A stretch of DNA of 64,000 nucleotides from Eledone cirrhosa (Eukaryota). The stretch covers positions 271,498,001 through 271,562,000 of the forward strand of contig OZ024742.1 of NCBI GenBank assembly GCA_964016885.1. Direction: 5' to 3'. Positions 1 through 64,000 of this stretch are shown one piece after another. Both the position numbers and the translations under genes were made by a program. The stretch's first letter is position 1, and every line of letters starts with the position of its first letter. The notes under the pieces are model-generated. The model was not told the DNA's origin, searched no databases, and saw only the letters and a list, made by a program, of their open reading frames with translations.

Positions 1-41
1 GACCAATCCTTGTGACAATCACTTTTACCATATATGAAATT

Positions 42-137
42 ACCCCCTGAGAAGCTCGGCTATTCATATACCAGGGTAAACATTTTCATTTAGTCCAGAA
101 TTAGCCGTCGAACCGGCTCGAGCTCAGCCGTCGGGGT
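42..137 (+). ncRNA. Degenerate type-I hammerhead ribozyme (family A)
   Basis: ACCCC-CTGAGAA-g..cggcta...tagccgtc-GAAC-cggct(cgagctc)agcc-GTC-GGGGT. Homologs at 9551-9647 and 11030-11070. Confidence 0.6.
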
Positions 138-228
138 CCTACTCGTTATTATTACCAACTCTACTACCCTATGTATTGAGTACTTTGGTGCGTTATGGTC
201 CACCTGGTTCCTTACCACATTTCCTTCG

Positions 229-308
<80 letters not shown>

Positions 309-339
309 TTATACATATACATGTATATGTATATATATA

Positions 340-903
340 ATTATATAAGTATGTATTCGTACATACATATATGTATACATACGTACAGTAGTATGTATAG
401 TTAATACACACATACACACACATATATATATGTACGTATGGATTTACCGAACATTTATTATAATGCTCAGTTTGTTTATAAACAAACATCCCGAATTAAG
501 CCGTACAGTGTTTAGCAACCATCGTTGTCCTTTTGTTCAACATTGTCAAAGGAACGACGTAATCGTTTCCAGCTTATTACCTATCGTCAGCACCGTATAC
601 CTTCCTGCCAGATGATTGAATGTCTGAAAGTATATACTTTCCTTATGCATATTAACGGCTGAGCAGCCTAATTGTCATATCGAGTAAGTTAATCGGCCGG
701 AGGCACCGAAAACAAAGTATGGAAAAAGTGAAACGAAATTTCATTTCTCACTCTTAGTACGGCTGTTACTTAAATATAATATGTATACGTACATACATAT
801 ATGTATACAGATGTACAGTAGTATGTATATATATACATACATGTACACATATATATATATGTACGTGTGGATTTACCGAATATTTATTATAATGCTCGGT
901 TTA
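340..903 (-). mobile_element. Non-autonomous hammerhead-bearing repeat (family E), ~430-nt monomer plus partial tandem copy
   Basis: Sequence at 351 recurs at 781; homologous to 49735-50585; abuts (TA)n. Confidence 0.7.
555..595 (-). ncRNA. Minimal type-I hammerhead ribozyme (family E)
   Basis: Minus strand CGGTG-CTGACGA-taggt-aata-agctg-GAAA-cgat-TA-CGTCG. Confidence 0.65.
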
Positions 904-1006
904 TACTACTTAGAAAATAGAAGCTTTCATCGCATTTTTTTACTAAAGAAATTTTAGCCTGGTAATGGTGTTTAAATCACTCAGAGAAATGGAAATAGAT
1001 GAGTTT

Positions 1007-1077
1007 TGACGTACATGGGAGTCGAACCCACATCTTTCGTTTTCCAGACCACTGTGCTTCCATTACACCAACACATC
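1007..1077 (-). tRNA. tRNA-like unit 1, anticodon GGA
   Basis: Cloverleaf with intact B box GGTTCGACTCC; loop CT-GGA-AA; mismatch in the anticodon stem. Confidence 0.6.
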
Positions 1078-1263
1078 ACCCATCTCCTTCCATTCAAGTT
1101 AGAAGCTACATTATTAGCAAGTATGATGGCAAGTAAGTATATTTTGAAACAGCGAACAAGTTTTAAGTTAGAAAATAGAAGCTTTCACTGTATTTTTTCA
1201 TTAAGAAATTTCAGCCTGATAGTGTTGTTTAGAACACTCGGAGAAATAAAAAAAGAGTAGTAT

Positions 1264-1334
1264 TGACGCACATGGGAGTCGAACCCACATATTTGGTTAT
1301 CAAGACTACTGTACTACCATTACACCAACACATC
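1264..1334 (-). tRNA. tRNA-like unit 2, anticodon TGA
   Basis: Intact A and B boxes; loop CT-TGA-TA; T7 run downstream. Confidence 0.65.
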
Positions 1335-1517
1335 TCCCATCTTCCATTCAAATTAGAAGTCACATTCTTAGCAAGAATGATGGCAAGTAAGTATGCTTTG
1401 AAACAGCGAACAAGTTTCAAGTTAGAAAATAGAACTTTTCACCATATTTTTTGGCTCAGGAATTTTAGCCTGATATTTGGCTTTAGAAACCTCAGAGAAA
1501 TGGAAAAAGATGAGTAT

Positions 1518-1588
1518 TGATGTACATGGGAATCGAACACACATCTTTGGTTATCCATACCACTGTGCTACCATTACACCAACGCATA
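1518..1588 (-). tRNA. tRNA-like unit 3, anticodon GGA (diverged)
   Basis: Array unit; G1 altered; T5 terminator at 1504-1508. Confidence 0.5.
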
Positions 1589-1775
1589 GCCCATATATTT
1601 CCATTTAAATTAGGAACTACATTCTTAGTAAGTATGACCGCAAGTATGTATGTTTTGAAACAGCGAACAAGTTTGAAATAAGAAAATAGAAGCCTTCACC
1701 CTATTTTTTCACTACAGAAATTTCAGCCTCATAGTGGGGTTTAGGACCCCCAGAGAAATGAACAAAGATGAGTAT

Positions 1776-1846
1776 TGACGTACATGAGAGTCGAACCCAC
1801 ATTTTTGGTTATCCAGACCACGGTGCTACCTTTAGACCCACACATC
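1776..1846 (-). tRNA. tRNA-like unit 4, anticodon GGA (diverged)
   Basis: Array unit; A box mutated. Confidence 0.45.
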
Positions 1847-2033
1847 ACCCATCCCGTTACATTCAAATTAGAAGTTACCTTCTTAGCAAGTATGATGGCA
1901 AGTAAATATGCTTTGAAACAGCGATGCAGTTTGAAATTAGAAAATAGAAGCCTTCACCGTATTTTTTCACTACAGAAATTTCAGCGTCATAGTGGGGTTT
2001 AGAACCCTCAGAGAAATGGAAAAAGATGAGTAT

Positions 2034-2104
2034 TGACATACATGGGAGTCAAACCCACATTTTTGGTTGTCCAGACCATTGTGCTACGATTACACTAACA
2101 CATC
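2034..2104 (-). tRNA. tRNA-like unit 5, anticodon GGA (diverged)
   Basis: Array unit; T-loop TTTGACT. Confidence 0.45.
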
Positions 2105-2291
2105 AGCCATCTCCTTCCATTCAAATTCGAAGTTACATTCTTAGCAAGTATGATGGCAAGTAATTATGCTTTGAAACAGCGAGCAAGTTTCAAATTGGAA
2201 AATAGAAGCCTTCACCGTATTTTTTCACTACAGAAATTTTAGCCTGATAGTGGGGGTTAGAACCCTCATAGAAATGGAAAAAGATTAGTAT

Positions 2292-2362
2292 TGACGTACA
2301 TGGGAGTCGAAACTAAATCTTTGGTTATCCAGACCACTGTGCTACCATTACACCAACACATC
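2292..2362 (-). tRNA. tRNA-like unit 6, anticodon GGA
   Basis: D and anticodon arms match consensus; T-stem mutated. Confidence 0.5.
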
Positions 2363-2560
2363 ACCCATCTCCTTCCATTCAAATTAGAAGTTACATTCTT
2401 AAAAATTATGAGGGCAAGTATGATGGCAAGTGAGAATGCTTTGAAAAAGCGAGCAAGTATCAAATTAGAAAATAGAAGCTTTCAACGTATTTTTTACTCG
2501 AGAAGGTTTAGCCTCATAGTGGGATTTAGAACCCTGAGAGAAATGGAAAAGGATGAGTAT

Positions 2561-2630
2561 TGACTACATTGGAGTCGAACCCACATCTTCGGTTATCCAG
2601 ACCACTGTGCTACCATCACACCAACACATC
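2561..2630 (-). tRNA. tRNA-like unit 7, anticodon GGA
   Basis: 1-nt deletion in the 3' acceptor strand. Confidence 0.5.
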
Positions 2631-2793
2631 ACCCATCTCCTTCCATTCAAATTGGAAGCTAGAATCTTAGAAAGTGTGAAGGTAAGTATGTTTTGAAACA
2701 GCGAACAACTTTGAAATTAGAAAATAGGAGCTTTCACCGTATCTTTTTACTAAAGAAATTTTAGCCCTCAGAAAAATGGGAAAAGAGGAGTAT

Positions 2794-2864
2794 TGACGCA
2801 CATGGGAGTCAAACCCACATAGTTGGTTAGCAGGACAACTGTACTACGATTACACCAACAAATC
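2794..2864 (-). tRNA. tRNA-like unit 8, degenerate (loop CC-TGC-TA)
   Basis: Array unit; U33 lost. Confidence 0.4.
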
Positions 2865-3052
2865 AAACATCTCCTTCCATTCAAATTAGAAGCTACATTC
2901 TTAGTAAGTATGATCGCAAGTCTGTCTGCTTTGAGACAACAAGCTAATTTTGAAATTAGAAAATAGAAGCTTTCACCATATTTTTTTACTAAAGTAATTT
3001 TAGCCTGATAGTGGGATTTAGAACCCTCAGAGAAATGAAAAATGAGGAGTAT

Positions 3053-3123
3053 TGGCGTAAATGGTTGTCGAACCCACATCATCGGTTATCCAGACCCCTG
3101 TGCTACCATTAAACCTACACATC
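3053..3123 (-). tRNA. tRNA-like unit 9, anticodon GGA (diverged)
   Basis: Array unit; several stem mismatches. Confidence 0.45.
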
Positions 3124-3309
3124 ACCCATCTCTTCCATTCAAATTGGAACCTAGAATCTTAGCAAGTATGAGAGCAAGTAAGTATGTTTTTAAACAGCGA
3201 GCAATTTGAAATGAGAAAATAGAAGCTTTCACAGTATTTTTTTTACTAAAGAAATTTTACCCTGATAGTGGCGATTAGAACACTCAGAGAAATGGAAAAA
3301 GATTTGTAT

Positions 3310-3380
3310 TGGCGTACATGGCAGTCGAACCCAAATCTTTGGTTATCCAGACCACTGTGCTACCATTACACCAACACATC
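3310..3380 (-). tRNA. tRNA-like unit 10, anticodon GGA
   Basis: Close to consensus; T5 terminator. Confidence 0.55.
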
Positions 3381-3555
3381 ACCCATCTCCTTCCATTCAA
3401 ATTGGAAGCTAGAATCTAAGCAAGTAAGTATGTTTTGAAACAGCGAAAAAGTTTCAAATTAGAAAATAGAATCCTTCACCGTATTTTTTCACTACATAAA
3501 TTTCAGCCTCATAGGGGTGTTTAAACCCCTCAGAGAAATGGAAAAAGATGAGTAT

Positions 3556-3626
3556 TGGCGTAAATGGGAGTCGAATCCACATCTTCAGTTATACAGACCA
3601 CTGTGCAACCATTACAACAACACATC
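3556..3626 (-). tRNA. tRNA-like unit 11, anticodon GTA (diverged)
   Basis: Loop CT-GTA-TA; A box mutated. Confidence 0.4.
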
Positions 3627-3811
3627 AGCCATCTCTTCCATTCAAATTAGAAGCTACATACTTAGTATGTATGATCGCGAGTATGTATGTTTTGAAACAG
3701 CGAGCAAGATTGAAATTAGAAAATAGAGGCTTTCACCATATTTTTTGGTTAAAGAATTTAAGCCTGATAGTTGGATTTAGAAACCTCAGAGAAATGGAAA
3801 AAGATGAGTAT

Positions 3812-3882
3812 TGACGTACATGAGAGTCGAACCCACATTTTTGGTTATCTAGACCACTGTGCTACTATTACTCCAACACATC
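3812..3882 (-). tRNA. tRNA-like unit 12, anticodon AGA
   Basis: Loop CT-AGA-TA; T5 terminator. Confidence 0.5.
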
Positions 3883-4070
3883 ACCCATCTCCTTCCATTC
3901 AAATTGGAAGCTAGAATCTAAGCAAGTATGAGGGCAAGTAAGTATGTTTTGAAACAGCGAGCAACTTTGAAATTAGAAAATAGATGCTTACACCGTATTT
4001 TTTTTACTAACGAAATTTTAGCCTGATAGTGAGGTTTAGAACCATCAGAGAAATGGAATAAGATGAGTAT

Positions 4071-4140
4071 TGAATGCATGGGAGTCGACCCCACCTCTTT
4101 GGTTATCCATTCCACTGTCGTACCATTACACCAACACATT
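4071..4140 (-). tRNA. tRNA-like unit 13, anticodon GGA (degenerate)
   Basis: Array unit; B box and acceptor stem mutated. Confidence 0.4.
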
Positions 4141-4327
4141 TCCCATCTCCTTCCATTCAAATTAGAAGCTACATTCTTAGTAAGTATGATCGCAAGTATG
4201 TATGTTTTGAAACAGCGAGCAAGTTTGTAATTAGAAAATAGAAGCTTTCACCGTATTTTTTTACTAAAGTATTTTTAGCCTGTTAGTGGGGGTTATAACC
4301 CTCAGAGAAATGGAAAAAGATTAGTAT

Positions 4328-4398
4328 TGACGTACATGGGAGACGAACCCAAATCTTTGGTTATCCAGACAACTATGCTACCATTACGCCAACACATC
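4328..4398 (-). tRNA. tRNA-like unit 14, anticodon GGA
   Basis: A box TGGCGTAATGG; T5 terminator. Confidence 0.5.
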
Positions 4399-4584
4399 AC
4401 CCATCTCCTACCATTCAAATTAGAAGTTACATTCTTAGCAAGTATGATGGCAAGTAAGTATGCTTTGAAACAGCGAGCAAGTTTGAAACTAGTAAAGTGA
4501 AGCTTTAACCATATTTTTTGGCTAAAGAATGTTAGCCTGATAGTTGGCTTTAGAAACCTCAGAGAAATGGAAACAGATGAGTAT

Positions 4585-4655
4585 TGACGTACATGAGAGT
4601 CGAACACACATTTTTCGTTATCTAGACCACCTTACTACCATTACACCAACACATA
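4585..4655 (-). tRNA. tRNA-like unit 15, anticodon AGA (diverged)
   Basis: Array unit with loop CT-AGA-TA. Confidence 0.4.
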
Positions 4656-4841
4656 ACCCATCTCCTTCCATTCAAATTAGAAACTACATTCTTACAAAGT
4701 ATAATGGTAAGTAAGTATGTTTTGAAACAGCGAGCAAGTTTCAAATAAGAAAATAGAAGCTTTCACCGTATTTTTGACTAAATAAATTCTAGCCTGATAG
4801 TGGGGATTAGAACCCTCAGAGAAATGGGAAAAGAGGAGTAT

Positions 4842-4912
4842 TGATGCACATGGGAGTCAAACCCACATAGTTGGTTATCAAGACAATTGTACTACCATTA
4901 CACGAATACATC
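4842..4912 (-). tRNA. tRNA-like unit 16, anticodon TGA (diverged)
   Basis: Loop CT-TGA-TA; same subfamily as units 2 and 8. Confidence 0.45.
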
Positions 4913-5099
4913 ACCCATCTCCTTCCAATCAAATTAGAAAGTACATTCTTACAAAGTATAATGGTAAGTACATATGTTTTGAAACAGCGAGCAAGTTTGA
5001 AATTAGAAAATAGAAGCTTTCACCGTATTTTTTTACTAACGAAATTTTGGCCTGATAGTCGGCTTTAGAATCCTCAGAGAAATCGAAAAAGATGAGTAT

Positions 5100-5170
5100 T
5101 GACGTGCATGGGAGTCGAACCCACCGCTTTGGTTATCCATTCCACTCTGCTACCATTACACCAACACATC
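5100..5170 (-). tRNA. tRNA-like unit 17, anticodon GGA
   Basis: Intact A and B boxes; T5 terminator; altered 5' side of the anticodon loop. Confidence 0.55.
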
Positions 5171-5357
5171 ACCCAACTTCTTCCATTCAAATTAGAAGCT
5201 ACATTCTTAGCAAGTATGATGGTAAGTAAGTATGTTTTGAAACAGCGAGCAATTTTGAAATTAGTAAATAGAGCCTTTCACCGTATTTTTTGAATAAAGA
5301 AATTTTAGCCTGATAGTTGGCTTTAGAAACCTCAGAGAAATGGAAAAAGATGAGTAT

Positions 5358-5428
5358 TGACGTACATGGGAATCGAACCCACATCTTTGAATATCCAGAC
5401 CACTGTGCTACCATTATACCAACGCATC
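5358..5428 (-). tRNA. tRNA-like unit 18, anticodon GGA
   Basis: B box GGTTCGATTCC; T5 terminator. Confidence 0.55.
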
Positions 5429-5614
5429 ACCCTTATATTTCCATTCAAATTAGAAGCGACCTTCTTAGTAAGTATGATCGCAAGTATGTATGTTTTGAAA
5501 CAGCGAACAATTTTAAAATTAGAAAATAGAAGCCTTCACCCTATTTTTTCACTACGGAAATTTCAGCCTCATATTGGGATTTAGAACCCTCAGAGAAATG
5601 AAAAAAATGAGTAT

Positions 5615-5685
5615 TGACGTACATGAGAGTCGAAACCACATTTTTGGTTTTCTAGACCACTGTGGTACCATTACACCAACACATC
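5615..5685 (-). tRNA. tRNA-like unit 19, anticodon AGA
   Basis: Loop CT-AGA-AA. Confidence 0.5.
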
Positions 5686-5884
5686 ACCCATCTCCTTCCA
5701 TTCAAATTCGAAGTTACATTCTTAGCAAGTATGATGGCAAGTATGATGGCAAGTAAGTATGCTTTGAAACAGCAAGCAAGTTTGAAATTAGAAAATAGAA
5801 GTTTTCACCGTATTTGTTTACTCAATAAATTTTAGCCTGATAGAAGGGTTTAGAACCCTCAGAGAAATGGAAAAAGATGAGTAT

Positions 5885-5955
5885 TGACGTGCATGGGAGT
5901 CGATCCCACCCCTTTGGTTATCTATTCCACTGTGCTACCATTACACCAACACATC
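5885..5955 (-). tRNA. tRNA-like unit 20, anticodon AGA (diverged)
   Basis: Loop AT-AGA-TA. Confidence 0.45.
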
Positions 5956-6090
5956 ACCCATCTCCTTCCATTCAAAGTGGAAGCTAGAATCTAAGCAAGT
6001 ATGAGGGCATGTAAGTATTTTTTTACTAAAGATATTTTAGCCTGATAGTGGGATTTAGAACCCTCAGAGAAATGGAAAAAAGATTAGTGT

Positions 6091-6161
6091 TGACGTACAT
6101 GGGAGTCGAACTCAAATCTTTGGTTATCCAGACCACTGTGCTACCATTACACCAACACATC
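6091..6161 (-). tRNA. tRNA-like unit 21, anticodon GGA
   Basis: Consensus acceptor, D and anticodon arms; T6 terminator. Confidence 0.55.
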
Positions 6162-6333
6162 ACCCATCTCATTCCATTCAAATTAGAAGTTACATTCTTA
6201 GCAAGTCTGATGGCAAGAATGATGGCAAATAAGTATGTTTTGAAACAACAAGCAAGTTTGAAATTTTTACTATAGAACTTTTAGCGTGATAATGTGGTTT
6301 TGAACACTCAGAGAAATGGAAAATGATGAGTAT

Positions 6334-6404
6334 TGACGTGCATGGGAATCGAACCCACCTCTTTGGTTATTCAGACCACTGTGCTACCATTACACCAACA
6401 CATC
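6334..6404 (-). tRNA. tRNA-like unit 22, anticodon GAA
   Basis: Intact A and B boxes; loop CT-GAA-TA. Confidence 0.6.
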
Positions 6405-6591
6405 TCCCATCTCCTTCAATTGAAATTAGAAGCTACTTTCTTAGCAATATGATGGTAAGTAAGTATATTTTGAAACAGCGAGCAAGTTTGAAATTAGAAA
6501 ATAGAGGATTTCACCATATTTTTTTACTAAAGAGATTTTAGCCTAAATAGTGGGATTTAGAACCCTCAGAGCAATGGGAAAAGATGAGTAT

Positions 6592-6662
6592 TGACCTACA
6601 AGTGACTCGATCCCACATCTTTTGCTATCCAGATCACTTTGCTACTATTACATCAATACATC
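6592..6662 (-). tRNA. tRNA-like unit 23, degenerate (GGA)
   Basis: Many stem mismatches. Confidence 0.35.
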
Positions 6663-6861
6663 ACCCATCTGCTTCCATTCAAATTAGAAGTTACATTCTT
6701 AGCAAGTCTGATGGCAAGAATGATGGCAAGTAAGTATGTTTTGAAACAACAAGCAAGTTTGAAATTAGAAAATAGAAGCTTTCACCGTCATATTTTACTA
6801 TAGAACTTTTAGCGTGATAATGTGGTTTAGAAAACTCAGAGAAATGGAAAAAGATGAGTAT

Positions 6862-6932
6862 TGACGTGCATGGGAGTCGGACCCACCTATTTGGTTATTC
6901 AGACCACTGTGCTACCATTACACAAACACATC
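6862..6932 (-). tRNA. tRNA-like unit 24, anticodon GAA
   Basis: Near-duplicate of unit 22. Confidence 0.45.
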
Positions 6933-7119
6933 TCCCAACTCCTTCAATTGAAATTAGAAGCTACTTTCTTAGCAATATGATGGTAAGTAAGTATGTTTTG
7001 AAACAGCGAGCAAGTTTGAAATTAGAAAATAGAGGATTTCACCATATTTTTTTACTGAAGAGATTTTAGCCTAAATAGTGGGATTTAGAACCCTCAGAGC
7101 AATGGGAAAATATGAGTGT

Positions 7120-7190
7120 TGACCTACAAGTGAGTCGATCCCACATCTTTTGCTATCCAGATCACTGTGCTACTATTACACCAATACATC
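7120..7190 (-). tRNA. tRNA-like unit 25, degenerate (GGA)
   Basis: Near-duplicate of unit 23. Confidence 0.35.
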
Positions 7191-7377
7191 ACCCATCTGC
7201 TTCCATTCAAATTAGAAGCTACATTCTTAGAAAGTATGATGGCAAGTAAGTCTGTTTTGAAACTGCGAGCAATTTTGAAATTAGAAAATAGAAGCGTTCA
7301 CCGCATTTTTTTACTCAAGAAATTTTATCCTGATAGTGGTGTTTAGAACCCTCAGAGAAACGGAAAATGATGTGTGT

Positions 7378-7448
7378 TGATGTACATGGGTGTCGAACCC
7401 ACATCTTTGGTTATCCAGACCACTGTGCTACCATTAGACCAACACATC
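7378..7448 (-). tRNA. tRNA-like unit 26, anticodon GGA
   Basis: Well-paired acceptor and T stems. Confidence 0.55.
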
Positions 7449-7636
7449 ACCCATCACCTTCCTTTCAAATTAGAAGCTACATTCTTAGCAAGTATGATGG
7501 TAAGTGTGTATGTTTTGAAATAGCGAGCAAGTTTGAAATTAGAAAATAGAGGATTTCACCATATTTCTTTACTAAAGAAATTTTAGCCTAAATAGTGGGA
7601 TTTAGAACCCTCAGAGCAATGGGAAAAGATGAGTAT

Positions 7637-7707
7637 TGACCTACAAGTGAGTCGAACTCACATCTTTTGCTATCCAGATCACTGTGCTACTATTACACCA
7701 ATACATC
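7637..7707 (-). tRNA. tRNA-like unit 27, degenerate (GGA)
   Basis: Near-duplicate of units 23 and 25. Confidence 0.35.
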
Positions 7708-7894
7708 ACCCATCTGCTTCCATTCAAATTAGAAGCTACATTCTTAGAAAGTATGATGGCCAGTAAGTCTGTTTTGAAACTGCGAGCAATTTTGAATTTA
7801 GAAAATAGAACCGTTCACCGTATTTTTTTGATCAAGAAATGTTATCCTGATAGTGGTGTTTAGAACCCTCAGAGAAATAGAAAATGATGTGTGT

Positions 7895-7965
7895 TGATGT
7901 ACATGGGTGTCGAACCCACATCTTTGTTTATCCAAACCACTGTGCTACCAATAGATAAACTCATC
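7895..7965 (-). tRNA. tRNA-like unit 28, degenerate (GGA)
   Basis: Near-duplicate of unit 26 with a damaged 5' end. Confidence 0.35.
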
Positions 7966-8164
7966 ACCCATCACCTTCCTTTCAAATTATAAGCTACATT
8001 CTTAGCAAGTATGATGGTAAGTGTGTATGTTTTGAAACAGCGAGCAAGTTTGAAATTAGAAAATAGAAGCTGTCACCGTATTTTTTTACTAACACACATA
8101 CACACATTCAGACATAGGTAAAACACACATACATACATTCAGATATAGGTAACAAACATATAAT

Positions 8165-8242
<78 letters not shown>

Positions 8243-9421
8243 CTATGTTTTCTCTCTGATTGCATAAATTCCACAAAACACTCCATAAATTATACAGCTA
8301 TTATCTAATACTTTACCAATTTAAAATACTTTTTCTCAAAGGCACATATATATATATATATATACATATATATTTCTTTTAAAATATACCCATCTTTCTA
8401 CCTTATTTCAATGTTATTTATTATACATTATATAATACTAGTTACTCATTCTATATCACTCCTATTCATCACTTCCCTTTCCTCACTTTTTTCCTTATTC
8501 TTTTAGTTTCTAACCTCTAATCTTTCCCTTTTCTTCCTAGATACTTCTCAATTGTCATTATTACTCACCACAATATATCTACTCTTCCTTCTTCCATCCA
8601 ATCACTGGCCAAAAAATTCACTATTACACTTTTAAATACTTTATAGTATCACTTTGAAAAATCCTTCGTAAACATAAACATTTTTTTGACGTTAGATTAT
8701 TCATCCTCAATTCATTATTTTGTTCTCCCTTTCATGCTCATCTACATTCTACATATTACACATATTCATCCACTCTTCTACTTCTTTTCACAATATTTCC
8801 TTAATTACATTACTATGTTTATACTTTTTTAATAATACATATCAACAATTTATTTCCATCGCACATATTATTAAACCCTTTAATATTCAAACCTTAACTT
8901 AATATTATTCTTAATACATATTAACAATTTCTTTTCATCGCACATATTATTAAACCCTTCAATATAGAAACCTTAATTTAACATTATTCTTAAATTTTTC
9001 TCTTCGTTAATTTTCAAATTCTTTTAATTTATATATTATCTTCAACGGTTTTTTAACCTCTCTCTGTAAAACAATATATTTTTCTCAGTTATAAAAGCTC
9101 TCTCACTCTCTTTCACCTATCTCACCTCCTATCTCATCATTCTTTATTATACTCCTGCCCATCCATTCTTTACTCTCATCTCCTCCTCTTGTGCACCTGC
9201 CCCCTCAATTTTTTTCAAAATATCACACATCAATCTAAAACTAATTTTCATATGTTGATGTAAAACTGCACAATTCACAAGTGTTTTTTAACTTTCATAT
9301 AATGTCTCCCTATTTTATCTGACGAACACGCAAATGTCATCGCATGATGATATTTGTTTTTGAAATGCGCATAACAAAATACATGGAACTCTTTTAAACA
9401 TCTTTTGATCTTATATATATA

Positions 9422-9463
<42 letters not shown>

Positions 9464-9550
9464 TATAACAAAGAAAGATAGACTTATTTGTGTATACAAC
9501 AAATTTCAACCAATCCTCTTGACAACTACAATCTTCCCATATAAGGAAGT

Positions 9551-9647
9551 ACCCCTTTGACAAGTTCGGCTATTTATTCACCAGGCTAAAAATTCTAATT
9601 TAGTCCATAAACAGCCGTCGAGACGGCTAGAGCTCTGCCGTCGGGGT
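9551..9647 (+). ncRNA. Degenerate hammerhead ribozyme (family A, U3-A8 core)
   Basis: acccct-TTGACAA-gttcggct...agccgtc-GAGA-cggc-tagagctct-gcc-GTC-ggggt. Confidence 0.6.
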
Positions 9648-9708
9648 CATACGTTTTGCTATACTCACACACATATATTTATACATATATATAAATTCAA
9701 TTATATAA

Positions 9709-9765
<57 letters not shown>

Positions 9766-9808
9766 CATATACACACACACATATATATATATATATATAA
9801 ATATATAT

Positions 9809-9886
<78 letters not shown>

Positions 9887-9961
9887 ATGAGCAGAACAAA
9901 CAAACATTAAACAATCCTTTAAATAAATTAAAAATGATTTGAATATCTACCTGTTCATAAT

Positions 9962-10040
9962 GCTATTACCGGCGGTTTCCATCTACAAAAGATTGGAAAT
10001 TCAGAGAATTTCCAACGGAAAGTAGATTTCATCAGATAGC
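9962..10040 (-). ncRNA. Type-I hammerhead ribozyme (family B)
   Basis: Reverse complement of the motif at 10299-10377. Confidence 0.75.
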
Positions 10041-10298
10041 TATTTCCCTTCTATAGGACATACGTCCCACGGGTCCGTAAATATAATGCCAACTACCAGC
10101 TCGTATGAGTAAATTGCCGTTAAAGTGACCCACACGTGAACCGGCCGCTAGTGCAGGCGGGAATATTACAGACTTGTTGATGGCTTGGCTGCTAAAAAAA
10201 TAGCAGTAAGCAACAACGAATTTTTTTATCTACATACGAGCTGGTAGTTCACATTATATTTGCTGACCGTGGTACGTATATCCTATAGAAAGGAAATA

Positions 10299-10377
10299 GC
10301 TATCTGATGAAATCTACTTTCCGTTGGAAATTCTCTGAATATCGAATCTTTTGTAGATGGAAACCGCCGGTAATAGC
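10299..10377 (+). ncRNA. Type-I hammerhead ribozyme (family B)
   Basis: GCTAT-CTGATGA-a-atctac...gtagat-g-GAAA-cc-gcc-g-GTA-ATAGC; predicted cut after 10372. Confidence 0.78.
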
Positions 10378-10566
10378 ATTATGAACAGGTAGATATTTAA
10401 ATCATTTTTTAATTTATTTAAAGGATTGTTTAATGTTTGTTTGTTCTGCTCATCAAATTTTTATAGTTCTGGTATCTCGAATTAGTACCATATAACAACA
10501 ATTATATTATAGACACCATATATATCTCTATGGGTACTTAGTACTCAGTGAGATATTTACCTCATT

Positions 10567-10672
<106 letters not shown>

Positions 10673-10694
10673 TATATACCAATATGTGTATGTA

Positions 10695-10915
10695 AAGAAA
10701 ACTATGGAACGGTACTGACGATGTTATAGATTGGTTCAATAACATAACATTTAAACATAACACAAAATTCATTCAATTGGATATTGGAAATTACTACCTC
10801 TGCATTATTCCTAATTTACTTAATAAAGCCCTTATCTATGCATCTGAACATACAGATTTATCTAGCGAAGAAATGCATATCATTTTAACCGCATGGAAAA
10901 CTTTAATTGAATTAA
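10695..10915 (+). pseudogene. Penelope-like reverse transcriptase fragment
   Basis: Translates as WNGTDDVIDWFNNITFKHNTKFIQLDIGNYYLCI..LLNKAL, resembling the PLE RT motif VIxWF...FIQFDIxxFYPSI; bounded by (TA)n. Confidence 0.7.
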
Positions 10916-10922
10916 TATCATG

Positions 10923-10970
<48 letters not shown>

Positions 10971-10973
<3 letters not shown>

Positions 10974-11083
10974 AACCAGTAAGACCCCGACAGCTGAGCT
11001 CAAGCCGTTTCGACGGCTAATTCTTGTCCAGAATTAGCCGTCGAAACGGCTTGAGCTCAGCTGTCGGGGTCTTACTGGTTCCT
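10971..11083. repeat. Perfect inverted repeat, 54-bp arms, 5-nt spacer (family A 3' half)
   Basis: aggaaccagt...ggctaattct / tgtcc / agaattagcc...actggttcct. Confidence 0.95.
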
Positions 11084-11161
11084 ATTACCCACTCTACTAC
11101 CTCAAGTATTGAGTACTTTGGTGCGTTATGGTCCACCTGGTTCCTTACCACATTTCCTTCG

Positions 11162-11231
<70 letters not shown>

Positions 11232-11345
11232 AATTAGTATATCTACCAACATATATATACAGATGCATACCTATGCTAGCAAATATATATGTTTTGTCTT
11301 AGTAACTTTGTGGTTCAATGCAAGGGGATGCAGAACAATTATATG

Positions 11346-11469
11346 AAAGACGTAAAATAAGAAAATTATAAAAATTAACTTACTTACTAAAATTTCACTC
11401 CAACTAATTAGTTGGAGTGAAATTTTAGTAAGTAAGTTAATTTTTATAATTTTCTTATTTTACGTCTTT
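11346..11469. repeat. Perfect spacer-less 124-bp palindrome (family F)
   Basis: Centre at 11407/11408 within aactaattagtt; arms checked base by base. Confidence 0.95.
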
Positions 11470-11500
11470 TGAAAAACCACAGACCCTCCATCTCAACTCA

Positions 11501-11538
11501 CCTTTTGAAAAGCAGAAGAACTGCGAAACCGGTAAAGG
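11501..11538 (+). ncRNA. Minimal type-I hammerhead ribozyme, U3-A8 variant (family C)
   Basis: CCTT-TTGAAAA-GCAG-aagaa-CTGC-GAAA-CCGG-TA-AAGG. Confidence 0.8.
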
Positions 11539-11669
11539 AACCAAATAAATATATATATTTAAAAAAAAAATAAGACTTCAGTTGCATTTTCGATTTCATC
11601 CCTTTTTCTTTATACTTCCACTCGTGTAGGACACCTCGGTTATTTTTCATTTTGTAAAAAAAACCTCAC

Positions 11670-11702
<33 letters not shown>

Positions 11703-11834
11703 AGCGGAACAAGCAAAATTCAACCAATATAAAAAATATAATTTAAATATTTACCTATTCATATGGCTCTTACCGATCGGTTTCGCCTTGTAAAACACTA
11801 GAGACCCAATGGATTTCTAATGGCATACTAACTT

Positions 11835-11911
<77 letters not shown>

Positions 11912-12425
11912 CATAAATTAAAAGTCGAACGACATATATGAAATAAATACATAAAAGAATTACAGGTGATAATTTGTAAAGTGTGAAAACGCACATTGTT
12001 ACGGAGGTAACATGTTAAACATTAACGAGAACCTTGAATATAGATACCTTGCATTAATGATTAAACTCCTTTGTATATATTCCATTGGGGAAATATATTT
12101 CACTATTAATCGGTAAATCAGAAATGTCAACCCTGATTTGCTTTTAACGTGTAATCATAGATAGTTAAATCTTATCATTTGCCGACGGTCCAAGATTTGA
12201 CATGCATTAATCACCGATAAATGGTGAAATATATTTCTTCAATGAAATATGTACAAAGGATATTAATCATTATTGCAAAGTATGTATGTTTAAGGTTCTT
12301 GTTAATATTTAATGTTACCTCGGTAACTGTGTGTGTTGCACACGTTACAAATCATCGCCTGTAATTGTTTGATGTGTTTATTTTATATATATATATATGT
12401 CATTCAACTTCACATTTAATGTTAA
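11912..12425. repeat. Diverged inverted repeat (~210-bp arms)
   Basis: For example ggaggtaacatgttaaacattaacgagaacctt versus aaggttcttgttaatatttaatgttacctcgg. Confidence 0.75.
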
Positions 12426-12963
12426 TAAATGCTCGGATTCATTAATTGGAATCTTATTCCACAGGTGATATGGCGCATGCTTCTGATAATCTCAGACATT
12501 GCATCTTGAATCTAATTTTGATAGCATATATATATATATATGATATATTCTGGAATATACAGGGACTGATAGGCCTGATTAGCATATTAGTAGACTGGCT
12601 GATCAGTCAGATTATGCATGTTAGCTGACCCATTGATCATCCAGATTTGAATATCAGCAGATTGGCCAGTCACTTTTAAGTATACGAATGATTAATGGTC
12701 GGCTTTGCCATAGTCAAATAACTAAGAAGTAATTTCATCGCTCTTAGTTGCTAAATACAAGAAATCTATGTCTGAGCAGCTTTTAGAATATTAATAATAA
12801 TATTCAATTCGTTTGCAATTATGTAAACAGAATCTTAAGCAATGTCAGTTGAAGGACCCCGTCGTTCTTGCTTTTATGTTGGCATATCAACAGAACGGCA
12901 CACAGTATTCCGAAAAAATTATAGATTTTCACTAGCTGCAACAGTTGGCAGGTTGACAGTATA

Positions 12964-13008
12964 CGGTACTGATGAAGGGTAATAACCCGGGAACGTTAGT
13001 GCCTGCCG
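12964..13008 (+). ncRNA. Degenerate hammerhead (family E-related) inside inverted repeat 12810-13090
   Basis: CGGTA-CTGATGA-agggt-aata-accc-g-GGAAC-gttagt-GCC-TGCCG; core and cleavage triplet mutated. Confidence 0.55.
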
Positions 13009-13172
13009 TTCTATTTATATGCCAACACAAATGCACGAATGACAGCGTCACTTTTCTGACATGGCATTAGAGAGTGTTTGCATAATTGCGAAGAAATCGA
13101 GTCAAAAACCATTGCATGTTACTAATCTTTGATTACCCCTAACGAAATCTGATCACTACTATATTCTCCCTT

Positions 13173-13251
<79 letters not shown>

Positions 13252-13443
13252 CGCTCTCTCCCTCTCTCCCTTTCTCTCTCTCTGTTTCACTCTCAATAGG
13301 TTGGTTTCTCATTTTAATTTATACTTTTAATTTTAATGTTTTTCCTATGCTTCTATTAGCTTATATTCTCTTCACGATGGTGGTTTGGAATTCCTGTAAA
13401 GAAAAACACACTCTTCTGTGTCTTTCCTCTCTCTCACTCTCTC

Positions 13444-13562
<119 letters not shown>

Positions 13563-13868
13563 CGCACACAATTCAGTCTTCTAATACTTTTAGAAGTGGA
13601 AGGATCGCTAATTTTCTCAACAACTACTGAGGAGCAAAGACAGGTGTTGACTTCACTTAATAAGATGTTACGAACAGTTTTCAAAACTGTCTAGTAGTTA
13701 CCAGGCTATTTGCCCGATATAGGTCTGTTATTTTTCTTAATTTACTACTTAAAATTAAGTCTGACAAACCATATTGCTGTAGTTAGTATTCTTTCACGCT
13801 AGCTAACCTAGTCCTTACGATTCGAACACATGTATGTCTATATTAGTGTTCATTTCTCTTGTTTATTC

Positions 13869-13899
<31 letters not shown>

Positions 13900-13903
<4 letters not shown>

Positions 13904-15025
13904 ATATTTTTATTTGTACCCCTTCCACCGTTTTTCTTCCCTTACCTGTCCCCTCTTTTTCTAAATGTCTCTCCTCCACTCCCCTACACACTCTCGGAAC
14001 TTTCTTCCCACCCACTTTTCGCATGAAGAAGTGCTTATTCCCGAAACGTCGTTCGCTACCCCACACTCCCAAAACCGTGAAACTAATAAACCTTTGTTCG
14101 TACTGCCTCTCTGTTTTGTTCCCGTTCCATTTTTCACTATACAATACACGCTCCCACGGCTTCCATACCACCTTGGAATACAACCTTGACTAGCGGCTCA
14201 ACCCCGATCTAATCCGCCGTGACCACTGTCTGAACTTTCCCCACACCTTCCCACAACCCGTTTTTTTCCTTTCTTTGCATTACTTTTTGATTGATTTATT
14301 TACTGTATTTGTTTATTTCTGTCTATGAATTTTGTCCATGATTGACCGTTTTTATTTATGATTATGATTTTTTGTCTATGATTTTCCTGTGTATACTCTC
14401 CTCTCCTTACGTTATTTCTGTTTGATTTTCCCTGCCCCGTCTCTGCCTAACTTTCGCATTCACCCCTTCGTTCCACCTCCCTTCTCATTCCTCCCCCTGC
14501 TTTCACTCCACGCCCACCATGCCCAGCCTGAGATCCTTTCTCCACCAACTCCAAACCCGCCTCAAACTTTTCCTCACCATGCTATCTCCCCTCGGCCCTC
14601 CAACTCTCATACCTTCTCTTCGCCAAAACCCGGCACTCCAGCCACATCCATTTCCTCAGCCGCTGCCTCCACCCTCACCTTATGCCCCTCGGCTTCCGAC
14701 TACACTTCCACACCATTCCCTCCGCTTCCCCCTCCACCCAACGTATACTCACCCGATCTTCGCGCCTCCTAATGCGCAATTCCCTCCGCTCCTCCCTCTC
14801 CATCATTCGCAAACTTGACTACCAACTGACCCACACCCTCCTCCGCATGCCACCCCCGCCTCGCCCACTCCATGCTCCTCTTCATCCAAAACCTCAACCA
14901 CAACTTCTCCTTCCTCACCTCCACCAAAGCCCTTAAGCTACTCTCACTCCTCCCTAACAACCCCATCCACCTTATGCCCCCCATACCCATCCCACGCCTT
15001 TCCCCCACTCACCCCCACCCCCTCT
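13900..15025 (+). mobile_element. Decayed 5' part of a Penelope-like element (pLTR remnant plus ORF N-terminus)
   Basis: Translates as SHIHFLSRCLHPHLMPLGFRLHF, resembling the PLE N-terminal HxxFLxxC...PxGL motif. Hammerhead-like remnant atgaaga...ccgaaacgtc at about 14023-14050; G-poor sense strand. Confidence 0.55.
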
Positions 15026-15045
15026 AATAATAATAATAATAATAA

Positions 15046-18000
15046 CAAATAGGGAAGTAGACGTACATGGTGGATATAGTGTTATGGCATCGCTCCCGTA
15101 AGTTTTTGATTTTTATGTATTTAAACAACTGTGATAGAATAATTCTTATTTCAAATGGAACATAATGTTACAATTTTTTTTTTACTCTCATCAAGTGACA
15201 ACGCATCATTCACCAATCCTCGATATGAGTGTTTAAATGTCGAACCTAAACTTTCGAATAACGGTGAAGTGGAGACTGGAATGACATGTGACAGACTCTC
15301 ACCCAGCAGGTGCACCCTGGTCCAGCATCAGGGACCTGGCGGTAATCCAAATACTGCTGGTGTTGGCGGAAGGAGAAGAGGGAAAGGGACCAGAACCAAC
15401 TGGAAGAAGGAATTGAATAGAACTGTTATGCAATGTTACCTGAAGTGTAACCCCAAGGAAAAATGCTATAGGAAACGGATGCATAACAACTGGAACGAGA
15501 TGAACAAACATTGTCCGGGCAGGCTCGGGTAATAAGAACTAATAGCTGGATAAGCCTGCTGGAACATTAGGAACTCAGCAGAGATTAATTTGGAAATGGA
15601 GAGTAGAGTATGCCAGGCAAAGGAGCCAGTGGGAAACCTATGAACATAAGATTTGTAGACAGGAAAAAGTTAAAAGATAACAACTAAGGTAAACAAAGTC
15701 ATCCCATACATTGAGGCAAGGAACCTTCACCAGTGCAACAATATCCTCAAAGCAACAGCAAATGCGGTGAGGACATTACTTGGCATAAAAGCGAGAGGAA
15801 ACAACAAACAAGAAAGATCAGAACCTTGATGGAAGAAACGACTGAATACTTAAATCAGGGTAATGAGAAATGTCAGTAGAAAGCTTGAGTCCCTACTGAA
15901 TGGGACACTACAAAACATAGACACAAAAAATAGACTGGAAATAAAGTACAAAACTAGGAGGAAAAAGCTAAATATTATCATAGAGGAACTGAAGCAACGC
16001 ATTGTAGCAAAGAGCGCATGATTAGGCGATACGAGAGAAGAGTCAGTCAGTATAGACAGAACCGCATGTTTGACAACAACCAGACGATGTAGTTTGGACA
16101 GCTTGAAGGGAAAGAAAGAGACAACGACTTGATCCCTGAGGCGGAACAAACTAAGACATTCAGGAGAGGAATATTGGAACAGGATGTTAAACATAATGAT
16201 CAGGCAGTGTGGATTGAGACAGTACAAAAGGAGTTTAGTGAACAGGCACACCAACAGACTGATTTGAGTATCACAGTTGAAACTCTCAAGGGGCAGGCCA
16301 GCAATCTAACCAACTGGAAATCACCAGACCCAGATGGTGTGCATGGGTATTGTATTAAAAATATAACATCCCTCCACCCGATACTAACAACCATGTTCAA
16401 TGACTGCTTGATGTCAGTTGAGGTACCAAAGTGGTTGACAAAAGGTACGACAGTTCTGGTAATGTAAGACCGAATCAAGGGTAATGATGTTACCAACTAT
16501 AGACCTATCACATGCCTGTCCGTAATGTGGAAACTTTTAACAAGCATTGTGTCTGAGGAAATCTACCATCACCTCCACATAAACAACTTGTTACCGGACG
16601 AACAGAAAGAATGCCGAAAGAAGTCCCGTTGTACAAAAGACCAGTTACTTATTGATGATAAGTTAATGAGAAATTAGAAGAGGAGGCACACTGATCTTGC
16701 CATGGGATGGATAGACTACAAAAACTCATTCGACATGGTACCTCATTCTTGGAGAACCAAAAGCCTAGAGATCTTCAAGGTGGCAGATAACATCAGACAG
16801 TTGTTCAGCAAAAGTATGAAGTCCTGGAAAACAGAGTTAACATCGGGCGGAGAATCCTTGGGAGGCGTGAAGATCAAGAGAGGTATCTTCCAGGGAGATA
16901 GTTTGTACCCTCTGTTGTTTGTGCTTGCCCTGATCCCCATAACCATTATGCTGCGAAAAGTGAGAACAGGATACAAGTTGGGAATGGGAGAGCTTACCAT
17001 CAACCACCTCCTCTTCATGGACGATCTTAAACTCTTCGGGATGAGTGAGAAGGAGTTGGATGTGCTTGTTGACACTGTCCGTATTTTCAGCAATGATATA
17101 TGTATGCAATTTGGTATTAGTAAGTGTGGAGTCCTTGTGATGAAGAGTGGGTAAATTGGGCTGGAGCAACGGAATCCAGCTAGCAACAGATACTGATGAA
17201 GAATGCAAATATTTAGGTGTTCTGGAGGCTGATGACACCAAGGACAATAAAATGAAGGAATTGATAAGATCTGAATATATTCGGAGAGTAAGGAGCGTAT
17301 TAAAGTCACATAAGTGCAATAAATTCCTGAGCTGTTTCTATTATTAGGTACAGTGCGGGAATTCTGAGATGGAATGTTGCTGAACAAAAAGAAATGGATA
17401 GGAAGACTAGGAAGCTATTGACTATCTACAACATGTTCCACAAAAGGAGTGATGTCGATAAACTCTACTTGAGGAGATCTAAAGGTGGAAGAGGTCTTAT
17501 CATCATAGAGGAGTGTGTTCAGATGGAGAAAAACAACCTTCACAAATACGTGACTGATAGTAGTGAGCCAATGCTCAGAATTGTACTGAAGGAAAGGACA
17601 ATAGACCAGGGGATGTCCAAGGAGGAAATAACAACAAGGAGAATGAGCAACTTTCATGAAAAATCCCTTCATAGTACCTTTTTTCAGAAAACTGAATTTA
17701 GAGATCCACAGACATGGAACTGGTTGAAAAGAGGAGACCTTAAAAAGGCTACAGAAGGAATGCTAATGGCTGTGCAAGAGCAGGCCCTCAAAACGAAGTG
17801 GTTGAAACACCATATTTACAAGAGGGAGGCTAGCCCACAGTGCAGAATCTGTGGAGAGAGAGAGGAGACTGTGGCTCACATTGTATCCGAGTGCAAACAC
17901 CTAGCCTGAACTCACTATAAAGACTGGATACATGATGTGATGGGCAGGGTGATCCACTAGCACCTATGGAAAGTAACCAATTTAACACATTCTTAGAAAT

Positions 18001-18396
18001 GGTATTAGCATAAGCCAGAGTCGGTGATAGAAAACGATCAGGTGAAGGTGCTGTGGGATTTTAGGATGCAGACGGATAAGAAACTGGAACACAATAGAGC
18101 TGACCTGGTGGTTTTGGACAAGGACAAAAGATCGTGCCGGATTGTGGATGTGGCCTCCCCATTCGACACGAGAGTGCAAGAGAAGTCGCACTAGGTACTA
18201 TCTCAAAAAGTTTCTAGGGATGGTTAAAGAAAATTGGCCCCACGGCGCGTTTTGGAACGCTTCAAAAGGCATTCTTGCTGAGAACAGCAAGAACTCTCCG
18301 ATACGTCCTGAATATCTGAGGCTGCAGGTAGTGGCTTGATATTCATTCCAACAAACTTTACCGTTAAGTAACATCAATGACTGAGACTCAAAGAAC
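15046..18396 (+). mobile_element. R4/Dong-clade RLE non-LTR retrotransposon, near full-length, decayed
   Basis: RT motifs [22 protein letters not shown] and [10 protein letters not shown]; CCHC CRICGEREETVAHIVSEC; RLE remnant. Many stops and frameshifts; flanked by (TAA)n on both sides. Confidence 0.9.
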
Positions 18397-18435
18397 AATA
18401 ATAATAATAATAATAATAATATTAATAATAATATT

Positions 18436-21400
18436 AATCACAAATGTTTTCTTTATTGGCCACAAGGGCTAACATGAAGAAAAACATTACAGACGACACA
18501 GGACGATACAAAGTGTGTTTTGGTCGTTTAAAAAGATTATAAAATACAGAAACGTGTAAAATAAACTTAAATTCAAACATCAAAAATCCCCCAATAAGAG
18601 GGAAGCCTCCAAGGGTCACTCTTGGCGAAAACCACACAAAAGAAAACCGCCACCCTGACCACCAGGGCACGCGCCCTCTCTTAGTCTTCCCTTTCCTCAG
18701 CCTACAGGCGCATACTCAGAGTGAGCCCGTTCACTCGGACCAGATTCGCCACATTCACCCACCTTTCAACAACTTCACAAGAAGACAGCACTTGCCTTTC
18801 CACCCTGATTTTCCTCTTCAAGTGAAACTTGAAAAAGTTAATCAGGGATTGGCCGGAGAGGAAAGTGTCCGTCTTCAGCCCTTTCAACCTTGTCCACGAC
18901 ACAATCTCTTTCGGCATGGCGACCAGACAGATGAAGACTGCCTGCGCTTCCTCTCCTTTAAAGGAGGATGGCGGGGCTATCTGCACAATGGACTCAGCTG
19001 ATAACCGAATGCGTCCTACACGTGACATAAACTGTTCGACATAGTTCCACAATTCAGCAATCCACGGGCACTGAACGAGTGCGTGCAGGACGGTTTCGTC
19101 CTCATGTGCGCATCTCGGACAGACTCGGCTGATAGCACTCCGTGCATGTAGAGCTTATCTCGAACCGGTAACGCTCCCTGGTAGCACTGCCAGGCCAGTG
19201 ATTTCTGGAAATTGTCCATAGGCCCCGGGCTGAAAGTTCTCTTGAAGAGAGCAAAGAGCCGATCATCTTCGACGCCCAGGGACTCCCCGAGAAATTCGTC
19301 GCTCTTCCCCTCCAATAGCCCTCTATTGAACGCCAAGGTGGATGTTCCACCAATATCAGTGTCCAGTTGATAGAGGGAGGTGAGCTCTTGGAGACATTCC
19401 AGCTTGCAAGCGCTATCCCTCGGTCATTTTCTGATTCAGGACTGCAGATCCCTCAAGGAAACGAGCTGGGGAAAAGCGCGTCTGGAAAACGGCGACCACA
19501 CCTGCTCACCGTAAAGGAAACACCAGAGATGTCGCAGCCCCAGCGCATGTTTGCGCATCATCAGCCACGCATGCCCAATTCTCCACACAAGGGGTGCTGA
19601 CAGCAGATGGATCGTCTTACCATGGGAGCATGTCCCTTCCACAAAAGGTGGTAGAGAAGGCGTTGCATTTTGGTCAGAGTTTGACGGGGGCAACGTACGA
19701 CGGTCAGGCGGTAGCTGATGACGGACGCGATGTACACATTCTCCACCTCCTCCCGACCTGACAGAGACAGCCTCCTCTCAGCCCATTTCTGGGTGAGGAA
19801 GCCACCCTGCTCGTCACCTGGCTTCAGTTTTTCTCCATCTGGAGGTCCAGACCGAACCAGAACCTGAGCAATTTAACATGTACTTCCGTCCAGTGCCCCA
19901 CAACGCTGTCGGAGGGCACGGGCTTGCCTCTCCAGGGACGATTGGCAAGCCTACCGACTTTTCCTGGTCTATCTTTGCTCCTGTCACCGCTTCGTATTCC
20001 TTGAGAGCCGTGCCGAGCATCTGGACGTGTTCGGTGCTCGACACCAACACGGATCTCCCGCATCCAAGTTCGTTAGGTACCCCCGTCATGGTCTCCAATT
20101 TGTGCAGTAATGGCTCGAGAGCCAGTACGTACAAAGAGGGACGAGAGGGGACAACCTTGGCCGACCGAGCGCATGATGCTGAACGGCTGTGACAGGTGAC
20201 CATTCAACCTCACGCTCGAGCAGATATCGCTGTGCATTGCAGTGATCCAGCCTCTGAAACTGGGCTCAAATCCTCGAGGACAGGAGCTAGGTACCGATGG
20301 TCGACTCTATCAAATGCTTTAGATTGATTCAAGTTGATCAGGGCCCCAACTTGCAAGTTTCCTTAAACGCACTCTATGTGGTGTATCGCATGAGATGGAG
20401 GTTGTATTGTATGGATCTGTCCGGAATGGCGTATGTCTGCGCCTCACCCACCAGATCAACGATGGTAAGCGCCAATCTCTTTGCTAACACCTTGGCCAAA
20501 ATCTTGATCTCTGTGTATAGCACAGTTGTGGGCCTAAAGTTGTCTATAACGTCCTTTTTTTCGGGTCTTTCTCAACAACGTCACCGTTCCCCGTCTCACA
20601 AAGCTGGGGATGCTCCCGTTCTGCTGCCAGTTTCAGTAGACATCTGCCAAGAGGTCGTCGAACAAGTCTAGCATGTACGTATAAAGCTCGTAGGTAGACC
20701 ATCCAAACCTGGTAATTTACCCAACGTGCAGTTAGACATTGCTTCCCGCATTTCACCTGCTGTTATCGGCCTTTCACAGCATTGGCTGCGGTCACCGAGA
20801 GCCGTGGCTGTCCGTTGTGCTATGCACCGAAGTCCATACTCCGATGCTGTCCGCCGCCGCCGCCCCCGTACAATCGAGAAAAGTGCTGTTAAAAAGCCAC
20901 ACATATCTGCTCGGGTTCGAGGAATATGCGCCCGTTTTGATCAGACAAATACCGTATTGTGGCTTTGTTTCCATGTCATGCCTCCACCACCCGGCCCAAT
21001 TGAACGGCTCTGTCCCCTCGTGTCTCTGAACACGCGCTCTAGCTCTGACAACGTATCCTTCATGCTATGCGTTGAAGAATTGGTCGAATGTCAATCTCGC
21101 CGCACCACGTCTGTTGCGATGCCTGTCCTAAACGCCTCTACTAGCTTTCTAATTAACTCTCCCTCTACAATATTTTCCTCAATCACTACTCTTAGCTAAA
21201 CCTTATCGATTCTACTCTAATAGCCCTTTTCAGGGAAAAAAAAAACACCTGTTGTTGACGATCGCACCCGTCAACGCACGCTTAACTAATTCGCTAATCT
21301 GGTCTCTGTAAGATTTGCGCGCTGGGAAAGACGCGTTCAGCTCCCAGTAACCGGGCCCTTGCCTATGGAGTCTATCTAAGTCAACTTCACAGGTCACGTT

Positions 21401-22980
21401 TTTGTGGTTTGTGTTGGGGCATAGACGGCTACTAGCCTGAAGGTATTTCCTATGCTGCTAGTCATGTCCAGTACCACCGACTTACCTTCTGGGTCCTGGA
21501 AGATGGCCCGTATGGCGAGATCCAAGCCTCTCCGAAAAAGCACAGCAGCTCCTCTCCCCGATCCTGGACCGCTGGGAGATGCGTACTCATCGTAGCCGCC
21601 GAAGTTCGTTGCGAAGGCTCGTTTTCGGAAATTCTGGTCTCGCTGATGGCCACCACATCTATGCTTAGTGACCTGAGGTCGTTGAGCAGGTGACCCTGCT
21701 TCCAAGATGACCCCGGGCCATGTACTGCCTGCTCTAAGTACGGCCATGTTGGAACGGGGCAAGTGAGAAAGGATCACTTACCTTGATCGCGTGGGGAAGG
21801 GACAGTAGAGCCGTCCCTTCGGCTGGTCATGGGTGTCTCAAAGACGATATATTTGTAGATTCTTTGGAGAGTGACCCCCTGAAATCCTCAACTGCTTTGG
21901 GGAATTTTTGTTTCAATTGTTTGTAGTTTTCGAGTTTAATTTGTACAATGTGAATGTTTTTTGGTAATGTTCTTGGTGTTTGGTGGTGTGTGGTAATTTA
22001 CCTCTTAAATATTAGTGTGGTGTTTTATGTGTCCCATTCGTCCTTGGTGTGCAATGTTTATGGATGTGTACTTTTTGGGGGGAGGAGTGGTTTTGTTGTT
22101 GTTTTCTTGCTGTTGCTGTTGAGTATGTGTGCTTTGTTGTGTTTGTGTTGTTGGTGTTTTTGGTGATGCTGGTGGTGTTGTGGGTGTTGATGATAGTGAT
22201 GATTGTGGTGGTGATGGTCATTTTGGTGGTGTTGCTGCAAGTCTCCTAGCAGTATTTATTCTTCATTCTTTGCCTTCACTTTTGCAGGGAGGAGCTGTGG
22301 TGTTTTTGCTTTTGTTCTTTTTTGTTTTTCGTTAACAAACTTTTTCCACTCCATGTCCGACTGTGAGAGGTCGGCGAGTGGTATGAGTTCTACCCTCTCA
22401 TTTGTCTTTGTTGTTATTGTTGGTGGTGGTGGTGGTGTTGGAGCCGGGTCTGCCGCTCCTGGCACAGGTGCAGCTAGTGCAACTGTTTCTGTTGCTGCAG
22501 CTGCCGTCACTGTTTTCTTTGTCCGTGGTTTTGGTGTGGGTGTCACGGACGTTGTCTTCCTAATCTCTGTAGAAGCTCCCGACTTTTTCGCTGACTGCTC
22601 TGTTTCTGATGGCAGCAGTTCCGGCATTGGAAGGTGGGTTGCCCTTGCCTTTGTTATTTTCTGTGGGCAGAATGCGCTGAGGTGGGACATTGATCTACAG
22701 TTGAAGCATTTTGGATACCTTCAACAGATATGGGAAGTTGGGAGCCATTTCCGAGGTATATTACGTCAGAAATAGCGCTGATGCAGTCATTGCCGGTTTG
22801 GATAAGCATCTCCATTCCAATACCGACACGTTCTCTCTCCCAGACTTCTGTACCTGCAGAATGGTTGTTTTATCTGCGATGCCCGATAGAACAGACACGA
22901 CCAGCCAAGGCACGGGTACGTAGGGCAGGTCCTGGGTTACCTTGACCTTTGGCAATTTTTCCCCGCAGTGAAGTTGTCTA
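18436..22980 (-). mobile_element. Tx1/L1-group LINE (ORF1 zinc knuckle; ORF2 APE-RT-CCHC), decayed
   Basis: FRLVAVYAP (APE), KAFDRVDH, SLAWQCYQGALPVRDKL; ORF1 CFNCRSMSHLSAFC; 3' end cccttgtggccaataaagaaa. Confidence 0.88.
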
Positions 22981-22994
22981 ACGTTATGTCATCA

Positions 22995-25900
22995 CTCCTT
23001 AGAGTCCTCAGTGAGTGCCTGGCAACATTCCAGATGCCAGGCACCCAGTCTCTTCTTGACGCAGGACTGCAGCTCAGTCAAAGTGACGAGCTGCGGAAAG
23101 GCCCGTTTGACAAACGGCGACCACACCTGTTCACCGTTTAGGCAGAATATCTGAAGATGCCGCAGCCTCAGCGCGTGTCTGCGCATCATTAGCCACGGCT
23201 TGCCCAGCCCTCTACGTAGAGGGTGCTGGCAGTATATGGACCGCCTCCCCAACGGAACCTGAGCCCTCCACAAGAATTTGAAGAGGAGCTGTTTTAAAAA
23301 TGGCGAGGCGCGAAGTGGGGCAAGGGACGACAGTCAAACGGTAGTTGATGACGGACGCGATGTACGCGTTCGCCACCTCCGCCCGACCTTTCAGTGATAG
23401 ATTTCTCGCAGCACATTTCTGGCTGAGACTGGCTAACCTTCCCGTCACCTCGTCTCAATTCTTATCCACCTTGAGGTCTGGCCCGAACCAAATCCAGAGC
23501 AACTTTAACTGGTCCGTCCAATCAGCGCCTGACGACGCTGTTGGACGGCATGGACATTTGCTTTTCCAGGTACCGAGTGGAGTGGCAAGCCCACCGACTT
23601 TTCCGGGTTAAGTTTGACTCCCGTCAACCTTTCATATTCCTCCAATGAGTTGCCGATCACCTCGATTTCTGAGGAGTCCGACACCATAATGTGATGTCCG
23701 CTGCATAAGCCGACACAGCCTTTCCGCGCCCCGGTTCGAGCGGGATGCCCTGTAACAGCTCCAGCTTCCACTTTAAAGGCTCGAGAGTCAATACCTACAG
23801 AAGGGAGGAGAGACGGCACCCTTGGCAGACCGATCGAGAGACCTGAAACGGTTCCGAGAGGTGGCCATTCATTTTGACCACCGAGCAGGTGCCGCTGTGC
23901 ATTGCAGCGATCCAGCTTCTGTAGAGGGGGCAGAAGGTAGCCGCCTTGAGGAAAGCCTCCAGGTACAGATGGTCGACCCTATCGAATACTTTCGATTGAT
24001 CTAAATTGATCAGAACACCACCGAAGCCAGGTTTACACCCTACACTCTCTATGATGTATCGCATCAGGTGGAGCCTGTCGTGGATGGACCTGGTTGGAAT
24101 TGCGCAAGTTTGCGCGTCCTCAACCAAATTCCAGACGACAAGCGCCAACCTCTTCGCTAACACCCGTAAACTCTGTATTGAGCAGAGTTATGGACCTGCA
24201 ATTGTCTAATGTGTCCCTCTTCTTCTCAACTATCCTTATCAGCGTCACTACAGCTTACAGAACTATGAATACTCCTTTTCTGCTGCCAGTTACAGTAGGG
24301 CGCTTCGAAGAGATTGGAGAAAAAGTCTGGCATATTTACGTAAAGATCGTAGGGCAGACCATCGAAACCGGATGATTCCGCCTCAAGCAGCCGACAGGAG
24401 CATCCTGAATTTCAGCTGAAGTAATCGGCCTATCGCAGCGCCCAGCGCCGGCCGTCGACAGTTGCGGCAAGTCATCGAGGTAAGGACTGAAGTCCGCCAC
24501 CGTCTCTGACCCGCCATTTCCCCCGAACAACCGAGCAAAATGTTGGCGAAAGGCCTCACATATCCGCTTGGAATCGCTCAGATCATGTCCATCTCGATCC
24601 GTCAAAGACCGAATCGTGGTTTTATTACCACGCTCCGCCTCTGCCACGCGAGCCAATCGAAAAGCTTTGGTTCCGTTGTCTTACAGAGCACGCACCTTAG
24701 CTCTGACAATGCAACCTTCGTGTTTCGCATTGAAGAAATGTTCTAATGCCATTCTCGCCGCTAGCACGTTAGTTGCAATGCCACTACAAATAGCTTCGTC
24801 TAACTCACCTACCAACTCCCCCTCCTTTCTATTTTTCTCTAACGTTACTTCTTTGCTAAACTCTATCGACATTATCCTAATCTCTCTTTTGAGAGGCCCC
24901 GCTATATATTGTTGACGATTCCCCATGTCAACCTTTTCTTAACTAAATTGTTGACCTGGTCCCGGTAAGCCTTACGTGCCGGAAATGACATGTTCAGCTT
25001 CCAGTAACCAGATTCTAACCTACGCGTCTTATCTAGGTCGACCATACAGATCACAATCTTGTGATCAGAATAGGCGACTGTGTTAAAACGTGGACAGATT
25101 ACGCTATTTCTGTCTATTTTCCTAATGAATATCTTGTCTATATACGATCTAGATGACCCTATGCGCTTAGACCAGGTCGACACTGGCGCATTAGGGAAAT
25201 CTAGTCGGTACCTTCAGGCAGTTGGAACTTGTTGTTCAGGTTCTTGAGGCTTTTGCATCCCCAGCTCCTATCTGATACTCCCAAACAGTCTTAGCGTGCA
25301 TGTGAGATGCCGTTCAAGCCCCGCTAATAGTAAAGGGCGAGACATAATCAGAAAGGCTTCCAGGCGTCTAAAGAAGTCCGGCCGTCCTGCCCCAGTAGGG
25401 GCATAGACGGCCACCAGTCTAAGGGCATCACCTTCGTTATTGTTCACGTCCAGGACCACCAACTTTCCGGCCGGTTCCCAGAAGGTCGACCTTATCTCGA
25501 GATCCAGGCCTTTCCTAAACAGCACTGCCACCACGCCTCCCATACCCGGCCTACTAATACATGCGAAGATCTGATAGTCGTGGCAAATGCGGGGCTAGTG
25601 TGCGCGTGTGGTCTCCTTGACGGCAATTACATCCATTTCTAGAGACCTGAGGTCGTTGAGCAGATGACCCTGCTTCCAGGACGATCCCAGGCCTCTAACA
25701 TTTAAACTTCCTACTCTTAATACGGCCATGTTTGCAGGTTAAAAAAAGAGAGAGGTAAGGTTTACTTACCTTCCGGGCTCTTATGATGGTCGGGTGGTTC
25801 GACCTCCATAGTTGGTGGGGTTTCTTTTGGGAACCCCTTTAAAAGTCTTGAAGTGGGTTTTACGTTCGGGGTTCCCACGACCCGAGGAAGGCTTTCTCGT

Positions 25901-26090
25901 ATCTCTTTGTATAAATCGAGCGACATTCGCACAAGAAACAAATCTTCTAGCATGCGAAATGTGCTCGATTTAAAAATTTCCCCCTCTTTTTGTATATCTT
26001 CACTTCGTGCTACAAGGGCCATCAGTTCCTTGTAGGCCCTCCTGACGAGCACGAAGTTTTATATGTTTTGTTGTGATTTTATTTGTTTGT
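22995..26090 (-). mobile_element. Tx1-like LINE fragment (ORF1 end; ORF2 3'-truncated)
   Basis: ORF2 start MAVLRVGSLNVRGL near 25729; LINLDQSKVFDRVDH; GYWKLN. Confidence 0.87.
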
Positions 26091-29000
26091 GTGGCTGTGG
26101 AGCGCAGAACAGTGCATTGTAGATGCATCTCAGCACAAACCAAAAGAGCAGCCCTAATTCCACAAGCAGATGTTGAAGTTGCGCTGAGATGCATCAGATG
26201 TGACACCGAATACATAGCGAGGGGCAGAGAGTACGCACAATTTAGGTGCTGTTTAAGGCAGAAGCCGTCCCTATGAAACACGCTATGACTCCTTGTAAAA
26301 CCAGCAAGGTCATAATGTACCCCTCCCACCAGGACTTGACATGTGGTGGCTTCTGGGATGTGTGATTGTGGAGGGAACGGATACCGCCCCGATAGAAGTG
26401 ACAAGAACTGCCAGAGAGGACTGGTCCGGGGTTGACCTGGAGATACTTCTCCAGATCAGGCCCGAGAATGTGAAGACAATCCCGGACCACATCCGCCTTC
26501 AGAATGGGTTGGTCATTCATATTCTGACCGAGGGAAAAGGCCGCATTGTTTTGTTTGTGGGGAAAAAAACCCATTTGCGAACCTTCTGTCCTCAACTGCT
26601 GAAAAATGCAAGGGGTCGAAGGGCTCCACTGCTGCCGACGCGGGACGAGGACCACAACCAACACCAGCACTGTTAAGACCAACAGCGACAACACTATAGA
26701 GTGACCAACCCCAACGTTGAACACCCAGAGGGGAAAAGAGGATAGTTGTCAACCCCCCTCCCGCAAAAAAATACACACACCAATAAAAACATAAACACAC
26801 ACACAGACACATTGATAGAGACAGACTCCTCATCTACCAGTAGTGAAGATGAGGGAAAACAAAAATCCCCGAAACACGAAGGTTGCATTGTCAGAGCTAA
26901 GGCGCGTGTTCTGAGAAACGAGCGAACCAAAGCTGTTTGATGGGCCCGCGTGGCAGAAGCGCAGCGTGGTAGTAAAACCACGATTCGGTCTTTAACGGAC
27001 CGAGAGGGACACGAGCTGAGCGATTACAAGCGGATGTGTGAGGCCTTTCGCCAACATTTTGCTCGGTTGTTCGGGGGAAGTCGCGGGTGAGATATGGTGG
27101 CGGACTTCAATCCCTACCTCGATGGCTTGCCTCAAATATCGGCGGCTGACGCTGGGCGCTGCGAAAGGCCGATTTCTTCAGCCGAGATTCAGGATGCCCT
27201 TGTCGGCTGCATGAGGCGCAAGTCACCCGGTTTGGATGGTCTGCTCTACGAGCTTTACGTAAATATTCCAGACTTGTTCTCCAATCTCCTCGAAGCGCTC
27301 TACTGCAACTGGCAGCAAAACAGGAGTATTCCCAGTTATGTGAGCCGGAGCGTAGTGACGCTGATAAGGTAAGACGAGAACAAGAAGGACACATTAGACA
27401 ATTTCAGGCCCATAACTCTGCTCCACACAGAGTTTAAGATTTTCTCCAGGGTGTTAGCGAAGAGGTTGGCGCTTGTCGTCGGGGATTTGGTTGGGGAGGC
27501 GCAAACTTGCGCAATCCCAACCAGGTCCATACACGACAAGTTCCACCTAATTGATACATCATAGAGAGGGTAGGATGTAAACCTGGCTTCGGTCGGGCTC
27601 TGATCAATTTAGATCAATCGAAAGCATTCGATAGGGTCGACTATTGGTACCTGGAGGCTGTCCTCAGGGCGGCTGGCTTCGGCCCCGTCTTCAGAGATGG
27701 ATCGCTGCAATGCACCACGGCACCTGCTTAATGGTCAAAATGAATGGCCCCGTCTCGGACCGTTTCAGGTTTCCCGATCGGTTGGTCAAGGGGGCCCTCT
27801 CTCCTCCCTTCTGTACGTATTGACTCTCGAGCCTTTAAAGTGGAAGCTGGATCTGTTGCAGGGCATCCCGCTCGAACCGGAACGCGGAAAGGCTGTGTCG
27901 GCTTATGCGGACGACATCACCGTGATGGTGTCGGACACCTCAGAAATCGCGGTGGTGGCAACTTATTGGAGGAATATGAAAGGTTGACGGGAGAAAAACT
28001 TAACTCGGAAAAGTCGGTGGGCTTGCAACTCGGCACCTGGAGAGGCATGTCCATGCCGTCCAACAGCGTCGTTAGGCGCTGGACGGAAAGACCGGTAAAG
28101 TTGCTCGGGGTTTGGTTTGGGCCAGACCTCCAGGTGGATAAGAATTGGGACGAGGTGACGGCAGGGTAGCTAGTCTCACCCAGAAATGGGCTAGGATGAA
28201 GCTATCACTGAAAGGTCGGGTGGAGGTGGCGAACGCGTATACTGCGTCAGTCATCTACTACCGTCTGACCGTCGTCCCTTGCTTCGTTCGCGCTTGCCCA
28301 TCTTGGAGCGGCTCCTCTTCAAATTGTTGTGGAGGGGTCAGATTCCACTGGTGAGGCGGTCCATCTGCTGTCAGCACCCTCTACGTGGAGGGCTGGGCGT
28401 GCCGTTGCTAATGATGCGCAGGCTCGCGCTGAGGCTGCGGCATCTCCAGATATTCTGCCTAAACGATGAACAGGTGTGGTCGCCGTTTGTCAGACGAGCC
28501 TTTCCGCAGCTCGTTTCTTTGACTGAGCTGCAGTCCTGCTTCAAGAAGAGACCGAGACAAGGTGACTGGCATCTGGAATGTTGCCAGGCACTCACTGCCC
28601 TCTACCAGTCGGGCAATGCGGTCAGTGGATCTTGCACTCTCGAGATCTATAGAGCATCAGTGGTGGGTAAGTGCGACGACGCTCTAGGAGAGGCTCTGGG
28701 AGTCAACCAAGTCGAACTAACCAGTCTATACTGGAGGACTTTCGAGCCGGGGACGATGGATAATTACCAAAAATCACTCGCTTGGCAGTGCTACCGGGGG
28801 GCACTGCCGGTTCGAGCTAAACTCTACAGGCACGGAAGTGCTGTCAGACGGTCCTGTCTGAGATGCGCGCAGAGCGACGAAATCGTTTTGCACGCACTCC
28901 TCCAGTGTCCGTGCATTACTGACTTGTAGGATTTATGTTGAACAGCTGTTGTCGCGTGTAGAACGGATCCGGCCATCGGCCGAGTCCATAGTGAAGATCG

Positions 29001-29543
29001 ACCCGCCGCCTTCTTTTGTCCAGGAAGGGCAGGCAATTTTCCTCTGTCTGGTGGCAGTAGCGAAATAGGTTGTATGGTGGATGAGGTTGAAAGGACTGAA
29101 GACAGACACTTTTCTCTTCGGCCAATCCCTCATCATCTTTTTCAAGTTTCACTTGGAAAGGAAGGTGAGTGTGGAGAGAGAAGTGCTGTCCCCCCTTACT
29201 TTTGCTGAAAGGTAGGTGAATGTGGCGAGATTGGCTCGTGTGAGTGAGCCTACTCTTGTCATGCGGCTGTAGGTAGGTAAATTTGAGGAGTAGAGGGGTG
29301 CTCTTCCAGGGTGCTCTCGAAGCGTCGGGTCGTTCAGGATTGGTGGGGTACCAGAGCGAACCCTGTGTGGTCATCCCCCTATTGGGGATTTTTTCTTGTA
29401 ATTTTATTGTTACTTTGTTATTGTTATTCATATTGTTTACTCGATTTTTCTGTAAAACCCCACGGTCTCAGTTTTTTGTATTGTCCCCTATATTTCGGCC
29501 CTTGTGGCCAATAATTGAAATAATAATAATTATTATTATTATT
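26090..29543 (+). mobile_element. Tx1-like LINE with internal deletion (ORF1 part joined to mid-ORF2 at ~26872), (ATT)n tail
   Basis: ORF1 zinc knuckle (CFVCGEK..HLRTFC); KSPGLDGL, SAYADDIT, CLRCAQSDEIVLHALLQC; tail at 29520-29543. Confidence 0.87.
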
Positions 29544-29599
29544 CGTCTTCTTTTTGTGGTACGAAACAAAATCGTACAGAATAATGTTGCATAGGCAAT

Positions 29600-29666
29600 A
29601 TGTAGTAGCAACAGCAGCAGAAGTAGTAGTAGTAGTAATAGTAGTAGTAGTAGTAGTAGCAGCATC

Positions 29667-29719
<53 letters not shown>

Positions 29720-29772
29720 CAGCATCAGTAGTAGTAGTAGTAGCAGTAGTAGTAGTAGTAATAGTAGTAGTA
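29600..29772. repeat. (GTA)n/(GCA)n trinucleotide microsatellite
   Basis: Visible directly in the sequence. Confidence 0.95.
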
Positions 29773-30113
29773 GTTTTTTGTTGTGGTATTGTTTTGTAGT
29801 TTTTAGCTGAAGCAGGAATAATAGTAGATTCATCTTCCAATTCTGTATTTACTATTTTACTTTTCTTCTGCTACTTGTATTGTTTTGATTCACATGTCCT
29901 TTCAAATATGTAGACACCAGCAACTAGACTCTATACAACCTTTGGTATTAAAAACCTTTGGTATTAAATATATGTTTCTATCTCAATTAACTATAAATAA
30001 ATGTTGAATATTTGTTTCTTCAGTTGAACACACATAGACACAAACATAGAAATAATATAACCCTATCTCAACAGCCAATGAAGCAGGTAATAAATAATTA
30101 TTTACAAATGAAA

Positions 30114-31109
30114 TCTATATATATAAATCTGAGGATGTCTGTATGTGTGTGTGTGAGTTTGAATCCCTAAAACTCAAGAAACACCCAACCGACTGTTTTG
30201 AAACTTTATACATGTAATACTTATGTTTCAGGGAGTGCTCTGAGCAAAAACAATTTCAAATTTCCAATGCCCTAGGGACGGCATTAGGCGATTTAGCGAT
30301 CTCTCTCTATAATTCTTAATCTTTCACTTTTTAGATAGATACATACATATAACGTCGCGCCCTTATAATATCTGTCTGTATGTCTGGTGTCTGCATCACA
30401 CTCGGCGCGTCAATGTATGGCTGTTAAACGGATCGCGAACGCATTCTGATTCATTCTAATGGCTACTAGCAGAAGCAAACGTAACACCCTCCAAATGTCA
30501 GAGAACGCAGGCAAAGTCACTATTAAGGGCTACAGGTTAACGCTCACATGGCCCTTTTTAATGCCACCACTTGAAATTGTTGATGGTTACCTCTCCTTAC
30601 TGAGGTGTCAGTAAACGGCTTACAAGGCCCTTTTAAGGGCCCTTGAAATAACCTATGGCGACCCTTTCGTTTAGGGCTGCCACTTATACACGCACACACT
30701 TCGGAGCCAATTTTATTGCACCATTCCTCTTAAAATGTGTTAAATTGTACCCACAGTTTGGTAAACGTTTGTCCAGTTGCGTTTAGTTACTAAGGTGCGG
30801 TGGACTCCTTCGAGAAGGCTCCACATGCTGTCCGATTGCACGTCATGCCATGCTCAAGCATTGCAGACTTCCCTCTGACATAATTGGTGATATCTGTCCT
30901 GCTGACTCATGCCACATTATTAAAGTACAAATGCACCAAGCCGATTTTCTCCACGTGGAAGGAGAACCATAATTAATACTAATTGCATCAGAGCATTCGG
31001 TTTATTTTCTTTGTATATTGTCCAGGCATGCAGTTTTTCCACGATTAGGTATGTTGGTGGCCCGATTACAAAATACCTTATCCCGTGCAACGCCGGGTAC
31101 CACTACTAG
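30114..31109 (+). mobile_element. Non-autonomous Helitron
   Basis: Starts A|TCTATATATATAAA; ends with hairpin cccgtgcaacgccggg followed by CTAG|T; AT insertion site without TSD. Confidence 0.8.
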
Positions 31110-31880
31110 TTATAAATACAATTTGAAATTATTTTTTCTCATATTATGAATATTATAGTTTCACTAGTGTAAGAATTTAAAACTTCAATTACGCAAACAT
31201 AAAATTTATGTTGCAACGTCTTTCTTGAGAAGGAATACAGATTTCACATCCTCCACAAGTTGCATTTATGGAGTTATTTTCCATCATGGAATCCAGTTGC
31301 CAAAAACTTTAGCTCTACGTGTAAAATGTAAAAGTGACCAAATCTGTGTGGAATTCTTTCACAAATATTTTATAGGGTATATGCGCATGCATTATTTTAG
31401 TCACACACCCCAACATTATCCGCATCCCAGCAACAAAAGCCCTGCATATGTCTGCTTCTCTAACCACTCCTTTCAACGGACTTGAGGTCTACCTGTGAAA
31501 TTCAATTTACTGGGAATACTGGTTTTTGATTTGTAGACTACCTAGATTTCGTTGCTCTCTTGTGTTTAGTTCATCCTTCCTCGGGTCAGTTAGCTGAATC
31601 ACCATAATCCCATCTGCTCATAGAATTGGAATGAAAAAGTGTTATATATAAGCCAAGACAAATAAAAAAATATGCCTCCGATTAAAACATTCGAGTAATA
31701 CGGGGCATCGTTCTGAAATGGATTTGAAAGTTAGAATTGGAAATAAGGCGGAACTAGCAACAATTCATCCACAAACTACTGGGCAATTTATTTGTCTTCC
31801 ACGAATCATGCATCTACCTACCGATACCAAGTTAGCCATAATATTGTAAGAGAGAGAGAGCAACAGAGAGAGAGCGAAAG

Positions 31881-32054
<174 letters not shown>

Positions 32055-33467
32055 AAAAGAGAGAGAGATCATTGAATCACTGATACCAAGTATATTCAAA
32101 ACATGCTGGAAGTAAATTTTACTCAGCACATTTTACTAGCCGGGCCTAAAATGCATAATACGTTGCAACATTCCCAACATATGAACCCCGAGGCTGCTAC
32201 CCACAAGCTACAACATAACAGTTGCATTCTTTTATAAAGGTGGGCTTCGTATATATGTGGCCCAACAAGGACTTTCATAGCTAATATTCTTATCAAAGAG
32301 ATGGCTATTTGACAAGAATTCCTGCCTAATTACTTCTACATATGGATTAGTATTTGCGAGATTATGCCATCTCGCCGATTCGCGCACATGCGGTGGATGT
32401 TGTTTTGACTGTGTGGTTGAGTACATACACATCTTAAATGAATGAAAACATTCTCAAACATGCCCCATACGGTAAAAAAGGCAACTAGATGAAGATCACA
32501 GACACAGAATGGTGGCATTTAGCGAATCAAATAGCAAACCTTATTAGAAAATCCAAAGCCACCATCAAAACATGCAAGAAAAAAGACGAATGAAACTGCT
32601 TATTCTAGCCAATTACGTTTCACACCGTACACCATATAACTGAATCTCACTTCTTTCTTCTGAGATGGCATCCGTCTTTCTGTTCGCTATCTAATGCCGC
32701 CAATAGAACACTCATAAACATAGCATGCTATTGAATTGCAGATGCAATTTAAACCTACCTCAACATCCCAAAATATAACAATTCAATTGATACAAAATGT
32801 TGACGTAAAGCCTGGCATGTTCTGTTTTTGGTTTGTTTTTATAGAATAGTATTTTCACCTTAAATATTGGATTTCCAATGTCTTAATATGACATGATAAG
32901 CTATGAAATTATGTGGTTATTTCTCCTCGCAGCCACATCATTTTAAACTCCAGCAATGACATTATTTGTTTGAGTATATCCATTCTAAAATATATACACT
33001 TATGTTTTCTTCGTTTTATTTTCATCAGTTAAATTTTAAGACATAGAGTTCAATACTGGATTCTATCATTCGTAAATGATTTAGAATGAATGAATTCAAG
33101 CATCAGTAACATTCACCTCCCTCCCATTGGTCAGATTTAGTTTCACCATTCCAATAAAAAAGTCTATTGAATTTATCAGGTCAATTTTCCTGGAATCAGA
33201 TCGGTTGGTTAGGGTCGGTTTTGCAACCAACAATAATAGCTGTATATACACTGTATATAAGGGTGCTTTGGATCTGTGACCTCATTAATAGTGGCAGTAG
33301 TCTTAATATGCTACTACCACAACACACTACACCTTAGTTTTTCAGCGATTGTATTGGAGCTGTTAGTGAAATTTCCACATATATAAACAGACATGGGTTC
33401 ATTCAGAAATGATAATAATAGACTGTTAAAATTATAATCTGTATTGTCATTATATATATATATATAT

Positions 33468-33512
<45 letters not shown>

Positions 33513-33557
33513 TAAAAAAACCGAAAAATCAGTGATGCATCGGGACTTAATTTATTG

Positions 33558-33648
33558 CGTGTTACAATTGTTTCGCCGGCAGGTAGCTCGAGACATGGTC
33601 CTTGTATAGATATGGCTGATTCTATTTCTGCAGGTTCTTTCAGACACG
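33558..33648 (-). ncRNA. Type-I hammerhead ribozyme (family G; 1-nt insertion in core)
   Basis: Minus strand CGTGT-CTGAAAGA-acctgcag...ctgccggc-GAAA-CAATTG-TA-ACACG. Confidence 0.68.
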
Positions 33649-33869
33649 GGTGTTTCGTCTGGAGTAAATTTTATCACTGGCGTGTTATCATCAAACACAC
33701 CCTAAACACCCTACTTGCACACTTGTCATGCCATTGATTATTTTACCCCACGTCATCACAATTTCTGGTCAGTATTTACTGTCACACGGGTCATCAGCCA
33801 TTTTCCGTCCGACCCATTTCGATGGAGTCATGCTGGGTTCAGTATTTCACACGTCTGTTCACACTTCAG

Positions 33870-34315
33870 AGTAAACACCCACACATACTAATATACACAC
33901 ACATAAACACACACATGCAGACACATACATATTTATGCATAAACACACGTACGCCTACATGCGCAGACACACACATACGCACATACATATATAAATGTAT
34001 ATATATATACACACACACTCTCTCCCTCACTTCCACGGACCCAGTCACACCCACTTGTAGATACATATCGCTACAAGCCTTATGACGGCTGCTTAATTCG
34101 CGCCATGTATTCGGTGGCATAAGCATGACCTACTCACACATACACATATATACATACATACGCGCGCACACATACATACAAATACATAGATATACACACA
34201 CATGTGTATACACATATATACATACACGCATATATATATATATATATACGCACACATGCCCACACATACATACAAATACACATACGCAACACAAACATTA
34301 CATACACTCGTACAT

Positions 34316-34348
<33 letters not shown>

Positions 34349-34646
34349 CAAAAAAAACGACAACTTAACATGCATACGTGCGGCCACATATATACATACG
34401 CATATACCTACGCATATGCCGACATATATACATCTACATATGCATACGCCCACGTGCCTCCACATGCATACACCTTCACATATGCATATTTGCCTACACA
34501 CACATGTGCTTCCACATATACATATATAAACAAAACTGTAAATTAAAAGTTACTAATATATTATGCAATACAAAAAACACAATATACCATAAAATAACAG
34601 TAAATTACCGTACCATAAAATATACACTATAATATAATATACACTA

Positions 34647-34733
<87 letters not shown>

Positions 34734-35300
34734 AACACACATATAAACATATTCATACGTACATATACTGATATATACGGATATATATAAAGGATATGTG
34801 ATAAAGTAATACAACAACAATAATAGTAATAATAAAAGGCATATATACTCCATATATAATCATCCGCACACATTCCCATGAGATGCACATAAGCACATAC
34901 ATGCATGCACAAAAACACATGCACACATATAGAGGCCCACATATGCATGCAGCCGCACCCCCCCACACACACATATATATACACATATATATACACACTT
35001 ACACACCCACACACACACCTACTCATACGTGGCTATACGTACATACGCACACCTATATAGACATAGATACATATATATATTCATATATACACACACATAT
35101 ATATATATACACAGGGACACCCACATTCCGCCACATATGTACATACATGCACATGTCTGCACATACACACGCATATAGGCTCATGCACACACGCACCCAT
35201 GCCCATATACACCCCTGCACCCACCCACGTATATATATATATACACGTCTACACACACACACACGTACATATACCCATGCACAGGTCCACACATAAAAAA
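33870..35300. repeat. Degenerate (CA/TA)n low-complexity tract
   Basis: Visible directly in the sequence. Confidence 0.9.
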
Positions 35301-35817
35301 ACACACGAATATAAACACAATATGATAATAAAATAAAATAAATTAATTAATTTACAATATATTAGGGTACATTAAAATCTGTATGTAACTGCATAAATAG
35401 GTACGAGAAAAAATATATACCTAGGGAGTGTAACTTGGAGTTACTGCAGGTTCACCCGGGTGAGCACTCGATGTTTAGGTTCACTTCTGTGAACTCTGCA
35501 GAGTGTAATATATTGAAAGGATAACAAGGACGATTGGTTACTCCTTCATTACATATATTGGTAGGTGAAGCGCGTTTTGCCACTGATCAGTTCAAGGTTC
35601 GATCTGCATCGATCTTACCCGACTCAATATTCGGCAGCTCGACGGACTCTTTAAAATGGTATAAGAAAATGAATACATGGCTAGAAAAAAGCCACCAGCC
35701 GTAAGCAACTACCACATCTCTTCCAACCTGACCGCGAGTACGTCACGATTCATAGCTATTTTGAATGAATTCTTGGCGCGATCACTTTGGAAAATGTTAG
35801 TGTCTAGATCAGAGCAA

Positions 35818-35904
35818 ACTTCCTGATGAATCCGGTGCTCGAGTTACATAGTTATTACATAATTATTGGAAATCTCAAAATGCGGACGAAACCATGGTAG
35901 AGGT
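35818..35904 (+). ncRNA. Type-I hammerhead ribozyme (family D)
   Basis: ACTTC-CTGATGA-atccg...cggac-GAAA-CCATGG-TA-GAGGT; lies in a diverged copy (~35650-36240) of the 660-bp unit at 38805-40105. Confidence 0.8.
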
Positions 35905-36814
35905 ATTTAAATGTATTCTATTTTCTCCTAGTTTATTTTACACCTAATTCTGTTTAATTGACTGTATCTGGGCTATTTCGCGGTCGAAATATTCGATAAA
36001 TATTCCGTTGCGGCCGACGCGAAGGGCTAGTTTCGGTTATTTGTTGGAGATTTCTTCATAGAAGCCTCATTCTTATAGCCTGGTCTATTCGATTTTTTAT
36101 ATAGTTAATTATGCTAATTGGGAGAGGAAATGGTATATATTTTATCTTGTGATTTTATAGACATGTTTTATGATATATAGCTCTGATTATTTAATTTATT
36201 AAATTTTCATTGAGCCCCAATGTGACCCGTTGCAAAACACGTATATGTATATATATGTATATATATATATGTAAACTTTTATATATATATATATAAAGAA
36301 TTAGTATATCTACCAACATATATATACAGATGTATACCTATGCAAGCAAATATATAGGTTCTGTCTTAGTAACGTTGTGGTTCAATGCAAGGGGATAAAG
36401 AACAATTATATGAAAAACGTAAAATAAGAAAATTATAGTGATTAGCTTACTTACTTAAATTTCACTCCAACTAATTAGTTTCCGAAAGGGAATATACATC
36501 TGTATATATATGTTGGTAGATAAACTAATTCTTTATAATTATCTCCAAATTATTTTGTTGAGCAAACATTTGCGAAAATTACTACTATAGTTCATAGTAA
36601 CAGCTTGGCTACTGTCTTTTTAACACCCCACTCCTCATTGATTAACCTCGATGTCACGTGATTGATTGTTTTGAATTTGCCACCGAAGAAGAAGGCAGTG
36701 ATTTTTTCAGTGTCTTGGAATTTAATCCCCGCTTGCTCTTTTCCATCCACTGAATTATTAATTTTGTATAAGTTCCCCGTATCCGCGCATCGCTATGTAT
36801 CTTAGCTGAGAATG

Positions 36815-36897
36815 ACTCCCTGATGAAGAAAAGGTTTCTCCATGCTCTCCATTTGGAGACTATGCATATTCCCTTTCAGAAACTAATTAGTTGGAGT
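36815..36897 (+). ncRNA. Type-I hammerhead ribozyme (family F)
   Basis: ACTCC-CTGATGA-agaaaagg...ccctttca-GAAA-CTAATTAG-TT-GGAGT. Confidence 0.78.
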
Positions 36898-36947
36898 GAA
36901 ATTTAAGTAAGTAAGCTAATTACTATAATTTTCTTATTTTACCTTTT

Positions 36948-37013
<66 letters not shown>

Positions 37014-37285
37014 TTCAAGAGTAACCAATCTTAAAGAGAGAGATGGAGATAGGAGAGGAGATAGGAGATGAGAGATTGGTGAATTAGTTAGAAGCCAAAG
37101 CGTAAAGTCATGTGCTCAATGTGCAATATGCAGTGGAAAGCAGCTAGGTGGCTGGGTTCATTCAGAGGTTATGTTCTCAGAGCTGGAAATATCCATTAGT
37201 TAAGCAAATCAAGACCGTAAATTTGACCAGGAAGACATTATTAAAAGATTGTGAACATATTTTTGTTTGGTGTAAGGAATGAATA

Positions 37286-37472
37286 TAATAATAATAGTTG
37301 TTTCTACTTTAGACACAAGGCCAGCAATTACCCAGTACATTACTGGTACTTTATTTTATCGACCCCGTAAGTATGAAAGGCAAAGTTAACCTCGGCGGGA
37401 TTTGAACTCAGACTGTAAAGGTACGAAACTTTGCTAGAAAGCATGGCGTCCAACCCTCTACCGATACTGCCA
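37286..37472 (-). mobile_element. tRNA-derived SINE with Deu/Nin-like core and (ATT)n tail
   Basis: A box TGGCAGTATCGG, B box GAGTTCAAATCC, core gcctttcat..cggggtcgataaaataaagtaccag. Confidence 0.82.
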
Positions 37473-37482
37473 TAATAATAAT

Positions 37483-37598
37483 AACAATTGTTTCGCTACT
37501 TCATATAATATTTCTGGATCAAATGATTATATATCATTATTGATCTGGTTCAGTTGGAAATAATTAACATATATAAAGATAGCGCAGCTCATCAGAAC
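37483..37598 (-). ncRNA. Hammerhead ribozyme (family H); core intact, 3' strand of stem I lost
   Basis: Minus strand gtt-CTGATGA-GCTGC...GTAGC-GAAA-CAATTG-TT; degenerate plus-strand copy at 38443-38561. Confidence 0.65.
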
Positions 37599-38695
37599 TT
37601 CAAAAGGAATATATATTTAAATAAGGAAAGAATGTTACATAAATGTAATGTTCCATATACTAAATTGACATTGCCGGACACCTAACATATTCTGTAGGTG
37701 CCCGGTTAAAACTGCTTCGGATACCAGCTCCTATATGTGGACTACCTCTAACCCTTTTAAGGTACGCTATAACGCGCACTCTTTTTTCCTTCCGAGACCC
37801 TACCAACAGATGTTCGACATCTCTAGCTGGGCTGATTGAAAACATTAAATTAACCAAGATTGAACACTCATTAACATGGGGTATCTTGGTTAGTGCCCAA
37901 CCGTTCAATGGACGAAGAAAATCTTGTGACGTTTGTCTTACCGAAGCTTATTACATAACTCTATCACGACCTCTACCGATTAACGATAAAACGGAGGTAA
38001 CTATTAGCTGTCAACATCGAAGGGCTAATTCCTTCTCCAACAGAATATTTGACCCAACATAGTCATCTAGCCCCATTTTTACTTGTAGCTAATAAGTTAA
38101 ATAGCTATAACTAACTTAGATAATTATAGGTTACCTACCTTACATTGTCTCTCAATTAAATTTTTTTTAAAATAGCACTTAACTATAAACTACCCAGAAT
38201 TTCTAATCTCTCGAGGAGTTACTTCCCCTGAAACCACCCTCTAATTAGTAAGGTAAATATGTCCATTGGCGGCCATCTTGTTACCCATAGGCAGATCTCA
38301 TACAATGCAGCCTCGACAGAAGAATACTGCTCGACTATGGGAGACAATTGATATACGCAGGGCACCATGGTGAAATACCAATATATGGAACATTACATTT
38401 ATGTAACATTCTTTCCTTATTTTAATTTATATTCCTTTTGCAGTTCCGATGAGCTGCTCTATCTTTACCTATGTTAATTATTTCTAACTGAACCAGATCA
38501 ATAATGATATATAATCATTTGATCCAGAAATATTATATGGAGTAGCGTAAGAATTGTAAACGGACATTATTATTATTAATATTATTATTATTATTATCTA
38601 CATTCCTTACATCAAACTAAAATATATTGACAATATTTTAATAATATTTTCCTTCTGAAATTTCAGGTCTTGATTTGCTTAACTAACATATATAT

Positions 38696-40105
<1,410 letters not shown>

Positions 40106-40137
40106 TATATATATATATATATACACTTTGACGCAAT

Positions 40138-40308
40138 TGACAGTATCGGTATATACACATACATACACGCGCTCACAGACATATATATATATTTCTGAGT
40201 TAAAATCCCGCCGAAGTTAACTTTGCTTTTCATCCTTGCGGGGGTCGATAAAATAAAGTACCAGTAACGTACTGGGTAATTGCTGGCCTTGTGCCAATAG
40301 AAGAAACA

Positions 40309-40310
<2 letters not shown>
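40138..40310 (+). mobile_element. SINE copy, same family as 37286-37472, 5' part disrupted
   Basis: ctgagttaaaatcccgccgaagttaactttgc...gtcgataaaataaagtaccag...gaaacaattatt. Confidence 0.8.
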
Positions 40311-40362
<52 letters not shown>

Positions 40363-40375
40363 GTTATTATTATTG

Positions 40376-41821
40376 TGGCAGTATACACGACGAAGGCAAT
40401 CTTGTTCCCGTTTTTTTGTGATATTTCAACAGTTTTAATTGCGAACTTATTGTAAAAAAATTATATTGTTTTGTGTTTGAAGGGGTCGAAATTACCGGTA
40501 TTTAGTCCTTCGGGGCTGAACATCAGTTTGAACTTTGCATTTAGCAAATACGCCCACAACAAAAAAAAGAAAAGTGGCGTCATTCAAAAAATCTGTTTCT
40601 CTACCATGTTTCTACACAAAAATTACTTCTTCAGCAAGGTATCATGCTCAACCTTCTTTTTACTCACCCATCTGTCAGCGTGGGGTCTCGCTTTCCTTTT
40701 CGTCTTCTTCTTCGTCATATAGTGAAAGTCAGGCAAAGACTATTTATTTCTCTTCTTCATCATGCGGCGGTCGAGCAGCGGTTTTTGCTGATGCATTTGA
40801 CAACAAAGGAGGTAACAGCAGTGGGAGTATTAACAATAACACTTGTGGTTACAGTAGCAGCAGCAGGAGCAACACCAACAACACCGTTTGTAGCAGTAGC
40901 AACAAAAGGACCATCTCTTTTGCAAAGGTGGCTCGCAATGTAGAAACAGTCCTTACCACAGAAGAGGAGATGGCGGTCGCAAGACACATGGTAGCCAGAA
41001 CTGAATTTTCAGTGTCCTTGAAACCACCAACTGACTTCCCCGAGGGTTAAGAGCGACGCACATTGTCATACCGCACGATTGCCACGAAATCGTGTCGTGT
41101 GGAGAGAGCCTCGGAAGCCCAAATCCAGAAGGCCTTGAGAACTGTGTAGGTTCGGAAAACTCACATAACTCGTGGCAAGAAACATGCTACTGTAGACGTC
41201 CTTTTTGTTACCAACGTGGAAGCAAAATCGCACTCACTGAGGATCATACGGAGTGATGACATAACGATAGTCCCGTTTTACAGGGGGGGGGGGGGGAATT
41301 GCAAAGTTCGAGGTAACCCAGGTCCCGCCTAAGTACGGCTGCCTTGGCCGGTGGTGTCTGTTCTTGCGGGCAACGAGAATAGAACAACCATTCTGCAGGT
41401 ACATCATTCTGGGAGAGCGGACTGGTTCGGTATTGGAATGGAGATGCCCATCGAAACCTTACTAAGACTGCATCAGCACTATTCCCGACGTAATAGACCT
41501 CAGGAATGGCTCCCAACTTCCCATATCTGTTGAAGGAAGGCGCCCAAAGCCATTCAACTGTTGATCGAAGTCTCACCTCAGAGCTTTCTGTCCACAGAAA
41601 ATAACAAAGGCCAAGTTCCACCTCCTCTCAATGCCGGAACAGCTGTCATCAGAAACAGAGCAGTTAGCGAAAAAGACGGGATACTCTACAGGTAATAGGA
41701 GCACAACGTCCGTGGCACCCACACCAATGCCACGGACAACAAAAGCAGTGGCGGAAACTGCAGCAGCAGAAACAGTTGTACTAGCTTCACCTGTGACAAG
41801 AACGGCAGACCAGGCTCAACC

Positions 41822-41853
<32 letters not shown>

Positions 41854-44800
41854 CAAATACAAATGAGATGCTAGAACTCATACCCCTCCCCGACCTCTCA
41901 CAGTCGGACACGGAGTATGAGGCAGCTAAGGAGTGGAAAACGGTTGTCAACAAAAAGAACAAAAAAATCACAGCTTCTCCCTCTAAAAACAAAGGCAAAG
42001 AAAGAGGAGTAAAGACTGTAAGGAGAGTTGCAGCAACGCCACCGCCATCACCACCAACACCAACAACAACCACACCACCAGCAGCATCACCAAAAACACC
42101 AACATCGCAAACACAACAAAGCACACACACACCCAACAGCAACAACAAGAAAACAGCAACAAAATCAACACCTCCCCCAAAAAGCACACAGCCATAAATA
42201 TCACACACAAAAGATTAATGGAACATATAAAACAACACACAGACATTACAGACTTAAATTATCCCACCCCACCAAAACAAAGAACATTACCCCAAAATAT
42301 TACATTTGTCGAAATTAAACTGGAAGACTATAAACAATTAAAGCAAACATTCCCCAAAGCAGTTGAAGATTTCAGGAGGTCACTCCTCAAAAGAATATAT
42401 ACCGATATCATCTTGGAGACATCCATGACCGGCCAAAGGGACGGTTCTACTGTCCCTTCCCCAGACGATCAAGGTAAGAGATCCTTTCTCGATGTATACG
42501 TATCTCTCAGTCGTCCGGGATCGGGAAGACGATTTGATGTGCTATTTCGGAGAGGCTTGGATCTTGACGTACGGGCCATCTTCCTCTACCCAGAAGGTAA
42601 GTAGGTGGTGCTGGACGTGACCGGCAGCGAAGGCAATGCTTTCAGGCTAGTAGCCGTCTACGCCCGAACAGGGGCAGGACGGCCAGATTTCTTTAGACGT
42701 CTAGAGACCTTTCTTGGAACGTCTCGCTCTTTAGTGTTAGTGGGCAACTGGAACGGTATCTTAGATGCACTCTGGGAGTATGTGGGGTTAGTAGATAGGG
42801 GTGGAGAGGTTGTAAAAGCCCCAAAACCTGCTCAGACGTTTTGAATTGTCTGACAGGTATTGACTGGATTATCCGAATGTGCCAATTTAGACATGGGCAA
42901 ACGGCATCGGGTCATCCAGATCGTATTTAGACAGAGTATTCTGTAGGGAAACATAAAGTTAGAGTAGGTTGTCCACAATTTAAAGTAGTCGACTACACGG
43001 ACCACACATTTGTGATCTGTGAGTTTGACTTAGATAGACTCCATAGGCAAGGGCCTGGTTACTGGAAGCTGAACACGGCGTTCCGGCTAGCAAAGCTTAC
43101 AGAGACAGGATTATCGAATTAGTTAAGCGTGCGTTGAAGGGTGCGATCGTCAACAACAGGTGGTGGTTCACCCTGAAAAGGGCTATTAGAGTAGAATCGA
43201 TAACGTTTAGCAAAGGAGTAGTGATTGAGGAAAATAGTGTAAAGGGAAAGCTAGTTAGAAAGCTAGAAGAGGCGTTTAGGACAGGCATCGCAACCGATGT
43301 GCTTGTGGCGAGATTGGCACTCGACCAATTCTTCAACGCAAAGCATGAAGGCTGCGTTGTCAGTGTTACAGCGCGTGCTCTGAGACACAAGGGGACGACA
43401 TTCCTTCAATGGGCCCGGGTGGTGGAGGCGCAACGTGGCAACAAATCCACAATTCAGTATTTGCCTGATTAAAACGGGCTCATGTTGCTCGAAGCCGAGC
43501 AGATGTGTGAGGCTTTTTAACAGCACTTTGCTCTATTCTTCGGAAGATGCTGGGTGGTAGTATGGACTTCGGTTCATACCACGACGGACTGCCGCGGCCC
43601 TGGACGACCGCAAGGCAGTGCTACGAAAAGCTGATAACAGCAGGTGAAATACGGGAAGCGATATCTGACTGCACGAGGGGTAAATCACCAGGTTTGGATG
43701 ATCTGCCCTACGAGCTTTAAGCATTTATGCAAGACTTGTTCGACGACTTCTTGGCAGATGTCTACTGCAATTGGCAGTAGAATGGGAGCATTCCCAGTTT
43801 TGTGAGACGGGGAGCGGTGGCGCTGCTGAGAAAAGACCCGAACAAAGGTGACATTATAGACAACATCAGGTTCATAACTCTGCTAAACGCAGAGTTCAAG
43901 ATTTTAGCAAAGCTGTTAGCAAAGAGATAGGCGCTTGTCTTCGGTGATCTGGTTGGAGAAGCGGAAACATGCGCCATTCCGAACAGATCCATCCACGACA
44001 ACCTCCATCTCATGCAATACATCATAGATAGTGTGTGTGTGTGGGGGGGGGGGTTAAGGAACCTGCCACGGGTGCGGCCTTGATCAACTGGGATCAATCT
44101 TAAGCATTTGATATAGTCGACCATCGGTACTTGGCTGCGGTCCTCAAGGCGGCCGGATTCGGCCCGTTTTTATGGGCTGGATCGCTGCGATGCACAGCAA
44201 TATCTCCTCGATCGTGAGGGTGAATGGTCACCTGTCGCAGCCGTTCAGCATCATGGGCTCGGTCCTCGAGCCATTACTGCACAATTTGGAGACCATGATG
44301 GGGACCCTCGCAAACTGGGATGCGGGATATACATGTCGGCTACGCCGACGACGTCACCGTGGTTTTCTCGAACACCAAGCTCGTCCAGGTCCACGGCTCC
44401 GCTCTCAAGGAATACGAAGCGGTGACAGGAGCAAAGATAAACCAGAAAAAGTCTGTCGTCTTGCAACTCGGCACCTGAAGAGGCAGTCCATGCCGTCCAA
44501 GAGCGTCGTGGGGCGCTGGGCGGAATGGCCGGTTAAATTGGTCGGGGTCTATTTCGGTCCAGACGTCCATATGGAAATGGGCCGAGAGGAGGGTGTCTCT
44601 GAAATGTCGGGCTGATTTAGCGAACGTGTTCATCGCGTTTTTCATCTGCTACTGCCTGATCGTGGTACCTTGTCCCCCCCCCATCTCTGACCAAAATGGA
44701 GCGCCTTCTCTTCCGCATTTTGTGGAAGGGACATGCTCCCATGGCCAGACGATCCATTTTCTCTCAACCTAGGCATGCCGTGGCTGATGATGCACAAACA

Positions 44801-45780
44801 TGCGCTGAGGCTGCGTCATCTCTGGTCCTTCATTGACAGTGAATAGGTGTGGGCGCCGTTTCCCAGACGCGCTTTTCCTCAGCTCCTCTCCTTGACGGAG
44901 CTGCAGTCTGGATCAGGAAAAACCCGAGGGATAGCGTTTGGAAACTGAATGTCTCCAGGCGCTCACCGCGCTCTACCAGCTGGGCACTACTATCGGTGGC
45001 ACATCCACCTCGGCGTTCTACAGAGGCCTAGTGGTGGTAAAGCGACGAGGTTCACGGAAAGACGCTGGGCGTCAAAGACGATCAGCTGTTCGCTCTCTTC
45101 AAGAGAAATTTCAGACCGGGGCCTATGGACAACTTCCAGAAATCCCTGGCCTAGCAGTGGTATCGGGGAGGGTTGTCGGTTCGGGTTAAGCTCTACAGGC
45201 ACGGAGCTGCTGTCAGCCGAACCTATCCCAGATGCGCGAAGGGCGACAAAACCGTCCTGCGCGCATCGTTCAGTGTCCGAGGATTGCTGACTTGTGGGCT
45301 TATGTCGAAAGAGATTGTGTGGTGGACAAGGTTGAAAGGGTTAAAGAGGGACACAGCCTCTCCAGCCAATTCCTGATTAACTTTTTCAAGTTTCACTTGG
45401 AGAGGAAAATCAGGGTGGAGAGGCAAGAGCTGTCTTCCAGTAAGTTTGTTGAAAGGTGGGTGAAAGTGGCGATTCTGCTCCGAGTGAACAGGCCCGCTCT
45501 GAGTATGCGCCTGTAGACTGAGAAGTGGGAAAAGTGAGAGAGGGCGCTTGCCCTGGTGGTCAGGGTGACCGTGGCCTTTTTGTGTGGCTTTCGCCACGAG
45601 TGACCCTCGGAGTTTTACCCCATTTTGGAGAATTTTTGTTGTTTCAATTCTTTTAAAGTCTAGCCCCATTTTGTTAGAACCTGTTTACACGACCAAAACC
45701 CTCTTTATATCGTCCTGTACTGTTCTGTGCCGTCTCTAATGTTTTTATTCGTGTTAGCCCTTATGGCCAATAAAGAAACA

Positions 45781-45812
<32 letters not shown>
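40376..45812 (+). mobile_element. Near full-length decayed Tx1-like LINE between two (ATT)n tracts
   Basis: ORF1 remnants (SFAKVA, Pro/Thr-rich region, WKTV); APE FRLVAVYA, GYWKLN; RT YADDV; (ATT)n tail 45780-45812; deletion near 42490 removes the ORF2 start. Confidence 0.88.
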
Positions 45813-45813
<1 letters not shown>

Positions 45814-48560
45814 GGCGACCTACGTAGTAAATCGTATCATCGTGAGCTCCGCAAAGGTTTGTTGTTTTCGTTTGTTAAAAATTGCCATTTATGGAAAATT
45901 TTTATTATTGACTGTATATAAGTGCACATACATTATTTTCCGAAAAGGACACTCAAAAAGATTGGGGCCTTGAGCCCAAAATTTAAACTTTTATAATTAT
46001 TAAAAAAAACTTTCTATGAAAAAAACATAGATGACTCAATGCCACACGAAGCTGACAGCCTTCCTCACAAACTAACACCTCACACCGACACCACCATTGT
46101 AAATATTACTAAGTTTGCCAACACTAAAAATATAAGCAGTAGCAATATTTTAAATTTGTCTCAGGCAGACATTCATTTCCCGCCATTACCAATGACTGCA
46201 GGTGTTAAAACCGCCACCCCCACCACCACCACAGCGACAATAGAAACAAAAGAAAAAAATAAATTAACTCGTGATATCGAAATGAATTCAACCAAAATGA
46301 ACTCTTCCACACCGAACATCACTGACGCCACAACCACCACAACTGAAACTAAAATTAATAATAACAAAAAAACGATAACAACAACAGCAACAATGACATT
46401 AAGAAAACCACCCTGAGTTTTGCCAGAGTAGCAAAACAGTGCGAAGCATTTCAGGTAACTCAGGAGGAATTAGAAGAAGCCAGACAAATGGTAAACAAAG
46501 ATGGGTACAGCGTCAGCCACCCACCCACCCCACCTAATAAAATGGAGCATCGGCGCCTATGCACCGTGTCTTATCGAACAATTAATATAAAATCGCGCCA
46601 AGTGGAACGGGCATTCGAGTCCCAAATCCCAAAAGCTTTGGGACATGTGTCGGCAAATAAAACCCACATCAGACGTGGGCAGAAGTATGGAACCGTGGAC
46701 GTGTTCTTTGAAACACCACAGGAGGCTAGAGAACACTCCATGGCACCATTAAGAAGTGACGACTTCACCCTCGTCCTAAGCTATTGTGGCCAGAGACTCG
46801 TAAAGATCAGGGTCACCCACGTTCCACCGCCCATCGAAATTCTCTGGTCAATAGCTGCCGTCCTCGCCGGCATCGAAGCCAACACCAAGATAATCGAAAT
46901 AGTGAAAGATAAGCAGGAGAACTGGTCCAGATCTGGGATGTAGATCTTGATCCAAGCGGACCAAAAAAGCATTGAGGAGATCCCAGAGGTAATAGACCTC
47001 ATTGGCGTAGCCACCTCACCGTAATTGTCGAGGGCAGAAGGCCTAGGTGTGTCGTTTGTGGTGAAGTAACCACCTAAGGGCTTTCTGCCCTCAGGTTAAA
47101 AGGTTTAGGCCACCTCTCCTACCCACCCCAGTGACTCAACCATCAACACCACTAGCAGCAGAGATGGCAGCAACAACTGTAGCAGCAACAACAGAAGCAA
47201 CTGTAACAGCAACAACCCCATCAACAGTAGCAAAACCAACACCACCACCACCACCCAACGCGCCAGAACTAGCACCAGCGCCTACACCATCCACCACGCC
47301 ACAACCAAAACTAACGCCTGTGGAGGATTTTCCACTCCCCGGCCTATCACAACTGGAGACAGATTGTCACGACGAGGAGTGGGAAACGGTATCAGGAAAA
47401 AAGAAAAGAAGAAACCAAAAAAGAAAAAAATATCTTCCTCCCTCCCCCTCCAAAAACAAAATACAGAGGGAAACAAATAAACTATCAAGCAAAAAAGTTA
47501 TGACAGATACGCCACCATCCACACCAGCATCATCAACCCCATCACCCCAAACACCAAAACCATCACCATCATTAACCCCAACACCACTATCACCTACACC
47601 ACAAAAGTCAACAAGAAGCGAAACAGAAACAAACCCACAACAAACACAAACAAAACAAAACATCCAAAAGACTACACAACAACCCAAAAGTTCACACCAC
47701 CTCCACACATACAAATCACTCGCATCACACAGAAAACGTACATCGCACTAAAACAAAAAGTCCCCAAAGATATCGGAGACTTCCGACAAGCACTCTCCAG
47801 GGGGATTTATAAGGACATCCTTCCTGAGGAGGCCACAATCAGTGAAAAGGATGGAGAAACCGTCCTTCCTCTACGAGAAGTAAGGTAAGTGGTCTTTCCC
47901 ATCTTTTCCACTCCATTTCAGCATGACCTCACTCAGAATAGGCAGCATAAATGCCCGTGGCTTGGGGTCGTCATGGAAGCAGGGTCACCTGCTCAACGAC
48001 CTCAGGTCACTAAACATAGATGTAATGGCCATCAGCGAGACCAGAATCTCCGAAGCATGGGCCTTCGCACCGATCTTCGGCGGCTACGATGTGTACGCTT
48101 CTCCCAGCCGTCCGGGATCGGGGGTGGAGTTGCTGTGCTTTTTCGGAGTGGTTTGGATCTCGCCATACGAACCATCTCCCTGGACCCAGAAGGTAAGTTG
48201 GTGGTGCTGGACGTGACCAGCGGAGATGGGCAAGCTTTCAGGCTAGTGGCCGTCTATGCCCCGACAGGAGCAGGGCGGCCTGATTTCTTCCGGCGTCTGG
48301 AGACCTTTCTTCGTCCGACCCGCTCTTTAGTGTTAGTGGGCGACTGGAACGGGATCTTAGATTCACGCTGGGACTGTGTGGGATTAGCAGTTAGGGGAAG
48401 AGGGTGCAAGAGTCTCACCAACCTGCTCAGGCGTTTTGAACTGTCTCACAGGTACCGATTAGATTTCCCGAATGTGCCAATGTGGACTTGGACAAATTTC
48501 ATAGGGTCATCCAGATCATATCTAGATAGAGTATTTTGTAGGGAAATAGATAGGTCTAGC
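45813..48560 (+). mobile_element. 5' half of a Tx1-like LINE (ORF1 plus APE domain), truncated at 48560
   Basis: ORF2 start MTSLRIGSINARGL at 47923; GDWN, SYLDR; ORF1 zinc knuckle near 47045-47090. Confidence 0.87.
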
Positions 48561-48692
48561 GGAGGTACTTCCATATGGTCTGGCATTTGCAGCCCCTCTC
48601 TTCTGAGTGAGACACTCGAGATACACAAGGGTGCGATAAATATAATCAATCGCAGGGCAGATTCCTTTGGTACATGTCGACTCCTAAGTAGG
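48561..48692 (+). repeat. 132-bp inverted-repeat arm (partner at 56411-56542), possible DNA-transposon terminus
   Basis: One mismatch relative to the reverse complement of 56411-56542. Confidence 0.85.
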
Positions 48693-49610
48693 GGAAATTT
48701 CATCAAGCTATGTGGATAGCAACCTTAACATAGTGAGTCGAAGATACACGAGCCCCGCACACTAGACCTATCTCATCTCTCTCTACTCCTCTTGGCTCGA
48801 TTAGCATCTAAAGATATTCATGAGTCACACTAACTTAGCGGTCGTGCCAAACCTTACTTCGCTTGGGACTTCCCCCCAGTCTAACGTCCTCAGTTATAAT
48901 CCACGTTTTTAACTACTAGCTATTTAGCAAGATAATATTCACCGGCAGAATTCACAATGGGTATCTACATACACCACAGATCTCTGCTCTCTGGTTTTCA
49001 CTATCTATCCTCTGTCTACAATTTCGTTTTCCTTAGGATAAATTATATCCAAACTAATTCCTTACGGTTGAGTGAACCTTAGTCGGTAACTAAATGCTTC
49101 TTGTAGCAATGAACTTACGTACCACCGGCCTACCCTTCACAACACATCTATTTTGAGCGCTAGCCATGTGGTGTTTTTACCGCTTTTGAATTCGTTACTG
49201 ACGGCGATCAATTTCTAAATTTCGGTCCTAACTGATGGAGTCCCTTGGAAAGTTCGGAGCCACATGGATAATGCAAAGATTAGACATTTCAAGAAAGTAC
49301 GAGTGAAACTATTAATAGTCGGGACTGTGAGAATTTTTGTGACATTTATCTTTTTATTTTCTTCAAATTTACATTTTAGACATAGTTCCGATTAATTGAT
49401 TATTTGATAGTTAATTTCTATGGACTAAGACCGAATACGAGGTAAATCTTATCTGAAAATTTCTCATGGGGGAATATCGAGAAGATTTATATGTTATTTC
49501 TTCAAAGTCACATTTTAAACTTAGCTCCATATAAATGATTGTTTAACTAGTTGATTTATACCGACAGAGAAGAAAAAATTTGATGAATTTTGTCTGACTA
49601 TTCTTCAGGC

Positions 49611-50585
<975 letters not shown>

Positions 50586-50623
50586 GTCTATATATATATA
50601 TATATATATATTTCTATACTTTC

Positions 50624-50714
<91 letters not shown>

Positions 50715-50755
50715 GAAGAAGAACATGGTCAACAGTACAAACAATTAGATCTATT

Positions 50756-50859
50756 TACAGTCTGACAATTGTTTCTATGATAGTGTTCTGCTAAACACTG
50801 AAGATAGTGGCACTCAATTTAAAATACATGCAACCTTCAACATTTCGTCGGAAACTATA
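50756..50859 (-). ncRNA. Type-I hammerhead in Penelope pLTR (U4C in core)
   Basis: Minus strand TATAGTTT-CCGACGA-aatg...cata-GAAA-CAATTG-TC-AGACTGTA. Confidence 0.68.
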
Positions 50860-51324
50860 CAAAATATATGCGTAACGCTAAATTTATAAATTCAAATTAC
50901 TACATCAATAATAGTATTAATGATAAAGATATAGAGAGAAATAAAGGAAGTGGACAGATGGAAAGAAGGGGGGAAAAGAACGACGAAAGAGAAAACGAAA
51001 ATACAGTTAAATGCATAACCGGCAAAATTACGAAATCAAACTATCACATCAAAATAAAGATAATATTAATAATAATGATACAGATAGGCAGAAAAGAGGG
51101 GGATAGATGTAGTAAAGGCAGAGAAGAAGAAGTATGAATAAGGAAAAAGAGAAAGTGAGAGAGAAAGATGAAGAATGAAGAGTAAATCAGGTAGAGATAG
51201 TGATTGTTGATGAATACAGGCAGAGATAGAGAGAAGAGAAAGAGGAAGATAAACAGACGGACGAATATACATTAATACAAGGTTCAAAGTAAGGGGAAAA
51301 TAGAGATTTAAGCAAAGAAACAGA

Positions 51325-51359
<35 letters not shown>

Positions 51360-51748
51360 ATGCGTTGAAGAGATTAATAAGCGTAGTATTAATGTTGTTA
51401 ATGTTATTGTGAATAGTTATTGATGATTATTAAATAAGGATACATGTAAAGTTGAAAATATTATAACATTGGATGTATTTATGTGTGTATTGGATATTTT
51501 AATAAGTAAATTAACTAGTTTAAGATGTATTACATGATAAGATAAATGATCGAGGTGAAATAGGTTTAAGTAGAGAAATGCAAAGACAAATGGTGAAAGA
51601 TAGAGGTGTATAAAAAAAATATAAATACAAAGGTTCTGAAGTTGTTCCTTGGTAATTATAAAGGTGACGATGGTGCTGATAATTTGATATCGTAATAGAT
51701 TCTAATAGTATAAAAGGGATAAGGAATAGTAAATGGAATTAAGTTGGT

Positions 51749-52222
51749 CTAAAGTTCTCGAATTTCATTGCTGATTTGTGCCGGCAAACAAATAGTTCGT
51801 TCAATTCTACTGTTAAGAAGGGTTTTACTGAAATTAAGAATTTGGAAGAGCTCCATATTACAGAGCCTGCAATGGGACATACCAGTGTGATAGGCCTTTG
51901 CTCTTGACAGTATTGTCCAACTGATCTCGTATTCAATGCTTGCATTTCTGAGTTGCCAGATTTTGTTGGCGAGAGTTGTTGTATTTGATTGATTTTTATT
52001 AATCATCGAATGCCTATGCACGTACCATCGTTTTTTACATTTACCAGCCGTGGAACCAATGTAATACCATGCCAGGCTACCTGAGTTTATAGTACACAGG
52101 CATACTACATTTTTCTTCAGGCATCTGTTTAGTAGAGGGCATTTGTCAGGTAAGTGGCAGTTGCATAAAGATGCTTTCCTATGCGACGGTTCTACTATAT
52201 GATTTTGTAGATTGTTATGCAT
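51749..52222 (-). pseudogene. Penelope GIY-YIG endonuclease domain
   Basis: YYIG motif with flanking Cys/His ligands typical of PLE endonucleases. Confidence 0.82.
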
Positions 52223-52883
52223 GGGCTGCGAATTAGGTTTGTTGATGTATTGTGGTGGTGCGCTCGGGCGTGTGTTCGGTTGCGATGATGTAATATGCGT
52301 GTGTTTTGTATTTGGTGATATGGTACTTAATTGCGGGCTCCTTGAATTATGAATTCTTTTGTAGTTAATTTTGTGAATGTGCGATTCTATGTTGTTGGCA
52401 ATGGAGTATGATGGTTTGATAGTTTTTCTATTACAGATTTTATTATATTTATGAATTTTAGGGAAGTGCTTGTCAACTAATTTAAAGGAGGTGAAAGGAA
52501 GCTTAGTTTTAATAGAGGAGTTAAAAATTGGATTAAACCATAAGTAGTTTCTATTTCTGCATCTTCTATGACTACTAGGAGTTTTTGTATTAGCATTCTA
52601 TTCAATTAAATTACGTGTATGCTGCCAATTTATGCATTTAGTCCTAGGATTGTTGCTTCTATGGTGGTGGGAAGAATTACTAACATTAAGTGTGTTTCTA
52701 TTTTTTGCATCTGTTATGTATCTGAGTCGCCCTATGTGGCCTACCTTAAGTAAAACTAAGTTGTAGTAATACATAGGAATACAAGCGAAGTCATGAACTC
52801 GCCATCCACGTACGTTTAAACTATCCATGATAAGTAGTTTTCACAAACTCTTATCGGATCACATTCAACGATATATTGTTATC

Positions 52884-53005
<122 letters not shown>

Positions 53006-53034
53006 CTGTGTGTGTGTTAAAAATAGTAGTAAGG

Positions 53035-53100
<66 letters not shown>

Positions 53101-55116
53101 TGTCTGTCCGTAATGTGGAAACTGTTGACGAGCATTGTGTCTGAGGAAATCTACCATCACCTCCACACAAACAACTTGTTACCGGACGAACAGAAAGGAT
53201 GCCGAAAGAAGTCACGTGGTACAAAGGACCAGTTGCTTATTGATAAGATGGTAATGGGGAATTGCAGGAGGAGACACACTGATCTTGCCATGGGATGGAT
53301 AGACTACAGAAAGGCATTTGACATGGTGCCTCATTCCTGGATCACCAAGAGCCTGGAGATCTTCAGGGTGGCAGATAACATCAGACAGTTGCTAGGCAGG
53401 AGTATGGGGTCCTGGGAGACAGAGTTGACATCAACTGGAGTATCCTTGGGAAGCGTGAAGATCAAGAGAGGTATCTTCCAGGGAGATAGCCTGTCCCCTC
53501 TGTTGTTTGTCCTTGCCCTGATGCCCTTGACCATTATGCTGCGAAAAGTGAGAGCAGGATACAAGTTGGGAAGGGGAGAGCTTACCATCAATCACCTCCT
53601 CTTCATGGACGATCTTAAGCTCTTCGGGAAAAGTGAGAAGGAGTTGGATGTGCTTGTTGACACTGTCCGTATTTTCAGCAGTGATATATGTATGCAGTTT
53701 GGTATTGGTAAATGTGGAGTCATTGTGATGAAGAGGGGTAGGTTGAGCAGAAGTAACGGGATCCAGATACCAACAGGTGAGATGATAAAGGAAATTGACT
53801 CTGAGGAAGGATACAAGTATTTGGGCGTTCTGGAGGCTGATGGCATAAAGAACAAACAAATGAAGGAATTGTTAAGAACTGAATACATTCGCAGAGTAAG
53901 GAGCGTATTGAAGTCACATCTGAACAGCAGAAATGCCATAAGCGCAGTAAATTCCCGAGCTGTGTCTATTATCAGGTACAGTGCGGGAATTCTGAGATGG
54001 AATGTTGCTGAACAAAAAGAAATGGATAGGAAGACTAGGAAGCTATTGACTATCTACAACATGTTCCACAAGAGGAGTGATGTCGATAGACTCTACCTAA
54101 GGAGATCTGAGGGTGGAAGAGGTCTTATCAGCATAGAGGACTGTGTTCAGATGGAGAAAAACAACCTATACAAATACGTGACCTATAGTAAGGAGCCAAT
54201 GCTCAGAACTGTACTGAAGGAGGGGACAGTAGGCCAGGGGATGTCCAAGGAGGAAATAACATCAAGGAGGAAGAGCAGCCTTAAGGGAAAATCCCTTCAT
54301 AGTACCTTCTTTGAGAAAACTGAATTTAGAGATCCACAGACATGGAACTGGTTGATAAGAGGAGACCTTAAAAAGGCTACAGAAGGAATGCTAATGGCTG
54401 CGTAGGAGCAGGCCCTCAAATCGAAGTGGTTGAAGCACCATATCTACAAGGAGGAGGCTAGCCCACTGTGCAGGATCTGTGGAGAGAGAGAGGAGACTGT
54501 GGCTCACATTGTGTCCGAGTGTAAACACCTAGCCCAGACCCACTATAAGGGCTGGAGACACGATGTGATGGGCAGGGTGATCCACTGGCACCTGTGCAAA
54601 GTAAACAATTTACCACATTCTGAGAAATGGTATGAGCATAGGCCAGAGGCGGTGATGGAGAACAATCAGGTGAAGGTGCTGTGGGATTTTAGGATACAGA
54701 CGGACAAAAAACTGGAACACAATAGACCTGACCTGGTGGTTGTGGACAAAGAAAAAAGATCGTGCCTGATTGTGGATGTGGCCTGCCCGTTCGACACGAG
54801 AGTGCAAGAGAAGGAGAGGGAGAAAATTAACCGATACCAGGACCTAAAGTGGGAGGTGAAAAGTATTTGGAACTGCCATGAAGTCAAAGTGATCCCGATT
54901 GTCATAGGCGCACTGGGGACTATCTCCAAAAGTTTCCAGGGATGGTTAAAGAAAATCGGCCCCTTCACGCTTTTTGGAACGCTTCAAAAGGCATGCTTGC
55001 TTGGAACAGCAAGAACCCTCCGATACGTCCTGAATATCTGAGGCTGCAGGTAGTGGCTTGATATTCAATCTAACGGACTTTCCAGTTAACCAACATCAAT
55101 GACTGAGATTCAAGGA
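53101..55116 (+). mobile_element. 5'-truncated, nearly intact R4/Dong-clade element (RT-CCHC-RLE) inserted in (TAA)n
   Basis: Continuous frame 53101-55041 with one in-frame TAG at 54403. Motifs [45 protein letters not shown]; same family as 15046-18396. Confidence 0.93.
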
Positions 55117-55153
55117 ATAACAACAACAATAATAATAATAATAATAATAATAA

Positions 55154-56412
55154 GAGATTTTCAAAATATCCCCCGTTGTCTGGAGGTTTTTGTCATTCAG
55201 TATGAATACATGGAAAACGACACTCCTTTTGAATAGTGAAACAAAATCACTGGAAGCTGGAGAAGTTAATATTAATTGTGGAATTTTTCAGGGTGACTCT
55301 TTATCACCACTTTTATTCTGCATCGCACTTATACCATTAAGTAAAATTCTCAATGAAACAAAACATGGATATAAAGTCTATGACAAAACCATTAATCACT
55401 TGTTCTACAAGGATAAACTGAAACCATTTGCAAAAAATGTTGAACAATTGCAAGGGCTATTATCCACTGTGGAGCAGTTCAGTGATGACATTAAAATGGA
55501 GTTTGGACTAGACAAATGCGCCAAAGCAACGTTCACCAGAGGAAAGCTGCTGAAGAGTTCAGACATTAATCTTGATCGGGGGAACGTGATAAGAGAACTT
55601 GATCAAGAAAAAACTTACAAATATCTAGGTGTTTGTGAAGGAGACGGAATCAAGCACTCGACAATGAGGGAAAGGGTAAGGAAGGAATGTTACCGCAGAG
55701 TAAGAGCAATCTTAAGAACGGAATTGAATGCAAGGAATAGGATCGATGCCATAAACACGCATGCCATACCAGTAGTAACCTACAGTTACAATGTCATCAA
55801 CTGGTCAAGCACAGAGATCCGTAGGCTCGATACAAAAATTCGAAAATTCTTAACCATGCACAGAATGCATCACCCTAAGGCAGATATAGATAGAATATAT
55901 CTCCCTAGGCAAGAAGAAGGACGTGGGTTAATCCAGTTAGACATTGCGTTGAAAACTGCAACAATTGGATTATCTACATATCTAAGGGAATCACATGATT
56001 GGATGATCAAACTCGTTTTGAAACACGAAAGCATCAAAAGATCATATTCCATTACAAAAGATGCACAAAGATACAGTAATGGACTACACATTTCAGAAGT
56101 CCCATTTACTGCTGAAATGGAAAGCACAGAAATAGCAAAGCAGGTAAAAGTAACTGCAAAGAAAGAACTGCTACAGAAACTGGCTAAGAAATGGCAAGAA
56201 AAGCCTTTGTATGGAAAACACCCAGAGCGAGCTAACAATCCTGATGTTGACAAAACTTTAACCCATCAGTGGTTGGCATCCTCTGGACTGAAATCGGAGA
56301 CTGAAGGACTGATTATATCAGCACAAGATCAGTGTCTGCCAACAAAAAATTTCCAAGCCAACAAAATAAAAAATGGATGCAGCCCATTATGCCGTGTATG
56401 CAAAAAACAACC
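55154..56412 (+). mobile_element. Second R4/Dong-type family fragment (RT C-terminal half)
   Basis: [35 protein letters not shown]; starts right after (TAA)n. Confidence 0.88.
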
Positions 56413-56542
56413 TACTTAGGAGTCGACATGTACCAAAGGAATCTGCCCTGCGATTGATTATATTTATCGCACCCTTGGGTATCTCGAGTGTCTCACTCAG
56501 AAGAGAGGGGCTGCAAATGCCAGACCATATGGAAGTACCTCC
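56411..56542 (-). repeat. 132-bp inverted-repeat arm (partner at 48561-48692)
   Basis: Followed by TTAA at 56543-56546. Confidence 0.85.
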
Positions 56543-57190
56543 TTAAACTTTTCGTTTCTGTTGTTGTCGTTTCTGTTGTTGTCGTTTCTGTTGTTGTTGT
56601 TGTTGGTGGTGGTGGTATTGCCTTTGTTGTGGTGTTGTTGTCGTTCTTCTTGTTGTTGCGTTACTGCAGTTGGTGTTTTTCTTCATGTTAATTTATTTCC
56701 TTTTATCTTTGTTACTGTTAGTTCTGTCGCTGTTTATGTTCTTGTTGGTGGAGTTGTTAATTTTCTGGTTGTTCCTGTCGTCTGCGATTTGGTTGCCACT
56801 GTTACACTGTTAGTGTTCTCACTGTTGCTCTCATTATTTACGTTTTTGTGGTGGTGTTATTACATTTGTTGTTGCATGCTGTGTTTGTATTAAATATCTC
56901 ATTACTTGTGTTACTAATGGTGCAAGTTGTGTCTACCATATCCCTCCTCTCAACTTTTAAGTCACTTTTAAGTCACAGAAGACCTAAAACTGGGAAGCGT
57001 GACTCAGCCATGTTGTTTTTTTTTTATACGAAAATTAAAACAATAACAGAGTTCAAATAGTTGCGCCAAAAGGCCCAAATAATATGGGGTCGCCTTTACA
57101 ATGGGCAATGCATGGGACATTATATACAGTACGTGAAACAACTCAAACTAACTAAACTTCCAGAGGCAATGTGAACACGTTCGTAGCAAA
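56543..57190 (-). mobile_element. Probable 5' UTR and ORF1 start of a Tx1-like LINE
   Basis: Thr/Asn-rich low-complexity ORF1-like start; preceded on the minus strand by a short (ATT)n at 57192-57203. Confidence 0.5.
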
Positions 57191-57229
57191 AGATAATAAT
57201 AATAGCGAGGCTTAGTACAAGGCACGACA

Positions 57230-59132
57230 GTCATGCGGTAGTAGATAACGGACGCGATGTAAGCGTTCGCTACCTCCGCTCGATATTTCAGGGATAGCTT
57301 CCTCTCGGTCCATTTCTGGGTGAGAGGCCACTCTGCTCGTCACCTCGTCCCGGTTTTTTTTCGGACTGAACCAGACCCTAGCAATTGAACTGGCCCGTCC
57401 GTGCAGCGCCCGACGACGTTGTTTGACGGCATGGACCTGTCTCTCCAGGTGCCAAGATGCAGGCCCACCGACTTTTCCTGGTTGATCATTGCTCCTGTCA
57501 TCGCATCATATCATGTTTGTGGGGTGCCGATCGCCTCGATGTTTTTGGCATTCGACACAACTACGGTGACGTCGTTTGCATATGCTGACACGGTTCTTCC
57601 GCAACCAGTTCGCGGGTGTCAGCACTCAACGTCTCCAGCGAGTCAATACGTACATCCGGGATGAGAGGGGACATCCTTGGTGAACCGAGTGCATGATGTT
57701 GAACGGTTCTGAAAGGTGACCGTTAACTGTCACTACAGAGTAGATGTCGCTGTGAATGGCAGCGATCCAGTCTCTGAAGACGGGCCCAGAACCAGCCGCC
57801 TTCATGACTGCCGCCACATAACGATGGTCGACTCTATCGAAAGCTTTCGACTGATGTAAATTGATCAAGGACACCCCGTGCCATGTTCCCTAGCTACTAT
57901 CTTCCACGATGTATCGCATGAGGTGGATGTTATCGTGGATGCATCTGTCTGGAATGACGCATGTCTGCGCCTCACCCAGCAGACCACCGACGACAAGCGC
58001 CAACATTTTTGCTAGCAACTTGGCCAAAATCTTCAACTCTAAGTTTAGCAGAGTTATTGGCTTGACGTTATCTATGTTATTCCCCTTGTTTGGCTCATTT
58101 ATCAGCAACGTCGCCGATCCTCGGCTCACAGCGCTGGGTATTCTCACGTTTTGTTGCCTGTTGCATTAGACGTCCGCCAAGAGGTCGCCCAACAAGTCTG
58201 GCACAGTACGTAAAGTTCGTAGAGCAGACCATCTAAACCAGGTGATTTACCTATTGTGCAGCCAGTCATTGCCTCCCGTACTTCAGCGGCTGTAATTGGC
58301 TTTTGCCAGTAGCCGTATCCCTGTCTATGAAGCCTATCTAAATCAACCACACAAATCACGACTGTGTGGTCCGTGTAGACGACTATCTGGAATCGTGGAC
58401 AGCCTATGCTTGACCTATTTTTTGGGTTACACGAAACCTCACGACTCTCTGGTCGCAGTATGTGGGCATCATTATTATTTCGTCACTGCTGAGTGGTGCA
58501 ATGGAGTGTGCTCTGGCTTCTTCTGGTGTAGTTAAGAGCAAATCCATAGTGACATTCCACAACCCTCGGGCTATGTATGTTTTCTGTGCCCAGACGGCAC
58601 CCATAGACCTTTGGACCTGCAACTACGAAGCCCGTTCGACTCGGCGCGATTTTAATCCAATTGTGCGAAAACTGACCGAACACAAAAGCTTGTTCTTCAT
58701 TGTATTATCTGGGCCTGTGAGACGTACCCTTAGTCCGGTCTTTTTAACCAAGATCCTGGCTTGCTTTATCTCCGTGCTGTTGATGTGTACACGCTCGACA
58801 TTTTTTGCCGCTTTCGCCAACGATGTCGCTGCCGTCTGCTGTGCTGACTCGCCGCTAGTCTTGCCTTTGTTGCTGTGTTTGTTGTTGTTGTTGTTGGTGG
58901 TCGTCTTGTTAGTCTCTTTTTCCCCTGTGTTCCTGCTGTTACAATTGTTGCTTCCAAGATTATCTATGGCTGTTGCTGCTGTTGTTGTTGTTATTAAGAT
59001 GGAGGTGGCGGCGGTGCCTATCTATTCTTCTAATGACGGAAAATGTTCATAGTAGATTGACACGGCACTCTGTTCAAGTGCCTGCTGCTACTGATCAAGT
59101 GGCTGCTGTAGCTGTTGTCACCACCACTGCCA

Positions 59133-59171
<39 letters not shown>

Positions 59172-59430
59172 TTTCTGTTGTTCTTGTCCCTGTCTTGTGA
59201 TTGGACGGAATCGGCTGTTCTGCTCTCTGAACCACCCGGTCGTCCTCCCACTGGAGAGTTTACTTTTGTTCGCCATGTTTTTTTAAAGAATAAAATTAGG
59301 GGCCATGATTGTAAAAAAATACAAATTCAGCCCCTAATTGCGCGAGATAGTTAAAAATCCACCTCCTTTTAAAGAGGGGTTCTTTAGCTAGGGAACAATG
59401 TAAAAATTACTATATAACAGTTTCAATAAA
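57230..59430 (-). mobile_element. Internally deleted Tx1-like LINE fragment
   Basis: QSKAFDRVDHRY, HQGCPLS, KSPGLDGL; ORF1 N-terminal remnant at 58400-59276. Confidence 0.83.
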
Positions 59431-59439
59431 ATTCAACTG

Positions 59440-61794
59440 ACCCCGTCAATACCACCCAGGGAGGAAGTGCAAGAATTCTGGGAAAAGATCTTGGCCGAAG
59501 AAAAAGTTCATAATATATATGCCCCATAGATAGACAGACAATTGGATGAAACACTTCACCTTGAGGAACAAACATGAGAAAATAAATCAGTTGAAAATCT
59601 GCGTTTAGCTCTTAGAAAATCCAGGAAATGGAAATTCCCAAGGAAAGACAAATACCAAATGTTTGGATAAATGCCTTCGCAGAGTCCCATGAGCTGTTAG
59701 CCCAACTTTACAATGAAATGGTTAAGGAGCCAGAAAAGATACCATCATGGCTAGTTAACGGCATTACATTCCTACTTCCGAAGAATGATGAGACAAACAA
59801 TCACAAAAATTACAGACCGATAATTTGCTTGACCACAATGTATACAATTTTAACATCAGTCCTAACTGAATGTGCATAAGATCACCTGATAACAATGATC
59901 TATTTCCTAATGAGCAGAAAGGATGTAAACGAGGTTCATATGGCTGTAAGGATCAGCTTTTGGTTAACAAAATGATACTGGCAGATTTATATAATAGAAA
60001 ATATATCTATCAATTGATTGGATAGATTGCAAAAAAGCATTCGATAGTTTGTCACACAGTTGGATTGAAAAGTGTTTAGATATTTTCAAAATATCTCCTG
60101 CTGACAGGAGGTTCCTGACATTCAGTATGAAGACATGGAAAACGGAGAAGTTAATATTAATTGTGGAATGTTTCAGGGTGACTCTTTATCACCGCTTTTA
60201 TTCTGTTTAGCATTTATACCATTAAGTAAAATGCGCAATGAAACAAATCATGGATATAAAGTCTATGACAAAACTATTATTCACTTGTTCTAGATGGATG
60301 ACCTGAAACTATTTGACAAAAATAACGAGCAATTGCAAGGGTGATAATCCACTGCCAAGCAGTTCAGTGATGATAATAAAATGCCGTTTGGTCTAGACGA
60401 ATGCGCCCATGCCACGTTCACCAGAGGTAAGCTCCTGAAAAGTTCAGACATTAATTTTTATCGGGGGAGTGTGATAAGAGAACTTGATCCAGATGAAACG
60501 AAAGGATAAGGAAGAAATGTTATGCAGAGTAAGAGCAGTCTTATGAACGGAATTGAATGCACAGAAAATGCTCGATACCATAAACACGCTTGCCATACCA
60601 GTAGTAACCTACACGTTCAATGTCATCAACTGGTCAAGCACAGAGAAACGTAGGCTCGATAACAAATTTAGAAAATTCTTAACCATGCATGGAATGCATA
60701 ACCTTAACTTAGAGATGGATTGAATATATCTCCCGAGGAAAGAAGGAGGGCGTGGATTAATCCGGTTAGATATTGCTTTGAAAACTGCAACAATTTGATT
60801 ATCTACATATCTAAGGGAATCACATAATTGGATGATCAAACATGAAGCATGAAAAGATCATACCCCATTACAAAAGATCACAAAGATACAGTAATGAACT
60901 ACACATTTCAGAAGTTTCATTTAATGCTGAAATGAAAACACTGAAAAAGCAAAGCAGATAAAAGTAACTGCAAAGAAAGAACTGACTACAGAAACTGGCT
61001 AAGAAATGGCAAGAAAAGCCGCTGTATGGAAAATACCCAGAAAGAGCTAACAATCCTGATGTTGACAAAACTTTAACCCATCAGTGGTTGGCATCCGCTG
61101 AACTGAAATCGGAGACTGAAGGACTGATTATTTCAGCACAAGATCAGTGTCTGCCAACAAATAATTACGAAGCCAACATAATAAAAAATGGATTCAACCC
61201 ATTATGCCGTGTATGTAAAAAAACAACCATTGATCATATAGTTTCAATGTGCCGTCCTATAGCTCCAACCGAATACCTAAACAGGCATGACAGAGCTGCA
61301 CAATACATACATTGGATAATGTGTAAGCATTTTGACCTGCCCCATCAAAATAATTGAAAAAGATGACATCTCAATCTTGTGGAACTTTAGCATCCAAACA
61401 GACCGAAACATAGATACAAATAGAGCTGATATAATACTGAAGGACTTTTAAAAGAGGGTATGCCTGCTAATTGATATTCCGTTCCAATAGACAAGAATGT
61501 ATCTATAAAAACATTTGAAAAATTGAGCAAGTATAAGGATCTGGAGATAGAAATTGGAAAAATGTGGAAATTGAGAACTAAAACAATACCAGTGGTCTAG
61601 GAATGATACCTAACGGCTCTAATGATTACTTATTGCAAATCCCAGGAAACCCGCGTATAGGAGAACATACAAAAGATAGTACTAACGGGAACTGCCCATA
61701 TACTAAGGAAGATTCTGTCAATATAATTACATCACAAGTCACTCGTTGTGACTTGGTGATAACTCGTATGAACATAAAGCAAGATAAATGCAAC

Positions 61795-61796
<2 letters not shown>
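59440..61796 (+). mobile_element. Decayed R4/Dong-type element (family of 55154-56412) ending at (TAA)n
   Basis: [31 protein letters not shown]; many stops. Confidence 0.88.
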
Positions 61797-61850
<54 letters not shown>

Positions 61851-61852
<2 letters not shown>

Positions 61853-64000
61853 TTTTCTTTATTAACCACAAGGGTTTACATAAAGTAGACATTAAGGACA
61901 GTACATGACAATACAGGACGGTACAAATGGGCATTTCTGCGTGTAAAAAAAACAGAGGATGAAATAAAATAAAAAAGAAAAATTCCCCAATAGGGGGGAG
62001 ACTTCCGAGGGACATTTGTGGAGAAATCCCATTAAAAGACCACAGTGCCCCTGACCACCAGGGCAAGTGCCCTCTCCCAGTTTTCCACCTTTAATTTACA
62101 GACACATACTCAGAGAAGGCCCATTCATTCGGGCCATACTTGCTTCTCTCACCCATCTTTCAACAAAATGCTGGGAAGAGAGCACTTCCCTCTCTACCCT
62201 GATTTTCCTTTTCAGATGAAATTTGAAAAAGTTAATCAGGGCATCACCGAAGAGGTAAGTGCTCGTCTTCAGCCCTTTCAAACGTGTCCACCATACTATC
62301 TCTTTCGCCATGGCCTCCAGACAGATAAAAACTGCCTGCCCTTCCCGGCTAAAGGAAGAGGGCGGGGCAATCCTCACGATGGACTCAGCTGATAGCTGGA
62401 TCCGTCCTACACGTGACAGCAGGTGTTCGACATAAACCCACAAGTCAGCAATGCTCGGACACTGGACCAGTGCGTGCAGGACGGTTTCGTCGCCCTGTGC
62501 GCATCTCGGACATGCCCGGCTGACGGCACCTCCATGCCTGTAAAGTTTATCCCGAACTGGCAATGCACCCCGGCAGCACTGCCAGGCCAGGGATTTCTGG
62601 AAGTTGTCCATAGGCACCGGCCCGAAAGTCCTTCCGAAGAGATTGGCTAGTTGATTTTCGTCGACGCCTAGATTTTCTCCAAGTACGTCGTCGCTCTTCC
62701 CCTCCACTAATCCCCTATAGAACGCCAAGGTGGAGTTTCCACCGATCACATTGCCCGATTGGTCGAGAGCTGTGAGCGCCTGAAGACATTCCAGTCTCCA
62801 AGCGCTCCCTCTCGGTCTTCGCTTGACCCAGGACTGCAGCTCCGTCAAGGAGACGAGCTGGGGAAAAACGTGTCTAGCAAACGGCGACCACACCTGATCA
62901 CCGTCGAGGAAGAGGTGGAGATGTCGTAGCCTGAGCGCGTGTCTGCGCATCATCAGCCACGGCATTCCCAGCCCTCCACGTAGCGGGTGTTGACAGCAGA
63001 TGGACCGCCTGACCATCGGAGCGCGTCCCTTCCACAAGAAGCGAAAGAGCAAACGCTCCAGCGCAGTCAGGCGGGGCTTAGGACAAGGTACGACGGTCAG
63101 GCGGTAGTAGATGACGGATGCGATGTACGCATTCGCCACCTCCGCTCGACCTTTCAGGGATAGCTTCCTCTCGGCCCATTTCTGGGTGAGAGAAGCCACC
63201 CTGCTCGTCACTTCGTCCCAGTTTTTGTCCGTCTAGAGGTCTGGACCGAACCAGACCCCTAGCAATTTAACCGGTCCGTCCGTCCAGCGCCCGACAACGC
63301 TGTTGGACGGCATGGACCTGCCTCTCCAGGGGCCGAGCTGCAGGCCCACTGACTTTTCCTGGTTGATCATTGCTCCTGTCACCGCTTCGTATTCTCTTAG
63401 TGTAGTGCCGATCGCCTCGATGTGTTTGGCGTTCGACACCACTACGGTGACATCGTCGGCATATGCTGACACGGATCTTCCGCATCCTAGTTCGCGCGGG
63501 ACCCCCCTCAACGTCTCCAGTTTGTGCAGTAATGGCTCGAGAGTCAATACGTACAATAGGGACGAGAGGAGACATCCTTGGCGGACCGAGCGCATGATGT
63601 TGAACGGTTCCGCAAGGTGACCGTTCACTCTCACTACAGAGCAGATGTCGCTGTGCATGGCAGCGATCCAGCCTCTGAAGACGTGCCCAAAGCCAGCCGC
63701 CCTCAGGACTGCCGCTAGGTAACGATGGTCGACCCTATCGAAGGCTTTCGACTGATCTAAATTGATCAAAGACCAACCCGTGCCAGGTTCCCTAGCTACC
63801 CTCTCTACGATGTATCGCATGAGGTGGAGGTTGTCGTGAATGGATCTGTCGGGAATGGCGCATGTCTGTGCCTCTCCCACCAGACCACCAACGGCAAGCG
63901 CCAACCTCTTTGCTAGCACCTTAGCCAAAATCTTGAACTCTGTGTTTAGCAGAGTTATGGGCCTAAAATTATCTATGTTATCCCCCTTGTTCGGATCCTT
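61851..64000 (-). mobile_element. Best-preserved Tx1-like LINE, 3' part; continues beyond the window
   Basis: ORFs 63233-63928 and 62096-63211 share a frame, split by one TAG. LDQSKAFDRVDH, SVRQGC, AYADDVT, CPRCAQGDETVLHALVQC; (TTA)n tail 61797-61850. Confidence 0.92.

What the first reader, a model, noticed from the sequence alone, without database searches (positions are those of the whole stretch)
905..8090. 7-kb tandem array of 28 Pol III-type tRNA-like transcription units
Seen in sequence: the minus-strand consensus GATGTGT-TG-GTGT-AATGGTA-GCAC-A-GTGGT-CTGGATA-ACCAA-AGAT-GTGGG-TTCGACT-CCCAT-GTACGTC-A folds into a 71-nt cloverleaf. It has a 7-bp acceptor stem whose three non-Watson-Crick positions are all G.U, a 4-bp D stem, a 4-bp anticodon stem under a G27.A43 mismatch, and a 5-bp T stem. 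It carries an A box (TGGTGTAATGG), a perfect B box (GGTTCGACTCC) and, in most units, T4-T7 about 9 nt downstream (e.g. 1504-1508). Established: this is the layout of a Pol III tRNA gene with its own terminator, unlike a SINE head, which runs into a body and tail. Inference: either a lineage-specific amplified non-canonical tRNA gene cluster or a tRNA-derived satellite that could act as a TFIIIC-bound barrier or small-RNA source. Caveat: by eye, many units have box or stem mutations and the tRNA part does not look clearly more conserved than the spacer.
Basis: partly seen in the sequence, partly recalled or inferred. Interest (0 to 1): 0.85.

Follow-up and report, generated by a model that had tools for sequence, protein, structure and literature searches.

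The report
tRNA-headed Penelope hitchhiker that forms satellites
The 28 tRNA look-alikes are decaying copies of a 258-base repeat scattered across this animal genome, and their ends match those of a Penelope-like retrotransposon, so the repeat is likely a ribozyme-free passenger of that element that can also grow into long satellite arrays.

Summary
The array is real: 28 head-to-tail units of about 258 bp (910-8093, minus strand), each with a 71-nt tRNA-like head. It is not a selected tRNA cluster. Heads diverge as fast as spacers (9.1% vs 9.4%), only 4 of 28 keep both exact promoter boxes, and the usual anticodon (GGA) sits in a body no serine tRNA has. The unit is a genome-wide family (2633 candidate places, four subfamilies). 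Of 102 other insertions, 68 have an inverted arm so that both outer ends are 3' ends, and none has two 5' ends. 131 of 170 3' ends run into (TA)n (background 11%), and they cluster in one spacer zone. An intact Hydra-type Penelope-like element (PLE) in this genome ends the same way, and one insertion is a PLE-unit chimera. The unit has no hammerhead core and no PLE homology, but an 18-bp G.U-containing helix flanks the head. One subfamily forms a 276-kb satellite. Best reading: a tRNA-headed, ribozyme-free non-autonomous PLE passenger, later expanded locally by DNA duplication. Transcription, promoter use and the partner are inferred; no RNA data were available.

The parts
910..8093 (-). Array of 28 units (about 258 bp; subfamily A) of the tRNA-headed repeat
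5100..5170 (-). Example 71-nt tRNA-like head (unit W12). The other heads start (5' end) at 7965, 7707, 7448, 7190, 6932, 6662, 6404, 6161, 5955, 5685, 5428, 4912, 4655, 4398, 4140, 3882, 3626, 3380, 3123, 2864, 2630, 2362, 2104, 1846, 1588, 1334, 1077
   Evidence: Rfam RF00005
5171..5188 (-). Purine-rich leader (-18..-1 of the head), predicted to pair with the trailer
   Evidence: fold of a natural unit; pair counts
5080..5097 (-).
4953..5046 (-). Spacer zone (unit positions 125-218) in which the 3' ends of insertions cluster; inferred zone of internal start of reverse transcription
903..920 (-). 3' end of the array at unit position 168, one of the commonest end classes of the family; joined here to a 5'-truncated copy of another repeat, not to (TA)n
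6264..7965 (-). Recently duplicated part: W01/W03, W02/W04/W06 and W05/W07 are 3-7% apart, against a mean of 15.6% in the array
8094..8246 (.). 5' flank: 31-bp CA/TA-rich doublet, then (TA)40; no inverted arm at this locus
230..902 (-). Flanking partial-tandem repeat X ending in (TA)n, with a hammerhead-core-like motif at 590; further copies at 49618-50686
8246..9410 (+). 5'-truncated older copy of the Hydra-type PLE 3' region with hammerhead core at 9319 (right end approximate; (TA)n follows at 9412)

Best explanation
The 258-bp unit is a dispersed, tandem-forming repeat with a decayed tRNA-like head and no hammerhead core, and it is likely a non-autonomous passenger of the genome's Hydra-type Penelope-like retrotransposons (PLEs). 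Steps: (1) inferred: the A/B boxes of the head let Pol III transcribe a source copy, and the RNA runs through the weak T-run into the next unit or is circular, so the template is longer than one unit. (2) inferred from insertion ends: PLE endonuclease nicks both strands at (TA)n, and PLE reverse transcriptase starts inside the RNA at a few preferred sites in spacer positions 125-218. Two primed strands give the inverted-arm-plus-tandem insertion with 3' ends at both outer edges. (3) shown: inserted copies decay evenly across head and spacer. (4) shown for shared variants, inferred for mechanism: some insertions grow by DNA-level duplication into 4-7-kb arrays like this one, and one into a 276-kb satellite.
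For: Dispersal: 2633 first-look candidates; 722 exact hits of a 32-mer. End anatomy in 102 insertions from 97 loci: 68 have two 3' outer ends, 34 have one, 0 have two 5' ends; 131 of 170 3' ends enter (TA)n vs 813 of 7547 random flank positions. 157 of 167 3' ends lie at positions 125-218. 61 of 102 hold a direct repeat at 230-300 nt. Pieces of one insertion share 38.8% of variants vs 13.5% between loci, also across the inversion. Partner: an 821-aa frame is open in 11 of 12 fetched loci. It has RWT, DKT, CxCX5C, CxxC and CxH, matching the Hydra clade description, which inserts in (TA)n (PMC8557442 section 11), and a hammerhead core in its terminal repeat. 13 of 13 terminal tail copies, direct or inverted, in 20 PLE loci run into TA repeats. 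L005 joins PLE pieces and 2.3 units without TA between them, with (TA)n at both outer ends and no rest of the PLE tail beyond. A 6.9-kb array on C1 has the full signature. A PLE protein cleaves and extends both strands at AT-rich DNA and starts inside its RNA in vitro (PMC11167929). No selection on heads after insertion. 14 of 14 common variant columns in dispersed copies lie in the spacer, which suggests that source copies keep the head.
Against: No RNA or Pol III data. No significant sequence shared with two PLE families (best 19/20 nt, antisense, E about 0.02), so the partner rests on end anatomy and one chimera in 102. The window's own array has no inverted arm, and its 3' end abuts another repeat, not (TA)n. 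17 of 34 5' ends also lie at (TA)n and 39 of 170 3' ends fail the TA rule. Local Pfam does not call RT or GIY-YIG in the 821-aa protein, so its class rests on motifs. Both locus sets were chosen by likeness (whole unit or a 32-mer in the head), which favours young copies. Target-site duplications cannot be read in (TA)n. 5' ends show no clear pile-up at +1 that would mark a Pol III start.
Confidence: 0.72

Rival explanations
1. A tRNA-derived SINE-like RNA copied by a LINE (RTE, R4/Dong or other), with inverted arms made by twin priming.
For: tRNA head, 5' truncation and inversions are known from LINE-driven insertions (own knowledge). LINE remnants with RT domains lie in the window.
Against: There is no single 3' end or tail: ends fall in several clusters inside the unit. 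Units are multimeric. The LINE-like RT frames at 53101-56419 are flanked by (AAT)n, not (TA)n. The one protein-coding chimera recognised is with a PLE, though loci were screened only with PLE probes.
Confidence: 0.11
2. A tRNA-derived satellite spread at the DNA level (extrachromosomal circles, Helitron-like rolling circle or repair capture) from large arrays.
For: A 276-kb array exists. Long arrays show more shared variants than a star history gives. Similar tRNA-bearing tandem repeats are known in amphibians (PMC10702118).
Against: End polarity follows the tRNA-sense strand (68 vs 0). The big array carries private letters that dispersed copies mostly lack (2 vs 35 and 1 vs 38 matches), so it is a sink, not the source. 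No fixed Helitron-like ends were seen. G.U-containing pairing works on the sense strand only (19 vs 9 bp).
Confidence: 0.09
3. A functional cluster of non-canonical tRNA genes, or a selected TFIIIC barrier or small-RNA locus.
For: Cloverleaf layout, 14 of 28 heads over the Rfam cut-off, and a T-run after 24 of 28. 37 exact genomic copies of the commonest 86-nt head region.
Against: Equal decay of head and spacer; the head is more variable in the 276-kb array (5.6% vs 3.2%). Six anticodons and U37 in 25 of 28. An unmutated head scores 49.7 bits vs 68.4 for a genuine tRNA-Gln. Subfamily B changes the acceptor stem (38.1 bits) yet has 62 exact 77-mer copies.
Confidence: 0.04

Closest known systems
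Animal non-LTR retrozymes (PMC7229834, passages; bioRxiv 10.64898/2026.07.22.740005, parts 1-3 of 5)
   Same: Non-coding units of about 170-400 nt in dimers to long arrays, low GC, proposed non-autonomous passengers of PLEs; also grow into satellites.
   Different: Defined by a type I hammerhead in each unit, and in Xenopus often homologous to PLE terminal repeats. This unit has no CUGANGA core, no Rfam ribozyme hit and no PLE homology. It carries a tRNA-like head instead.
Non-autonomous Chlamys PLEs such as MRC1 (PMC8557442, passages)
   Same: Non-autonomous, multicopy head-to-tail PLE-type insertions with microsatellite targets; their clade lacks canonical hammerheads.
   Different: They generally resemble the 3' end of their partner. 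No tRNA head is mentioned in the passages seen. Supplementary file S1 was not read.
Amphibian tRNA-bearing tandem repeats PolIII/TAN (newt), OAX (Xenopus), Rana/polIII, Hy/polIII (as summarised in PMC10702118 and PMC12054243, passages; originals not read)
   Same: Tandem units of 200-360 nt or longer with a tRNA-related segment; origin unresolved.
   Different: No PLE link is stated in the passages seen ('Penelope' has 0 occurrences in both papers). Here end anatomy points to a mechanism.
tRNA-derived SINEs and SINE-derived satellites (PMC10702118, passages)
   Same: tRNA head with A/B boxes, subfamilies from few source copies, neutral decay of inserted copies, secondary satellites.
   Different: No LINE-derived 3' region found, no fixed 3' end or tail, multimeric insertions that keep the sequence upstream of the head, and inverted arms in two thirds of insertions.
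Schistosome Sm-alpha repeat (recalled, from no call)
   Same: Recalled as a tandem and dispersed repeat with a Pol III promoter.
   Different: Recalled as carrying a hammerhead ribozyme; this unit has none.

Membership tests
Functional nuclear tRNA gene | Cloverleaf with A and B boxes | tested here: met
   14 of 28 over the Rfam cut-off; both exact boxes in only 4 of 28
Functional nuclear tRNA gene | Gene conserved over flanks | tested here: not met
   9.1% vs 9.4%; Gln control
Functional nuclear tRNA gene | Anticodon and body agree; purine 37 | tested here: not met
   GGA with a 4-nt variable loop, U37 in 25 of 28; the long arm of Ser tRNAs is own knowledge
Functional nuclear tRNA gene | Processed, CCA-added, charged RNA | not testable with these tools
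   no RNA holder listed
Non-LTR retrozyme | Type I hammerhead in each unit | tested here: not met
   the core scan found motifs in the PLE and in repeat X but none in the 28 units; no Rfam ribozyme hit
Non-LTR retrozyme | Short tandem non-coding units, dimers to multimers | tested here: met
   61 of 102 insertions hold a direct repeat
Non-LTR retrozyme | Circular RNA | not testable with these tools
   no RNA run
PLE-type insertion | Partial tandem with inverted 5'-truncated arm | tested here: met
   68 of 102 with two 3' outer ends, 0 with two 5' ends; not met by the window's own array
PLE-type insertion | (TA)n target as in the Hydra and Naiad clades | tested here: met
   131 of 170 vs 10.8% background
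PLE-type insertion | A few preferred internal start sites | tested here: met
   157 of 167 ends at 125-218, in clusters
PLE-type insertion | Homology to the partner's terminal repeat | tested here: not met
   two PLE families, 50 loci, best E about 0.02; other families untested
PLE-type insertion | Mobilised by PLE protein | not testable with these tools
   one chimera only
Classical SINE | Pol III-type head | tested here: met
Classical SINE | Monomer with fixed 3' end or tail, starting at the head | tested here: not met
   69 of 102 keep the upstream leader joined to the head; ends vary
Classical SINE | LINE-derived 3' region | not tested
   the unit was compared only with PLE loci, not with the genome's LINE families
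Hydra-clade PLE (the proposed partner) | RWK, DKT, CxCX5C, CxxC/CxH motifs, hammerhead, (TA)n targets | tested here: met
   read in the 821-aa frame (RWT for RWK) against PMC8557442 section 11; no tree built, Pfam silent

The most novel reading that the evidence does not exclude
A tRNA-mimic circular-RNA retroposon. The head and the 18-bp leader/trailer helix replace the hammerhead: tRNA-processing enzymes cut and ligate unit-length circles, and PLE reverse transcriptase runs round them to write tandem arrays in one step. With similar scan notes from two other animal genomes (unchecked), this would be a recurring class of 'Penelope SINEs' that seeds satellites and explains the amphibian Pol III tandem repeats.
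Probability: 0.2. Interest if true: 0.8.

Novelty: new variant of a known kind. Interest (0 to 1): 0.58.

Why it matters
Every SINE with a named partner that I recall uses a LINE, and the known PLE passengers carry hammerheads or pieces of the PLE. A tRNA-headed passenger with neither would show that PLE protein can act in trans on unrelated Pol III-type RNA. A young intact partner, mapped start sites and a chimera make this directly testable in an existing in vitro assay. The family shows a path from retroposon to 7-kb array to 276-kb satellite within one genome. It also warns that such arrays inflate tRNA gene counts (7 ARAGORN calls in this window alone).

Tried and rejected
RNA evidence: no RNA holder listed. 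Laying two contig runs showed only that the family is high-copy; not used.

Ribozyme in the unit: none by Rfam or core scan; relaxed cores were checked by eye only.

PLE-derived spacer: not found.

A-to-I editing as the source of the G.U pairs: no A>G excess in copies (1.1% vs 1.7% T>C).

Whole-unit folding is weak: circular z -1.1 to -2.4 sense, +0.25 to -0.98 antisense, 6 units. Only the leader/trailer helix stands out.

Parent tRNA: the D-arm resembles the genome's tRNA-Gln, but global scores (40 vs 42 for an unrelated family) do not single it out; only 26 loci were compared.

A second chimera at L152 was rejected: (TA)n lies between PLE and array.

One-step rolling-circle birth of the long arrays as they now stand was rejected as a full account, because shared variants exceed a star model.

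The 276-kb array as master source was rejected.

The leader/trailer count used a mis-set pattern and was redone; the trailer printout was uninformative.

Literature: searches listed no tRNA-headed PLE passenger. The library lacks most subscription journals, Repbase and Dfam could not be searched, and no supplements were read (file S1 of PMC8557442 and the preprint's tables may bear on novelty). No call names the host; an Octopus vulgaris repeat paper (PMC13282606, passages) was read on a guess and held nothing on such a family.
Full report
OBSERVATION. The window holds 28 tRNA-like heads on the minus strand, spaced mostly 257-259 nt, in an array from 910 to 8093. Rfam passes 14 of 28 at the tRNA cut-off and ARAGORN. 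A T-run of 4 or more follows 24 of 28 heads. The exact A box is in 12, a canonical B box in 6, both in 4. The anticodon is GGA in 18 and base 37 is U in 25. A serine anticodon on a 4-nt variable loop with U37 is not a normal eukaryotic tRNA (own knowledge).

NO SELECTION ON THE ARRAY. Against the column majority the head differs at 181 of 1986 sites (9.1%) and the spacer at 471 of 5015 (9.4%); stems and boxes lie at 7.7-10%. Against each array's own majority, head vs spacer is 9.3 vs 8.7% here, 8.4 vs 7.5% in a 17-unit array on C3 and 10.6 vs 8.6% in a 6.9-kb array on C1. As an internal control, genuine tRNA-Gln genes of this genome are near-identical while their flanks differ. One scores 68.4 bits against 49.7 for an unmutated head.

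A GENOME-WIDE FAMILY. A unit finds 2633 first-look candidates in G000 (3.0 Gb; 40 scored). A 32-mer from the head has 722 exact hits. I examined 38 loci picked by whole-unit likeness and 60 picked from the C1 part of the 32-mer list. Window duplicates, one duplicate locus and one edge-touching locus were dropped, leaving 102 insertions in 97 loci. Median length is 547 and 384 bp in the two sets. Four subfamilies (about 258, 260, 270 and 271-290 nt) differ mostly in the spacer. All 14 common variant columns in the first set lie in the spacer (chance about 0.01 by my own arithmetic, treating columns as independent). Source copies therefore seem to keep the head. Subfamily B, however, alters the acceptor stem and still has 62 exact 77-mer copies, which fits a promoter role better than a tRNA role (inference).

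END ANATOMY. Taking the tRNA-sense strand as RNA, 68 of 102 insertions have an inverted arm so that both outer ends are 3' ends; 34 have one 3' and one 5' end; none has two 5' ends. 131 of 170 3' ends enter a TA run, against 813 of 7547 random flank positions; 17 of 34 5' ends do too. Mapped on one reference, 157 of 167 3' ends lie at unit positions 125-218, in clusters; subfamily B ends scored at 208 lie somewhat further on, in a B-specific segment. 61 of 102 insertions hold a direct repeat at 230-300 nt and 69 keep the leader joined to the head. The template was thus longer than one unit, or circular, and read through the T-run. Pieces of one insertion share 38.8% of their variants, against 13.5% between loci, also across the inversion.

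THE LIKELY PARTNER. A flank of L005 encodes a peptide with 7485 candidates in the genome. In 11 of 12 fetched loci it lies in an open 821-aa frame. Local Pfam names no domain and 19 homologues are unnamed. The motifs RWT, DKT, CxCX5C, CxxC and CxH match the Hydra clade of PLEs, which inserts in (TA)n (PMC8557442, section 11 read whole), and its terminal repeat holds a hammerhead core. All 13 terminal tail copies seen in 20 loci, direct or inverted, run into TA repeats. Partial tandems with an inverted 5'-truncated copy are the described PLE anatomy (PMC8557442 passages). A purified PLE protein cleaves and extends both strands at AT-rich DNA and starts inside its RNA (PMC11167929, parts 1-2 of 4). 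L005 reads (TA)n, inverted and direct PLE pieces, then 2.3 units, then (TA)n, with no TA at the inner junction and no rest of the PLE tail beyond. I read it as a template switch; it is one case in 102. The unit shares no significant sequence with this or a second PLE family and has no hammerhead core.

RNA-LEVEL STRUCTURE. The 18 nt before the head pair with positions 74-91 after it, in the commonest state 14 Watson-Crick and 4 G.U pairs. The longest helix is 19 bp on the sense strand and 9 on the other; none of 300 shuffles exceeds 17. The T-run lies inside this helix. Caveats: the two tracts are purine- and pyrimidine-rich, no compensatory change was found, and whole-unit folding is weak. 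Copies show no A>G excess. They do show more G>A than C>T (4.8% vs 3.0%) and more T>C than A>G (counts not independent), which would fit damage to a single-stranded cDNA strand.

FROM INSERTION TO SATELLITE. The C1 array has the full signature: an inverted arm and (TA)n at both outer 3' ends. The window's array ends at a common start site (position 168) but abuts a truncated copy of another TA-associated repeat and has no inverted arm, so its own origin is inferred from the family. All three arrays hold more shared variants than a star history gives, and the first seven units here are recent duplicates: DNA-level duplication has acted. A strand excess led to C28:19,440,624-19,716,546, a 276-kb array of about 955 subfamily B units. 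In 649 in-register units the head varies 5.6% and the spacer 3.2%. Its private letters are rare in dispersed copies (2 vs 35, 1 vs 38), so it is a sink, not the source.

COMPARISON. It works like a non-LTR retrozyme (PMC7229834 passages; bioRxiv 10.64898/2026.07.22.740005 parts 1-3 of 5) but fails the defining hammerhead test. It has a SINE-like head but fails the monomer and fixed-end test. tRNA-bearing tandem repeats are known in amphibians with unresolved origin (PMC10702118 and PMC12054243 passages). Nine searches listed no tRNA-headed PLE passenger; the library is partial, repeat databases were not available and no supplements were read. Two unchecked notes of this scan describe similar elements in other animal genomes. 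I had noted the PLE reading, before seeing them, and did not test them.

VERDICT. Real feature. Not a tRNA gene cluster. Most likely (0.72) a tRNA-headed, ribozyme-free PLE passenger with secondary satellite growth: a new variant of a known kind, interest 0.58. Shown: dispersal, end anatomy, even decay, subfamilies, the satellite and an intact PLE with matching ends. Inferred: Pol III transcription, read-through or circle, and mobilisation by that PLE.

Noticed in passing
G000 C28:19,440,624-19,716,546 (L209-L216 and L154-L173): 276-kb minus-strand satellite of about 955 290-bp units of subfamily B; 5' end at (TA)n, 3' end cut by other sequence.
   Followed up: yes
L054:2022-4487 and many loci: Young Hydra-type PLE family with many intact 821-aa frames, about 220-bp tandem repeats and a hammerhead core in the terminal region.
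   Followed up: partly
window 230-902 and 49618-50686: TA-flanked partial-tandem repeat with a CUGACGA...GAAA motif (590, minus strand); possibly a retrozyme-like element; joined directly to the array's 3' end.
   Followed up: partly
L068, L070-L078 (about 1500-1574): A different, high-scoring tRNA-like sequence (anticodons GGC, GAC, AGC, GTC, GGT) carried inside a longer AT-rich dispersed element with an internal inverted segment.
   Followed up: partly
window 51749-52597 (-): Endonuclease-region remnant of a second, older PLE family; 55,571 first-look candidates in the genome.
   Followed up: partly
window 53101-55100 and 55154-56419 (+): Two 5'-truncated LINE-like RT remnants beside (AAT)n runs.
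   Followed up: no
L083-L091 (C1:168.21-168.28 Mb): Cluster of genuine tRNA-Gln(UUG) genes, interleaved with a repeated variant that ARAGORN reads with a CUA anticodon and altered stems.
   Followed up: no
dispersed copies: Strand asymmetry of changes (G>A over C>T, T>C over A>G on the tRNA-sense strand), unexplained; may reflect a single-stranded cDNA stage.
   Followed up: partly
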